A stretch of 64,000 nt of DNA from Candidatus Latescibacterota bacterium. Its GTDB lineage: Bacteria > Latescibacterota > UBA2968 > SICM01. Below, one piece after another: positions 1 through 64,000 of this stretch. The notes under the pieces are model-generated. The model saw nothing but the letters and a program-made list of their open reading frames with translations, had not been told where the DNA came from and ran no database searches. The stretch covers positions 2,752,001 through 2,816,000 of the forward strand of contig CBDCJO010000002.1 of the NCBI GenBank assembly GCA_965217865.1. The letters are read 5' to 3'. How positions within the stretch are numbered: the first letter of the stretch is position 1; each line of letters begins with the position of its first letter. The position numbers were made by a program, and so were the translations under genes.

Positions 1-1143
1 CAAGCATCTGAAAACAGCCGTAAGGAGCCACAAATAAACGCAAAGCCCGATCAATCCAAACTCTGCGGCAATCCAAAGAAAGTCGTTGTGAGGCCTTCTG
101 GGAGTCCCGTACGGTTCGATCGTGGCCCCCCCGTCATACAAAGGATAAACCCGCTTCCAACCCCCAGGCCCCACCCCCAACAACGGATTTTCTGCCACCA
201 TGGAAAGAGTACTGCGCCACATCGCCAGCCGTTCCCGGTGAGATCGATCGTGGTAAACTTCCAGATCACCCCCAAAGACCGACGCTGCCGTCGTCAGGAT
301 GTCCGCCTTCGTCTCTGTGAGATAGGGACTCCGCGATCTATGTGATGAGGGATCCGCAGGAAGGACTGACAGGGCCGCGAACAGGATCAAAGCCCCCCCC
401 GCCAACCATCTCTTACCCCTCAAACCAGCCCTCAAGGCTTCCATCACCGGACGCCAAAGACCCGGCCAGATCGCCACGAAGACTGCCACAAGCAAAAGGG
501 CGCCGGTCATTCCAACCCACGCACCCCTTGCGCGGGTATAGATCAGGTAAACCCCCATCAAGGTCGTTGAAAGACCGGATATGACGAGGACGATCCGCCG
601 GTTAGACGTAAAGAAAAGAAACCCTGAAAGCGGAATGGCGCAGACCAGATAATCAGCCGCAAGGTGGCGCTGGGGAGAGCTGCAAGAAGGGATGTCCAGG
701 AAGGCCAGGCCGTGAAACTGCAAAATCCCGATCACGGCGACGACAAGTCCCGTGACAGAGCTGGTCAAGAGGATGGGGCGAATCTGTTCCGGGGAGAGGG
801 TATTGGCCACCACGAAGAACAGGACGAATAAGGCGGCCAGGTTTACGACTTCGACCAGAGTATCCAATGGGTGGGTGGTCGACGGAGCGGAGAGCAGGGC
901 GGCGCAAAGAAAACCGAGCGCTGGTATCAGAAGAGGATTGAAGGAGACGCGGAAGTTGCGGCCCCACCTGGTCTGGATGATCCAGCCCAGGCCGGCCATG
1001 GCGATAGAGAGATGTAGGCTGAAAAACTTTGGGGAAAAAGCTGGTTCGTAAATCCCCCTAGGTAGGACAAGGGGGACGGCACAGACCATAAGACAGAGGG
1101 CACCCACGATAAGACGTGCGCCGATTGAAGAGACGTGGACCAT
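1..1143 (-). CDS. O-antigen ligase (Wzy_C)-like membrane protein, 3' end off window; paralog of 8851..11211
   Basis: Manual translation from ATG 1143 (MVHVSSIGARLIVGALCLMV...LIYTRARGAW...NPLLGVGPGGWKRVYP...RPHNDFLWIAAEFGLIG) is open to position 1 and aligns motif by motif with 8851..11211. Absent from the ORF track because its stop lies outside the window. Confidence 0.85.
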   Translation of the reverse strand, partial: MVHVSSIGARLIVGALCLMVCAVPLVLPRGIYEPAFSPKFFSLHLSIAMAGLGWIIQTRWGRNFRVSFNPLLIPALGFLCAALLSAPSTTHPLDTLVEVVNLAALFVLFFVVANTLSPEQIRPILLTSSVTGLVVAVIGILQFHGLAFLDIPSCSSPQRHLAADYLVCAIPLSGFLFFTSNRRIVLVISGLSTTLMGVYLIYTRARGAWVGMTGALLLVAVFVAIWPGLWRPVMEALRAGLRGKRWLAGGALILFAALSVLPADPSSHRSRSPYLTETKADILTTAASVFGGDLEVYHDRSHRERLAMWRSTLSMVAENPLLGVGPGGWKRVYPLYDGGATIEPYGTPRRPHNDFLWIAAEFGLIGLCVYLWLLTAVFRCL

Positions 1144-1200
1144 CGGAAAGGTCTGTTACTCCAAACACCCGTCGTGTGGGGATTGGCATTTGGTTCTAGG

Positions 1201-1461
1201 TCAGGGTGTTCCTATCCCGTTGACCAGTCGCGTTAGACGAGACTTGTAACGGGCTGCGGTGTTGGCGTGGATGACCCCTTTTTGTGCAGTCCTGTCGATC
1301 ACGGGGATTGCGGCCTTCAGGGCTTCTTGAGCGGATCCCGGGTCGGGGGCCGTCCGCACCTTCTTAATCGCGGTCCGCAGAGTAGACCTCAACGCGACAT
1401 TCCGGAGACGAGCTTTCTGCGAAGTCCGGATTCGCTTTCGCGAGGATTTGAGATGGGCCAA
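1201..1461 (-). CDS. rpsT: 30S ribosomal protein S20
   Basis: MAHLKSSRKRIRTSQKARLRN...KGVIHANTAARYKSRL is the S20 signature. Confidence 0.97.
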   Translation of the reverse strand: MAHLKSSRKRIRTSQKARLRNVALRSTLRTAIKKVRTAPDPGSAQEALKAAIPVIDRTAQKGVIHANTAARYKSRLTRLVNGIGTP

Positions 1462-1615
1462 ACAAACCTCCTCAGGAAATTAAACGATAAGATTGTCTCA
1501 ACTCGGCAAGAATTTCCACATTCACACCCTTAAAAGGGACATCCGCGTGACACACATGGTCCAAAATATTTGAAACAAATTAACCATTACCACTATATAT
1601 GACATGGTTTTACTT

Positions 1616-1631
1616 TGGCACAGAGATTGCC
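1616..1631 (+). promoter_or_regulatory. Sigma-54 (-24/-12) promoter candidate
   Basis: TGGCACAGAGATTGC has exact GG-N10-GC spacing, follows an AT-rich tract and lies upstream of the 1868 gene. Confidence 0.6.
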
Positions 1632-1867
1632 TCTGCTTTTTTCCAATCCTCTTAAGGAGCAAAACCTAAATCTATCATACCTGCGAAATTGATCTGGGTT
1701 TGTCGGCTTGTGACAGGCCTGTTTCTAAGGCCTATGGGACACAATTACACCAACATATGAAACATTGAAACTTATGGGCTTTCAACTCCGAAGTCAAGGG
1801 AAAAGACTCCCTTGGCTGCTCTTCGCTGTTTCCTCAACGGTTCAACCTCAAGAAAGAGAGAAAAACC

Positions 1868-2747
1868 ATGAAACCTCGATACCTGGTTAGCCTTCTTGCA
1901 GGAATTTGCCTGGTCTGCGGCGTCGGACGCTCCGCGTGGGCGGCCTCGGCCGTTACGTTGCCCGACGAGTTTCCAAACGGAGCCACGGAAACGCCCGACA
2001 AGAGCATTCACACGCGATTGGAAGCGTATGACTGTTGGGATGCAATTCAACCTGGGGAGTTCGTTTCGTCTCGAGGCCGGACTGGAGAGAGGTTTGTCCG
2101 ATGATTTGCCTGAGCTGACCGGGTTGGTAGGCATTCGGATCGTGGGCCGGGGTGGAAAAAAAGCCAGAAAGCTAGAGATGGAGCGTGAGAAGATCGCCAC
2201 GGAGGAGCTGGGTGGCGTCAAGGAGGGGGAAACCGTGCAGGTGGCCGTGGCGAACTTCGCCGGACTTGAGGATCAACGCGCAGGAAAGAAGGTCGGCGAG
2301 CACATCCGATCCGTCCTCTCCTCTTACAACAAGGTGCGCATCGTGGCCTTACGAGAAGATCCCGTGTTCCTGGATCTGGATGGAGCGCTCGAATTAGCAA
2401 AAGCCAGCGGGGCTGACCTGGTCATCACAGGGAGAATACTCAAATACAACATGGTCCGAATGCCAAGCGCACAGGTCCCCCTCATCGTCGGGTTTCCCAA
2501 GACCGTTTCGGAAGTGGAGGCGGATATTCGAGTCGTCGAACCCAAAAAGGGAGCGATGGTGCTTTCCGGAAGGTTGAACGGGCGGGGGGAGCAGCGACAG
2601 GGTATCCGGTTGCTGCCCACCAGCAGCGACGACCAGATGACCTATCTTGGAGCCCGGGAGAAGGAGCAGCTGAGAGATAAGGCCGTTCGAAATCTGGTGA
2701 CGCATCTGATCGCCGCGATGAGAACAAATTTCAAGTGGATGAGATAA
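1868..2747 (+). pseudogene. Secreted protein with CsgG/LpoB-like C-terminal domain, disrupted near 2015
   Basis: A signal-peptide ORF (MKPRYLVSLLAGICLVCG...AWA) starts at 1868. Protein-like sequence continues in another frame (DWKRMTVG...VAVANF...GADLVITGRI...EADIRVVE). Confidence 0.55.
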
Positions 2748-2787
2748 TCAGCTGAAAAAACAGGATCTTATAGACCTCTATTTCACT

Positions 2788-3687
2788 ATGAAACTTGCAA
2801 AGGCTTTGGTTATTGCTTATACTCAGCTTAAACGCTGGGCTCGAATCAGACGAATCTATTTCGTAGGAACTTACCTTGTAATAGCCGTGTGCCTTCCCCT
2901 GGCATTATGGATGGGTTGCGGGTCAGGTCCTTTCCAGATCTCAGGTCCCTCGTCCGATGATGAACCGGTCGGTTTTGCCCTCGTCTCGGCCGATGTCCCG
3001 CTCTACATTCGGGGAGTCATTCAAAGGGTCAACGTCGACATAACCACGGCGGACACAAGCCGAATGGCGCCCATCCTCCGTGAGATGAATTTCCCGATTC
3101 CAGGCGGAAGCCTCGCAGCTGGCGAAGTGACCGACATTTCGGTGGGGCTGAGGTTGTTCTCGGTTTCGGCCTTTGATACGCAGGAGGCCCTCCGTTTCCA
3201 AGGTTCTGTCATCGATAGCATAAGGCCCGGGCAGGCAACCACGGTGTCGGTTCCGTTGAATCGCATCGGAGGCACGCTTCGATTTACGGTTTCCCTCAGC
3301 AGGGTCGACATCAGCGACTCTCTGGCGGTGATACTTGAGGGGACATCGGTTCTGGATATCGTCGAATTAGGAGCAAAATCGGATATGCCCAGACTTGCCC
3401 TGGCCTCCACCCCGATCGTCAGTTTTACCCGGGATGGGAGTGTCTTTAGCCGGCAGATTACGATTTCTCAGGTGCCCACAGGACAACGACTATTTGCAGG
3501 CAACCTTCGCGACCTAAGCCTGGGAAGCCGTTTCCTGTCCTTCACAGATACGGTCTCCGCAACCGTGGACACGGAAGGGGTCATCGACGTGAAATTCTCC
3601 ATGCAGCGGGTGGATCGTCTGCTGAGCGACCTCGAATTTGTCTTACCCTCGGACAGCACAATCGTCGTCATCTCTCCTAACTTTTGA
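2788..3687 (+). CDS. Hypothetical beta-rich lipoprotein
   Basis: 299 aa ORF with a hydrophobic stretch ending LALWMGC (lipobox-like). The true start may be downstream. Confidence 0.65.
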   Translation: MKLAKALVIAYTQLKRWARIRRIYFVGTYLVIAVCLPLALWMGCGSGPFQISGPSSDDEPVGFALVSADVPLYIRGVIQRVNVDITTADTSRMAPILREMNFPIPGGSLAAGEVTDISVGLRLFSVSAFDTQEALRFQGSVIDSIRPGQATTVSVPLNRIGGTLRFTVSLSRVDISDSLAVILEGTSVLDIVELGAKSDMPRLALASTPIVSFTRDGSVFSRQITISQVPTGQRLFAGNLRDLSLGSRFLSFTDTVSATVDTEGVIDVKFSMQRVDRLLSDLEFVLPSDSTIVVISPNF

Positions 3688-3735
3688 TCTGTATTCCCAA
3701 AACACGAAAGACGGTTAAGATAGGGTGTTACCCAA

Positions 3736-4314
3736 ATGTCCTCTCGATCCCGTAAAAGGTTAATCCGGACCCCGCCCGATTCTCCTCAGATCGTCCTCCC
3801 GTTTCCCGACACGGATCCCCAGCACCCGAAAGGCTCCGGCCAGGCCGTCTGCTTCTACTGCGGCAGATTATTTCAGGCTCCCGTGTGGGTTTCACGTGAA
3901 CGGCTTCAGGTTGTTTTCTGTGGCCAGGCATGCCGAAAGGCGTGGGAGGAGGTCCCCGATGAAGACGTTCTAAGGCTCGGCGGTCGACCTGAACATCGAG
4001 GAGGAGACTGGGAGATTTGGGCAAAGAATGCCCGTGAACGGGATGGGTTTTCCTGTCGGGGTTGCGGAGCAGTAGAGGAGGTCCTTGGAAAGAAACTTCA
4101 CGTTCACCACATCGTTCCCTACCGGCTCTTTCCGCTGGGACGTGAAGCCAATCGCCTTGACAACCTGATCTCATTGTGCCCCGCCTGTCACGCCCGCACG
4201 GAGGCCGAAGGTTTGGATGCGCTCCCCCTTTTCAGTAAGATTCGCCGTCAATCCGGGTTGGAGATACGAATTGAACAGGTTGACCCGAATCCGGAACCAC
4301 CTCCCGGGGATTAG
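3736..4314 (+). CDS. HNH endonuclease with N-terminal zinc finger
   Basis: CFYC...FCGQAC zinc finger, then RERDGFSCRGCG...LHVHHIVP...NRLDNLISLCPACHARTE HNH core. Confidence 0.88.
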   Translation: MSSRSRKRLIRTPPDSPQIVLPFPDTDPQHPKGSGQAVCFYCGRLFQAPVWVSRERLQVVFCGQACRKAWEEVPDEDVLRLGGRPEHRGGDWEIWAKNARERDGFSCRGCGAVEEVLGKKLHVHHIVPYRLFPLGREANRLDNLISLCPACHARTEAEGLDALPLFSKIRRQSGLEIRIEQVDPNPEPPPGD

Positions 4315-4564
4315 GGGCTGTCTCCAAGCAGATCACTTCCACACGTTATGAATATGGCCAGGCTTTTCCCCTCCCTATGGAGGGGTTATTCTTATCCATA
4401 ACACGATATCGACCGACCGGTTGGGGCTGGAAATCTCACTTGATTTCATTCAATAAAATTGATATTATTCGTTTAATTGTGAATTTTTTCCAAACCGTTT
4501 GGGAGCATTCCCCTTCGGCGGATTTTACCGTTACCCCGAAATCGAAAAAGAAGAGCGTCCAACG

Positions 4565-5326
4565 ATGAACAAAGACCTCGGTCCGATCTTGGAAGACTGG
4601 GAATATCACCCGGATGAGGTTTCGGTGCGGAAGATCGTCGGGCTTGACGGGAAAGAGAAGATCCAGCTCCGTTTGGAACTCGGGTTGTATCAGATGGAAA
4701 CCACCGGCAGACCCGACGGCTCCCGGCCTCACGGCAAAAACTCTCTCCTGGATTACTACTTATCGGTTTTGGAAAACCCCCGTCAAAAATACGGATCCAA
4801 TGAACAATTCAAGTTAAGCAGCGAGGACTGCGGTAATCTCCGCATGGAATCCCTGCAATATTACCATCGGCGCATCAGTTTTTTCGAACTGGCAGAATAT
4901 GCGGCTGCGGAGAAGGATGCGGAACATAATCTTCAGATCATGGACCTTCTCAAGCAATATGCCGAAAACGAAGCGGATCGAATGCATTCTGAACAGTTTC
5001 GCGCGTTCGTGCTAATGCATTCCACTAAAGCTCGTGTACACCAGAGCCTGGATCGAAAGGACTACCAATTGGCCATATCCCAAATCGACGAGGGAATCGA
5101 ACATATCGAGATTTTTTTCAAAGAGTACGGCCGGATGGACCTGATCGAGAAAGCCATGGAAATCGCGTTTCTGCGAAATTGGCGGGATGAAATCGTCAAG
5201 GACCGCCCATTGAGCGAACCCGAACGTATCGAACAACAGCTTCAAGAGGCCGTCGAACGGGAGAATTTCGAACGGGCGGCCAAGTTACGGGACCGCTTGC
5301 GAGAGCTTCGCCCAAAGGGACATTGA
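4565..5326 (+). CDS. UvrB/UvrC (UVR) motif-containing protein, paralog 1
   Basis: GRPDGxRPHG motif and a C-terminal UVR motif LQEAVERENFERAAKLRDRL. Confidence 0.85.
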   Translation: MNKDLGPILEDWEYHPDEVSVRKIVGLDGKEKIQLRLELGLYQMETTGRPDGSRPHGKNSLLDYYLSVLENPRQKYGSNEQFKLSSEDCGNLRMESLQYYHRRISFFELAEYAAAEKDAEHNLQIMDLLKQYAENEADRMHSEQFRAFVLMHSTKARVHQSLDRKDYQLAISQIDEGIEHIEIFFKEYGRMDLIEKAMEIAFLRNWRDEIVKDRPLSEPERIEQQLQEAVERENFERAAKLRDRLRELRPKGH

Positions 5327-5404
5327 CAAAAACTCGAGTAGCGTCTGATCCGGAGTGCGTTTTTCCGGACTTCTCCATGGATAATCATTGAGTGGAGCTG
5401 TCAA

Positions 5405-8400
5405 ATGTCGAAACACAAAATGATATGGATCGGCATAATGTCTTGGGGTTTGATGGCCTTCCTTCCCCGCGGGACATTCGCACAGTACACTGTGTTCGGC
5501 AAGAATAAGGTGAACTATGTGAACTATGATTGGCAATACATTCAATGCACCCATTTCGACGTCTATTTTTCAAAAGGTTCCTACGGCCTGGCGGAGTTCA
5601 CGGCCAAAGAGGCCGAAAGAGCCCTTATCCGGATCCAGCAGGATCTCCAGTATATACTCCACAACCGCGTACCGCTGGTCATCTACAATTCCCACAACGG
5701 GTTTGCCCAGACCAACATCACGCTTGGGGATCTCCCCGAAGGGATCGGAGGATTCACCGAATTCGCTCAAAACCGTGTCGTAATCCCTTACCAGGGTTCA
5801 TACGACCAGTTCCGACACGTGATTCACCACGAACTGGTCCACGCGGTTACCATCGAGCAACTGACCGGTGGCAATGGGTTGTCTGCTCTGGTGTCGCAGG
5901 CCGCGACCCTGCCCCCCCTCTGGATCGCAGAGGGAATGGCCGAGTATCTTTCGTTGGGATGGGATAAACAGACGGATAACATGATGCGGGATGCCACGAT
6001 TACGGGCTACGTCCCCCCCATCGCGCAGATTTTCGGGGGTTTGTTCGCCTATAAAGGGGGCCAGTCGATCTTCAAGATGATCGAGGAGAAGTATGGGAAG
6101 AAGAAAATCGCGGAGTTCGAGGCGGCCCTTAAGACGGCCAGGATGCCGGACAAGGCCCTGAAGGCCAGCCTGGGGATCGACACGGAGAAGCTCTCGGAGG
6201 ATTGGCACCTCTGGCTGAAGCGGCGTTACTGGAACGACATCAACCTGCGCGACACCCCCGAAGAGGCGGCCGTCAAACTGACCGATCGGAGGTACGACCA
6301 TTCGTTTTACAACCTTGCCCCTGCGATCTCGCCGCAGGGGGACAAGATCGCTTTTCTGACGGACCGGCGGACATACACGGATATCTATCTGATGTCGGCC
6401 ATCGACGGGAAGATCCTGAAGCGTCTGGTGGACGGGGAGAAGTCCTCCAAATTCGAGACGATGTTCCTGCTCAGCCCGGGGATCACCTGGTCTCCCGACG
6501 GCAAGGAGATCGCCTTTATCGCCAAGGCCGGGGACCGCAACGCCCTCTACACGCTCAACGTACGGAAGACGAAGTTGACCCGGAAGGTGAAGTTCGACCT
6601 GGACGGGATGTTCAAGCCCTCCTGGTCCCCGGATGGCAAGCGGATGGTGGTGGTGGGGCTGAAGTCTGGCGTTTCGGACCTCTACATGATAGGCCTGGAG
6701 GATCGGTCCATCCGCCGGATCACGGCGGACCCCTACGAGGAGACCGACCCGGAGTGGTCGCCAGACGGCGAATGGATCGCATTCTCATCGGACCGGCCCG
6801 ATGCGACGGTGACGTTCGAGGGGGACCGGGATTTTCCGTTCGGGCAGTACGATGTATTCGTCATGCGGCCCGACGGGCAGGAGATGCGACGGATCACGAA
6901 CGATCTCTCCCTGGACAGCAAGCCGAGCTGGTCGCCTGACGGCAACCGGATCGCTTTCATCTCGGACCGATCAGGGGTGGGCAACATCTACATCGCCGAG
7001 TTGGACAGCCTGGTTGGCAAGCCCGCAAGATACTATCCGACAAAGGACTCCACGCTGCTGGCCGAACAGGTGGACACGATGATGCTCCCCATTGCATATC
7101 CGATCACCAACCTGTTGGCCTCCTGCGAGGACATTCACTGGTCTGCAGACGGGAAAAAGATTGCCTTCTCCGCCTTCCACAAGGCGGGATACGACATCTA
7201 TGCCATGAAGGATCCTCTGGAACACCGAATGACGGACGACGATATTCCACCCACGATCTTTGCAACCCGCCTGACCCGGAGGGATGCGACCAAAGAAGCC
7301 CCTGCAGGGGACTCGGAAGAAGAAACAGACCCATTTTCAACCCGTTCGGACTCAGCGAACATTAGAGAAGAATCCTCCGGTGATCCGGTGGCACAGAGGC
7401 CTGATGAGAGTCCCGAAGGGGATACGGGTGATGAAGTGTGGACCATCGAGGAGGAGGGGTTTGCATCGGCGAAGTCATCCGTTCCAGAGGCGCCGAAAGA
7501 CCAGGGAGAACCGAAAGAGCAGGAGGAGCCCGAGGCTCAGCAGGTGGAATGGTTGGGCCTGCCCGAAAAGAAATTCGAGGTACACAACTACAAGTTAAAA
7601 TTTAAGCCCGAACTGTTCGCCGCCAACGCCGGTTTCGACACCTTCTACGGCGTTAGCGGACTGGCGCAGCTCTCCCTCACCGACATGATGGGCAACCATC
7701 GTGCAATTTTCGCGACAAGCCTTAACTTCTCGTTGCGGGACAGCGACTTTTTCGGTTCTTACGCCTACCTCAAGCGGAGAACCCAATACGCCGGTCTGCT
7801 CTATCACACCCGTTATTTTTTCTTCACGCAGACCCAGCTGGCGGCTGATCGGATCTACGGGTTCGACCTTCTTTTGGAGCGGCCTTTCAATAGGTTCTCC
7901 CGGCTCGAGTTGAGCAACAGGTTCGTGAACATCAGCCGGGAGATCATAGATGATCGCCAGACCAGCCCGTTCGTCCGCGGGGGCTTCTTCGCGGGCACGA
8001 CACGGGGGCTGAGAGGCCAGACCCTTTCTACACGTCGGGCATATACCACCGCGGCTTCTCTGGTCCAAGACAACACCCTGATGGGATTCTTCGGTCCGGT
8101 CGACGGCTCACGGTCCCGTCTTGCGTTTGAGCGGAGCTGGACAGGTCTGACTTTCAACACAGTGGAACTGGACACCAGACACTATTTTCGTTTCCTGAGC
8201 GATTACACCTTTGCCCTTCGTCTGGCCGGCGGCAGCAGTTACGGGAAGAACAGACAGATCTTCTTCCTGGGTGGTGTAAACAACGAGATCAATCCTATCC
8301 TATCGACAAACAGCCCCCTGAACGACCTGGATTCAGACGAGGTCTTCTTTTCCAAGTTTGTCTGGCCCCTGCGGGGGCTGGGCCTGTTCGAGCAGGCCGG

Positions 8401-8752
8401 GGACACGTATCTGCTCGGCAACGTGGAGTTCCGGTTCCCGATCATCCGGCAACTCGCCCTGGGCTGGCCCCTCCCATTCCTCTTCCAGAACGTGGAGGGA
8501 AGCCTCTTTCTCGACATCGGAGGCGCGTTCGATCGGGACAATTTCGATCCGTGGGATATCCGGGATGGAGGGATTGTCTTAAACGGATTTGAGCCGACAA
8601 AACAGGGCGGTTTTGCTGCCGGTTACGGTCTGGGTATACGCCTCAACTTGGGGATCTTCCTCTTCCGTTACGATCTGGCGTGGCCTACCGACATGGCACA
8701 GACATTTAGCCCGAAACACTACTACTCGGCCGATATCCAGGGACTATTCTAG
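5405..8752 (+). CDS. Peptidase MA (HExxH) + PD40/TolB-like propeller + Omp85/BamA-type barrel outer membrane protein
   Basis: Signal peptide, FGKNKVNY, HHELVH and WIAEGMAEY, repeated PSWSPDG units, PLRG...GNVEFRFP barrel motif, terminal Phe. Confidence 0.9.
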   Translation: MSKHKMIWIGIMSWGLMAFLPRGTFAQYTVFGKNKVNYVNYDWQYIQCTHFDVYFSKGSYGLAEFTAKEAERALIRIQQDLQYILHNRVPLVIYNSHNGFAQTNITLGDLPEGIGGFTEFAQNRVVIPYQGSYDQFRHVIHHELVHAVTIEQLTGGNGLSALVSQAATLPPLWIAEGMAEYLSLGWDKQTDNMMRDATITGYVPPIAQIFGGLFAYKGGQSIFKMIEEKYGKKKIAEFEAALKTARMPDKALKASLGIDTEKLSEDWHLWLKRRYWNDINLRDTPEEAAVKLTDRRYDHSFYNLAPAISPQGDKIAFLTDRRTYTDIYLMSAIDGKILKRLVDGEKSSKFETMFLLSPGITWSPDGKEIAFIAKAGDRNALYTLNVRKTKLTRKVKFDLDGMFKPSWSPDGKRMVVVGLKSGVSDLYMIGLEDRSIRRITADPYEETDPEWSPDGEWIAFSSDRPDATVTFEGDRDFPFGQYDVFVMRPDGQEMRRITNDLSLDSKPSWSPDGNRIAFISDRSGVGNIYIAELDSLVGKPARYYPTKDSTLLAEQVDTMMLPIAYPITNLLASCEDIHWSADGKKIAFSAFHKAGYDIYAMKDPLEHRMTDDDIPPTIFATRLTRRDATKEAPAGDSEEETDPFSTRSDSANIREESSGDPVAQRPDESPEGDTGDEVWTIEEEGFASAKSSVPEAPKDQGEPKEQEEPEAQQVEWLGLPEKKFEVHNYKLKFKPELFAANAGFDTFYGVSGLAQLSLTDMMGNHRAIFATSLNFSLRDSDFFGSYAYLKRRTQYAGLLYHTRYFFFTQTQLAADRIYGFDLLLERPFNRFSRLELSNRFVNISREIIDDRQTSPFVRGGFFAGTTRGLRGQTLSTRRAYTTAASLVQDNTLMGFFGPVDGSRSRLAFERSWTGLTFNTVELDTRHYFRFLSDYTFALRLAGGSSYGKNRQIFFLGGVNNEINPILSTNSPLNDLDSDEVFFSKFVWPLRGLGLFEQAGDTYLLGNVEFRFPIIRQLALGWPLPFLFQNVEGSLFLDIGGAFDRDNFDPWDIRDGGIVLNGFEPTKQGGFAAGYGLGIRLNLGIFLFRYDLAWPTDMAQTFSPKHYYSADIQGLF

Positions 8753-8788
8753 GAAGGAAACCGGATCTGCCGAACAACGCTTGCTGGA

Positions 8789-8824
8789 TAATAGGCGGTT
8801 CAGACCCATCTGAACCGCCTATTA
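8789..8824. terminator. Bidirectional terminator hairpin between convergent genes
   Basis: TAATAGGCGGTTCAGA-CCCA-TCTGAACCGCCTATTA, a perfect 16-bp stem. Confidence 0.75.
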
Positions 8825-8850
8825 CTTTTCAATATCCCTTGGTACTCAGC

Positions 8851-11211
8851 TTACGGAGCCCCACCCAGATCGGAAATCCGTTCCCTCGCTCTCTGTCTTA
8901 ATCCTTCGTCCGATCCCTGATGGATACAATCCAAGAATGCTTCAATGGCGCCAGCTGTATCCCCGATGGCGGCCAAGGCTCCGCCCAGATTAAAACTGGC
9001 ATCCGGGTAATCAGGTCGGCCTTGGAGCGCCCGGCGAATCTCCACGATCGAACCTTCGATGTCGCCTTTGTACTTCAGTCCGATCCCGAGGTTGTTATGG
9101 GCCTCGGGGTAGCCCGGTTTTATCCTGAGAGCTTCCTGCCACTCACCGATGGCGTTGTCCAGATCTCCTTTTACATACAGAGCGATGCCGAGGTTGTTAT
9201 GGGCTTCCGGGAGATCGGGTTTTATCGCGATGGCCTGTCTGTAGGCATGGATCGCACCATCCAGTTCACCCCTTTCTTTCAAAACCACCCCGAGATTGTT
9301 ATAGGCCTCAAAAAATTCGGGTTTCAATCGTATCGCCTCTCGATGCGCCTTAACGCCTTCATCGAGTTTACCCAACTTGGAAAGGGCGACCCCCCGATTG
9401 TTGTGTGCTTCTGCATAGTCTGGAAAAATCGATAATGCATCTTGACCATAAGAGAGGGCCTCCTCCAGTCGGCCCTGCCGGACATAGATCGAGGAGACGC
9501 CATTCAGGGCTCGCCAGTCGTGGGGCTTGTAAACCAGGGCCTTACGGTAGGCATTTTCGGCCTGGGAAATCCGATTCAATTTCTCCAGAGCATGGCCTTT
9601 GTAAATTAGGATATGCGGCCTGAAGGTTCCGAATGCGAGCGCCCGATTTGCCTCTGCCAACACATCGGACCAGGATCCCTTGTGTGACCAGAAAATACTG
9701 CGGAGGTAGTGTCGGTCAAACCCTATCTGCTGCAACGTCATGTGGATTGCCAGCAGGGGGACCGCCATGGAGAGATAAAGGCCGATGCGACCGACAATCC
9801 GGGAGCTTACCGGGGGATTGTTCTGATCGGTTCTACCGGCAATCACCCCGAACAACAGGTAGGGGTACATGGCGGTATGAGGCTGTTCCTTTGGGAAGCC
9901 GAAGAAGGCCGTTCCCAAGTACGATAACAGAGAAAGGGCGAACATCAGCGCTATGACCCGTGAAAACGGCTCAGGGCTTCGGGACATCACCCCGAGTCGT
10001 CGGAATGCCGTAAAAAGCAACCAGAGATAAACACTCAACCCAAGGAGCCCCAGTTCGGAGGCGATCCAGAGATAGTCGTTGTGTGGTCTATGAAAAGAGT
10101 TCACTGCATTTATCGTTGCGCCCTGGTCGTAGGGAGGATACATTCGCTTCCATCCCCCTGGACCGACCCCCAGTAAAGGGTGATCCACGACCATGCGGAG
10201 GGTAATGCCCCATATCGCGAGCCGTCCCTCCCGAGATTGGTCATAGGGACCATCTTGATCTCCGGTGAAAATGGAAGAGGCGGTTGTGACGAATTCCGCC
10301 TTAGATTCAGAGAGACCAATCGAAGGAGGGAGCGCGGCCATCGCGACAAAAAGGAGAAAGAGTACCACCCCAAGGCCAATTTTTCTTCGATCCAGAGTCG
10401 AACGGGCGATCTCCATTAACGACTGCCGCCATTTTGGGGTGACCATCGGGGCAATCACAAATAGAAGGACAACCGCAGCGCTTATCCAGGAAGACCGTGC
10501 GCGGGTATAGACGAGGAAGACCGCCATAAGTGTGATGGAAATACCTGATACGATAAGTATGGCAAGACGTTTCCCGGTCAAAAAAAGAAGCCCAGCCAGA
10601 GGAATGACGCAGATGATGAACTCGGCGGCCAGGTTCCGATTGATCAATGTGGCGCTTGGCATGGCCCGGGAAGGCACGTCGAGAAATGCGAGGCCGTGGT
10701 ATTGAAGGACGCCGATGATGGACACAACCAGCGCGGTCGCTGTCGCGCTCCAAAGGATCGCCCGCAGACTCGAGAAAGGGAAGGCATTAGCCGCAACAAA
10801 GATCAATACGACAAGGGACACCTGGTTAACCAGTTCTACGATAGTGTTTAGAGAATGGGTGGTGGCCGGCGCCGAAAGCAAGCCGGTTCCGATCAAACAG
10901 ATCGCAGGGACGAAAAGGGGGGATGAGATGAGATGAGTTTCCTTGCCCCATCGGGTCTGTAATAACCAACCCAGTGAGGACAGCGCGAGGCATACTTGGA
11001 GGGCCAAGAATTTGGGAAGGAGCCCAACTTTGAATATCCCGGGATAATAGACCAGGGGAACAGAAATGACCATCAGACAAAGGCCGATTAGAACGAGGCG
11101 ACCCCCTTGTGAACACGGGAAGGAAGCCGACTGGGAAAAGGATCCGGAAATCGGTTCTACTGGACGATGTCGATCCCCTTTGCCGAAGATGGCCTTTATA
11201 TCCATGATCAT
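8851..11211 (-). CDS. O-antigen ligase/O-oligosaccharyltransferase-like protein with C-terminal TPR repeats
   Basis: Multiple TM helices, YTRARSSW, HPLLGVGPGGW, PHNDYL, then repeated AHNNLG TPR units. Confidence 0.9.
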   Translation of the reverse strand: MIMDIKAIFGKGDRHRPVEPISGSFSQSASFPCSQGGRLVLIGLCLMVISVPLVYYPGIFKVGLLPKFLALQVCLALSSLGWLLQTRWGKETHLISSPLFVPAICLIGTGLLSAPATTHSLNTIVELVNQVSLVVLIFVAANAFPFSSLRAILWSATATALVVSIIGVLQYHGLAFLDVPSRAMPSATLINRNLAAEFIICVIPLAGLLFLTGKRLAILIVSGISITLMAVFLVYTRARSSWISAAVVLLFVIAPMVTPKWRQSLMEIARSTLDRRKIGLGVVLFLLFVAMAALPPSIGLSESKAEFVTTASSIFTGDQDGPYDQSREGRLAIWGITLRMVVDHPLLGVGPGGWKRMYPPYDQGATINAVNSFHRPHNDYLWIASELGLLGLSVYLWLLFTAFRRLGVMSRSPEPFSRVIALMFALSLLSYLGTAFFGFPKEQPHTAMYPYLLFGVIAGRTDQNNPPVSSRIVGRIGLYLSMAVPLLAIHMTLQQIGFDRHYLRSIFWSHKGSWSDVLAEANRALAFGTFRPHILIYKGHALEKLNRISQAENAYRKALVYKPHDWRALNGVSSIYVRQGRLEEALSYGQDALSIFPDYAEAHNNRGVALSKLGKLDEGVKAHREAIRLKPEFFEAYNNLGVVLKERGELDGAIHAYRQAIAIKPDLPEAHNNLGIALYVKGDLDNAIGEWQEALRIKPGYPEAHNNLGIGLKYKGDIEGSIVEIRRALQGRPDYPDASFNLGGALAAIGDTAGAIEAFLDCIHQGSDEGLRQRARERISDLGGAP

Positions 11212-11500
11212 TGTTGAACTAAAAACAATGTTGAACCGTCCGCCTTCCGGACGATGCGACGGAAAACCGTCCCCACGACTTAGGTGTGGACACCTTCGGT
11301 TCTGGTTCTAACGCCTTTTGATTATTTATCCCAAAAGGGTATATTAATCGAGGAATCGCCCTTCAAGGAATTTCGTTTGATGAACCACGACATCCCCAAA
11401 ATTCTTCCCCGGTTGATCTTCATGAATTTGTCGTTCGAAACCTCCCCTGCTCTGGGATGATCAATCATGCACACGGGCAACTCATGTCGTGGAGGTTTAG

Positions 11501-12133
11501 GTGGCCAAAAAATTTAAGATCCCGTTATTCCCGTTAAAAGTCGTCCTGTTTCCGGACATGGTCATCCCGCTCCACATCTTCGAGGAGCGCTACAAACTGA
11601 TGATCAACGAATGTCTCGACCAAGAATCCGAGTTCGGGATTGCGCGGGGGACGGATGAACATTTTGAGGGGATCGGATGCGCGGCGTACGTAAAAAAAGT
11701 GCTCGAAAGATACCCCGACGGGAGGCTGAACATCTTGGCTAAAGGCACCCGGCGCTTCCGGATCGCCGAGGGACTCACGGAATCGTCTCTTCCGACACAC
11801 GAAAAACCCTATCGGGTGGCCATCGTTGAGACTCTCGAAGATAAAGACCACGAAGCCGATCCTGCGGTTTTCGAACGGGTCTCCAGTCTGTATCGTGAAG
11901 CCATGCACCTGGCACTGGGATGGATCCATTCCGAGTCCATCAAACCGAATCCAGAGCGCCTCTCCTTTCAAGTTGCCACGAACTTGTCGATGGCCCTCGA
12001 TGAAAAACAGGCCATCCTGGAGATGCGATCCGAAAAAACCCGTCTCCATCGGCTTGCCGAAATTCTAGAAAAATCTCTCTCCGGAATCCGCGAGATGAAG
12101 CGAAGGATCGGGGGAAACGGTCACCTGGCTTGA
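11501..12133 (+). CDS. Lon N-terminal substrate-binding-domain protein (no ATPase or protease domain)
   Basis: IPLFPLKVVLFP...PLHIFEERYKLMI...G.RRFRI...EKQAILE. Confidence 0.9.
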   Translation: MAKKFKIPLFPLKVVLFPDMVIPLHIFEERYKLMINECLDQESEFGIARGTDEHFEGIGCAAYVKKVLERYPDGRLNILAKGTRRFRIAEGLTESSLPTHEKPYRVAIVETLEDKDHEADPAVFERVSSLYREAMHLALGWIHSESIKPNPERLSFQVATNLSMALDEKQAILEMRSEKTRLHRLAEILEKSLSGIREMKRRIGGNGHLA

Positions 12134-12154
12134 ACGAGACTGAAAATTACTCTT

Positions 12155-12712
12155 ATGGATCGAATCGAAGCCTGGTCCCTGTTGAATGAATATACGAAAG
12201 GAGAGGGATTGAAAAAACACGCCCTTTCGGTTGAGTCGGCCTTGAGGGCTTATGCCCGTCATTTCGGTGAAGACGAAGAGGTATGGGGATTGACAGGCTT
12301 GATTCACGACTTTGATTATGAACGTTGGCCGGACCCACCCGACCATCCCTTAAAGGGAACCGAAATCCTTCGATCGAAGGGCTGTCCTGAGGAAATCATC
12401 TACGCCATACAATCACACGCAAAATATTTGGGCCTTCCGCGGAAGACCCTCCTTGATAAGTCTCTCTTTTCCGTCGATGAACTCACCGGCATGATTACTG
12501 CGACGGTGTTGGTTCAACCCTCCCGGAGTTTGTCAGATCTCAAATCGGGATCGGTGTTGAAGAAAATGAAGAACAAAGGCTTTGCGCGATCCGTAAATCG
12601 AGAGGACATCGTGCAGGGAGCCGCCGATCTGGGGGTGGAACTGGAAGCCCACATAGATTTCGTCATTGATTCCATGCGGGGGATTGCCCCACAGTTGGGT
12701 TTTGAGTCATAA
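12155..12712 (+). CDS. HD/HDIG-domain phosphohydrolase
   Basis: KHALSVE...GLIHDFDYE...AIQSHA...DELTG...KKMKNKGFARSVNREDI. Confidence 0.9.
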   Translation: MDRIEAWSLLNEYTKGEGLKKHALSVESALRAYARHFGEDEEVWGLTGLIHDFDYERWPDPPDHPLKGTEILRSKGCPEEIIYAIQSHAKYLGLPRKTLLDKSLFSVDELTGMITATVLVQPSRSLSDLKSGSVLKKMKNKGFARSVNREDIVQGAADLGVELEAHIDFVIDSMRGIAPQLGFES

Positions 12713-12932
12713 AATCAAATTGACTTATCTCGACACCTTTCTTATAATTTTTTTTGTGGAATGCCCGGTGAGACAATCGAAAAAAGATCCCATAAAGAAC
12801 ATCCCTGAACGAACGGATTGGATCACCTTTCAGATCCATAAACCGGGACAAACCGCTGCGAAAGATGCGGTTTTTATTTTTTCGCACCCGGGACGATCCT
12901 TCACCCTGCTGTTAACCGCCGAGGATTAAAGG

Positions 12933-14379
12933 ATGCCTCTCGCGTTCAACCGTACCAGTCCCCTGATATTGGGAATTTTTGCGGTGCTCCTGGTCATCAC
13001 CTTTGCGCTGGGCCTCATCGTGGCGAGGACATCTTATTTCACAAGCATCGGGATCCTGGTAGGGATCATTGTATTTATCCTTTGTTTCGTCAGCACCGAG
13101 ATCGCCATCTATCTCCTGATCTTTGCGACACTCCTTTCACCTGAATTCGGGAGCAGAGAGACTCACGGTGGAGGCGTCACCCTGAGGGCGGAGGATTTTC
13201 TGCTTGTGCTCATCGGTTTTAGCCAACTCGCCCGTTCGGCCCCTTTACAAAGGCGTCGGGCTGTTCCGTTCCACGCCCTTGAACTATCCGATTATATGCT
13301 ACCTCCTTGCCACCATATTCTCCACCGGCCTCGGGATCATGTTCGGCCGGGTAAAGGGCTTGTCCGGCGCATTTTTCGTTCTTAAATACGCCGAATACTA
13401 TGTGGTCTACTTCATGGTGATCAACAACCTCCACACAAAGCAGCAGGCCAAGCAGTATATGGCGGCAATCCTGATCACCGCCGCAATCGTCTCCTTCGTT
13501 GCCATTGCCCAGATTCCGGCCGGCGGTCGAATCACGGCACCGTTTGAGGGTGATTCCGGAGAGCCCAACACCCTGGGCGGCTATCTCCTCTTGATCTTCG
13601 CCGTCGTCGCCTCCCTCTTTCTCAGCGCCCGTCCGCAGGACTCGATGAGGTATAAGTTTGTCCTCCTGGCGATGTGCGGACTGATTATCATCCCGATCCT
13701 GTTCACTCAGTCTCGTGCCACTTGGATGTCTTTCGTTCCCCTGTATATTGCCCTCCTGGTCCTGAGCCAGAGGCGGCTTGTCTTAATCGGCACCCTCATC
13801 GCTTTAGTGGTGATGGCCCCGTTTATCATGCCCGAAGCGGTAAAAAATCGGGTGGGGTATACCTTTTCGGAGGAGCAGGTAAGCCACGCCCGCAAACAGC
13901 AGGAAAAGATAGGGGGAATTACGTTCGACACCTCTTCTTCCGCCCGTCTGAAGATGTGGCGGGCCGTGTTCAAGGATTTTCCAAAACACCCGATCTTTGG
14001 CTACGGCATCACGGGGTGGCGATTTATCGACGCGCAGTACTTCCGGACTTTGATGGAGACGGGGCTTGTGGGTTTGACGGCTTTCCTTTACCTGCTCTGG
14101 GCGATTTTTCGGGAGACATGGCGGGTCTATAAGTCTGCACAGGACCACTTCTTGCGGAATGTGGCCATGGGATTCCTCGTCGGCTTCATCGCCATGACGT
14201 TCCACGCAGTCACGGCCAATACCTTCATCATCGTCCGGATCATGGAACCCTTCTGGCTGTTGGCCGGTATCGTGATTGTGACGCCCGAACTCGAAGCGGA
14301 AGAGGCAGCTCTGGAGCAGGAACCCGAGGCTGAGGCGAAACCCGTTCCCCTTCCCCGCCGGATGATGCCCGCCCGTTAA
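12933..14379 (+). pseudogene. O-antigen ligase/polymerase family protein, +1 frameshift in a C-run near 13240
   Basis: Two overlapping hydrophobic ORFs. Removing one C from GCCCC joins RSA to LYKGVGLF. EPNTLGGY, TQSRATW and HPIFGYG motifs present. Probably a sequencing error. Confidence 0.8.
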
Positions 14380-14400
14380 AGGAAGATAAGCCCACGAGAT

Positions 14401-15648
14401 CTATTGGTAACGAATCGCCTCAACCGGTTCGAGAAGAGCGGCGCTTCGTGCCGGAAATCTGGCCAACAGGTAACAAATAACCACCGCTGCCGCGGAAATG
14501 GCAGCGAAATCAGCACCTTGCATTTCGACCGGGAGCGAGCTGATAATATAGACATCTCCGGGTAAGGAAATGAATCGATAGCGTTCCTGGACAAAGCAGA
14601 GGACAAATCCTATCAAATTCCCCAGGACGACCCCCGCCAGACCCACCGTCAGTCCGTTATATGTGAAGATCCGCTGAAGGCTCTTTTGAGTGGCCCCCAT
14701 GGCCTTCAGGATCCCAATCTCACGTCGCTTGTCCATCACAATCATCGACAGGATGCTCATGATATTGAACGAGGCCACCACGATGATCAGACTCAACGCC
14801 AGAAAACTAAACCACTTCTCAAGTCGAATCCAGGCAAACAGGTTGGTGTTTTCACTGATCCAGGAAGTGGCGTACAGACCCGCATCCAGCGTTCTTAAAC
14901 CCCTCCGGAGTGACCCTGCGACGGCGTTGGCCTCAAGGGGGTCGATGACATTCACCCGGATACCCGAAACTTCATCTCCCCACCCCAATATGCGTTGCGC
15001 GGCTTTGAGGGAGATGACGACCAGTCCAGAGTCGAACTCGTAGTAGCCTGTATTGAAAATCCCCGTCAACGTAAATCGCCTGTACCGGGGCATCGCGGGA
15101 CCGGAAAATGTCCACTCGGGGACCATCAAGAAGACCTCCTCTCCCTGTTCCACGCCCAGCTTGTTGGCCAGGTACCGACCAATAACCATCCCCCCCACCG
15201 GAAGCCCATCCACCATTCGATCTTCTAAATCCAACATGCCCCCGTCCACATTCGCTGCCAAATCACTCACTTCTCCGAAGGAATCCACATCCACACCCCG
15301 GATGACCACTCCTGTAAATCGCTGCTCCTTGACGAAAATTAAACCTTCGCTCCGAATGAATGGCGAAACCCCGGTCACCGCAGCGTCCACCAGCGGGAGA
15401 TTTTCCATCACCTCTCCGTAGTTAGAGATCCTCTCCACCCCGACATGACGAACCGTCACGTGTGCGTTTACGCCCAGGAGACGGTCCCGGACCACTCCTG
15501 CAAACCCGTTCATCACCGAAAGCACGATCACAAGGGCGGCCACGCCCAGGGCGACTCCCACCACGGCGATCCCCGCGGTGACTGATATTCTACCCCGCCG
15601 TCGCACTGAGCGAAGATAACGGCTGGCAATGAGTGTCTCGTAGCTCAT
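14401..15648 (-). CDS. Lipoprotein-releasing ABC transporter permease, LolC/E family
   Basis: IASRYLRS, LVIVLSVMNGF, DKRREIGILKAMGAT, PARSAALLEPVEAIRY. Confidence 0.9.
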   Translation of the reverse strand: MSYETLIASRYLRSVRRRGRISVTAGIAVVGVALGVAALVIVLSVMNGFAGVVRDRLLGVNAHVTVRHVGVERISNYGEVMENLPLVDAAVTGVSPFIRSEGLIFVKEQRFTGVVIRGVDVDSFGEVSDLAANVDGGMLDLEDRMVDGLPVGGMVIGRYLANKLGVEQGEEVFLMVPEWTFSGPAMPRYRRFTLTGIFNTGYYEFDSGLVVISLKAAQRILGWGDEVSGIRVNVIDPLEANAVAGSLRRGLRTLDAGLYATSWISENTNLFAWIRLEKWFSFLALSLIIVVASFNIMSILSMIVMDKRREIGILKAMGATQKSLQRIFTYNGLTVGLAGVVLGNLIGFVLCFVQERYRFISLPGDVYIISSLPVEMQGADFAAISAAAVVICYLLARFPARSAALLEPVEAIRYQ

Positions 15649-15678
15649 GAGATCAGGATTTGAAGGTCAACGGTCCGC

Positions 15679-16062
15679 TTAAGGTCTCGAATCGTGGTAA
15701 GTGTGAAAAATCACCGGCACACCCGCAGCACGGGCTGCAAGACGGCCAAGCACACCGGCCTTTGAAAGATGTGTATGGACAAGTTGGTACCCACCTTTCC
15801 GGATGATACGGAAAAGACGCCAAAAGGTCGTGAGGTCCTTCCCCGGATCGATTCCCCTCTGGAGACTCGGAATGATGTGGACCGGAATACCCACCGCTTC
15901 AGCCTGGTCAGCGATCCCCTCCTCAAAGGGTTCACCCCGCCCGCAGGCGATGGAGACCTCGTAGCGGTCGCGCCGAAGCCCCCCGGCGATGGCGAGCACG
16001 TTTTGGGGTGCACCCCCTACCACTAACCGCGTGATGACATGCAGGATTTTTATTCGACCCAG
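15679..16062 (-). pseudogene. Truncated GT4 glycosyltransferase (N-terminal domain only)
   Basis: KILHVITRLVVGGAPQN...VHTHLSKAGVLGRLAA...HTYH then an abrupt stop; the C-terminal Rossmann domain is absent. Confidence 0.8.
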
Positions 16063-16064
16063 GA

Positions 16065-17018
16065 TCAGAATCCTTTGAAGAATTGCTTGATGTATCGGTC
16101 CCCTACTTTCCGTCTTTCCTGCACGACTCGCCTTTTCCGGACGGTAAGTGGAAGCAAACGGATGAAATCCAGGACGTAGAGTGCAAGATAGGGGATCCGA
16201 AGCGGACGGTGCAGGAAAAGATAAGGCCAGGTCAGGGCCTCGGTAAGCAGGAGGGAGGGGAGAAGAAAGAGGAAGATACCTGGTGAGCAGTTTTTGGTTA
16301 GGGTCATGTAGCGGTTTTTAAGAACGTGACGCTGAAAAAAAGGTGGCTTGTCCCCCAGGGGAATCCTTCCCTCAAGCGAGGCGGAGCCTACGTGGTGAGC
16401 CATCGCCCCCGGCAGGTACAAACACTTCCACCCCTGGAGCTGGGCCCGCCAGGCGAGATCGATATCTTCCTGAAACGCGAAATAGGATTCATCAAAATAT
16501 TCATCAAGGACTTTAACGTCTTCCAGCATCTCACGTCGCTGGAGGACCACAGCGCCGCTTGCCCCAAAAACGAATTCCTCCTGGTCCACGTTCGTGCTGT
16601 TAGTAAGTGAGAGCCTTTTCCGAAGGTAGACCCCGACATTCATGATATCCCGCGTTTTATCGCGGAAGATCCGACCCGCCACTGTCCCTATCTTCTCGTC
16701 TCGCAGCATACCCCCTACTGCGGCCTTGATAAAATTCCGATCCAGAAAGACATCCGTGTTGAGGACCAAAACATAGACGCCTCTCGAGGCCTGGATCGCC
16801 TGGTTGTACGCCGCACCGAACCCGATGTTCGTCCGGTTTTTTATCAGCTTTGCGAGTCGATAATGCTCCTTGACGACCTCGGGGGATCCATCTGTGGATC
16901 CGTTGTCCACAACGATGACTTCAACCTTTGGATATGTCTGATCGAACACGTCATCGAGGCAACGACGGATATAGCGAATGCCGTTCCAGTTAGCGATGGT
17001 CACAGAGACGAGATCCAT
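16065..17018 (-). CDS. GT2 family glycosyltransferase
   Basis: VVDNGSTDGS, NIGFGAAYN, LNTD, FDESYFAFQEDIDLAWR. Confidence 0.92.
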   Translation of the reverse strand: MDLVSVTIANWNGIRYIRRCLDDVFDQTYPKVEVIVVDNGSTDGSPEVVKEHYRLAKLIKNRTNIGFGAAYNQAIQASRGVYVLVLNTDVFLDRNFIKAAVGGMLRDEKIGTVAGRIFRDKTRDIMNVGVYLRKRLSLTNSTNVDQEEFVFGASGAVVLQRREMLEDVKVLDEYFDESYFAFQEDIDLAWRAQLQGWKCLYLPGAMAHHVGSASLEGRIPLGDKPPFFQRHVLKNRYMTLTKNCSPGIFLFLLPSLLLTEALTWPYLFLHRPLRIPYLALYVLDFIRLLPLTVRKRRVVQERRKVGDRYIKQFFKGF

Positions 17019-17030
17019 GTCAGCGTCACC

Positions 17031-17792
17031 TTAGCGATTTTTATGCTCTATTCTCCGGACCTGGTCCCGGATTTTCGCCGCCCGCTCGAATTCCTCCTGT
17101 GCAATGGCCTCCTGCATCTCCAGATGGAGACGCTGTTTGAGCGTCAGGGGCCGATTCCGTCGCACTTCCTCACCCCATTGTTGCAGGAAATCGATCTCAT
17201 CGCTTGATTCGAGTTCTTCCACCCGACCCGACTTCTTGAGAAAAACTCTGATCTTCTCAATCCCCTCTTCGATCTGGTTCAAAGCCTTCTCATAGTTCTC
17301 TCGCGCGATACTTAACGCCCCTTTTGCCCGGGTGTTCATCATGATAACGTTGGGCCGGTACTCTTCCAACTGGACGCGGTCCTCCTCCGCCTGCGAGTAT
17401 CGATTCACGAAATCGAACAGCCTAAGGTTGCGAGCCGTGTCCCGCTCTACCCCTTGGTAATCCTCCAGCCGGAAAAGGCAAACGTAGCGGTGATAATATT
17501 GTAGACCTTCCTGTCCGAGACGTACTGAAGCCTCCCTGTCAAGGCTGAATCCTTCTTCCAATCCGTGTTTGGAACGATATTCAATCAATTCTGCTTCGTA
17601 ATAATCCAGCAAGGACTCTTTACCAAAAGGTCTCTGTCCGTCGGGCCGCCCCTCTTCCTCCATCTGTAACAGTCCCAGATCAAGGCGGACCTGTAGTTTG
17701 GACGTCCCATCTGAGCCCTTGATTTTCCGGGCGCAGATATCATTTGGATCGAATTCCCAACCCTGGATAATCGGACCAATATCCGAGTCCAT
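17031..17792 (-). CDS. UvrB/UvrC (UVR) motif-containing protein, paralog 2
   Basis: Colinear with 4565..5326 (GRPDGQRPFG, LQYYHR, EEFERAAKIRD). AAGGAG RBS lies before ATG 17792. Confidence 0.85.
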   Translation of the reverse strand: MDSDIGPIIQGWEFDPNDICARKIKGSDGTSKLQVRLDLGLLQMEEEGRPDGQRPFGKESLLDYYEAELIEYRSKHGLEEGFSLDREASVRLGQEGLQYYHRYVCLFRLEDYQGVERDTARNLRLFDFVNRYSQAEEDRVQLEEYRPNVIMMNTRAKGALSIARENYEKALNQIEEGIEKIRVFLKKSGRVEELESSDEIDFLQQWGEEVRRNRPLTLKQRLHLEMQEAIAQEEFERAAKIRDQVRRIEHKNR

Positions 17793-17951
17793 CGCTTTTT
17801 TCTCCTTACTCATCAAACAAAAAAACCGAACCCGGCAATTTGCGCCACCGGTTAAAGGTACCTCGAAAATATCATCAAAACAGAACCTGAAGTCAACAGC
17901 CGGCGGCAAACCACAGAGGGTTGTTCCAGGAAATTTGATCCAGATTATGCG

Positions 17952-19061
17952 CTAAGGTTCAAACGGATAATTAACCGTCCCCACGGGTAAGGGATCGGGA
18001 CGGTCGCAGGTGCTATTCAAGTCCACGTGGCGCCCCTCAAGGGAGGCATCTAAAAAGGAGTTCATGAGGTCCAGTACGTGATAGGCCATTTCGCCGCTTG
18101 CACGATGGGGCCGCCCCGACCTGAGAGCGTGAGCCATATCCGCAACACCCAGTCCCCTGCTTTGTTCCGTATAACCGTGGGTGAGGGGGACTTCCCGCCA
18201 TTCGTCATCCCCCGGCCGTCTGATCCGGACGGTGCCCCCAAAACCGTTCGGATCGGGAAGACTTAAAGAGCCCTCGCTTCCGTACACTTCGATATACGGA
18301 AGCCGAGCGCCCCAGACATCAAAGCTTGTTACGATGGACCCTATGGCACCGCTGGCAAAATCCAGGACCCCCGCCAGATGGGTCGGTGTATTGACCTGAA
18401 TCTTTGTTCCATACCTGGGTTGGCTGGTTATCGTCCGTTCGGGGAAGGATGCTCTGGCTGAACACGTGACCCTTCTAACAGGGCCCATCAACACGATGAG
18501 TGCGGTAAGATAGTATGGCCCCATATCGAACATCGGTCCCCCTCCGGGTTGATAGAAAAAATCAGGGTTCGAGTGCCACCTTTCGTGACCGTGGCACATC
18601 ATGAACGCATTTGCTGCGACAGGTTCGCCGATCCAACCATCGTCCACAAGTTTTCGACAGGTTTGGATCCCACCCCCCATGAAGGTGTCCGGCGCACAGC
18701 CAACGCGCAGGCCCTTTGTCCTTGCGATCTCCAACAACCTGCCGCCATCCTCCCTGGAAATCGCGAGGGGCTTTTCATTATATAGGCTTTTCCCTGCCTG
18801 CAGCGCCTCCAGACCTATTTCGCCGTGCGCGCCTGGAACCGTGAGGTTGATCACGATCTGGATCTCCGGGTCTGAGAGCAGCTCCTGGACGCTGCAAGCC
18901 CGCACGCCGAATGCCTCGGCCTTCGCCTCCGCCCTTTCCGCAATCAAGTCGGCGCATGCCTGGATGTCGAGGACATCAAAAGAACGCACCCCACGGAAAT
19001 AGAGATCGCTGATCGCACCACAGCCAATGATGCCGATCGTAACCGGGGTCGCCAATTTCAA
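17952..19061 (-). CDS. Gfo/Idh/MocA family oxidoreductase
   Basis: [34 protein letters not shown]. Confidence 0.92.
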
Positions 19062-19130
19062 CTCCTTTCAAGAACCGTCGAAACCTGGGAGATCACGCTT
19101 CCCGTATCAATCAGAGATGGGAATAGACGA

Positions 19131-19988
19131 TCAATACAAGGCTCGATACAACCTCTTCTGGTAGTCCCTTACGAGCTCATGATTTTGGCTAAGCAGGTTA
19201 AAAACTGAGACCATGGCATCCTTGACCGCACCGTCCATGAAGTCCTTCTTCTTCTCAACGATGCCCAACCATTCCTGCAAGGCAGCGGCATAGTCCTCCT
19301 CCGCGGCACAACAGACACCGAGGTCAAACCGCGCTCTCAGATCGTCCGGATTCGCGGCCACACGATTCTTGCAGGCCTCGAGGCCACCTGTCGCCCTGCA
19401 GGATTCGATAAATTGGACCTGGGCCAAAAGAGCCTTTGCGCGGTCAAAATAGGGACCGCCTTCCTGGATCCTCCCGGCAAACTCCCGGACCGAACCGAGT
19501 TCTCCCTCGTCAAGACGGGTTCGGGCAAGGCTCAACAGGACCCTTTCATCCCCGGGTCTGTTCGTTAGGACCCGTTCATATATCGCCGTGGCGCCATCCA
19601 GATCTCCCTGTTTAACGAGGGTGTCGGCCTGTTTCACCAGGTCGTCGTTTTCGTCTGGCACAAAGGATTCAAGAATTGACTCGACTTCAGATCGGGGCAA
19701 GGCGCCCACGAATTCCCCGACGATCTCCCCATCCCTGAAGATCTTCACGGCCGGAATGCCTCTAACCTGATACGAGGCCGAAAGTTCGGGATCCTGGTCC
19801 ACGTTCACCTTCGCCAACGATACCCTCTCACCAAGAGAGGTCACGACCTCCTCCAGAATCGGTCCCAGGCTCAGGCAGGGGCCGCACCATTCTGCCCAGA
19901 AGTCAACCACGACGGTTCTTTCGAAAGAAGCATCGATAACCTTCTGGTCGAAGTCGTCCTGTCCTGTTTCGAAGATTCGATCTGACAC
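19131..19988 (-). CDS. Thioredoxin-TPR chaperedoxin (CnoX/YbbN-like)
   Basis: VVVDFWAEWCGPC thioredoxin domain followed by TPR helices. Confidence 0.88.
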   Translation of the reverse strand: MSDRIFETGQDDFDQKVIDASFERTVVVDFWAEWCGPCLSLGPILEEVVTSLGERVSLAKVNVDQDPELSASYQVRGIPAVKIFRDGEIVGEFVGALPRSEVESILESFVPDENDDLVKQADTLVKQGDLDGATAIYERVLTNRPGDERVLLSLARTRLDEGELGSVREFAGRIQEGGPYFDRAKALLAQVQFIESCRATGGLEACKNRVAANPDDLRARFDLGVCCAAEEDYAAALQEWLGIVEKKKDFMDGAVKDAMVSVFNLLSQNHELVRDYQKRLYRALY

Positions 19989-19992
19989 AGGC

Positions 19993-20922
19993 TCAACCCA
20001 ATTTTTTCCGCTTGCCCAGGTAGTTGAACAAAACGGTGTCGAAAGGCTCCGCCGTGTCGATCTGGACATAGTCGATCAGACCCTCCCGACACTCTCGTCT
20101 GTAACGGTCTATCTCATTCGACATGTGTCGGCGGTACTCCTCGGCGATGTGCCACGGTTCCGTGGCGACCTCCGCCCCTTGCTCCAGTCCAACGAACCGC
20201 GTTTCCCGATCGTAGAACAGATCCCGTTCTCTCGGGTCCAGAACGTGAAAGACCACCACCTCGTGTTTCCGATGTCTGAAGTGCCGCAACCCTGAGAGAA
20301 CCCGATCTACGTGGTCGCTGCGCTTCGCCTGGCCAACGCAATCCTCTGGTGGCAGGAAGTCTGAGATCACCACGATCATCCCCCGTCGTTTGATCCTTTC
20401 CGCAAGCTCGTGAAACGTCCCGGACACATCCGTATCCGAACCCGTCGTGGCCGCCTCGACCTCCCGAAGGATCGTGTGGAGATGAGTCGTCACCGAACGC
20501 GGGGGAACGTACCTCCGGATCCCCTTGTCAAACAACACAAGACCAACGGCGTCGCGCTGACGAAGCATCAGATAACTCAGGGCGGCGGCCGTAAGGCATC
20601 CATATCGAAATTTGGTGATCCCCCCCGATCCGAAACCCATCGATCCGCTCACATCGAGGAGAATGTAGGCCTTAAGGTTCGTCTCTTCTTCGTGTTCCTT
20701 CACATAGATCCGATCGGTCTTCCCAAAGACTTTCCAGTCGATATCCCGAACCGAATCCCCCGGCATATAAGCTCTGTACTCGGCAAACTCCACGGAGAAT
20801 CCATGGTAGGGGCTCTTGTGTAGTCCGGTGATGAACCCCTCCACAACCAGACGCGCAACGATATCCAGGCGGGAGAGACGGGAGACCACATCCGGCCTGA
20901 GGAATTCCCGGTAGTCAGACAC
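19993..20922 (-). CDS. DUF58 domain (vWA-like) MoxR partner
   Basis: GLHKSPYHGFSVEFAEYRAYMPGD...IDWK...DVSGSM...ISDF. Confidence 0.92.
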   Translation of the reverse strand: MSDYREFLRPDVVSRLSRLDIVARLVVEGFITGLHKSPYHGFSVEFAEYRAYMPGDSVRDIDWKVFGKTDRIYVKEHEEETNLKAYILLDVSGSMGFGSGGITKFRYGCLTAAALSYLMLRQRDAVGLVLFDKGIRRYVPPRSVTTHLHTILREVEAATTGSDTDVSGTFHELAERIKRRGMIVVISDFLPPEDCVGQAKRSDHVDRVLSGLRHFRHRKHEVVVFHVLDPRERDLFYDRETRFVGLEQGAEVATEPWHIAEEYRRHMSNEIDRYRRECREGLIDYVQIDTAEPFDTVLFNYLGKRKKLG

Positions 20923-20972
20923 GGGGAGCCCCGAAAATATGCGATGGCATTTTCAAATTTGGAATCCTTACG

Positions 20973-21971
20973 TCAAGGTTGTGTCTCATCCAAAAGCCTT
21001 TGGATCAGGTCCACGGGGCCGATCCCGTCCGCTTCCGCATTGAAATTCGTGATAATCCGATGCCGAAAAGTGGGAAGGACCACCGCACGAACATCCTCAA
21101 CGGAGGCCGAGGGCCGGCCATCAAGAACGGCTCGTGCCTTTGCGCCCAGGATGAGGCATTGGGATGCACGGGGGCCTGCTCCCCAGCTGACCATCTCCTT
21201 GATATAGGAAGGAACTCCGTTGTTTCCCGGCCGTGTGCTCGTCACGAGACGCACGGCATGATCGATGACCATCCTTGACACGGGGACCCTTCGAACAAGC
21301 CCCTGGAGATCCACGATCTGATCCGCATTCAGAACTTTCTCCACCTCTCCCTTGTATGCACTTGTCGTTTGCCGAACGATCTCTTGCTCTTCCTCTGCGG
21401 TAGGATAGTCGATCCAGAGATTGAAGATGAACCGGTCCAGTTGCGCTTCCGGAAGCGGATAGGTCCCCTCCTGTTCGATCGGATTTTGAGTGGCGAGAAC
21501 GAAGAACGGCTCCAACAGCTTCATCGTTTCGCCACCGGCGGTCACCTCATGTTCCTGCATGGCCTGGAGGAGCGCAGCCTGTGTTTTGGGCGGGGTTCGA
21601 TTAATCTCGTCGGCCAGAACCACATTCGCAAAGATCGGCCCCTTCACGAACCGGAAGGCCTTGCGACCCGTGGACATGTCCTCCTCCAAGATCTCGGTCC
21701 CGGTGATATCCGATGGCATCAGGTCGGGTGTGAACTGAATGCGATTGAAAGTGAGGTCCAAAGCCTTTGCCAGGGTATTGATCAGCAGGGTTTTGGCCAG
21801 CCCCGGAACCCCCACCAGGAGGCAGTGCCCGCCGCACAACAAAGCGATCAGGAGCTGCTCGATGATCTCCTTTTGACCGACGATCACCTTTTCCAACTCA
21901 CCCAATATGTTACCCTTGGCCTCCACCAACCGCTCCACCGTCTCTCGGTCACCCATCTGGTCCGCTGCCAT
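20973..21971 (-). CDS. MoxR family AAA+ ATPase
   Basis: [58 protein letters not shown]. Confidence 0.95.
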
Positions 21972-22197
21972 CTGACCTCCTCTACCAAGACATCCACCTT
22001 AATGGACCAACAACCCTCTTGACATTTTCCATCCTTTGACGTTCATTCACACCTGCGATTGTTGACTACCCAATCCGGCAAGCGCGTGGCCGTAAACAAG
22101 ATAATCGAAAAAGCGGGAGAAATAAAGCCCAAATCTATGCCCAATCTTGAAATCGCTGTCTCTCTGAAATTTCCGATCCGTCGTTAAGGAGGCCGGT

Positions 22198-23040
22198 TTG
22201 AAGCTCGGTTTCAGCACCTGGGGGACACCCGAGGTCCCAATCGAGGATGCCCTCGCCTATCTCGATGGGCTAGGTTATGATGGAGTCGAGTTGACCGTCA
22301 TCCCGGGCTACACGACCGAATTGAAATTTCTCGATAGGATGGAGCGCCGGCGGATCAAGGATCTCTACCACCGCCACAACCTAGATCTCCCCGCCATTGC
22401 AGCCCACACCACATTTCTTGAATCCGAGGCATCCTCGCACAAGGCCAACATGGAGCGCCTCGAAGCTGCGATCGATCTGGCGGTTGATCTGAGTTCGGAA
22501 TCGGCCCCCCCTGCGATCAACACCACGCCAGGCGGTCGGCCAGATGAATGGGAGACCGTCCGCCACTTGCTCGTAGATCGGATCGGAAGCCTCGTCCGAC
22601 ACGCTGCCTCTCGTGGCGTTACACTCGCCTTGGAACCCCACGTCGGGGCAAGCGTCAATAATCCCGGGCGCATCCTGTGGCTGTTGGAACAGATCGATTC
22701 ACCCTATCTCAAGATCAACTTCGACATCAGTCATTTCGATGTGGTCGGCATTTCTATCGAGGAAGCGGTTCCCCAGCTCGCCCCCCATACGGTCCACACC
22801 CACGTCAAGGACCAGCGGGGTCAACATCCGGACTTCGAATTTCTGATTCCCGGGGAGGGGACTTTTGACTATGTCCGCTATCTCCGGGCCATGCAGGAAA
22901 CGGGTTATACGGGTTACATCACCGTTGAAGTGAGCGTCATGGTCCAGCGCCGACCCGATTACGATCCTTACGCGGCCGCGGAACTTTCCTACAGAACGCT
23001 TTTGAACGCCTTTGAACACGCCGGTGTCAATCGAGGTTGA
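22198..23040 (+). CDS. Sugar phosphate isomerase/epimerase (xylose isomerase-like TIM barrel)
   Basis: GYDGVEL, LALEPH, FDISH, HTHVKD, PGEG...GYTGYITVE. Confidence 0.9.
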   Translation: MKLGFSTWGTPEVPIEDALAYLDGLGYDGVELTVIPGYTTELKFLDRMERRRIKDLYHRHNLDLPAIAAHTTFLESEASSHKANMERLEAAIDLAVDLSSESAPPAINTTPGGRPDEWETVRHLLVDRIGSLVRHAASRGVTLALEPHVGASVNNPGRILWLLEQIDSPYLKINFDISHFDVVGISIEEAVPQLAPHTVHTHVKDQRGQHPDFEFLIPGEGTFDYVRYLRAMQETGYTGYITVEVSVMVQRRPDYDPYAAAELSYRTLLNAFEHAGVNRG

Positions 23041-23065
23041 CGGGCTTTCCGGTGCTGTTTATATT
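23037..23065 (+). promoter_or_regulatory. Sigma-70 promoter for the 23137..27936 gene run
   Basis: TTGACG-17 nt-TATATT. Confidence 0.55.
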
Positions 23066-23136
23066 ATCCACGCGTCCCATGAAATAAATCCCGATTGTAT
23101 GTCACACACCACGATTCAAACAGGGAGGAAACGATT

Positions 23137-23625
23137 ATGTTCCGCACTGTAATATTATCTGGAATTCCGCTGTTTTTGAGTCTTACAATGGCCTTCATCC
23201 CGGCCAGCACCCTTGCAGGAGAACACCCGAGCGAACACCCCCAGGAACATGCCGCAGAGCATCCGGAGACAAAATCAGTCGGGATGACAAAGGAAGCCCT
23301 TGCCCAGGCCATCAGCGGGTATGTACAGAAAGAGACCAAACTCAAAGGGGGCTATTTCCTGGTTTACGACCGGGCGGCCAAGAGTCCGCTTGTTCTCACC
23401 CTGGAGCGCGTGCACGACGAACGCCTGGCAACGGTGAGCGAGGGAATCTATTTTGCCTGCGCGGATTTCAAGGATCCCGACAACCGGGTCTATGATCTGG
23501 ACATCTTCATGAAGCAAGGCGAATCGGGCTTGAAGGTAACAGAGATCTCGATACACAAAAAAGATGGTGCCGTCCGTTATAATTGGTTCGAGAAAGACGG
23601 CGTATGGATCAAGAAGGGATTATAG
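23137..23625 (+). CDS. Secreted protein with EHP His-rich repeats
   Basis: GGGAGG RBS, signal peptide, GEHPSEHPQEHAAEHPE, then a globular domain with YFACADF. Confidence 0.8.
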   Translation: MFRTVILSGIPLFLSLTMAFIPASTLAGEHPSEHPQEHAAEHPETKSVGMTKEALAQAISGYVQKETKLKGGYFLVYDRAAKSPLVLTLERVHDERLATVSEGIYFACADFKDPDNRVYDLDIFMKQGESGLKVTEISIHKKDGAVRYNWFEKDGVWIKKGL

Positions 23626-23664
23626 GGATAAGAGATAGTCCTATGAACAGGGAGGGAACGATCG

Positions 23665-24642
23665 ATGAGAGGAACGCATAGACTCCTGTGGGGAATGTGT
23701 CTGTTTCTGATCCTGTCGCATGCGCTGTCTGCCCACGCCCAGAACGAACGGCACTTTATCTTCACATATGAAGCGATCCTACGAAACCTCCCGGAATCGG
23801 TTGAGCGGGTGGAACTGTGGCTTCCGGTCCCCAAGGACAATCCCGAGCAGGAGATCCTCTCCCTTGAGGTGGATTCACCAATCAAAGGGGCGTTTAAAAA
23901 AGAGGAAATTTACGGAAACCAAATCTGGTATGCGGGTGCAGCACCGCCTCCGGATGGTACTTGGCGCGTAACTCAGCGAATCGAGGTGGTTCGCAAAGAG
24001 CAACATGTCTCGTGGAATAAAAAAGAGGAAGCTATCCGTGAACCCGACGACTTAAACCTGTTCCTGAAATCGAACCGTATGGTGCCGCTTTCGTCAAGGT
24101 TTGATCGGATCGCCTCGGAGGAGACGCACGGTCAGGAAGCTGCCATCTCCCAGTCCCGCTCCCTGTACGACTATGTCATGGAGAGAATGGCATACGACAA
24201 GTCCGGGGAAGGATGGGGGCTGGGGGATGCCGACTATGCCTGCGATATAGGAAAGGGCAATTGCACGGATTACCACAGCCTGTTCATCGCTCTGACCCGT
24301 TCACTGGCGATCCCCGGCCGGTTTTGGATCGGCTTCCCGCTTCCCGCTGAGCGCGGGGAGGGCAGGATTGGAGGCTACCATTGCTGGGCTGAGTTCTGGA
24401 CTTCCACAACCGGCTGGGTTCCCGTTGACATATCCGAGGCCGACAAGCGCCCCGAAAAGAACGACTATTTCTTTGGGACCCTGGACGAAAATAGGCTCGT
24501 TTTCTCTCTGGGCCGGGACCTGATCCTGAATCCCCCGCAAAAAGGCCCCCCGATCAACTTCTTTATCTATCCCTATGCCGAAGTGGATGGAACCCCCTGG
24601 GATCAGGTTGAATACCGCTTCTCTTATCGGGATTTGCCATAG
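23665..24642 (+). CDS. Secreted transglutaminase-like (Cys-His-Asp) protein
   Basis: GNCTDYH, GYHCWAEF, WVPVD triad motifs; signal peptide. Confidence 0.9.
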   Translation: MRGTHRLLWGMCLFLILSHALSAHAQNERHFIFTYEAILRNLPESVERVELWLPVPKDNPEQEILSLEVDSPIKGAFKKEEIYGNQIWYAGAAPPPDGTWRVTQRIEVVRKEQHVSWNKKEEAIREPDDLNLFLKSNRMVPLSSRFDRIASEETHGQEAAISQSRSLYDYVMERMAYDKSGEGWGLGDADYACDIGKGNCTDYHSLFIALTRSLAIPGRFWIGFPLPAERGEGRIGGYHCWAEFWTSTTGWVPVDISEADKRPEKNDYFFGTLDENRLVFSLGRDLILNPPQKGPPINFFIYPYAEVDGTPWDQVEYRFSYRDLP

Positions 24643-24669
24643 AGACAGGTTTCCTTGAGGTCTCGGCTT

Positions 24670-25995
24670 ATGACGCCGCTGAATCGATTCGGTTCCGCCT
24701 CGGACCTGGCTGATTGGGTGTCCGACGCTCGGGCGCGGACCTTCGAGCTGGTCGCTGACCTGACCGACGAACAGCTGATGGGTCCGCAGCTCAGCATCGT
24801 CAATCCCCTGTTGTGGGAGATCGGACACCATGCCTGGTTTCAATCCAGGTGGGTGCTCAGGCAGGCCAGCGGCCAAAAGCCCGTTCGCGAGGACGAAGAC
24901 ACCCTTTACGATTCCATCGCCATCCCTCACGGTACGCGGTGGGACCTGCCCCTGCCCTCCCGTGAAGAGACCCTGGCTTACATGCGCGAAGTCAGAGACA
25001 GGGTGTTGGAACTCCTCCAGGCGGGTGAGCCATCCGATGAGCAGGCCTACCATATCATCTATACGACTTTCCACGAGGACATGCACACCGAAGCCCTGAC
25101 ATACGCGCGGCAAACCCACGGTTATCCACCCCCCCTCCTGTCAATCGTTCCTGAACCCGAGGACCAGCCGGCCGTAGGAGATGGATCCCTTTCCGGGGAT
25201 GTCGAGATCTCAGGAGGAAAATTTATGCTCGGGGCCTCCCGGGAAGATCCCTTCCCTTTCGACAACGAAAAGTGGGCGCATACGGTGGAACTGGAGACCT
25301 TCTCCCTGGCTCGAGCCCCGGTCACCCAGGCCGATTTTACCGCTTTCGTGGCCGATGGCGGGTACCGCCGCCAGGAGCTTTGGAGCCAGGAGGGTTGGAA
25401 CTGGCGGGAGACCGCAAACGCAGAACATCCGGTCTACTGGCGGGGGAATTCCAACGCCGAATGGTTCCGCCGACATTTTGACCGATGGGTCCCGCTCGAA
25501 CCCCATCGCCCTGTCCTTCACGTCAACTGGCATGAAGCCGAGGCGTATTGTTGCTGGGCGGGGCGCCGGTTGCCGACCGAAGCTGAATGGGAGATGGTCG
25601 CTGCATCCGAACCGAACCGAATCAGTGGGGGGCTTGCACCCCGGAAGCGGCCCTATCCCTGGGGCGATGAGGCCCCGGCCGGAGGCCCTGCGAATCTGGA
25701 CTGGGGGGCAATGGGGTGTGTGGATGTGGGGGCATTTTCCGCGGGCGATAGTGCCATCGGATGCCGTCAGATGATCGGAAATGTCTGGGAATGGACCAGC
25801 AGTGTTTTTCTTCCCTACCCCGAATTTGTTCCGGATCCATACAAAGAATATTCAGAACCCTGGTTTGAAACCCGAAAGGTCCTCCGGGGGGGGTGTTGGG
25901 CGACGCGTTCCCGGTTGATACGCAACACCTATCGAAATTACTATACCCCCGACCGGCGGGATGTTTGGGCGGGGTTCCGAACCTGTGCGCCATAA
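24670..25995 (+). CDS. senA: Selenoneine synthase SenA (EgtB-like DinB + FGE-sulfatase domains)
   Basis: NPLLWEIGHHAWFQ signature, HEDMHTE iron motif, RLPTEAEWE, GNVWEW, GFRTC; immediately followed by a SenB homolog. Confidence 0.85.
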   Translation: MTPLNRFGSASDLADWVSDARARTFELVADLTDEQLMGPQLSIVNPLLWEIGHHAWFQSRWVLRQASGQKPVREDEDTLYDSIAIPHGTRWDLPLPSREETLAYMREVRDRVLELLQAGEPSDEQAYHIIYTTFHEDMHTEALTYARQTHGYPPPLLSIVPEPEDQPAVGDGSLSGDVEISGGKFMLGASREDPFPFDNEKWAHTVELETFSLARAPVTQADFTAFVADGGYRRQELWSQEGWNWRETANAEHPVYWRGNSNAEWFRRHFDRWVPLEPHRPVLHVNWHEAEAYCCWAGRRLPTEAEWEMVAASEPNRISGGLAPRKRPYPWGDEAPAGGPANLDWGAMGCVDVGAFSAGDSAIGCRQMIGNVWEWTSSVFLPYPEFVPDPYKEYSEPWFETRKVLRGGCWATRSRLIRNTYRNYYTPDRRDVWAGFRTCAP

Positions 25996-25998
25996 ATC

Positions 25999-26952
25999 AT
26001 GAAAATATGCTTGATAACGCCGGCCCCTCCACACTCAAGAAAAGGAAACCGGGTGACCGCCCTTCGATGGGCCCGAATCCTCCGAGGACTTGGCCATCGC
26101 GTGGAGGTCCAGGAGGCGTATCGCGGCCAATCCTGTGACCTGATGGTTGCCCTTCACGCCCGCCGCAGCTTTCCCTCGATAAGTCGCTTTCGACTCGAGC
26201 GCCCCCGTCTCCCGATCGTCCTTGCCATGACCGGAACCGACCTCTATGGGGATATCCATACCGACCCGAATGCCCGCCGGTCGCTCGAAATGGCCTCTCG
26301 CCTCGTGCTCCTTCAACGCACGGGCCTCTTGGAACTTCCAAAACCATTGCGATCGAAGGCCCGGGTGATCTACCAGTCTGCAGGGTGACCGAAGGGTCGT
26401 TTTGCCCCCCGGGCGGGGGTATTCGAAGTCTGCGTTCTGGGTCACCTCCGGGAGGTGAAGGATCCCTTCCGGACTGCCGCTGCCGCCCGGTTGCTCCCCC
26501 CGACCTCGCGCATCGAAGTGCTACAGATCGGAGGCGCCCTCAGCCCGGAGATGAGAGACCGGGCCCGGTCCGAGGAGAGCTCCAATCCCCGTTATCGCTG
26601 GCTTGGGGAATACCCCCGCTGGAAGGCGCTTCGCATCCTGGCGCGTACCCGCCTGCTCGTATTGACTTCACTTATGGAGGGTGGGGCGAATGCGGTCTCG
26701 GAAGCCCTCGCGTGTGCTGTCCCGGTCCTGTCGTCGATGATCTCTGGGTCGATCGGAATTCTGGGCGAGGACTATCCGGGATACTTTCCGGCCGAGGACA
26801 CCTCAGCCCTCGCCAAATTGATGGCCCGTGCCGAGGGGGATCCCGAATTCTACCGGGACCTCAAGCGCCGGTGTAAACGGCTCGCCCCCCTGGTGTCCCC
26901 CACCCGCGAACGGGAAGGATGGAATAACCTCCTCCTGGAACTCTCCCAATAA
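25999..26952 (+). CDS. senB: Selenosugar synthase SenB glycosyltransferase, interrupted by in-frame TGA at 26386-26388
   Basis: ITPAP...GNRVTALRW, LHARRS, TGTDLY, then QSAG*PKG...GHLREVKDPF, EGGANAVSEA. Both halves are in the same frame. Confidence 0.8.
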
Positions 26953-26968
26953 ATCAGCTGGTCATGAA

Positions 26969-27936
26969 ATGCTTAAGGTGGCAATCATCGGTGCCGGTGG
27001 GATCGGAGGGCATCACGCCCACTGGTACCACCTCTCAAACACTCGGGTCACAGCCTTCGCCGGGACCTCGGAGGCAAGCTGCGAAAAGACGGCTGCCCGC
27101 CTTCGGGAGTCATTCGGGTTTTCCGGTAAGGGCTACGCCAACGTTCACCGGATGCTGGAACGGGAACAACCGGACATCGTCGGCATATGCAGCCCCCCCG
27201 ATCGCCATACCGAACACACACTGGCCGCCCTCGAAGCCGGCGCACGGGTCCTCTGCGAAAAACCCCTCGTCGTGGATTTCTCGAAAGATCCCGAGTCCTG
27301 GATCGCCCAAGGGGTTCAGATGGTTGAACGGGCGCTGTCCCTCGAGCGCAGTTTTGGGATGACCCCGCAACTTGCGGCCGCAGCCCCATTCTACTGGCAG
27401 CTCTACCGGAAATTCCGGGACCCTTCAGATACGATTACCGAATTTTTCGGGGAGATGAAGAACAGGCCCCGCCGTGGGGAAAAGAGGTTCGATCAGCTCT
27501 GGTGCGACCTCTCCCCTCACCTGCTTGCCCTTTTAATTCAGTTTTGTCCTGGTGGGGAGATCGATCCGTCCACCATATCCTGCCGGATCGGCGCGCAGGA
27601 CACTCGGGCCGAATTCGAATGGGCGGGCCCTGCAGGCAACATCCACACCCGGATTTTGTTAAGCCAGACCGCCGAAGATCCGCCTGTCCGGAGGTTCGGC
27701 GTCAACGGTTTCCTAGCCGAGTGGACCGGATACAGAGATGAGAAAGGGGTCTACCGGGCCATCCTGAAACACGGGAGGCCGAGATCCGATCCGACGACTA
27801 TTTACACCGCCTGATCGCAGATTTTGTTGCGCACGTTCGCGGTGAGGGGGGAAAAGTCTGGGTGGATGGTGAAAAGGCCCTCCGAAATCTCAAAGCTCAG
27901 GTCCAGTTGCTCCAACACGCCAGGAGGGAACGATAA
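26969..27936 (+). pseudogene. Gfo/Idh/MocA oxidoreductase, -1 frameshift near 27775
   Basis: MLKVAIIGAGGIG, CEKP. The C-terminus (DDYLHRLIADFV...ALRNL) continues in a shifted frame after CACGGGAGG. Confidence 0.75.
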
Positions 27937-28004
27937 GCCCCGTCGGTTCCATGGCCCGATTCCAGTTTCACTTTGAATTTTTTCATGAAAGTATTTGGAC
28001 TTGG

Positions 28005-28592
28005 ATACCCCTTCCTTTGGAAGGGGAGGAAAAGTTTAGCTTGCCGAAGGCAAGCTAAAAGGCTGTCTTATCGTGTGCAGACCACTGAGACACAAATCGA
28101 CTCAGGAGGCATACGATGGGACTCCGACGGACCAGTCACGCAGTCTATGATAGCCAGTATCCTCTGGTATGGGCACCGAAGTATCGGAAATGGATTCTGC
28201 GAGGTGACCTTCGAGCGTATGTGGGCAAGCTGTTTCATCGGATAGCAGAGGATTTTGGTTTTGACATCCAAGAGATGGAAGTGGCCGAAGATCATGTGCA
28301 TATTTTCTTGTCGTTTCCTCCCCGGTATTCGATTTCTAAGGTAGTGGGCATTTTGAAGAGTATTTCGGGCAGCGGGGTCTTCCGAGAACATCCAGAGGTG
28401 AAACGGGAGTTATGGGGTGGAGAATTCTGGGAAGATGGTTATTTTGCCCGCACCGTAGGCGACAAGGTGACTTCTGAAGTGATTGAGCAATATATTCGGT
28501 ATCATCGTCAAGAGCAGAAAGGGCCCCTACAGTTGGATCTGTTTGGGGATGGGAGTGGTTAATGCCCCGCCCTTTGGGCGGGGTGGTTTACT
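28005..28592 (+). mobile_element. IS200/IS605-family element, tnpA only (IS200-type)
   Basis: Related subterminal hairpins CCCCTTCC-TTT-GGAAGGGG (28008-28026) and GCCCCGCCC-TTT-GGGCGGGGT (28564-28584) followed by GGTTTAC; extra hairpin TTTAGCTTGCC-GAA-GGCAAGCTAAA (28035-28059). Boundaries approximate. Confidence 0.85.
28116..28562 (+). CDS. tnpA: Y1 HUH transposase TnpA
   Basis: LVWAPKYR, EDHVHIF (HUH), FWEDGYFARTVG, YIRYH. Confidence 0.95.
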   Translation: MGLRRTSHAVYDSQYPLVWAPKYRKWILRGDLRAYVGKLFHRIAEDFGFDIQEMEVAEDHVHIFLSFPPRYSISKVVGILKSISGSGVFREHPEVKRELWGGEFWEDGYFARTVGDKVTSEVIEQYIRYHRQEQKGPLQLDLFGDGSG

Positions 28593-28619
28593 TTGCATTT
28601 TTTACGTTGATATCATCCT

Positions 28620-29858
28620 GTGAAACGGGTTCTCTTCATCGCATATCACTACCCCCCGATCCAGGCGGGTTCGGAACGCTCGGTCAGGTTCATAAAGCAC
28701 CTCCCGCCTTTTGGGTATGAACCCGTGGTACTGACCACGTCGGCTTTCGGGAAAAAAAACGCGGGGGGTGCCATCCGGGCTTGGGAACCCCTTGCCCCGT
28801 ATCGTAAACTCTGGAACCCTGAGCGGGAAACGCCGCACATCCGGACGGGGGCAGGGGGTGCCCGCGGGATCATCGATTGGTTCCGCCGTTACATCCTTTT
28901 CCCCGATGCCCAAATCGGCTGGCTCCCCCACGCGATCTTGAACGGCCTGAGATGCATTCGAAAAATGGGAGTCCGCGTCATCTTCTCAAGCTACCCCCCG
29001 GCCTCGTCCCACCTGGTAGGCCTGGCCCTCAAACGCCTGACAGGCCTCCCGTGGGTGGCCGATTTCAGGGACTGCTGGACATACGATCGCCTCGATGCAT
29101 TTCGGGGGGATGAGGGCCTTTGGGCCCAGGCAGAACACGCCGTCGAAGCACGCGTCGTTCGAGAGGCCGACCGGGTTTTGGTCGTCACAGAGGTGTCCCG
29201 GAGGAATTTTCTGAGGAGGTACCCCGAGGCCTCACGCAAATTCGTCTACATACCGAACGGATTTGAGCCGGCGGAGATCGTGAACCGAGACACGACCAAG
29301 AACGCGCGTATGAGGATGGTACACACGGGCTCCTTTTCCCTCAGCCACCCAAGACGAAGTCCGGCCAAGTTGTTCGAGGCCATACGGAGAATGGACGAAT
29401 CTCCTGAGTTGGTCCTTGTCGGGCCCATGACGGAGACGGAAAAACAAATGGCGTCGGACCTGGTGCACCAAGGCCACGTTCGAATGATCGGGAATACGTC
29501 CCGGGAGGATGCCCGTGCCCACCAGCGTTCGGCGGACCTCCTCATCCTGATCGACCACCCCCGGGACGTTCGAGCGTCGAATATTCCCTCGAAATTCTAC
29601 GAATATATTTCCACGGGTCGGCCAACCCTCGCCCTTGTCCCCGATGGGGCCACACGGGAGATGATCGCGGAGTTGAAGGCTGGAATCGCCGTAGACCCGG
29701 AGTCAGTTGAGGAGATAAAAAGTGCGATCTTGAATTTCGCGGAACAATGGCGGAAATCGGGAAACCTCCGATCCGATATTTCTGCGGGCGCCCTCATCCC
29801 TTTTCATTGGGATCGACTCACAGCGCGGCTTGTGTCGACTTTCGAGGAAACCGCTTAA
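28620..29858 (+). CDS. GT4 family glycosyltransferase
   Basis: AYHYPP, LFPDAQIGW, PWVADFRD, IPNGF, HTGS, PSKFYEY. Confidence 0.9.
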   Translation: MKRVLFIAYHYPPIQAGSERSVRFIKHLPPFGYEPVVLTTSAFGKKNAGGAIRAWEPLAPYRKLWNPERETPHIRTGAGGARGIIDWFRRYILFPDAQIGWLPHAILNGLRCIRKMGVRVIFSSYPPASSHLVGLALKRLTGLPWVADFRDCWTYDRLDAFRGDEGLWAQAEHAVEARVVREADRVLVVTEVSRRNFLRRYPEASRKFVYIPNGFEPAEIVNRDTTKNARMRMVHTGSFSLSHPRRSPAKLFEAIRRMDESPELVLVGPMTETEKQMASDLVHQGHVRMIGNTSREDARAHQRSADLLILIDHPRDVRASNIPSKFYEYISTGRPTLALVPDGATREMIAELKAGIAVDPESVEEIKSAILNFAEQWRKSGNLRSDISAGALIPFHWDRLTARLVSTFEETA

Positions 29859-29889
29859 ACAACGGGGGGGTTGGGACGGGAAAAAGGCC

Positions 29890-29917
29890 TTGACTTCTAG
29901 GAAAATCGCTTTATATT
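29890..29917 (+). promoter_or_regulatory. rRNA operon promoter
   Basis: TTGACT-16 nt-TATATT upstream of 16S; BoxA-like GCTCTTTGAAAA at 29955-29966. Confidence 0.75.
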
Positions 29918-30061
29918 ATCTCTTTGCTGGATCATAATTTTTGCAACCGAAATCGCTCTTTGAAAACCGAATAACGTGCACGTGCCTTAATCGCTTGGCC
30001 AGCCTTTCTTCGGAAGGGCGAACTTAGCATGATTACGCTCAATTTTGCGTAACCGTTTTTT

Positions 30062-31626
<1,565 letters not shown>

Positions 31627-31762
31627 AGTTTTATCGGGCTTTCGGTGTTTTTTCCTCCGATCGCTCGATCACTCTTAGGTCAATGTCCAAGTGGTTAGCC
31701 GTGCACGTTATTCGGTCTTTGAAGGGCGACTTTTGGGCTAATAGGCCAAGAAGGTTGCTTAA

Positions 31763-31836
<74 letters not shown>

Positions 31837-31873
31837 TTTTTCTGCTTGTTCACGACAACATTTCTATACCTTT

Positions 31874-31949
31874 GGGGATATAGCTCAGTTGGGAGAGCGC
31901 AGCCCTTGCAAGGCTGAGGTCACCGGTTCGATCCCGGTTATCTCCACCA
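31874..31949 (+). tRNA. tRNA-Ala(TGC)
   Basis: GGGGATA...TATCTCCACCA, anticodon loop CTTGCAA. Confidence 0.97.
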
Positions 31950-32111
31950 AGGCTCATAATAAGAGTTGTTCAAACGATCCGCCTTCGGGCGGCTGTTCTT
32001 TGACAATCGAATACGGAAACTCGAGCATCATCACAAGCCGAGCGTTTTGGGATTCATACCAGAAGGCTTTTGACTGAGGTCGGAAGCCATCTGCCAAAGG
32101 CCTGTTTTGTT

Positions 32112-35136
<3,025 letters not shown>

Positions 35137-35210
35137 AACATAATTTCTTTTGGCAGATGGCTCTCGGCCTTGGCGATGAGCCGAGTTTCCGTATTCGATT
35201 CAAATTCGAC

Positions 35211-35242
35211 AAGCAGGGGCGTGTCTCGGCGCGCCCCTGCTT
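35211..35242. terminator. GC-rich hairpin after 23S (terminator or processing/stability stem)
   Basis: AAGCAGGGGCG...CGCCCCTGCTT, with no clear U-tract on the + strand. Confidence 0.5.
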
Positions 35243-35284
35243 AATATTCATAAGTTGGTACGGCCGTAAAGGCGAAGACACCTC

Positions 35285-37717
35285 GTGATTTGCCCCAAGG
35301 ATAATTCGGTGAGCGATCGATTTTTCCAGCCGGTTCGAGTGATGGTGCCGATTTCTCTGGTTTTGATCCTCACCATGGGTATAACGATCCCGGTCTGGAG
35401 CGAACCATCGCCTTCCGAATCCCCCACACATCCAGGCCTCGCACTTGCCGAATCAGAACGAAAACGGTTGGGGGAGATCGAGCACTATGGCCTTATCTTG
35501 ACTCAGAAAGCGTTTCCAGGCCTTGCCTCACGAATCCGAGAGTCCGATACGGTTGGGCTGAAGCAGGTGTTCTCTCCTTCATTTCGGGGTGAAAGCCTGG
35601 AACCGGAATCCAGCCGCAACCTGATGGACCTGATCCACGTTCGCCGGTCCCTCACCGATCCGTCACGTGTCGCTCAACCGAAAACCGCGGAGGGATTCGC
35701 TCATTATCTCACTGAGTTGCGAAAGGGGTTTCAGTCCAATCCGAAGATCGGTTTCGCACTCCGAGGATTGGCACCCACAAAGAAAAATCAATACAATGGG
35801 AGCTGGAAAGGGAGTTGCCTGTTACGCTTTGCCGGACGATCGACCGACGGGGGCCCAAAGGAGACACGTCTGGAGTTGGCATTCCGTCTTTCCCGAATTC
35901 CTGAGGTAGAGAAAATAGACGAAGCCACAGGTTGGATCGCAGAACTTCGCGTCCTCGATTTTCGGGATGTGGCCGCCGCCATTCCGCTGATGGAGGAGGT
36001 GGCGAAGGAGAGAGGAATCGACCCCGTCAAGTTCTACGACAACTGGATAGCGGATCTGACAAATCGCCCGGTGAACACCGGCGGGGCCTATGTCGCGGAT
36101 TTCGACAATGATCTTCGACTCGACATCCTGATTACCGACCTGAACGGCCTGTTTTTTTACCGGAATCAACCGGACGGAAATTTCGCCGAAGTCGCGACTC
36201 CGGCCGGTTTACCCAGATCGCTTCCCCCTTACCCTACTGTGGCTTTGGGAGATTTCGACAATGACAATCACGTGGACCTGGTTCTTGGACCGATTGTCCT
36301 GAGAAACCGGGGGGAATTTCAGTTCGAAGATATCTCACGAAAGACGACCCTGGAAATGCCGGAGTTGGCCACCGGATGTACCGTGGGCGACTATGATCTG
36401 GATGGCCGACTGGACATCTACGTTTCCCGGAGCTCCGGCAGCGTTCAAAACACCTCCTGGATCGACGGACCCGGGGGCCCGGGGAACCAGTTGTGGAGAA
36501 ACCTGGGTGATTGGCGGTTCGAAGAGGTCGCGGAGAAAGTCAACGCGACCGCAGGAAACCGGTCGGTTTTTACGGCGGCCTGGCTGGACGTCAACGACGA
36601 CGGCCGGCCTGACATATACGCAATCGGCGAATTCGGTCCCGGTGTCCTGCTGGTCAATCAACCCGATGGGACGTTCAGGGAAATGCCGCTGGAGCCGGAC
36701 GACGGAGACTTCGGAACCATGGGGCTCGCGGTGGGGGATTACAACAACGACGGCCACGTGGATGTCTACACGGCGAATATGTACAGCAAAGCGGGGCGGC
36801 GCGTCATTGACAATCTCTCTCCGGCTACTTATCCTCCAGAGATCCTTGCACGGATCAAGCGTTTCATCACCGGCAGCGAGCTATATCGAAACGATGGCAA
36901 TCTCGGGTTTCACCGCGTCGGGGAGGCCATGGCCCTGAAGGATGTCGGTTGGACCTATGGTTCGACCTTTGTAGACCTGGACAACGACGGCTATCTGGAC
37001 CTTTATTCCAACGCCGGATTCTCCAGTGTCACCCGCGCCAAACCCGACGGGTGATCGTGTGTCTGGCAGGCTGTCGTGTCACAGCCGTTCAACCGTGCGG
37101 CGATCGTTCCGCCGCCACGAACACCCGACCAACGGATCGGGGAGTTCTGGGTGGCGAACCCCTGGTTTGTCAGCGGCAGCGGATACAACCTGAGCGGTTA
37201 CGAACGGAATCGTGTCTATCTCAACAACGAAGGGAAGGACTTCGACGACATATCGGCCTTGACGACTGCCGATAGTGACGGCGACGGGAGGGCTGTTGTG
37301 GCCGGGGACTTCAACGGCGACGGTATGGAAGACCTGCTCGTTCGGCAGGCAGGCGGGGGGCCCCTCCTCTTGTTCGAAAACCGATTTCCGAAGAAACACT
37401 GGCTCAAGGTTTCCTTGCGCGGAACCAGGAGCAACTCGAAGGGAATCGGGTCCCACCTGGAGGCGAAGGTCGCCGGGCGCCGCATCGTTAGAGAATTGTA
37501 CCCCGTTAACGGATTCATGGCCCAGAGCCCTGCTTATGCACACTTCGGCCTGGGGGATGAGACAAAAGTAGACGAACTCACGGTCCGGTGGCCTTCCGGA
37601 CTCGTTGAGCACATCAAGGACGTGAAGGCCGACCAGCACCTTGTGTTGACCGAGGGGACCGGGGGTAAATCCCGCGCCCTCCTTTATTCTAAACGCGTAT
37701 CTGAACAATTGAAATAA
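35285..37717 (+). CDS. FG-GAP/VCBS repeat + ASPIC-UnbV (CRTAC1-like) protein with in-frame TGA at 37052-37054; candidate selenoprotein
   Basis: ORFs 35285..37054 and 37076..37717 share a frame, joined by KPDG*SCVWQAVVSQ. Multiple DxDxDGxxD repeats; C-terminal AHFGLG...VRWPSG...ADQ. Start uncertain. Confidence 0.8.
37069..37086 (+). promoter_or_regulatory. Candidate bacterial SECIS hairpin
   Basis: GGCTGT-CGTGTC-ACAGCC; the loop starts 20 nt after UGA and has G at loop position 2. Confidence 0.55.
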
Positions 37718-37835
<118 letters not shown>

Positions 37836-37841
37836 TTAATT

Positions 37842-37878
37842 TAGAAGCCCGAATCTCAATCCGAGATTCGGGCTTCTA
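37842..37878 (+). terminator. rRNA operon terminator
   Basis: TAGAAGCCCGAATCTC-AATCC-GAGATTCGGGCTTCTA followed by a T-rich tail. Confidence 0.8.
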
Positions 37879-37943
37879 TTATTCTAACTCAACAGGCACC
37901 TACAAACCATAGTGGATTGTTTCGAAAAGCCCCGTCCTGGGCC

Positions 37944-38033
37944 CCCTTCGACTCCACTTCGTTCCGCTCAGGGCAAGGGCTTCGACAAGCTCAGGATAAA
38001 CTCCGCAGAGCGTTAGCTCTGCGGAGTCGAAGG
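37944..38033. repeat. Cluster of CTTCGAC...GCTCAGG REP-like repeats
   Basis: CCCTTCGACTCCACTTCGTTCCGCTCAGGG, CTTCGACAAGCTCAGG and CTCCGCAGAGC-GTTA-GCTCTGCGGAG-TCGAAGG; relatives at 42414, 57963, 62667 and 63799. Confidence 0.75.
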
Positions 38034-38131
38034 AGATCCTACTATTCTCAGATCCTGAACCATTGCTTTTGGGCGCGACTTGGTTTCATTGCATTTCCAT
38101 CTTTTGCATTTTGCATTTTCCATTTCCAGCA

Positions 38132-39821
38132 CTACGCCATACTTCCTCCCGGAAGTCGAATATCTTGAATGATTCTCTGCACGTGGGCCGGGGGCTCACT
38201 CGTGAATCTGCTGACGATAAAGGCAACTGAAAAGTTCAACACCATCCCGACGGTCCCGATGCCTTCCGGGCTGATTCCAAATAACCATCGATCTGCACCT
38301 GCAGTGGGATCGACAAAACGAAAATAGATGATATAAAAACCCGTAAACAGGATCCCGCTGAGCATGCCGGCGATCGCCCCCTCCTTGGTGGTCCTTGTGC
38401 TGAAGATTCCCATGATGATGATGGGAAAGAAACTGCTCGCGGCCAGACCGAATGCGAAAGCGACCACCTGAGCGACGAATCCGGGTGGATATATCCCGAG
38501 AAGACCGGCGATGCCCACGGAAAAAGCCGCGGTAACGCGGGCATAAATCAGTTCGCGTTTTTCACTCATGTCCGGGTTGAGAACGCGTTTGAAAAGATCG
38601 TGGGATATGGCCGAGGAGATGACCAGGAGAAGCCCGGCAGCCGTGGAGAGCGCCGCAGCCAGCCCACCGGCCGCAACCAGTGCGACCACCCAGGCAGGCA
38701 GCCTGGCAATCTCTGGATTTGCCAGGACCATAATATCTCGATCGACAAATAGCTCGTTTTTTGTGCGATCGCCGCTGTAGTTGATAATCCCGTCGCCGTC
38801 CCGGTCCTCGAATTTGATCAAACCCGTCTTCTCCCAGTTTTTGAACCATTCCGGCGCATCCAGATAGGCCTTCTCGTGAAGGGTTTGGATCATGTTGACA
38901 CGGGCGAATGTCGGGAGCTGTCGTATAAAGAACTCCGATGCAGAGCAACGCCCAAAAGGCGCTGTAGCGGGCGGCCTTCACGCTCGGCACGGTATAAAAT
39001 CGAATGATCACGTGGGGAAGTCCGGCGGTGCCGACCATCAACGCCATGGCGATTGCAAATACGTCGAGCATCCCTTTTTTGCCCGACACGAAGGCTGCCG
39101 TGTATTCCGGAAGACCGAGGTCCCGATGGATGGCATCGATGGTTTCAAGGAGGTACATCCCGGCGTTTTCACCCTCTATGATCCGTGAACCTAACCCGAG
39201 CTGTGGGATCGGGTTCCCCGTCATCTTATAGGAAATCGCCACAGCCGGAATGAGATACGCCAGGATCAGGACAAGAAATTGGGCAACCTGGGTATAGGTG
39301 ATCCCCTTCATCCCGCCCAGGGTCGCATAGATGAGAACGACCGCCATGCCGATCATTACGCCCGTGTTGATATCCACTTCCAGGAAACGCGAAAAAACAA
39401 CACCCACCCCTCTCATCTGTCCGGCGCAGTAGGTGAAAGAGACAAAGATGGCGCAAAAGACCGCCACCAACCGGGCGGCGTTGGAGTAGTAACGATCTCC
39501 GACGAAATCCGGCACCGTGAACTTCCCAAACTTGCGAAGATAGGGGGCCAGCAGCAGGGCCAGGAGGACATAGCCCCCCGTCCAACCGATCAGGTAGACG
39601 GCTCCGGTATACCCCATAAAGGAGATGAGGCCGGCCATGGAGATAAAAGAGGCGGCGCTCATCCAGTCCGCGCCGGTGGCCATACCGTTGATCGCCGCGG
39701 GGATGCCCCGGCCTGCGATGTAAAATCCGGAGGTGGACTTCACCCGCGTGAATATCGCAATGCCGATGTAAAGGGTGAAAGTTAGGCCTACAATAAGGTA
39801 GGTCCAGGACAGGATGGTCAC
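38132..39821 (-). pseudogene. actP: Cation/acetate symporter ActP-like (SSS family), frameshifted near 38910
   Basis: GMATGADWMSAASF, GTAGLPHVIIRFYT, DIMVLANPEIA. YTTAP joins TFARVNMI out of frame, consistent with a short deletion. Confidence 0.8.
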
Positions 39822-40093
39822 GGCTTCTGCTCCCTCTGAACGTCGAAGCGCTGGTCGATCTTATCCATCCATTTCGCATAGATCAGAATGAGGAGAATAA
39901 ACACATAGATGGCGCCCTGCTGTGCGAACCAGAATCCGACCGGGAAGCCGCCCACGTGGAACGCGTTCAGGGGCTCAACGACCAGGATGCTCAGGACACA
40001 TCCCGCGAAAAACCATACGGCCAACAACAAAAAAACAACGCGAAGGTTAGCCTTCCAATATCCTTTCGGGTCGGGCGAGTTCTTAGAGGTCAA
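39818..40093 (-). CDS. DUF4212 small membrane partner of SSS transporters
   Basis: YWKANLR...GGFPVGFWFAQQGAIYVF; overlaps the actP start. Confidence 0.9.
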   Translation of the reverse strand: MTSKNSPDPKGYWKANLRVVFLLLAVWFFAGCVLSILVVEPLNAFHVGGFPVGFWFAQQGAIYVFILLILIYAKWMDKIDQRFDVQREQKP

Positions 40094-40245
40094 TTTACCT
40101 CCCCTGTATAGTCAGTGATAGTGGCGTGTTACAGACTCAACCTTGAATTTGGTACCGCTTCGATCGAAGAATGTCCGTTCTAACGTCCTCATCCCATGTA
40201 TCTACTAAAAAAGGCCGTATCTCGATGAATCGTAACCGGGTGGGG

Positions 40246-40306
40246 GTAGGAGCCAGCTCCTGCTGGCGATCGGGGATGGATTTCGCCGCCAGGAGGCGGC
40301 TCCTAC
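40246..40306. repeat. GTAG-type REP doublet (REPIN-like)
   Basis: GTAGGAGCCAGCTCCTGCTGGCGA...TCGCCGCCAGGAGGCGGCTCCTAC inverted pair. Confidence 0.75.
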
Positions 40307-40498
40307 CACAAATTTTTTTACAAAATCAATGATCTTCCCCTCTCCCGGCACCCGGGAGAGGGGTGCCGAGCTTGCGAGGCGGGGTGAGGGAGCGCAACGG
40401 CGTTCCAAAAAGTGTGCAATGCAAAAGAAAATGTTGCACGGAAAAGCGACAATTCAAGATCTGAGAATACAGTGTGATTCGGAACAGGCCGCTACGCC

Positions 40499-40721
40499 TC
40501 AGATGGAACAGGACCCCACTCCTCTGGGGTCTCCGCACGTCCCACAGGGTCCGGGGGGTTCTCCCGTTGCGGATGCACCGTCACCGCCCACCGCGAACAC
40601 GGAGAATTTTTTTTTCAAGGTTTTCTCCCCCGCAGGATGGACACTTCGGGGTTGATGAATTGAAAACGATCGTCTCGAACGGGTTGTTGCATTTCCGGCA
40701 TACGAATTCGAAGATGGGCAT
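40499..40721 (-). pseudogene. FmdB-family zinc-ribbon protein, +1 in an A9 run near 40610
   Basis: Manual translation [16 protein letters not shown]...[16 protein letters not shown]...CGTCGDPRGVGSCSI; probably a homopolymer sequencing error. Confidence 0.8.
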
Positions 40722-40967
40722 ATCGCTTCCCCTGAAGTTTTCAACCGGGTTGAAATCCAGGCCCAGGCTTTCAGATGGATCCGTTTAATTGCTTCCGAGA
40801 CAACGAGGTTCGAAAAAACGCAGGTGGTATTATATCTTGATCGTCCCCCGGTGTCAAGCGAAATTCCCGGAGGTCCGTATGAATAAAAGGCTTAGAAAGA
40901 GCTTGAGGCGATACGTCCGGATGGGTAGATTATAGATTTTCCTCCAGATTCGCCATTAGGGATCACT

Positions 40968-42218
40968 ATGGGAAACAAACACAACCCTCCGTTCCGGGGC
41001 ACACTTGCTCCGCTGGCCATACGGGATTTTCGTCGACTTCTGATCGGCAACGCCCTCTGGTGGCAGGCCATTGCGATTGACCACATCCTCATCGGATGGC
41101 TCGTCCTGGAGTTGACCGACTCCGCCTGGAAAGTCGCGCTGGTGGGATTCTATCGCTCCCTTCCGCTTTTGATCTTCGGGTTTATTTCAAGTCTGGCGGC
41201 GGACCGCTTCGGCCGAAAATCCGTCATTCTCTGCTCACAGGCCCTGAATATCTTCGTCTTTTCCGGCTTCATCCTGCTGCTCTGGTCGGGTCATCTCACC
41301 TTCTGGCATATCGCCGTCGGAGAATTCCTGGTCGGTGTGGGATGGGCGCACGAATGGCCGGCGCGTCGGGCGATCATACCCGATCTGGTGGGCAGGACAG
41401 GGACCCTAGACGGCCTGGTTGTTGAAAATGTCACGTCAAACGTCTCTAAAGTCCTCGGACCGATGATAGGAGGAATCCTGATCGCAGCCTTCGGTATGCT
41501 CGGATGTCTTGTGTTCACGATGGGAATCTTTGTGGCGGGGTTTTTCGTGATGTTGAGCCTCTCAGCCGGTTCGAAAAGGCCTGGAGGGAGGATCGGATCC
41601 CACTGGAAAAAATTTACAGAGGGCATGGCATTCATCCGAGGCAATCAGCCGATCATGGGCGTCATTTTGATCACCCTTCTTATGAACCTTTTCATCTTTC
41701 CCTACATGCCCCTCCTCCCCGTCTTCGCCCGCGACATCCTGGGTCAGGGACCCGTCGGACTGGGGGTGCTGGGCGGGGCCGCCGGGATCGGCACCTTTTT
41801 CGGTCTCCTCCTGGTCACCTGGCTAAAACGGTTCCGGCGGAACGGTTGGGTCTACGTGGGGGGGTGTCTGTTGAAATCCGCGGCGATATTAGCCTTTGCC
41901 GCATCCACGTCCTATCCCCTCTCCGTGGCGCTCCTGATCATCTCCGGGGTCGGACAGGCCGCGTTCGGGGTGATGCAAACCGCCATTATTCTGGTCTCTT
42001 CGACCGATGAGATGCGGGATCGTGCGATGGGCATGAATGTCATGGCCATCGGCGCAGCGCCGATAGGAAGGCTTCAGATCGGGGCCATGGCCGGGGCCTG
42101 GGGCGCACCCGGGGCGGTCGCGATCAGCGGAGTAGCCGGGCTTCTGAGCATCTCGTTCATTGCGGCCCTTCTTCCCGGACTTCGGGCGAAAGACGATTCC
42201 CTTCGGCAACAACCCTGA
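40968..42218 (+). CDS. MFS transporter (DHA3-like)
   Basis: About 12 TM helices, LAADRFGRK, PARRAIIPDLVG, EMRDRAM. Confidence 0.9.
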   Translation: MGNKHNPPFRGTLAPLAIRDFRRLLIGNALWWQAIAIDHILIGWLVLELTDSAWKVALVGFYRSLPLLIFGFISSLAADRFGRKSVILCSQALNIFVFSGFILLLWSGHLTFWHIAVGEFLVGVGWAHEWPARRAIIPDLVGRTGTLDGLVVENVTSNVSKVLGPMIGGILIAAFGMLGCLVFTMGIFVAGFFVMLSLSAGSKRPGGRIGSHWKKFTEGMAFIRGNQPIMGVILITLLMNLFIFPYMPLLPVFARDILGQGPVGLGVLGGAAGIGTFFGLLLVTWLKRFRRNGWVYVGGCLLKSAAILAFAASTSYPLSVALLIISGVGQAAFGVMQTAIILVSSTDEMRDRAMGMNVMAIGAAPIGRLQIGAMAGAWGAPGAVAISGVAGLLSISFIAALLPGLRAKDDSLRQQP

Positions 42219-42282
42219 CCGGATGTAAAGCCCGCCGATGACCAAATAAAAACAGCCCGTCGCATCTTCGCAACGGACTGTT
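42164..42282 (+). repeat. Direct repeat copy 1 (MFS 3' end plus terminator-like hairpin); copy 2 at 43292..43412
   Basis: 52 nt identical (GGCCCTTCTTCCCGGACTT...CAACAACCC) plus a shared AATAAAAACAGCCCGTCGCA...GACTGTT. Confidence 0.85.
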
Positions 42283-42507
42283 CAATTGTTCATCTTCCAG
42301 AAAATTCCAACTTTACTTCAAAAGCAGCATCAGGACTTCCCTAAAGGGAAGGGGGATAAGTCATTATTTTAGCTAAACTTCAAATCATCTGATCTCCCCT
42401 CTCCCTAATGAACATCCTGAGCGGAGTTCCGCGTTTTTTGCGGAACGCAGTCGAAGGACCGGGGGAGGGGTCCTATGCAGCGCATCCCCGTGCGACCTGC
42501 TACAGGT

Positions 42508-43212
42508 TTAACTTCCGAAGGCCGTCGCGAAGATAAAGAAATCCCCGAAGAAGATGTGACCATCGCCGTCCAGGTCGAAGGCCGAATTGTAGCCCGGATC
42601 CCCCGGCATTGTGTTGAACGCCAGGGCGAACAGGAAAAAGTCGTCGAAGTCCACGTCATCGTCCCCGTCGAAGCTCCCTTCCGGCGCAGCCGTTCCGATC
42701 TGTTCCGCACTGATGACCACATCGATGGGCGATACGATAAGCTCAATTTTATCGGGGGTCTGAATGCTCAAACTCGTCAAGGAGAGGACGGCCTCTCCCG
42801 CGAAGTCTGCCCCGGCCGTGAAGGTAAAGGTGCACAGGCGTCCGTTCACATCCGTTGGCGTCGGGGGAAGGGTCGAACCCCCGCCCGTGATGGCCCCATC
42901 CCCAACCTGCGCAGGCAGCGAAATGAAGGTCCCCTGTACGAGGCCTCCGTCCGAAAAAGTCGCGCCCTCGAGCAGGGCCTCGGGGTACTCCACCGTGGCC
43001 GTATAACCCGTCACACTGGCGACATCTTTCACGAAAACCTGAAGGGTGATCTCGTCCTCGGCCACTACATTGTAAAGCAGTCCCAGATCCTGATTGTCGT
43101 CCGCCGCGTCGAGGTCAAGCTTCACCACGGCCGACTCGTCCGGGGGTGCGATGACCCGGAGTGTCTTCGTGACCGACGTCGTCCTATAAAGGTGAATCCG
43201 GATGCATGTCAA
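42508..43212 (-). CDS. Cohesin-like + dockerin/EF-hand-like protein fragment lacking a signal peptide
   Basis: LDLDAADDNQ, a beta-sandwich region, then FDGDDDVDFDDFFLFALAF...FDLDGDGHIFFGDFFIFATAFG. Confidence 0.7.
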   Translation of the reverse strand: MTCIRIHLYRTTSVTKTLRVIAPPDESAVVKLDLDAADDNQDLGLLYNVVAEDEITLQVFVKDVASVTGYTATVEYPEALLEGATFSDGGLVQGTFISLPAQVGDGAITGGGSTLPPTPTDVNGRLCTFTFTAGADFAGEAVLSLTSLSIQTPDKIELIVSPIDVVISAEQIGTAAPEGSFDGDDDVDFDDFFLFALAFNTMPGDPGYNSAFDLDGDGHIFFGDFFIFATAFGS

Positions 43213-43469
43213 GAGAAATTTCTGTTCGGATGGGAGGGGAGGCGATCAAGCTTCGCGCAAGCCCATCGCCGCCCTTTCAGTTAAAAAAAGAGGCCCTTCT
43301 TCCCGGACTTCGGGCGAAAGACGATTCCCTTCGGCAACAACCCAGACCAGGTTTAACCCCCCAGGAAGTGATCCAATAAAAACAGCCCGTCGCAGTTTCG
43401 CAACAGACTGTTATCTACCGCTATGCTTAATGTGTTCCTAACAGCCTTGTCTTGGCCCGGCGTTGCACC

Positions 43470-44006
43470 TTAAAACAGCTCGATCTGCCCCTTCTCCAAA
43501 CCCAGAAGCGCGCGCTTCCACGCGATCCCGCCTCCAAAACCCGTCAAAGCGCCATCCCTTCCTATCACCCGGTGACAGGGAATGACGATCGGAAAGGGAT
43601 TCATCCCCAGGGCGTTACCCACGGCCCTGGCCCCTTTGCGCCGTCCCAGTTCTGAAGCGATCTGACCGTAGAACCGCGTCTGGCCATACGGGATGGCCGA
43701 GGTCTCCCGCCATACCGCCCTCTGGAAGTCGGAGTATTCGCGTATGTCGGGTTCGGTCGAGAACCCCCCAGGTTTGCCCGAAAAGTAGCGCTTCAGGTCT
43801 CTGATCATGGACCGGGCATCCCCGTTCGGAGGTCCTCCGTTCAGGATCTCAATCCCCTCGGTGGAAGCGTCTCTTCCGTATCCCCCAAACTTGATCGCCT
43901 TCAAGGACTCCTCTTCATATACCAGGGTCAACCGTCCGAACCGGGTCCTGAGGACCACGTTTATGTTCCGATAAGTCGACATCGAATCCTGAAAATCTGG
44001 GAGCAC
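43470..44006 (-). CDS. ogt: Methylated-DNA--protein-cysteine methyltransferase
   Basis: FQRAVW, IPYGQT, ARAVGNA, IVIPCHRV active site. Confidence 0.93.
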   Translation of the reverse strand: MLPDFQDSMSTYRNINVVLRTRFGRLTLVYEEESLKAIKFGGYGRDASTEGIEILNGGPPNGDARSMIRDLKRYFSGKPGGFSTEPDIREYSDFQRAVWRETSAIPYGQTRFYGQIASELGRRKGARAVGNALGMNPFPIVIPCHRVIGRDGALTGFGGGIAWKRALLGLEKGQIELF

Positions 44007-44209
44007 TTAGCCTCAGCACAGCCGTTGAGAAAAGACGGGGAAGAGCAACCGTGGCGGGTTCGTAATCGGGAGGGAGACCGTTACCCTGGTGCCCCTGTCA
44101 GGTGAGGGGTTCAGGATCCAGGTTGGGGACCGCAAGGCCGGGATAGAGGGGCCTGATCAGGAAGAAAACCGGTAGATCTTAAGCCTGAAACACTGAGACG
44201 TGGAACGCT

Positions 44210-46597
44210 TCACGCTGCGACCAATTCGACCTTCTCCTCGACCGTTTTCGGTATCAGGGCTTCGTTCAGAACCTGGTCCATATGTTCCACGAAGACAAAA
44301 CGCAAATCGCTTCTGACGTGTTCCGGGATATCTTCCAGATCCTTCTCGTTCTCCCCGGGGAGAAGAACCGTCTTGATCCCGGCCCGATGTGCGGCGAGGA
44401 CCTTATCCCGCACCCCCCCGATCGGAAGGACCTTTCCCCGAAGCGTCACCTCCCCTGTCATGGCAACTTCCCGAAAGACCGGGCGTTTCGTCAGGGCAGA
44501 GGCGAGGGCCGTGGTCAGGGTCACGCCCGCCGAGGGACCGTCCTTAGGAACAGCGCCTTCGGGGATGTGGATGTGGATGTCCAGCTTTTGGAGGACAGCC
44601 TGAGTCAACCCGAGTTGTTTTGCCCGGCTCCGGATATAGGTCATCGCCGCCTGACCCGATTCCTTCATGACATCCCCCAGATGTCCCGTCAGCATGAACC
44701 CCCCCTTCCCCGGAACCGTCACCGCTTCCACGAACAGGATCTGTCCCCCCGTAGGCGTCCAGGCCAGACCCGTTACCACGCCGACCTCGTCGGAGGTTTC
44801 AGCCATCACCGATCGGAATCGGACAGGCCCCAGGTAGCCCTTGAGGTCTTCCGCTTTCACCTGGATCGTCTCCTCCCCATTCCTCACCACCTGCCGTGCG
44901 GCCTTGCGGCAAACCGTCCCGATCTCCCGCTCCAGGTTTCGAAGCCCGGCCTCCCGTGTATAACCCCGAACGATCCCGGTGAGGGCGTCGTCCGAGATAA
45001 CAAGCCGTTCTGTGGAAAGTCCGTGTTCGGAAAATTGCCTGGGGATAAGGAAACGGCGCGCGATCTGCACCTTCTCGGGCTCGGTGTAACCCGGAAGCTC
45101 CAGCACCTCCATTCGGTCGAGGAGAGCGGGAGGCACGGTATGGAGGACATTCGCCGTTGTGATGAACATGACCTTTGAAAGGTCAAACGCAACATCGAGA
45201 TAGTGATCGAGAAACGTATTGTTCTGCTGGGGATCGAGCACCTCGAGCAGGGCAGCAGCCGGATCCCCTCGGAAATCCTGCCCCATTTTGTCGATTTCGT
45301 CCAACATAAAGACCGGGTTGTTCGACTCCGCTCTGCGAATGCCCTAGATGATCCTCCCGGGCATCGAGCCGATATATGTCCTCCGATGGCCGCGGATGTC
45401 CGCCTCGTCGTGGACACCTCCAAGGGACATCCTCACGAACTTCCGACCCAGCGCCCGGGCGATGGACTGGCCCAGGGAGGTCTTGCCGGTCCCCGGAGGT
45501 CCCGCGAGGCAAAGAATCGATCCCCTCATGTCGGGTTTGAGTTTTCGGACGGCCAGGTAGTCCAGGATCCGATCCTTCGGTTTCTGCAGGCCAAAGTGGT
45601 CCTCGTCCAGGATCTTTTCGGCCGCATCCACGTCGAGGTGATCTTCGGTGCCTTTGTTCCACGGAATTTCGATCAGCCAGTCCAGGTAGGAACGGATGAC
45701 CGAAAATTCGGCCGCTGCCGGAGGCATCTTCGACATCCGGTTCAGCTCCTTTTCGGCCTCCTTCCGGGCCTCATCAGGCATCTCGGCTTTGTCGATCTGT
45801 TCCTTGACTTCGTTCATCTCGGCGGCCTGTTCGTCGACCTCCCCAAGCTCCTTCTGGATGGCCTTGAGCTGCTCTCGCAGGAAATATTCCCGTTGGGTTT
45901 TGTCCATCTCCCCTTTTACCTGGGACTGGATCTTGCTGCCCAGCTCCAACAGCTCAAGCTCCCGGTTAAGAAAGCCGGTCAGAATCCGGAGCCTCTCCTC
46001 CACGTCCAGGGTTTCCAGAATCGACTGCCGTTCTTCACGGCTCAGGTTGATGTGGGATGCGATAAAATCCGCTTGCGCACCCGGACCGGGCAGGCTTGAC
46101 ATAGCCAACCCCAGCTCCTCGGGCATGTTGGGAGCCACTGAAACGGCTTTCTGGAAGAGACTCACCGCGTTCCGGGCCAGCGCCTCAAGCTCGACCGTCT
46201 TCTCGAGTTTCTCATCCGCCCGCTCTACCAGCCCCTTGAGATAGGGCTCCTCGTCGGTGACTTTCAAGCGCCTGATTCTGGCGACCCCCTGGACCAGGAT
46301 CTGCACGCCCCCGTTCGGCAACCTGAGCAAACGAGCGATCACGGCCGCAGTGCCCACGTCGTAGAGGTTCTCGGGCTTCAGTCCCCCCTCGGGGTCCTTC
46401 AGGGAGAACATCCCGACCATTTTGTCCTCCGATACCGCGGCCGCATCGATGGTCCGGACCCGCTCGGGCTCTGTGGATACAAGAGGAAAGAGCATGAAGG
46501 GATAGACCACTGCCTCCGCAGACGCGAGGATGGGCAGCGAAGCCGGAATCACTGTCTTCTCTTCATCGTGTCCCTGACCTTTATTTTCTACGGCCAT
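44210..46597 (-). pseudogene. lon: Lon protease with in-frame TAG at 45344-45346
   Basis: GPPGTGKT, GHRRTYIGSMPGRII*GIRRA (Gln position), [14 protein letters not shown]. Both ORFs are in the same frame. Confidence 0.9.
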
Positions 46598-46667
46598 GTC
46601 CAAACCCCGTTCCTGGTTGGCTGAATAGAAGGGAGATTCAAAACACCTGTTTTCGAAAACCTCCACC

Positions 46668-47126
46668 CTACCCGTCTGTTACCCGGATGACCCGCGCAGA
46701 CTGGTCGACGCTTGTCTTTTGAAAGGAAACCTTCAGAAAGCCCTCGACATAAGCCGCACTGGCTGAGTTGGAATCCACCTTGGCGGGGAGATCAATCACG
46801 CGTTCAAAGTCCCCAAAGCAGACCTCCATCCGATGATAACGGCCCTCCGGTTCGGCCTTGCCCCTTTTTCGCTCCCCACGGATCGTCAATCTCTGTCCCT
46901 CAGCGATGATCTCCATGTGGTCCCGATCGATGCCGGGCAGTTCACACAGGACGACAAGCTCATCGTCTGTTTCATAAACATCGATCGGCGGCTCCCAGAG
47001 GCAGGGTGAAAACTTGGATCCTCCCCCGGAAGACCGGCTGATGTGGGACAAAAACTGTTCCATCTGCTTGTGTACATCCTCCAGGTTCTGAAATAAGTTA
47101 CGTCGTTTTTCGTCCATGGCGCTCAT
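46668..47126 (-). CDS. Hsp20/alpha-crystallin small heat shock protein
   Basis: WEPPIDVYET, ELPGI, LTIRGER, FERVIDLP, AYVEGFL; directly upstream of lon. Confidence 0.92.
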   Translation of the reverse strand: MSAMDEKRRNLFQNLEDVHKQMEQFLSHISRSSGGGSKFSPCLWEPPIDVYETDDELVVLCELPGIDRDHMEIIAEGQRLTIRGERKRGKAEPEGRYHRMEVCFGDFERVIDLPAKVDSNSASAAYVEGFLKVSFQKTSVDQSARVIRVTDG

Positions 47127-47257
47127 CCTGTTGAAGCAGTAGAAAAGGGGTTCCGATACCAGATGATTAAATCTACGTGTGGCCGCAAAAAATTCCAAGC
47201 CAAAAAGGATTGTTTAGGCCCCACTTTTCCCCCTGTCTATCCCCTGATCGATTCCCC

Positions 47258-47285
47258 TTGACATCTCAAACACCTCCCGTAAATT
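47258..47285 (+). promoter_or_regulatory. Sigma-70 promoter candidate
   Basis: TTGACA-16 nt-TAAATT upstream of 47374. Confidence 0.45.
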
Positions 47286-47373
47286 TCCTTAGTAATCCGT
47301 CGGGAGGGCACCCATGGACACCGGACCCCGTGGGGAGATCAATATCACGTTCTGCGTTCTGAGGAGAGTCGTT

Positions 47374-49668
47374 ATGTCACGTCTATGCATGGCTATTGTC
47401 TGTGTGCTCTGCCTTCAGCATCCGGGAAACCTGGCCGCCGTTGAGCCCACGGATAAAATCACGACCTTTGCGGGCGACGGAGGGCCTGCATATTCAGGGG
47501 ATGACGGTCCCGCAAACGAGGCCAAGTTAATGTCACCCGAAGGCGTTACCGTTGATGAAAAGGGGGTCATCTACATCGCCGACTCAGGAAATCACGTCAT
47601 CCGCCGCGTGGGCCTCGATGGGATCATCACGACCATAGCGGGAACCGGAGATTCGGGTTTTTCAGGGGACGAGGGACCGGCAACCGAGGCCCTCTTAAAC
47701 TATCCAACCGACGTGGCCGTAGATTCAAAGGGGAACATATACATCGTCGGCGGTAATCAGCGCGTCCGCCGCGTGGACCCGGACGGGATCATCACGACAT
47801 ATGCAGGTACGGGAAATATGGAAGCCGCGGGGGCTGGTGCTTTTAACGGGGAGGCAGGAGAGGCCACGAAGGTCGATCTGTGGAACCCGAGGGGGGTGGC
47901 TGTGGATGGATCAGGGAACCTGTATATCGCCGACGCATCGAATCACCGCATCCGCAAAGTGAGCCCGTTCTCGGGAATGCTCACGACTGTTGCGGGTTCG
48001 GGTCGGGGCGGAATTTTGGGTGGGGCGGGATCCCCGGGTGAGTTTTCAGGGGACGGAGGGCCAGCGACGGAGGCCAGGCTGGGATTCCCGACCGACGTGG
48101 CCGTTACTGCAAGCGGTGAAATCTACTTCGCCGACACGAGAAATTTCCGCATCCGCCTCGTGGAAGGCGGGAGCATAAGGACCTTTGCGGGGGGGAGGGG
48201 TGATAGACCCCGACCACCTACGACTTTGATCAGGGAGGACGTTAGGCCCACGGAGGCCGACTTTTTCCTCCCGTACGGCGTAGCCGTGGATGGAGAAGGA
48301 AACGTCTACATCAACGACCAAGGAAACCAGCGCATCCGGTACGTGACCCAGGGGAAGATATGGACACTTGCGGGTTCGGGGTCCGACTGGGATAGACTCG
48401 ATAATGTCGAAGGCAAATATTTCGGGGACGGGGGTCCGGCAAACCAGGCACGGTTGAACTTTCCCTTCGGAGTGGCCGCGGATGCGGAAGGGATAAACGT
48501 CTACATCGCCGACAGGGATAATAACCGCATCCGCCGCGTGGGGCCCGACGGGATCCTCGCCCTCATGGTCACATCCCTGGCGTTCGACACGACGGGGGTC
48601 GACGGGAGTTCCGAGCAGACCCTGGAGGTCCACAACATCGGGACCGGATCCCTGACCCTCACCGGGTTCTCGTTCAGCGGTACGGGAAGAAGGGATTACC
48701 AGGGACAGGAGACCCTCCCCACGATCGACGCCGGGGGCATCGAGACGATCACCGTAATTTTCACCCCCTCCAGAGAGGGGGCCCGGCCGGCCATCATGTT
48801 TGTGGAGTCCGACGTAGGGACCAAAGGGATCGACGTGACCGGGTTCTCCGTGGAGGGCGGTCCGGAGATCAGCCTGTCTGCCTCGGCACTGGCACTGGAG
48901 ACGGTCAGGATCGGTGAGAACGCCGTTCAGGGGACGATCACGATCACGAACCCGGGCGTCTCGGATCTGTCCGTCACCGGGATCACCCTTGAGGGGGCCG
49001 ATGTTTCGGAATTCGATGTCTCCCCGGCATCGGCCACGATCGCACCCGGGGGATCAGAGACCATAACGATCACATTCGATCCGGCCGCTATCGGGAATAA
49101 GTCGATCACCATGCTCCTCGATCACAACGCAGGGGACCAGCTCACCGTCGACCTGACCGCGGTCGCAGAAGGCGGACCCGTCCTCAATCTGCCGTCCGAT
49201 GTCGTGTCGTTCGACGGCGTGGAGGCGGAGACCACCGATCAGGGAACCTTCACGATCACCAATCCCGGCACCGAGGACCTCTCCATCACAGCGATCACCG
49301 TGGAAGGGACGCACGCTTCTGAGTACGAGGTCTCGACAGCTCAGGTCACGATCGCTTCAGGAGGGTCCGAGACGATCACAGTGATATTTTCTCCCACATC
49401 CTCCGGGACGAAGTCGGCCAGCCTCCTGATCGATCACAACGCGGGGGATCCCACGACCGTTCGCCTGTCCGGGGTGGTTTATGCCGCCGGGACATCTCCG
49501 GATTTCGACGGGACAGGCAAAGTGGATCTGGATGATTTCTTCCTGTTTGCAGTCGCATTCGGCCAGGAGCCGACAGGTGATAACGTCCGTTTCGATCTGG
49601 ACGGCAACGCCAAGATCGATTTTGACGACTTCTTCCTCTTCGCTGGGGCATTCGGGAAGACACTATAG
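47374..49668 (+). CDS. Secreted NHL-repeat protein with three ASH/choice-of-anchor-D Ig domains and a dockerin-like tail
   Basis: GAGGAG RBS, signal peptide, repeated PxGVAVD..GN.YIAD..N.RIR, three TITNPG..DL..T.I domains, DFDGTGKVDLDDFFLFA...FDLDGN. Confidence 0.88.
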   Translation: MSRLCMAIVCVLCLQHPGNLAAVEPTDKITTFAGDGGPAYSGDDGPANEAKLMSPEGVTVDEKGVIYIADSGNHVIRRVGLDGIITTIAGTGDSGFSGDEGPATEALLNYPTDVAVDSKGNIYIVGGNQRVRRVDPDGIITTYAGTGNMEAAGAGAFNGEAGEATKVDLWNPRGVAVDGSGNLYIADASNHRIRKVSPFSGMLTTVAGSGRGGILGGAGSPGEFSGDGGPATEARLGFPTDVAVTASGEIYFADTRNFRIRLVEGGSIRTFAGGRGDRPRPPTTLIREDVRPTEADFFLPYGVAVDGEGNVYINDQGNQRIRYVTQGKIWTLAGSGSDWDRLDNVEGKYFGDGGPANQARLNFPFGVAADAEGINVYIADRDNNRIRRVGPDGILALMVTSLAFDTTGVDGSSEQTLEVHNIGTGSLTLTGFSFSGTGRRDYQGQETLPTIDAGGIETITVIFTPSREGARPAIMFVESDVGTKGIDVTGFSVEGGPEISLSASALALETVRIGENAVQGTITITNPGVSDLSVTGITLEGADVSEFDVSPASATIAPGGSETITITFDPAAIGNKSITMLLDHNAGDQLTVDLTAVAEGGPVLNLPSDVVSFDGVEAETTDQGTFTITNPGTEDLSITAITVEGTHASEYEVSTAQVTIASGGSETITVIFSPTSSGTKSASLLIDHNAGDPTTVRLSGVVYAAGTSPDFDGTGKVDLDDFFLFAVAFGQEPTGDNVRFDLDGNAKIDFDDFFLFAGAFGKTL

Positions 49669-49707
49669 TCACTCCTCTGCAATGCGGCCTAATAAGGGAA
49701 ATGGAAA

Positions 49708-50464
49708 ATGGGATATGACCCACCCCGCCCCGGCTTAAGTCACGCCGGGGCACGCCTCTTGGGAGGGGATTTAGGGGTGGGTCTGAGGCGGGGTGAGGGA
49801 GCATCGCGGAACCCCGATTAGTTGATTTCGAATTGTAAACCTCAAACGCCTCCCCGAGTCACGAGTCACGATCCACGGGTTTTTGGCACATACTGCAGTA
49901 ATCTTGCCTCATAAAAGGGCTCCCGATTGGGAGCCCTTTTTTATCCTTAGTTTCAAGCCAGAGATCAACGAACAATCCCTAAAGGGGTTTGCTGGTAGAA
50001 CGCTGAAGATTGCCCTTCCTCGTGTAACGGTGATGTTCAGCAGAATCTCAGGTGTGGTGCATGGGATTCGGAATTGGATAGATGAGCATGGGATATGACC
50101 CACCCCGCCCCGGCTTAAGTCACGCCGGGGCACCCCTCCCGGGAGGGGATTGGTGAAGTCCCCTCCTTGGAGGGGATTTAGGGGTGGGTATGAGGCGGGG
50201 AGAGGGAGCATCGCGGAACCCCGATTAGTTGATTTCGAATTGAAAACCTCAAACGCCTCCCCGAGTCACGAGTCACGGCTTCTCCGATCCACGAGTCACG
50301 AACCACGATCCACGGGTTTTTGGCACATACTGCAGTAATCTTGCCTCATACAAAAGGGCTCCCGATTGGGAGCCCTTTTTATCCTTAGTTTCAAGCCAGA
50401 GATCAACGAATAATCCATAAAGGGGTTTGCCGGGAGTGCGCTGAAGATTCCCCTTCCTCGTGTA
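49708..50464 (+). repeat. Diverged tandem duplication (49708..50026 and 50088..50464) containing hairpin repeats, CACGAGT heptads and a terminator
   Basis: Both copies run from ATGGGATATGACCCACCCCGCCCCGG to CCCTTCCTCGTGTA and include AAAAGGGCTCCC-GATT-GGGAGCCCTTTT. Confidence 0.9.
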
Positions 50465-50595
50465 TTGGTTCAAATCAAAGAATCGTAGAGGTATTTTCTT
50501 GAGCCCGACACAGAATCGCCTTATATTCCGAAACGGCCGTAGAATTAGGGAATGTCGGACATTAATCCCAAAAACGCCATAAAAGGTGATCGATC

Positions 50596-51457
50596 ATGGT
50601 GGATTCTTCTTCAACCCGACAATCGGTACACATCCCACGCATAGACGATCACGACTGGAGCCAACTCACACTCGGGCAGCGCATTCGGCAGCTCGAAGTC
50701 GAAGGCTACCTGGTCATCCCCGATTTGCTCTCCGATGATCATATCGCGCACCTCAAAGAACAGACCGCTCAATTTGAAACCACCCACGTGGACTACAGCG
50801 TTCATCAGCGGGGGTTGCAAAGCATCCAGTTCACCGGTGGGGCCATCACAGAACTGATCGCGTTCCCTCCTATGATCGAATTCCTCAAAAATCTGTGCGG
50901 AGACCAGGTGGTTTTGATGTCCTACGACTACTCCCGCTCCGAACCCGGGCATCAGCCTGCACTGCGACGGTCAGCCTTGGGGATCGAGGATCTTCGAGGC
51001 CGAATACACCTGTCCCAAACTGATCCGAGTGCTCTACTACCTGGACGATCTGATACCCGAAGTTTCACCCTTCCGCGTGGTTCCGCGGTCGCATCTGAGC
51101 TACCATAACGAGGCCAACCCCTACCTGCGCTACGAAGAACACCCCGAGGAAGTCATGGTGACGTGCAGGGCAGGTTCTGCGGCCCTGTTCAACAACTACG
51201 TGTTCCACGGAAACTACCCCAACACAGGTGCCTACGCGCGGGAGGCGTTGCAGCTCTCCTACCGACCCGCCTGGGCAGGCCCATGCGACGATGTCGAACC
51301 GTGGGACAGGGATAAAGTGGCCCGGGTCTCACCCTCCGTCCGGGAGCTTATGGGCGATCGCAGCGCCCGCATCTGGGTCTACGAAGGCGGAAACAAACCG
51401 TCCGATATGCCCCGCGAAGCTCGTGGTATGAACCCAAGCCGGTGGGAACGTGAGTAG
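50596..51457 (+). pseudogene. Phytanoyl-CoA dioxygenase (PhyH) family protein, frameshifted near 50953
   Basis: EVEGYLVIPDLL; HxD (ISLHCDG) lies in the shifted frame, followed by FRVVPRSH and FHG. Confidence 0.8.
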
Positions 51458-51569
51458 ATTTTAACGGAGCTTGGCTCCGACCGCTGAACATAAACGTGGG
51501 CCGCTGAAAAAATTCTCAACCATTCTCATTCTTCTTCTACTATATAAGGTGAACCCATCAGCATAATAA

Positions 51570-52241
51570 ATGGACACGCGTGTTCAGGAGGAAAGAATGG
51601 CTGATTTTTCAGAATTTCAAGCGGACACCGCCCAAAACAACCGGGTCATACAATTGAGCCTCGGGGAGATAGACACCGACGTCCTCGCTGCAGCTCTTAC
51701 CGGCTTTACGGACGATCTACGGGAGATGGTCTACCGCAATGTGTCGCGGAGAGTCGCTGGGCTATGCAAGGGGGCGGTGGAAGAAAAAACGGACAACATA
51801 TCGAAGGCTCAGGTCAACGCGGCCCAGGAAGTGTTCATGCAATTGCTTAATAGAAATTTGAAATCTGTTGAAGGATTGAAATTTGGTAGAGGTGAGAGGA
51901 AACTCCCGGAAATTGCTCTGGATTCTGATGAAGAGGTGATATCTACTTTTAAGTCACTGGCCGCCTATGTGCGAACGCACGGCGTTCTCCCTTTGGAAGG
52001 ATTGGAGAACTCGATAAGAAATCCATTCATGAAGAAAGGGATTGAATTATTGGTCGATGGGTATGAACCCTTACTGATGCGTTCCATTCTGGAGAGATAC
52101 AGGGATTCTTATCTACAAAGTGTGAAATTGCGGCTCGATATGATACTTGACGGCATAGATTCTCTCGCATCCCGACATTATCCCGACTGCGTTGAAGAGA
52201 TCCTGAAAGGCTATATACAAAGAGCCAGCCGTCTCGAATGA
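51570..52241 (+). CDS. FliG C-terminal-like domain fused to a MotA cytoplasmic-like segment
   Basis: EIDTDVLAAAL...VYRNVSRR...VNAAQ resembles FliG-C; RTHGVLPLE...NPFMKKGIELLVDG.EP resembles MotA. No TM helices. Confidence 0.65.
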   Translation: MDTRVQEERMADFSEFQADTAQNNRVIQLSLGEIDTDVLAAALTGFTDDLREMVYRNVSRRVAGLCKGAVEEKTDNISKAQVNAAQEVFMQLLNRNLKSVEGLKFGRGERKLPEIALDSDEEVISTFKSLAAYVRTHGVLPLEGLENSIRNPFMKKGIELLVDGYEPLLMRSILERYRDSYLQSVKLRLDMILDGIDSLASRHYPDCVEEILKGYIQRASRLE

Positions 52242-52699
52242 ACACCCCCCGATTTACTCAGATACTTCAGGATTACGGTCCGACGATTCGAAGATATCTG
52301 AATCGAAAATGTAACAATCTTGATGATGTTGATGATCTTTATCAGGAATGCGTTTGTGCTATCTTCCAGGCTTTACCAAGGTTCGCGGGCCGGTCCAGCG
52401 TATCGACATGGATTTTTGGAATCTGCCGAAATGTGTTTTCGAACTATATTCATCGTAAAAAAAGAGATTTAAATCTCAGAGATAGACTGCTGACACACGC
52501 CGTAAATCATAATTCACGAGAAACACATGATCTACGCCTTCTGATTGACAGGCTTCCTGCCGTACTGCAAAAGTTACACCAGCTATACTACGCTGAAGGT
52601 CTCTCCATTAAGGAAATCTCGATTGTCTTAGACAAAGCGGAAGGAACGATCAAATACTTATTATATCGTCTGAGGAACGAATTGAGAGAAATGTTATGA
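52238..52699 (+). CDS. ECF sigma-70 factor
   Basis: DDVDDLYQE, STWIFGICRN, GLSIKEIS...EGTIKYLL; ATGA overlap with the upstream gene. Confidence 0.9.
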   Translation: MNTPRFTQILQDYGPTIRRYLNRKCNNLDDVDDLYQECVCAIFQALPRFAGRSSVSTWIFGICRNVFSNYIHRKKRDLNLRDRLLTHAVNHNSRETHDLRLLIDRLPAVLQKLHQLYYAEGLSIKEISIVLDKAEGTIKYLLYRLRNELREML

Positions 52700-52756
52700 T
52701 CGATTTCACTCATTATCCGCCGCCATGATTTGAATTTCATTCGAAAGTCCGTGTGA

Positions 52757-53662
52757 ATGGATCCTAATTTTACTTTCGAGCCTACCTCCTTCAGCGAACA
52801 GGGGACCTGGGTCAAAGCCGGGTTCCACTGCCACACGACAAATTCCGATGGCGGTTTGAGTCCGGAAGAGACCGTCGGCTATTTCCGCGAAAAAGGTTAT
52901 AGATGTCTCGGCATTACCGACCACGGAAAGGTGACCCCCGTTGCTTCATTTTCGGATCGTGACTTCATCGGCATCGACTCGACCGAAAACGGAGGCGATC
53001 CAGACATAGTCGGTGTTGGCGTCAGTTCAGCACTTCCCGCGGATAGTCCTCTTGCCGATCGTGCGAGAGGTTTCGCGGAGCAGGGGGGGTTCACGATCGC
53101 CGTGCATCCAACCTATTGTCGAGTGACCCCTGAAGAATACTTGGGGTGCCCGGAACTGATGGCCATGGAGATATACAATGCCTATTGCGACGAGGCATAC
53201 ACCAATGGGGTCGCCACGGAGCTATGGGATATGGTCCTGGGACAGGGAAAGAAAATCTGGGGGGTCGCAGGGGATGACGCGCACCTCAATCCCCGGAAGG
53301 GCTATTATTCCGACGCGGGAAAGGCGTGGGTTGAAATCTGGACAAATGATTTCACGCGGGAGGGAATTATCAATGCCATGAAGTGTGGAGCCTTCTATTC
53401 AACCCAGGGGCCCGGCTTCACCTCACTCTCTGTAACCGATTCTCATATACAGATTGAATGCACACCTGTGAAACAGGTGCGATGGCGGACGTTCGGGAGG
53501 GTGGGATATGTCCACCACGCCGGAGAGGGAAATCAGCTCACAACGTCCCGACTGCCTGAGCGATTTAAAGCAGACACATTTGTCCGTGTCGAATTGATCG
53601 ATCGGGATGGAAAGAAAGTCTGGTCTAATCCGTTTTTCCTGACGCAAAGCGCCAAGCCATAG
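52757..53662 (+). CDS. PHP-domain metallohydrolase (CehA/McbA-like)
   Basis: HCHTTNSDG, ITDH, AVHP, EIYN, GDDAH, GAFYSTQGP, WSNP. Confidence 0.85.
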   Translation: MDPNFTFEPTSFSEQGTWVKAGFHCHTTNSDGGLSPEETVGYFREKGYRCLGITDHGKVTPVASFSDRDFIGIDSTENGGDPDIVGVGVSSALPADSPLADRARGFAEQGGFTIAVHPTYCRVTPEEYLGCPELMAMEIYNAYCDEAYTNGVATELWDMVLGQGKKIWGVAGDDAHLNPRKGYYSDAGKAWVEIWTNDFTREGIINAMKCGAFYSTQGPGFTSLSVTDSHIQIECTPVKQVRWRTFGRVGYVHHAGEGNQLTTSRLPERFKADTFVRVELIDRDGKKVWSNPFFLTQSAKP

Positions 53663-53709
53663 CTAATATCAACCTCAACTTGAACTGAATTCTTATCGAC
53701 GTAGAAGAT

Positions 53710-54567
53710 ATGGCACCTCGATTATTAGAAGGCAAGCCGGTTGCCGAGGAAGTCCTTGCAGAAGTCCTCGGGCGATCGAAAAAGCTCAAGGAACACGGTA
53801 TAATACCGGGATTGGGAACGATACTGGTCGGAGACGATCCTGCAAGTGCAGGATATATTCGAAAGAAGCACGAGACCTGCCAGGGGGTAGGTTTTCGGTC
53901 ATTCGACGTGCACATCCCGGCAAATGCAGATCAGGATGATCTCCTTTTAGCCGTGAGAGACTTCAATGAAAATCCCGAAGTTGACGGTTTTCTCATACAG
54001 TACCCGGTACCCAAGGGTTTCGATTTCGGAGAAGCGGTCAAGGCAATCGACCCGGAAAAGGATGCGGACGGATTGCATCCTTCAAATCTGGGCAAACTGG
54101 TGCTCCAGGAGCCGGGACCTCTTCCGGCAACTCCTGCGGGCATCCGGGCCATGTTGATTCATTATCAGATAGATATCTCTGGCCGGGAAGTTGTCATAGT
54201 CGGCCGAGGCCCTACTTTAGGACGTCCTTTGGCCCTTCTGCTTTCCCTGAAACAATCCGGTGCGAATGCAGTGGTAACCGTCGTGCATAGCGGGGTCCCC
54301 GACATTTCGAAGTTTACCAAACGGGCGGATATCGTGGTGGCTGCAGCAGGCGTTCCGGGAATTGTCACCAGAGATATGGTAAAACCCGGAGCGGTTGTCA
54401 TAAGTGGCGGTATCACCTGGGAAAGCAAACGCCTCGTACCCGACGTGGATGAATCCGTCGCTGAAGTCGCGGGATGGATAACGCCCAGGCTGGGGGGAGT
54501 CGGGCCGACGACAGTTGCAATGCTCCTGCGAAATGCCGTGGGTTGCGCTGAAAAAAGAAAAAGATGA
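53710..54567 (+). CDS. folD: Methylenetetrahydrofolate dehydrogenase/cyclohydrolase
   Basis: ILVGDDPAS.YI.KK, PEKDADGLHP, PATPAG, TPRLGGVGPTTVAML. Confidence 0.93.
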   Translation: MAPRLLEGKPVAEEVLAEVLGRSKKLKEHGIIPGLGTILVGDDPASAGYIRKKHETCQGVGFRSFDVHIPANADQDDLLLAVRDFNENPEVDGFLIQYPVPKGFDFGEAVKAIDPEKDADGLHPSNLGKLVLQEPGPLPATPAGIRAMLIHYQIDISGREVVIVGRGPTLGRPLALLLSLKQSGANAVVTVVHSGVPDISKFTKRADIVVAAAGVPGIVTRDMVKPGAVVISGGITWESKRLVPDVDESVAEVAGWITPRLGGVGPTTVAMLLRNAVGCAEKRKR

Positions 54568-54690
54568 CGCTGTCGAGTCCGAGTTTCGTGACCGTGAACA
54601 AAAGAAGAGGCGGCCGTCCCGGCCGCCTGTAGATGATAAGCCTTCCTGTTTTCCGTATCAAAGATCACGCGATAATGCTATTGCTTCCCT

Positions 54691-54774
54691 CCTATCGCGG
54701 CCTTCGTTTCACTCAGCCGCAACCAAAAAGATGTACGCATCTTGCGTAGAAGTCATACTGTTAAGACTCTAAAT
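54691..54774 (+). repeat. ~80-bp repeat family, copy 1 (other copies 55001..55078 on + and 57996..58070 on -)
   Basis: CCTATCGCGG...CCGCAA(C/T)CAAAAAGATGT.CGCATCTTGC...GAAGT...AAGACTCTAAA is shared by three loci. Confidence 0.85.
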
Positions 54775-54825
54775 CTCCTCCCCGGAGGGGTGCCCCGGGC
54801 GTGACTTAAGCCGGGGCGGGGTGGG

Positions 54826-54960
54826 TCATATCCCATTCTCATCTATCCAATTCCGAATCCCATGCAGCACACCTTCGAGATTCTGCTTAACATCCCCCTC
54901 AATAAATCGCAGCACCCGAACACCGAGCCTCTCCAATCTATCCTGTCTTGCCTTATCTCT
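54826..54960 (-). pseudogene. DUF559 (Vsr-like) endonuclease 3' remnant
   Basis: RDKARQDRLERLGVRVLRFIEGDVKQNLEGVLHGIRNWIDENGI*; the same tail appears at about 50030-50098 on +. Confidence 0.7.
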
Positions 54961-55141
54961 AAGGTAATGCGTCTATCTGAGGATCTTTCTCACACCCATC
55001 CCTATCGCGGGCTCCTTTCACTCCGCAACCAAAAAGATGTACGCATCTTGCGTCGAAGTCATACTGAAGACTCTAAATGCATCCCTCCCATTCGGCCGAA
55101 GTAAATTATGGCCTCCTTCCAGCTTCCGCGCTGAACATGGC

Positions 55142-56095
55142 TCAGATTTTCTTCTTGATCAGCTTCTGCATTGAACGAAGCTCCCTGGGCGGATCCATCT
55201 TTCTGCCGTAATCGCTCCAGGACACCTCTGCAACATAGATATCCCCTTTGGAATCCACCGCAATGCCGTGAGGGGAGTAAAACCGTCCGGGCTCTTCTCC
55301 GTACGACAACTCGCCCAACCGGGCAAGCACGTTTCCCTGCCGGTCCATCACCGATACCCTTGGCCCCAGATTCGTTCCCACGGCATTGCTTGCGATACCG
55401 CAGAAATACTCTCCGACATACACCAGGGGATCTTCGCTGTCGTCCATGCAGATACAGGCCGCCCTGGACATGTCATTCCACTGCGCCTCAAACTTCCCGT
55501 TGCTGTCGAACACCTGGATACGTTGATTTTCCCGGTCGGCGACATACACGTAGCCTTCTTTGTCCACAATCACATTGTGCACGATATTGAACTGCCCGGG
55601 ATTCGTTCCCGACTCCCCCCAGGAAAACAGCAGCCGCCCGTCCGGATCGTATTTGTGTACCCGGGCGTTGCTGTAACCGTCGGCTACATACATATCCCCG
55701 GTGTTTGGATCCACCGCCAGGTGGGCGGGCAGGTTGAAAGGATCTCCGCTCATCACAGGCGCCGGATGTCCGGCCTGCAGTTCCATCAGCAGCTCTCCCC
55801 CGGTCGTGAACCTGCGCACCGAATGATCCCCCAGATCCACACAGTACACCGATCCATCGGGGCCGATCGTTACACCATGAGGGTTGGAAAATATCCCGTC
55901 CCCCCACGTATCGATCACGTCGCCTTCCGAATTGAACACCACCATCGGGTGCGTGCCGCGGTTGAAAACGTACACATTGTCTTTCCCGTCTACGGCAACC
56001 GCCGTCGCCTCCTTGTAAGTCCAGTCCTCGGAGATATTGCCCCAATCTTCTCCCGTGGTTTCATAAACATGATTTCCGGAACCCAATTCAACCAT
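55142..56095 (-). CDS. NHL-repeat protein (peptidyl-alpha-hydroxyglycine lyase-like)
   Basis: VYVFNRG.HP, PHGV, VADGYSNARVH, YVADRENQRIQVFD, PHGIAVDS. Confidence 0.9.
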   Translation of the reverse strand: MVELGSGNHVYETTGEDWGNISEDWTYKEATAVAVDGKDNVYVFNRGTHPMVVFNSEGDVIDTWGDGIFSNPHGVTIGPDGSVYCVDLGDHSVRRFTTGGELLMELQAGHPAPVMSGDPFNLPAHLAVDPNTGDMYVADGYSNARVHKYDPDGRLLFSWGESGTNPGQFNIVHNVIVDKEGYVYVADRENQRIQVFDSNGKFEAQWNDMSRAACICMDDSEDPLVYVGEYFCGIASNAVGTNLGPRVSVMDRQGNVLARLGELSYGEEPGRFYSPHGIAVDSKGDIYVAEVSWSDYGRKMDPPRELRSMQKLIKKKI

Positions 56096-56384
56096 GTGTG
56101 CCTCCAATCTGCATATTCACCCGCTCCCCCGTTGCCACACGCAAGGTGATGACAAGAACAAAGGGCTCAGACATCCCGTTATGAATAATGAAATGCCATT
56201 GGGGAGTCAAGCCCAATCCCCCGATCATCCGATGGTTGAACCAGAATTCCGAATTAAGAAAAGCTTCACCGTGATTCACCTTTCTGCAGCTATCAGATTA
56301 TATTATCTTGTTGAGGACACGTCGAAGTTTTTCCGTTTGAACAGCGGCGGGTGGGAAGCCGAGACTAAAATCAGGACCTTCTTT

Positions 56385-56545
56385 CAGCGCCAACGGCGCG
56401 TTGTCCCTCAACCCAGGGCAACGCCCTGGGTCCTTGGAAGCAATAGCGTCGTGCGGCCTGAAGGGCCGCGATAATTTCACATCGACCCAATCTCTGCCCT
56501 GCATCCTGATTCATCTAGTTCTAGTGTTCAGCACAAAGATCCGGA
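56385..56545 (+). mobile_element. IS200/RAYT-like relic: palindrome plus the start of a tnpA
   Basis: ACCCAGGGC-AAC-GCCCTGGGT (56411-56431) followed by TQSLPCILIHLV..FSTK, resembling the Y1 transposase N-terminus. Confidence 0.6.
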
Positions 56546-56665
56546 TCGCGGACCGTTGGCCCGCTGATGCGTCGCCTCACAGAACCTCACTTCCAGCAAA
56601 AACCAGGAAGATCCGTCATTAAATATGATCGTGCGTGAAAATTCTAATCGAAAAGGATATCCATC

Positions 56666-57883
56666 ATGAAAATTAAAGATGTCAAGACATATGCCGTTGC
56701 GAACCCGCCTCCTCACCGGGGAGGTCCATATTTTGTTTTCTTGAAACTGACCACCGATGACAAAATTGAGGGCTTCGGCGAAGCCTACGGGGTTCCGTTT
56801 GGCCCGACCAAAGTAACACAGCTGATCGAAGACGTTGTGGAGCGGTACGTAATCGACTGAGACCCGTTCAAGATCGAACAGCTCTGGAGGATCATCTACT
56901 CAAGCGGGTATACCCAGCATCCCGACCTGACGCTCGTGGGGGTGCTCAGCGGCATTGAGATAGCATGCTGGGACATAATCGGCAAAGCCCTCAACCAGCC
57001 GATCTATAACCTGCTCGGCGGACGGGTCCACGAAAAGCTCTGTTCGTACACCTACCTTTACCCGTCACCCGAAGACCTGGAACAAAAAGGGGAAAACCAG
57101 GATCACCTGGGGATCGCCGATATATTCGGCGATCCCGAACGGGGGCCGAAAAGGGCTGTCCAATATGTCCAGCAGGGTTTCACCGCCTTGAAATTCGACC
57201 CCGTTATGCCGATGTCTGCCTTTGATCCCAGACAATTAAGCCTTGAGGCGCTCGACAATGCCGAGCTCGTCATTAAGAACATACGGCAGGCTGTGGGAAG
57301 CAAGTGTGACCTGCTTATAGGTACCCACGGCCAGATGACGACATCCAGTGCGATCCGCCTCGCCAGGAGGATGGAGCCGTTCGACCCGTTGTGGTTTGAG
57401 GAGCCGGTGCCACCCGAGAATAAGGACGAGATGGCACGTGTTGCCCGATCTACCAGTATCCCGATCGCCTCCGGTGAGCGTCTGGCCACGAAGTATGAGT
57501 TTGTCGAACTGCTCGGGAAACAGGCGGCTGCTATTATCCAGCCTGCACTTGGAAGAGTTGGGGGAATATTGGAGGCCAAGAAGATTGCCGGCATGGCGGA
57601 AGCGCACTATGCTCAGGTGGCCCCGCATCTATACTGCGGTCCCATAGAAGCGGCCGCCAATATACAGCTTGCGACGTGCAGCCCCAATTTCCTGATTCAG
57701 GAGAGCATTGAGACCTTCGGCAATTTCCACGCTGAAATCGTCAAAGAGCCGATTAGATGGGAGGACGGTTACATCATACCTCCCGAGAAACCGGGCCTGG
57801 GAATCGAGTTGAATGAAGTCGTCGCAGCCGAGAATCCCTATACCGGAACCCTGTTCCCAAAGATGGTGGAAAAACCAATCTAG
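56666..57883 (+). pseudogene. Mandelate racemase/muconate lactonizing enzyme family protein, in-frame TGA at 56858-56860
   Basis: Same-frame ORFs joined by VID*DPFKIE; IEIACWDIIGK, KFDP, WFEEP, ASGERL, APH. Confidence 0.85.
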
Positions 57884-58131
57884 AATCTCGGTTTGTGGGA
57901 AAACGAAACAGCAAAGAGGTTTATCGATTTCTCTTCGTCTTTGAGAAAGTTCAAATCAAAAATGTCATCCTGAGCCGAAGGCGAAGGATCTCTGTTTTAG
58001 AGTCTTACATTTCAACTTCTAAGCAAGATGCGGACATCTTTTTTGATTGCGGGAAGAAGCCCGCGATAGGATTTTAAGATCCCTATTTCCCCTGATCAGA
58101 GCCAAGCCTACCTCTAACAGAAAGGATCCCC

Positions 58132-58534
58132 GTGTCTCGTCTGCTTCACACCCGGATTCGGGTCGGTGACCTGGACCGATCCATCGACTTTTACTGCAAT
58201 CACCTCGGCTTCCAGGTAAAGTTCCGGACCGACAAATCTCCGTCCGGCAACCACATCGCTCTCATGGAACTTCCCGGCAACGAACACACGATCGAGTTGA
58301 CCTGGTCCCCAGATTACGACCTTAAAGTCCCGGAAGATCTTTTCCACCTGGCCATCGGGGTAGACGATCTGATCGTTTATTGCGATCGACTCGAAAAAAG
58401 CGGAATCGAAATCTGGCCAGACGGATGGCGTGAAAAAATTCGTTTCCGGAGACAAAATGGCCTTCATCGACGACCCGGACGGGTATGAAATCGAACTCCT
58501 GGAAGGCGATCCTGCTGATTTTTTGAAGTCCTGA
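58132..58534 (+). pseudogene. VOC/glyoxalase I-like protein, +1 in an A-run near 58435
   Basis: LLHTRIRVGDLDRSIDFY...IELT...FHLAIGV; MAFIDDPDGYEIELLE lies in the shifted frame. Confidence 0.85.
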
Positions 58535-58658
58535 CCGGAGTTCATATCGCCCCGGAAAATTGCACTTCCGATGATCAAGACTTCACGACAAAAAAAAGGC
58601 CCCAATTCCAAACGAGACCTTTTCCTTTCTTGGTTGATCCGGACATTCAGGCTCGAAT

Positions 58659-60884
58659 TCATGCTTCAGCCGAGGACTGGTCAGCCCAGACGATACTGGG
58701 TTTCTCCCCTGTCGAATCCAGGTGGAACCGGACGCCTTTGAGCGAATCCTGGTGAAGAACCTCTTCTCCTCCTATGCGTAACCTGACCCCCCCATAGGCC
58801 GTATCCTGAACGTCAAGGCAGGCTCCCTTGGCTGCCTGTTCAATCTGCCCGCGGATCTTCTTCTGCTCCTGTTCCTGTTTCTCAATAACTTCTGCAAGCT
58901 GATTGGCCTTTTTGACATAATGAAGGATCTTGTTCTTCAGGTTAGGCTTCCGCGCGATAAGCTTTCGAATCTCTTCGGTCTTGAGGGCCTTAAGACCGAG
59001 AGCCTTGAGCAGGTTTTTTAAAAGGGTTCCAGCATAACGGGCCGCCTGGGCGGCCTTTTCCAATCCGGCATAGAGATCTGGATCCACACCCACAGCAACT
59101 AACGTTGCCGTTTCCCGGGAGGACCCGACGTTCCGGGAGGTTATCCCAAGGATCCCCCAGGTCTCCCCACCGACGATCCCCCCGCTGGTTCCTGCCCCGC
59201 GCCCTTCAACCTGCACACAGCCCCCTGATCGGACATAAGCACTGTGAACATAGCTTCCGATGACGACATCTCCACCCGCCTCGATCCGAGCATCGTGAAC
59301 GAATTTGGCCGTAACCGAACCGGATGCTTCGATCCGGGTTTCATTTCCGATAATTCCCTGACCGACGGTGACGCTTCCCCCGGATTTGACTTCAGCCCCG
59401 GCCTCAACGGTTTCGGACACCGAGACGTCGCCCGTTGCGGACACACGAAACCCACGTGTGATAGAACCCCGGATTTCGATGTTTCCACGAAAGTCGATGT
59501 TCCCCGTCCCATAACCGACATCGCCCGGAACCTGCGCGATAGGACGAACGGAGACCGTGTAGCGCATGAGGGGTTTGCCTTTGGTCGGGATTTCCGCAAC
59601 CTGAACGCTGGCGCCACCCTCCATTTCTGAGAAAAGTTTCTCGTTCCCTCCCTGTTTCTCCTGCCGAACGTTGTCCCCTGCGATCAGTTCCACTTCGGCC
59701 GGTTCAGAGAGGGTAATATCCTCGCCTTTGACAGTCTTCCCGGGCTTTCCCGCAACCGGTTGAGTCGTCTCGACCAGGAGCGCATCCTTTTCCACTGCCG
59801 GGAAAAGATTGCGCTCTTTGAAATCTATGGAGCCATCCGGCAATATCGCCCCAGCCCTTGACTGGTATGGAAAAGAGAAGTTTGCGGCCGCATCCTGCGG
59901 TTGTTCCGGAGGCACTCCGGACGCAAGGGGGATCAGGGTCTCCTTCAGGGTTCCTTTGTCCATTCCTTCACAGACCTCGGCAATCGCTCCTTCGTCGACT
60001 CCGATTGAGACGCCTGAAGCGGTCAACCCTGAACGGAGATGATCTGGGGAGATAGACTTTGATCCCGGAATTGGTGGGATGTTAAGGAAGCAGGCCTCCA
60101 GCCCGTCCGCCGCAATCCAGATCGGTGGAACCACAGACACCAGACCATCTAAGACCCCGCCGTAGCCGAAAGTTCGGGAAAGGTAATCAACGCCATTCGA
60201 TGCCAGTTCCACGCCGGATCCTGCTTGAAGCCCAGAGCTTCCGCCATCCTCCTGGGGAGAAGGCTGTATCGTTTGTCCCTGGACCCCAGTCCCCGGTTTC
60301 CCTTCATCAACAACCTTTACCGCGAGACAATCCCCGGGGCCCACCAGCCACGCGCTGATGGAGGAATCGGGACGGACCTCCTCCCGGTCCTTAAGCTCGA
60401 GGAGGCTGGATATGGGAGAGAGGGCCGGGAGCGCCTCAATACCTTCCGGAGGACAGTGTTTGATACGGGAGGGGGAAGGCGGCTTGGGAGGAACCCCTGT
60501 CGCCACGACGAGATCGTTGACGGACTGTTCGCTCTCTTGAGCGGTCTCAATTGCCTTTCGAATCGCCGCTTCTTCTATCTTTGTGTCCGGATAGATGGAT
60601 CGAACGGTGGCCTTGAGACCGTCATCGGAGATGTCCAGAGCGAGGTCCTCCTGGCTCTCCTGGTTGGCATCGGAAGTCTCTCCGGAGTCATCTTCCGTTT
60701 CTTCCGGAATATCTTCATCACCGGAGGGACTCTGAACGGGGGTTGCGGAGGGTTTCGGGCCGCCTTGTGGTGGTTCCGCGGGGGCATCCCCAGGCTCTTC
60801 CAGAAACCGGTCGATGTCATCGGTGTCAATCGAATCCGGTTCGGATTTGTTTTTATCCTGTTTTTTATTGGATCTTTTGGCCAT
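58659..60884 (-). CDS. FapA (DUF342) family protein
   Basis: Acidic N-terminus, DGSIDFKE, GDVGYGTGNIDFRGNIEIRG beta-helix, GGIVGG, C-terminal coiled coil. Confidence 0.85.
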   Translation of the reverse strand: MAKRSNKKQDKNKSEPDSIDTDDIDRFLEEPGDAPAEPPQGGPKPSATPVQSPSGDEDIPEETEDDSGETSDANQESQEDLALDISDDGLKATVRSIYPDTKIEEAAIRKAIETAQESEQSVNDLVVATGVPPKPPSPSRIKHCPPEGIEALPALSPISSLLELKDREEVRPDSSISAWLVGPGDCLAVKVVDEGKPGTGVQGQTIQPSPQEDGGSSGLQAGSGVELASNGVDYLSRTFGYGGVLDGLVSVVPPIWIAADGLEACFLNIPPIPGSKSISPDHLRSGLTASGVSIGVDEGAIAEVCEGMDKGTLKETLIPLASGVPPEQPQDAAANFSFPYQSRAGAILPDGSIDFKERNLFPAVEKDALLVETTQPVAGKPGKTVKGEDITLSEPAEVELIAGDNVRQEKQGGNEKLFSEMEGGASVQVAEIPTKGKPLMRYTVSVRPIAQVPGDVGYGTGNIDFRGNIEIRGSITRGFRVSATGDVSVSETVEAGAEVKSGGSVTVGQGIIGNETRIEASGSVTAKFVHDARIEAGGDVVIGSYVHSAYVRSGGCVQVEGRGAGTSGGIVGGETWGILGITSRNVGSSRETATLVAVGVDPDLYAGLEKAAQAARYAGTLLKNLLKALGLKALKTEEIRKLIARKPNLKNKILHYVKKANQLAEVIEKQEQEQKKIRGQIEQAAKGACLDVQDTAYGGVRLRIGGEEVLHQDSLKGVRFHLDSTGEKPSIVWADQSSAEA

Positions 60885-60924
60885 AAGCAAGAATTGTGGT
60901 AGATCCCATCCAGGACCCCTAATC

Positions 60925-61398
60925 TTATGTGCGCGCCTGGTCCCTCAGGGAATTGAGGATGTCCATTACACTTACGATTCCGGAAATCTTGTCATTCTGA
61001 ACGATAATCACCCGATGTATGCGGTTGGTGACCATCAGGTCTGCGAGTTTCCCGATGGAGTCGTCATTCTCAGCGGTGATGACGTTTCGCGACATGATCC
61101 GGGATACAGGAAGGTCCAGGACTTTCGCCTCCGGCTCAAGGAGTCCGTAGGCATCTGACAAACCATCCATGGCCGGCGAGGTGTGAAAATCGGATTCTCC
61201 GATTTCAACGCGATCCTCTACTCCTCCGGAGATCAGATCGGTCATCGACACCACGCCAACCAGTCTGCTCTCCGCATTGATGACCGGAACCCCGCTGATC
61301 CCTCTCTTGTGAAGTATTTCCATCAATTCTCGAACAGTCATATCCTCCCGCGCGGTAATGACGGGATGGGTCATGATATCACTTGCAATAAGATCCAT
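60925..61398 (-). CDS. CBS-pair domain protein
   Basis: ASDIMT..VIT, ISGVPV, VGVVS..DL, IHRVII...GIVSVMDI; AGGAGG RBS. Confidence 0.92.
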   Translation of the reverse strand: MDLIASDIMTHPVITAREDMTVRELMEILHKRGISGVPVINAESRLVGVVSMTDLISGGVEDRVEIGESDFHTSPAMDGLSDAYGLLEPEAKVLDLPVSRIMSRNVITAENDDSIGKLADLMVTNRIHRVIIVQNDKISGIVSVMDILNSLRDQART

Positions 61399-61904
61399 TC
61401 AAGGCCTCCTAATTCAACCGTTGACGAGAGGTCCAGATCCTGGGGAGGGATCTGTGATTCCAACCTCCCAGAGGTTGGCTACAGGTTCAAACAGGATAAT
61501 GCCTTACAAGCGAATTCTAACCCAATTGGGGTTACAGGTCAACGAAAAATTCCGATGCTTCGTTTGGCTCTCCACTGATCGGCTCGTCGTCGCACGATCG
61601 ATTAGATTGCAACCCCACGCGGATCGAGTCGTTCAATGAATGACGGTCTATTCTCCCCTCCGTCAAAGGCGTTGGCTTTTCCCTCCCGGTTAGCGCCTGG
61701 GCCCGCTCGGTATGATCCGACGGGCCTTTCATTTCCCCCCTAACCCTTCTTCCATTTTTTCTTGACCCCTTTTTTTTTACCTTATATTGTTTTCGTAACT
61801 TAATGCTTTACTTGAAGTTCCTGTTGATGTTCGCCAGTGTCGAGTCCACAACCCTGGGACAGGACACCAGCCTCAATTACATACCGACTATCCCCCCAAG
61901 CTTG

Positions 61905-64000
61905 ATGAATCCGACACCTCAGAATCCTCCGAGAACGGCCCCCCACAAATCCGTAAAAAGCGGAATCTATGTCCTGGGGTGCATCGCCGTGTCTCTTGCA
62001 GGGGTCGATGGTTGGGCTGCGACCGCGACCAGCGGGATGGGCACGCCAACACTTGCCCGACTCTCCTTCTGGGTCCACGGCGAAAAGATGAGGGAGTTCG
62101 AAACCGCCTATCAGACGAAGGTGGTGCCGATTCTAGCGCGGCACGGCCTGGTGGCGTCCGCCAGGAAATCCCGCTCGGCCTCGGAGGGAATCTTCAGCCG
62201 GCTTTTCGAGCTGGAAACGCCATCCGAGGTCCAGGTGGTGGACAAGGCCCTCCGGGAAGATCCGGCATTTGGAGGAATCATGCGGGAACTGGGGCCTGTC
62301 TTCGGAACGAATAAGGCCGACGGCCAGATTCTTCACAGTTTTATGATCTACACCTCACCGGCCGGTCCGGGAACCGTGGTGCGTGCGGGGTCGGGAAAAG
62401 TGGTTCCCGCGGGCGCGGGGAAGGGCCACTGGCGCACCTACGATGTGACGGATGGTCTCGGAGGGAGCAGAATAAACTCGATTTTGCAAGACAGGGATGG
62501 ATATCTCTGGTTTTGCACCAATGGCGGTGCAAGCCGATATGATGGACGAACCTTTAAAACATTCACCACACAAGACGGCCTGGGAAACAACAGGGTGTTT
62601 TCGATCCTTCAGGATAGGCAGGGTTACCTCTGGTTCGGAACCTGGGAGGGCGTAAGCCGGTACGATCCTTCGACAAGCTCAGGAGGTGCTTCTTCGACAA
62701 ACCTGGCCGGAGCGGAGCCTACACCGGGAGAGCCCAGCGGGCCGGACCTGCCGAGTGGCTCAGGGAAAACCGTTACAACCTACACCCCCAAAGACGGCCT
62801 TGCGGACAAGTCCGTTTTTTCGATCCTTCAGGACAGGGACGGGATGATCTGGTTAGGTTCCCCTAACGGGGGTGTGACCCGCTATGATCCTTCAGGTGGT
62901 GGATTTGCCATCTTGGACACGAAAGGCAGGGTCGCAAACACTGTGAGCTCGATCCTTCAGGATCGGGAGGGTTATTTCTGGTTCTCCACGCTGGGGGGTG
63001 GTGTGAGCCGGTATGATCCTTCTTGGCCAACGCGGGGAACAAGCTCGGGACAGGACGGGATTGAGTGGATCAAATTTACCACAAAAGATGGCCTGGCGGA
63101 TAACTATGTGTATTCGATCTTTCAAGACCGGGACAATCACATCTGGTTCGCCACCAATGGGGGCCTGAGCCGGTATGATGGATCGACTTTTTCAAACTTC
63201 ACGGTAAAAGACGGTCTGGCGAACAATACGGTGATCTCGATCCTCCAGGATCGGGATGGATATTTCTGGTTCTCCACTTACGATGGCCTGAGCCGGTATA
63301 ATGGATCGACGTTTTCGAACTTCACGGTAAAAGACGGCCTGGCGAACAATTATATGGCATCGAGTTATCAAGATCGGGAGGGATACATCTGGTTCGGCAC
63401 CTTGACCGGGGCTGTGAGCCGATACGATGGAGAAGCCTTCACCACCTTCACAACTGAAGACGGCCTGGGGGACAATGCGGTTATGTCGATCTCTCACGAT
63501 CGGAAGGGACATCTCTGGTTCGGTACAGCGGACGGCCTGAGCCTGTATGATGGTCGGACCTTTACCACATTTACCACAAGAGACGGCTTAGCACACAATA
63601 CTGTTATGTCGGTCTTTCAGGATCGGGAAGGGCATCTCTGGTTCGGAACCGGAGGGGGTCTGAGCCGGTATGATGGTGATACATTTGCTACTTTTACCGC
63701 CCGGGATGGTCTCGCACACGATGTTGTGATATCGATCTTTCAGGACCGGGAGGGGCATCTCTGGTTTGGAACCAAAGACGGGGTTAGCCGATATGAACCC
63801 TCGACACGCTCAGGGGATATCAAGGGGACTTTTACCACATTCACGGCACAGGATGGGTTGGGATATGATCAGGTGATGTCGATCTTTCAGGACACCGAGG
63901 GAAATCTCTGGTTCGGAACCGAAGGCGGGGGGGTGAGCAGATATGATGGGGATGTCCTGACCACGTTCACCACCAGGGACGGCCTTGCGGACGTTAGTAT
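61905..64000 (+). CDS. Two-component regulator propeller (Reg_prop) sensor protein, 3' end off window
   Basis: Manual translation: ...LSFWVHGEKMREFETAYQTKVVPILARHGL... then about 12 repeats of F+T+DGL..N.V.SI.QDR.G.LWFGT..G.SRYDG. Confidence 0.88.
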   Translation, partial: MNPTPQNPPRTAPHKSVKSGIYVLGCIAVSLAGVDGWAATATSGMGTPTLARLSFWVHGEKMREFETAYQTKVVPILARHGLVASARKSRSASEGIFSRLFELETPSEVQVVDKALREDPAFGGIMRELGPVFGTNKADGQILHSFMIYTSPAGPGTVVRAGSGKVVPAGAGKGHWRTYDVTDGLGGSRINSILQDRDGYLWFCTNGGASRYDGRTFKTFTTQDGLGNNRVFSILQDRQGYLWFGTWEGVSRYDPSTSSGGASSTNLAGAEPTPGEPSGPDLPSGSGKTVTTYTPKDGLADKSVFSILQDRDGMIWLGSPNGGVTRYDPSGGGFAILDTKGRVANTVSSILQDREGYFWFSTLGGGVSRYDPSWPTRGTSSGQDGIEWIKFTTKDGLADNYVYSIFQDRDNHIWFATNGGLSRYDGSTFSNFTVKDGLANNTVISILQDRDGYFWFSTYDGLSRYNGSTFSNFTVKDGLANNYMASSYQDREGYIWFGTLTGAVSRYDGEAFTTFTTEDGLGDNAVMSISHDRKGHLWFGTADGLSLYDGRTFTTFTTRDGLAHNTVMSVFQDREGHLWFGTGGGLSRYDGDTFATFTARDGLAHDVVISIFQDREGHLWFGTKDGVSRYEPSTRSGDIKGTFTTFTAQDGLGYDQVMSIFQDTEGNLWFGTEGGGVSRYDGDVLTTFTTRDGLADVS

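Follow-up and report, generated by a model that had tools for sequence, protein, structure and literature searches.

The window analyzed here, a 64,000-nucleotide stretch of a Candidatus Latescibacterota contig, contains a long reading frame for an FG-GAP/ASPIC-UnbV protein that is interrupted by one TGA, and the question it raises is whether that codon ends translation or is read as selenocysteine (Sec). An earlier note, made from the sequence alone, had proposed a propeller selenoprotein; of that overall reading, Sec decoding, the SECIS element, the domain layout and the placement outside the classical families were supported; its U-S-C site did not prove to be the motif of the family. Comparative sequence analysis makes it very likely that this UGA is read as Sec, and the product is a candidate selenoprotein. 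SelB acting on a hairpin downstream of the codon would allow UGA to be read as Sec, giving one likely exported protein of ~800 residues.

The open reading frame and its in-frame TGA

The TGA lies at positions 37052–37054 on the forward strand, within the K-P-D-G-[TGA]-S-C-V-W context that had first drawn attention to it (D-G-U-S-C-V-W with the predicted Sec). Read through with TGA as Sec from GTG 35285, the frame encodes 810 aa, as had been claimed, and contains no second in-frame stop. GTG 35309, with AAGGA 7 nt upstream, is the likelier start, giving a read-through ORF of 802 aa (35309–37717, +) that ends in TAA and places Sec at residue 582. The start at 35285 is disfavored because the contig of a relative has indels at 35287 and 35293, both upstream of 35309. 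A probable signal peptide was recognized by eye at 35309–35401 (+), with a basic residue, a hydrophobic core and V-W-S followed by E.

Contigs from four runs cover the region. One of 2668 nt from run X1, possibly the source of the window, spans 35102–37769 with 0 differences; a contig of a relative from run X16 spans 34991–37085 with 103 differences in 2093 nt, and an RNA-library contig of a relative from X18 (36735–37237) carries 18 differences, none of them in the TGA or the hairpin. The TGA is crossed by contigs from three RNA libraries, which attest presence in those libraries rather than expression level, strand or co-transcription, and parts of the gene lack RNA cover. Carried by independent DNA and RNA contigs, the TGA is genuine and not an assembly error; a sense codon at this point, which would have spoken against the earlier note, does not appear in them.

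Gene-finding cuts the ORF into 589 and 213 aa, and a footnote to S9 Table of PMC4807772 reports the same kind of splitting. This behavior of gene callers, together with a GTG found 6 to 8 codons past the TGA in most copies, is what one would expect if the TGA were a true stop and the locus two genes, a pseudogene or an error. Against this stand the independent contigs, and a stop here would remove the last propeller blade and leave a second piece without a signal peptide. We regard a true stop as most improbable, and return to it with the hairpin and the codon census below.

Within the same genome, no other paralogous match spans the Sec column. Two matches at C2:745–750 kb were considered as Sec paralogs and rejected as ordinary CRTAC1-like genes with terminal stops. 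Elsewhere in the window, a VC_2705-family sodium/solute symporter gene (38132–39821, −) is apparently frameshifted near 38890–38960, giving ORFs of 419 and 253 aa, and a Lon-protease-like gene (44210–46666, −, assigned by eye) is apparently broken near 45300–45350, its two ORFs (440 and 365 aa) lying in different frames.

The SECIS hairpin

The hairpin GGCUGU-CGUGUC-ACAGCC occupies 37069–37086 (+), exactly as the earlier note had described it: the stem strand GGCTGT (37069–37074) begins at the 15th base past the TGA and is followed by the loop CGTGTC (37075–37080) and the stem strand ACAGCC (37081–37086). The loop starts 20 nt after the UGA and has G at its second position, followed by U. The bacterial SECIS (bSECIS) consensus given in PMC13188914 comprises a loop of 3–9 nt, a stem of 4–16 bp, G in the first two loop positions, a spacing of 16–37 nt and a minimum free energy of −7.5 kcal/mol or lower, and the window hairpin fits this model, having a loop of 6 nt, a 6-bp stem, G as the second loop base, a spacing of 20 nt and −7.8 kcal/mol. 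Folded on its own, it was no more stable than shuffled sequences (z 0.04, 0.00, −0.90 and −0.10), a point that would suit a true stop; the significance of the hairpin therefore comes from its conservation.

That conservation is extensive. With the energy threshold set at −5 kcal/mol, the bSECIS model was matched by 140 of 142 distinct downstream regions, as against 527 of 5389 in-frame control positions (9.8%) and 522 of 2840 synonymous shuffles (18.4%); at −7 kcal/mol, the figures were 132 of 142 and 4.8%. At the nine loci with a sense codon in place of the TGA, the model was unmatched in six, weakly matched (−4.1) in one and matched in two. The loop starts 17–18 nt after the TGA in most clades and 20 nt after it in the D-G-U-x-C subfamily, to which the window protein belongs. 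Stem codons in this subfamily are nearly frozen (Ala+6 is GCT in 31/31 and Ser+9 is TCA in 24/28), and 99.5% of the alignment cells are paired, including five compensatory cells (C-G to U-A and U-A to C-G), with changes on both sides in two of the six stem pairs. None of 500 shuffles, which ignore relatedness, reached as high a covariation score, and control positions slid along the alignment paired in only 18–66% of cells. Applied to the whole genome, the model flagged 74 of 4361 TGAs, most of them noise, and did not pick up the selD of this genome.

Conservation of the codon across the family

The codon at the Sec column was scored in 160 loci (one being the window itself, one a duplicate, and nine being sense loci fetched deliberately), which gave TGA in 151, GAG in 3, TGC in 3, GAC in 2, CGC in 1, and never TAA or TAG. 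Among 151 genomes of the same phylum, each of the best 42 matches holds one TGA, at the same column in the 30 that were fetched. In a species-wide genome collection, the TGA stands at the column in 80/80 of the best 80 of 467 relatives, whose named groups include Verrucomicrobiota, Planctomycetota, Acidobacteriota, Latescibacterota and Gemmatimonadales, among others; TGA loci thus span at least four named phyla. A scan of 151 Planctomycetota genomes, in which 21 candidates were scored per genome, gave at least 62 matches (at least 55 with TGA, at least 7 without a stop and 0 with TAA or TAG), and a TGA copy was present in 32 of the 151 genomes.

The lack of any TAA or TAG among the 160 loci is difficult to reconcile with a true stop. 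The terminal stops of these same genes are mixed (TGA 61, TAG 45 and TAA 37; n = 143), and a true stop at the Sec column would therefore have drifted as well. Residues just past the TGA are also conserved and match those of sense homologs, such as S-F-F-W-R-Q-V-V.

Some loci showed further features. The planctomycete G256 has seven paralogs (L132, L148, L149, L153, L154 and L162 among the loci); TGA occupies the column in four of them, Asp or Glu in three. The propeller homolog L168 (G222:C78, frame at ~1600–4700, +) contains three in-frame TGAs, in the context D-T-U-S-V-F-W...D-A-L-U-A-E-A-U-G-H-L-A-R-Q-V, and is otherwise open to a thioredoxin tail; a hairpin located 18 nt past the third TGA and 30 nt past the second may serve both. 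The gene neighborhoods gave no conserved operon and no hint of a substrate, the commonest neighbors being other FG-GAP proteins (at 27 loci). One unannotated protein family adjoins nine U-x-C subfamily genes in planctomycetes (L043, L044, L047, L055, L056, L058, L060, L061 and L062).

Selenocysteine machinery and its co-occurrence with the family

All four components of the Sec pathway that the earlier note had suggested looking for are in the genome: selA (E 1.9e-173), selB (5e-106) and selD (2.6e-115) score over cut-off and tRNA-Sec (selC) is present. The genome's selD has its own in-frame TGA, in G-A-G-U-A-C-K. Within the phylum, selA occurs in 39/39 genomes behind the top 42 matches, against a background of 116/151. 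Among the named TGA loci, selA was found in 46 of the 50 genomes examined (of 78), and two of the four without selA have selB. In Planctomycetota, selA is present in 31/32 TGA carriers versus 76/116 genomes without a match (Fisher p 2e-4), though these counts and the p value are overstated, since kin are not independent, and the selA backgrounds are high (116/151 and 110/151).

A UGA read as Cys, Trp or another residue by some route other than Sec insertion would agree with the few carrier genomes in which Sec machinery was not found. Three TGA carriers were without selA and selB: G294, where the tRNA-Sec match was barely over cut-off, and G155 and G184, MAG/SAG records of unstated completeness in which nothing over cut-off was seen for selA, selB or tRNA-Sec. 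Such reassignment is nevertheless very improbable, because the genes themselves end most often in TGA (61/143), the hairpin fits a SelB-type model, carriers are enriched for selA, and Trp occupies the column in none of the homologs seen.

The claim that senAB lies nearby was also correct, with senA over the NCBIfam cut-off at 24655–25995 and senB directly after it. As evidence for Sec these genes were set aside, since senAB shows selenophosphate use only. The senB gene (TIGR04348, 25999–26952, +) itself contains an in-frame TGA at 26386–26388, in the linker Q-S-A-G-U-P-K, followed by a hairpin whose loop CGGGC begins 21 nt past the TGA. One TGA is present in 8 of 27 senB matches in the class, all at the same column and with a similar hairpin, the others having Pro, Ala or Arg. 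The senB TGA is a candidate for either a second selenoprotein or a selenium gate, and a literature search for a senB in-frame TGA returned nothing. Three further candidate selenoproteins, each with a fitting hairpin, were noted at G000:C2:5189034 (+), 3523264 (−) and 4921491 (+); two are redoxin-like N-F-F-G-W-x-U-P-x-C genes and one is a W-A-S-W-U-G-C gene.

Residues that replace selenocysteine

Scoring of TGA and Cys at the column, as the earlier note had advised, gave a divided result: TGA dominates (151/160), while Cys is rare and most sense homologs are variable. Only one Cys was found among 30 representatives spanning the column, the others having Ser (7), Glu (5), Ala (4), Arg (3), Asn (3), Asp (3), Leu (2), Gln, Ile and Thr, with one overlap among these counts. 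The 30 were selected from 150 hits, a list dominated by long FG-GAP repeat proteins, as those with a best-matching stretch that covers the column. Cys at the column occurs in a distant D-Y-C-T-x-F-W clade (3/160 loci) and in P0038. Such scarcity contrasts with nearly all known selenoproteins, as these are described in PMC13188914. Variable residues had been named in advance as an observation that would count against Sec; they are outweighed here because the TGA is conserved and the SECIS element covaries. In a FastTree phylogeny built from 179 rows thinned at 70% identity to 111, Sec is found in all large clades and sense rows nest many times within Sec clades, for which repeated loss of Sec is the likelier reading, the tree being unrooted.

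The diversity of substitutes bears on what the residue is for. If Sec acted mainly as a selenium-sensing gate, full-length protein would be made only when charged Sec-tRNA is available and the residue itself would matter little. At least ten different sense residues can replace Sec, the senB gene of the same genome has its TGA and hairpin in a linker that varies among homologs (Pro, Ala or Arg), and in one propeller homolog two extra TGAs fall in a variable loop, all of which would agree with a gate. A gate could move, however, whereas this position is the same in every deep clade and in multiple paralogs of one genome; the flanking Asp and Trp are invariant, and partner thiols track Sec. We consider a gate unlikely.

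Domain organization and predicted fold

Continuous FG-GAP repeats with an ASPIC-UnbV end, as the earlier note had it, were recovered by Pfam as six FG-GAP_3 stretches and a UnbV_ASPIC domain at aa 720–786, past the TGA. On the forward strand, the gene encodes an NTF2/SnoaL-like N-terminal domain (35435–35980; AlphaFold2 pLDDT 90.1; no Pfam match), an FG-GAP β-propeller (36080–37393) with seven DxDxDG-type motifs and the Sec in an insert past the sixth, and the ASPIC/UnbV domain (37442–37642; PF07593, E 7.7e-19). Foldseek matches to the N-terminal domain were modest, the top ones being nearly all NTF2-like (best E 3.2e-4, TM(target) ~0.6). A search of NCBIfam 20.0 matched 0 families, and thioredoxin Pfam models matched nowhere in the window protein, the fold of which is a propeller. 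A link to enediyne UnbV proteins may exist but plays no part in our conclusions; a literature search returned nothing relevant linking UnbV to enediyne.

An AlphaFold2 model, built from a 22-row alignment with Cys in place of Sec, had a pLDDT of 88.7 and a pTM of 0.90. It places Sec as the first residue of a predicted 10-residue helix, in the insert after the sixth FG-GAP motif. By analogy with the general propeller layout, this insert would sit on the face opposite the putative calcium loops. The best fold match was murine CRTAC1 (PDB 9etn; E 9.4e-24, 17% identity; profile E 1e-30; background in PMC10477339). The two proteins share an FG-GAP propeller followed by UnbV_ASPIC; unlike CRTAC1, the window protein adds the NTF2-like domain and helical inserts with the Sec, and it lacks an EGF-like tail. 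The CRTAC1 profile match leaves out the Sec region of the window protein. Compared with TlpA/ResA thioredoxins and with UxxC/UGC redoxin selenoproteins, its Sec lies in a propeller rather than a thioredoxin fold, and it has no tail.

The family motif and its partner thiols

The conserved motif of the family is D-x-U-x-x-x-W, with invariant flanking Asp and Trp. The U-S-C site of the earlier note is not general: Cys at +2 is present in only 41 of 151 TGA copies and marks a subfamily. In the window this Cys is encoded at 37058–37060 (+), and it is invariant in the D-G-U-x-C subfamily (34/34 loci, one duplicate). Most relatives have instead a TlpA/ResA-like thioredoxin tail, which the window protein lacks. 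Among 150 Sec members, 40 carry Cys+2 and lack the thioredoxin tail, the tail has an intact CxxC in 81 and a single Cys in 1, and 28 carry neither Cys+2 nor a tail, so that 29 of the 150 are without both Cys+2 and an intact CxxC tail. Of 35 members without Sec or Cys, no tail was found in 27, 5 had a degenerate tail and 3 an intact CxxC. On the tree, Cys+2 needs two changes, both in tail-less lineages; the tree labels for the tail are regex-based and undercount, and the direct member count was used instead.

Cys+2 and the thioredoxin CxxC tail are mutually exclusive, and a redox site is favored for this reason. A redox function of Sec is moderately likely as a prediction, with the partner thiols as its main support, a correlation among kin. 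Sec would then sit in a loop of the CRTAC1-like propeller and act as a redox-active nucleophile. Given Sec, it is fairly likely that the residue attacks an oxidized or electrophilic substrate outside the cytoplasm and that a partner thiol recycles it, this thiol being Cys+2 in the U-x-C subfamily and the CxxC of the fused TlpA-type thioredoxin in most other members. The NTF2-like domain may provide a pocket for a small hydrophobic substrate. Sec and Cys+2 share one predicted helix, and for this reason a direct Se–S bond would need local unwinding.

With U-x-C placed where a helix begins, a metal could be ligated here just as well as a Se–S bond formed. In this alternative the inserted Sec, soft and anionic, would ligate a metal or small molecule, the protein being a CRTAC1-like one that binds or adheres without enzymatic activity, and U-x-C would be a two-ligand metal site. 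Acidic residues often stand in for Sec (Asp or Glu in 5 of 9 sense loci and 8 of 30 representatives), and the closest folds are those of non-enzymes (CRTAC1 and fungal lectins). The CxxC tail, however, is intact in 81 of 82 tailed Sec members versus 3 of 8 tailed members without Sec or Cys, and electron transfer to Sec fits this pattern better. We consider a ligand role rather unlikely.

Position between the 23S and 5S rRNA genes

The earlier reading had missed that the gene lies between 23S and 5S rRNA genes. The 23S gene (Rfam RF02541; 32112–35138, +) ends 170 nt before the likely start codon, and the only 5S gene found in the genome (37719–37835, +) starts 2 nt past the ORF stop, followed by a 16-bp terminator-like hairpin (37842–37878, +). 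The genome contains a single Ala-TGC/Ile-GAT spacer pair. A terminator scan found none between the 23S gene and the ORF, a weak one inside the ORF and a strong one after the 5S gene, and we infer that in this lineage the message would be made as part of a single rRNA precursor. The 170-nt spacer (35139–35308) has a strong raw folding energy of −64 kcal/mol and includes a 14-bp hairpin.

Linkage to rRNA was rejected as a trait of the family: no rRNA was found at 20 subfamily loci or within 16 kb of a homolog from the same taxonomic family. The genome G108, also of this taxonomic family, has an ordinary 23S–5S spacer of 113 nt, which, together with the 0 of 20 subfamily loci near rRNA, marks the arrangement as a lineage-specific insertion.

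Relation to known selenoproteins and significance

The locus shares with bacterial SelB/SECIS recoding, as described in PMC13188914, an in-ORF hairpin with its loop at 20 nt, G-U near the loop start, and selA/B/C/D in the genome. It differs from the selenoproteins set out there in its non-thioredoxin Sec site and the rarity of its Cys homologs, and it falls outside the 119 families (2026) in Table 1 of that source. The earlier assertion that this is not a classical selenoprotein family agrees with that table and with NCBIfam 20.0. Term searches of the BSepDB and SelCysML main texts and of the deep-Sep main text with four supplements did not find the family, and a literature search for selenoproteins with ASPIC, FG-GAP or CRTAC1 returned nothing relevant, Haft and Tolstoy (2025) and Deng et al. 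(2026) being outside its scope.

A 2016 listing limits the novelty. S9 Table of PMC4807772 contains four ASPIC UnbV/FG-GAP selenoprotein candidates from planctomycetes P1 and P2, three of them with SECIS elements, each split in two genes by annotation, with Gly as the residue in the closest homolog and the label "hypothetical"; in the section consulted the candidates are not discussed and no motif, family survey or partner thiol is given. Likened by domains and description (the table gives IMG ids only), they are very probably members of this family, which is thus uncatalogued but once listed. What the present locus adds is the U-x-C subfamily and the rRNA-spacer position.

Taken as one joint statement, a large, exported β-propeller selenoenzyme family in which Sec is both ancestral and dominant, Cys forms are nearly absent, recycling is by U-x-C or thioredoxin, and the gene is here within an rRNA precursor, with several paralogs per genome in Planctomycetota, Verrucomicrobiota, Acidobacteriota and Latescibacterota, remains tentative, somewhat short of an even chance. 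If true, selenium biochemistry would gain a new catalytic scaffold, one that is extracytoplasmic and not of the thioredoxin type, and the CRTAC1 fold its first enzymatic role. A Cys-homolog filter cannot see a family in which the sense codons mostly encode Ser, Glu, Ala or Asp, and gene callers also split it. Separately, it is odd to find a protein gene lodged between the sole 23S and 5S genes. The short, tail-less U-x-C member would be the simplest to assay, and the family would offer a testable handle on the role of bacterial CRTAC1-like proteins.
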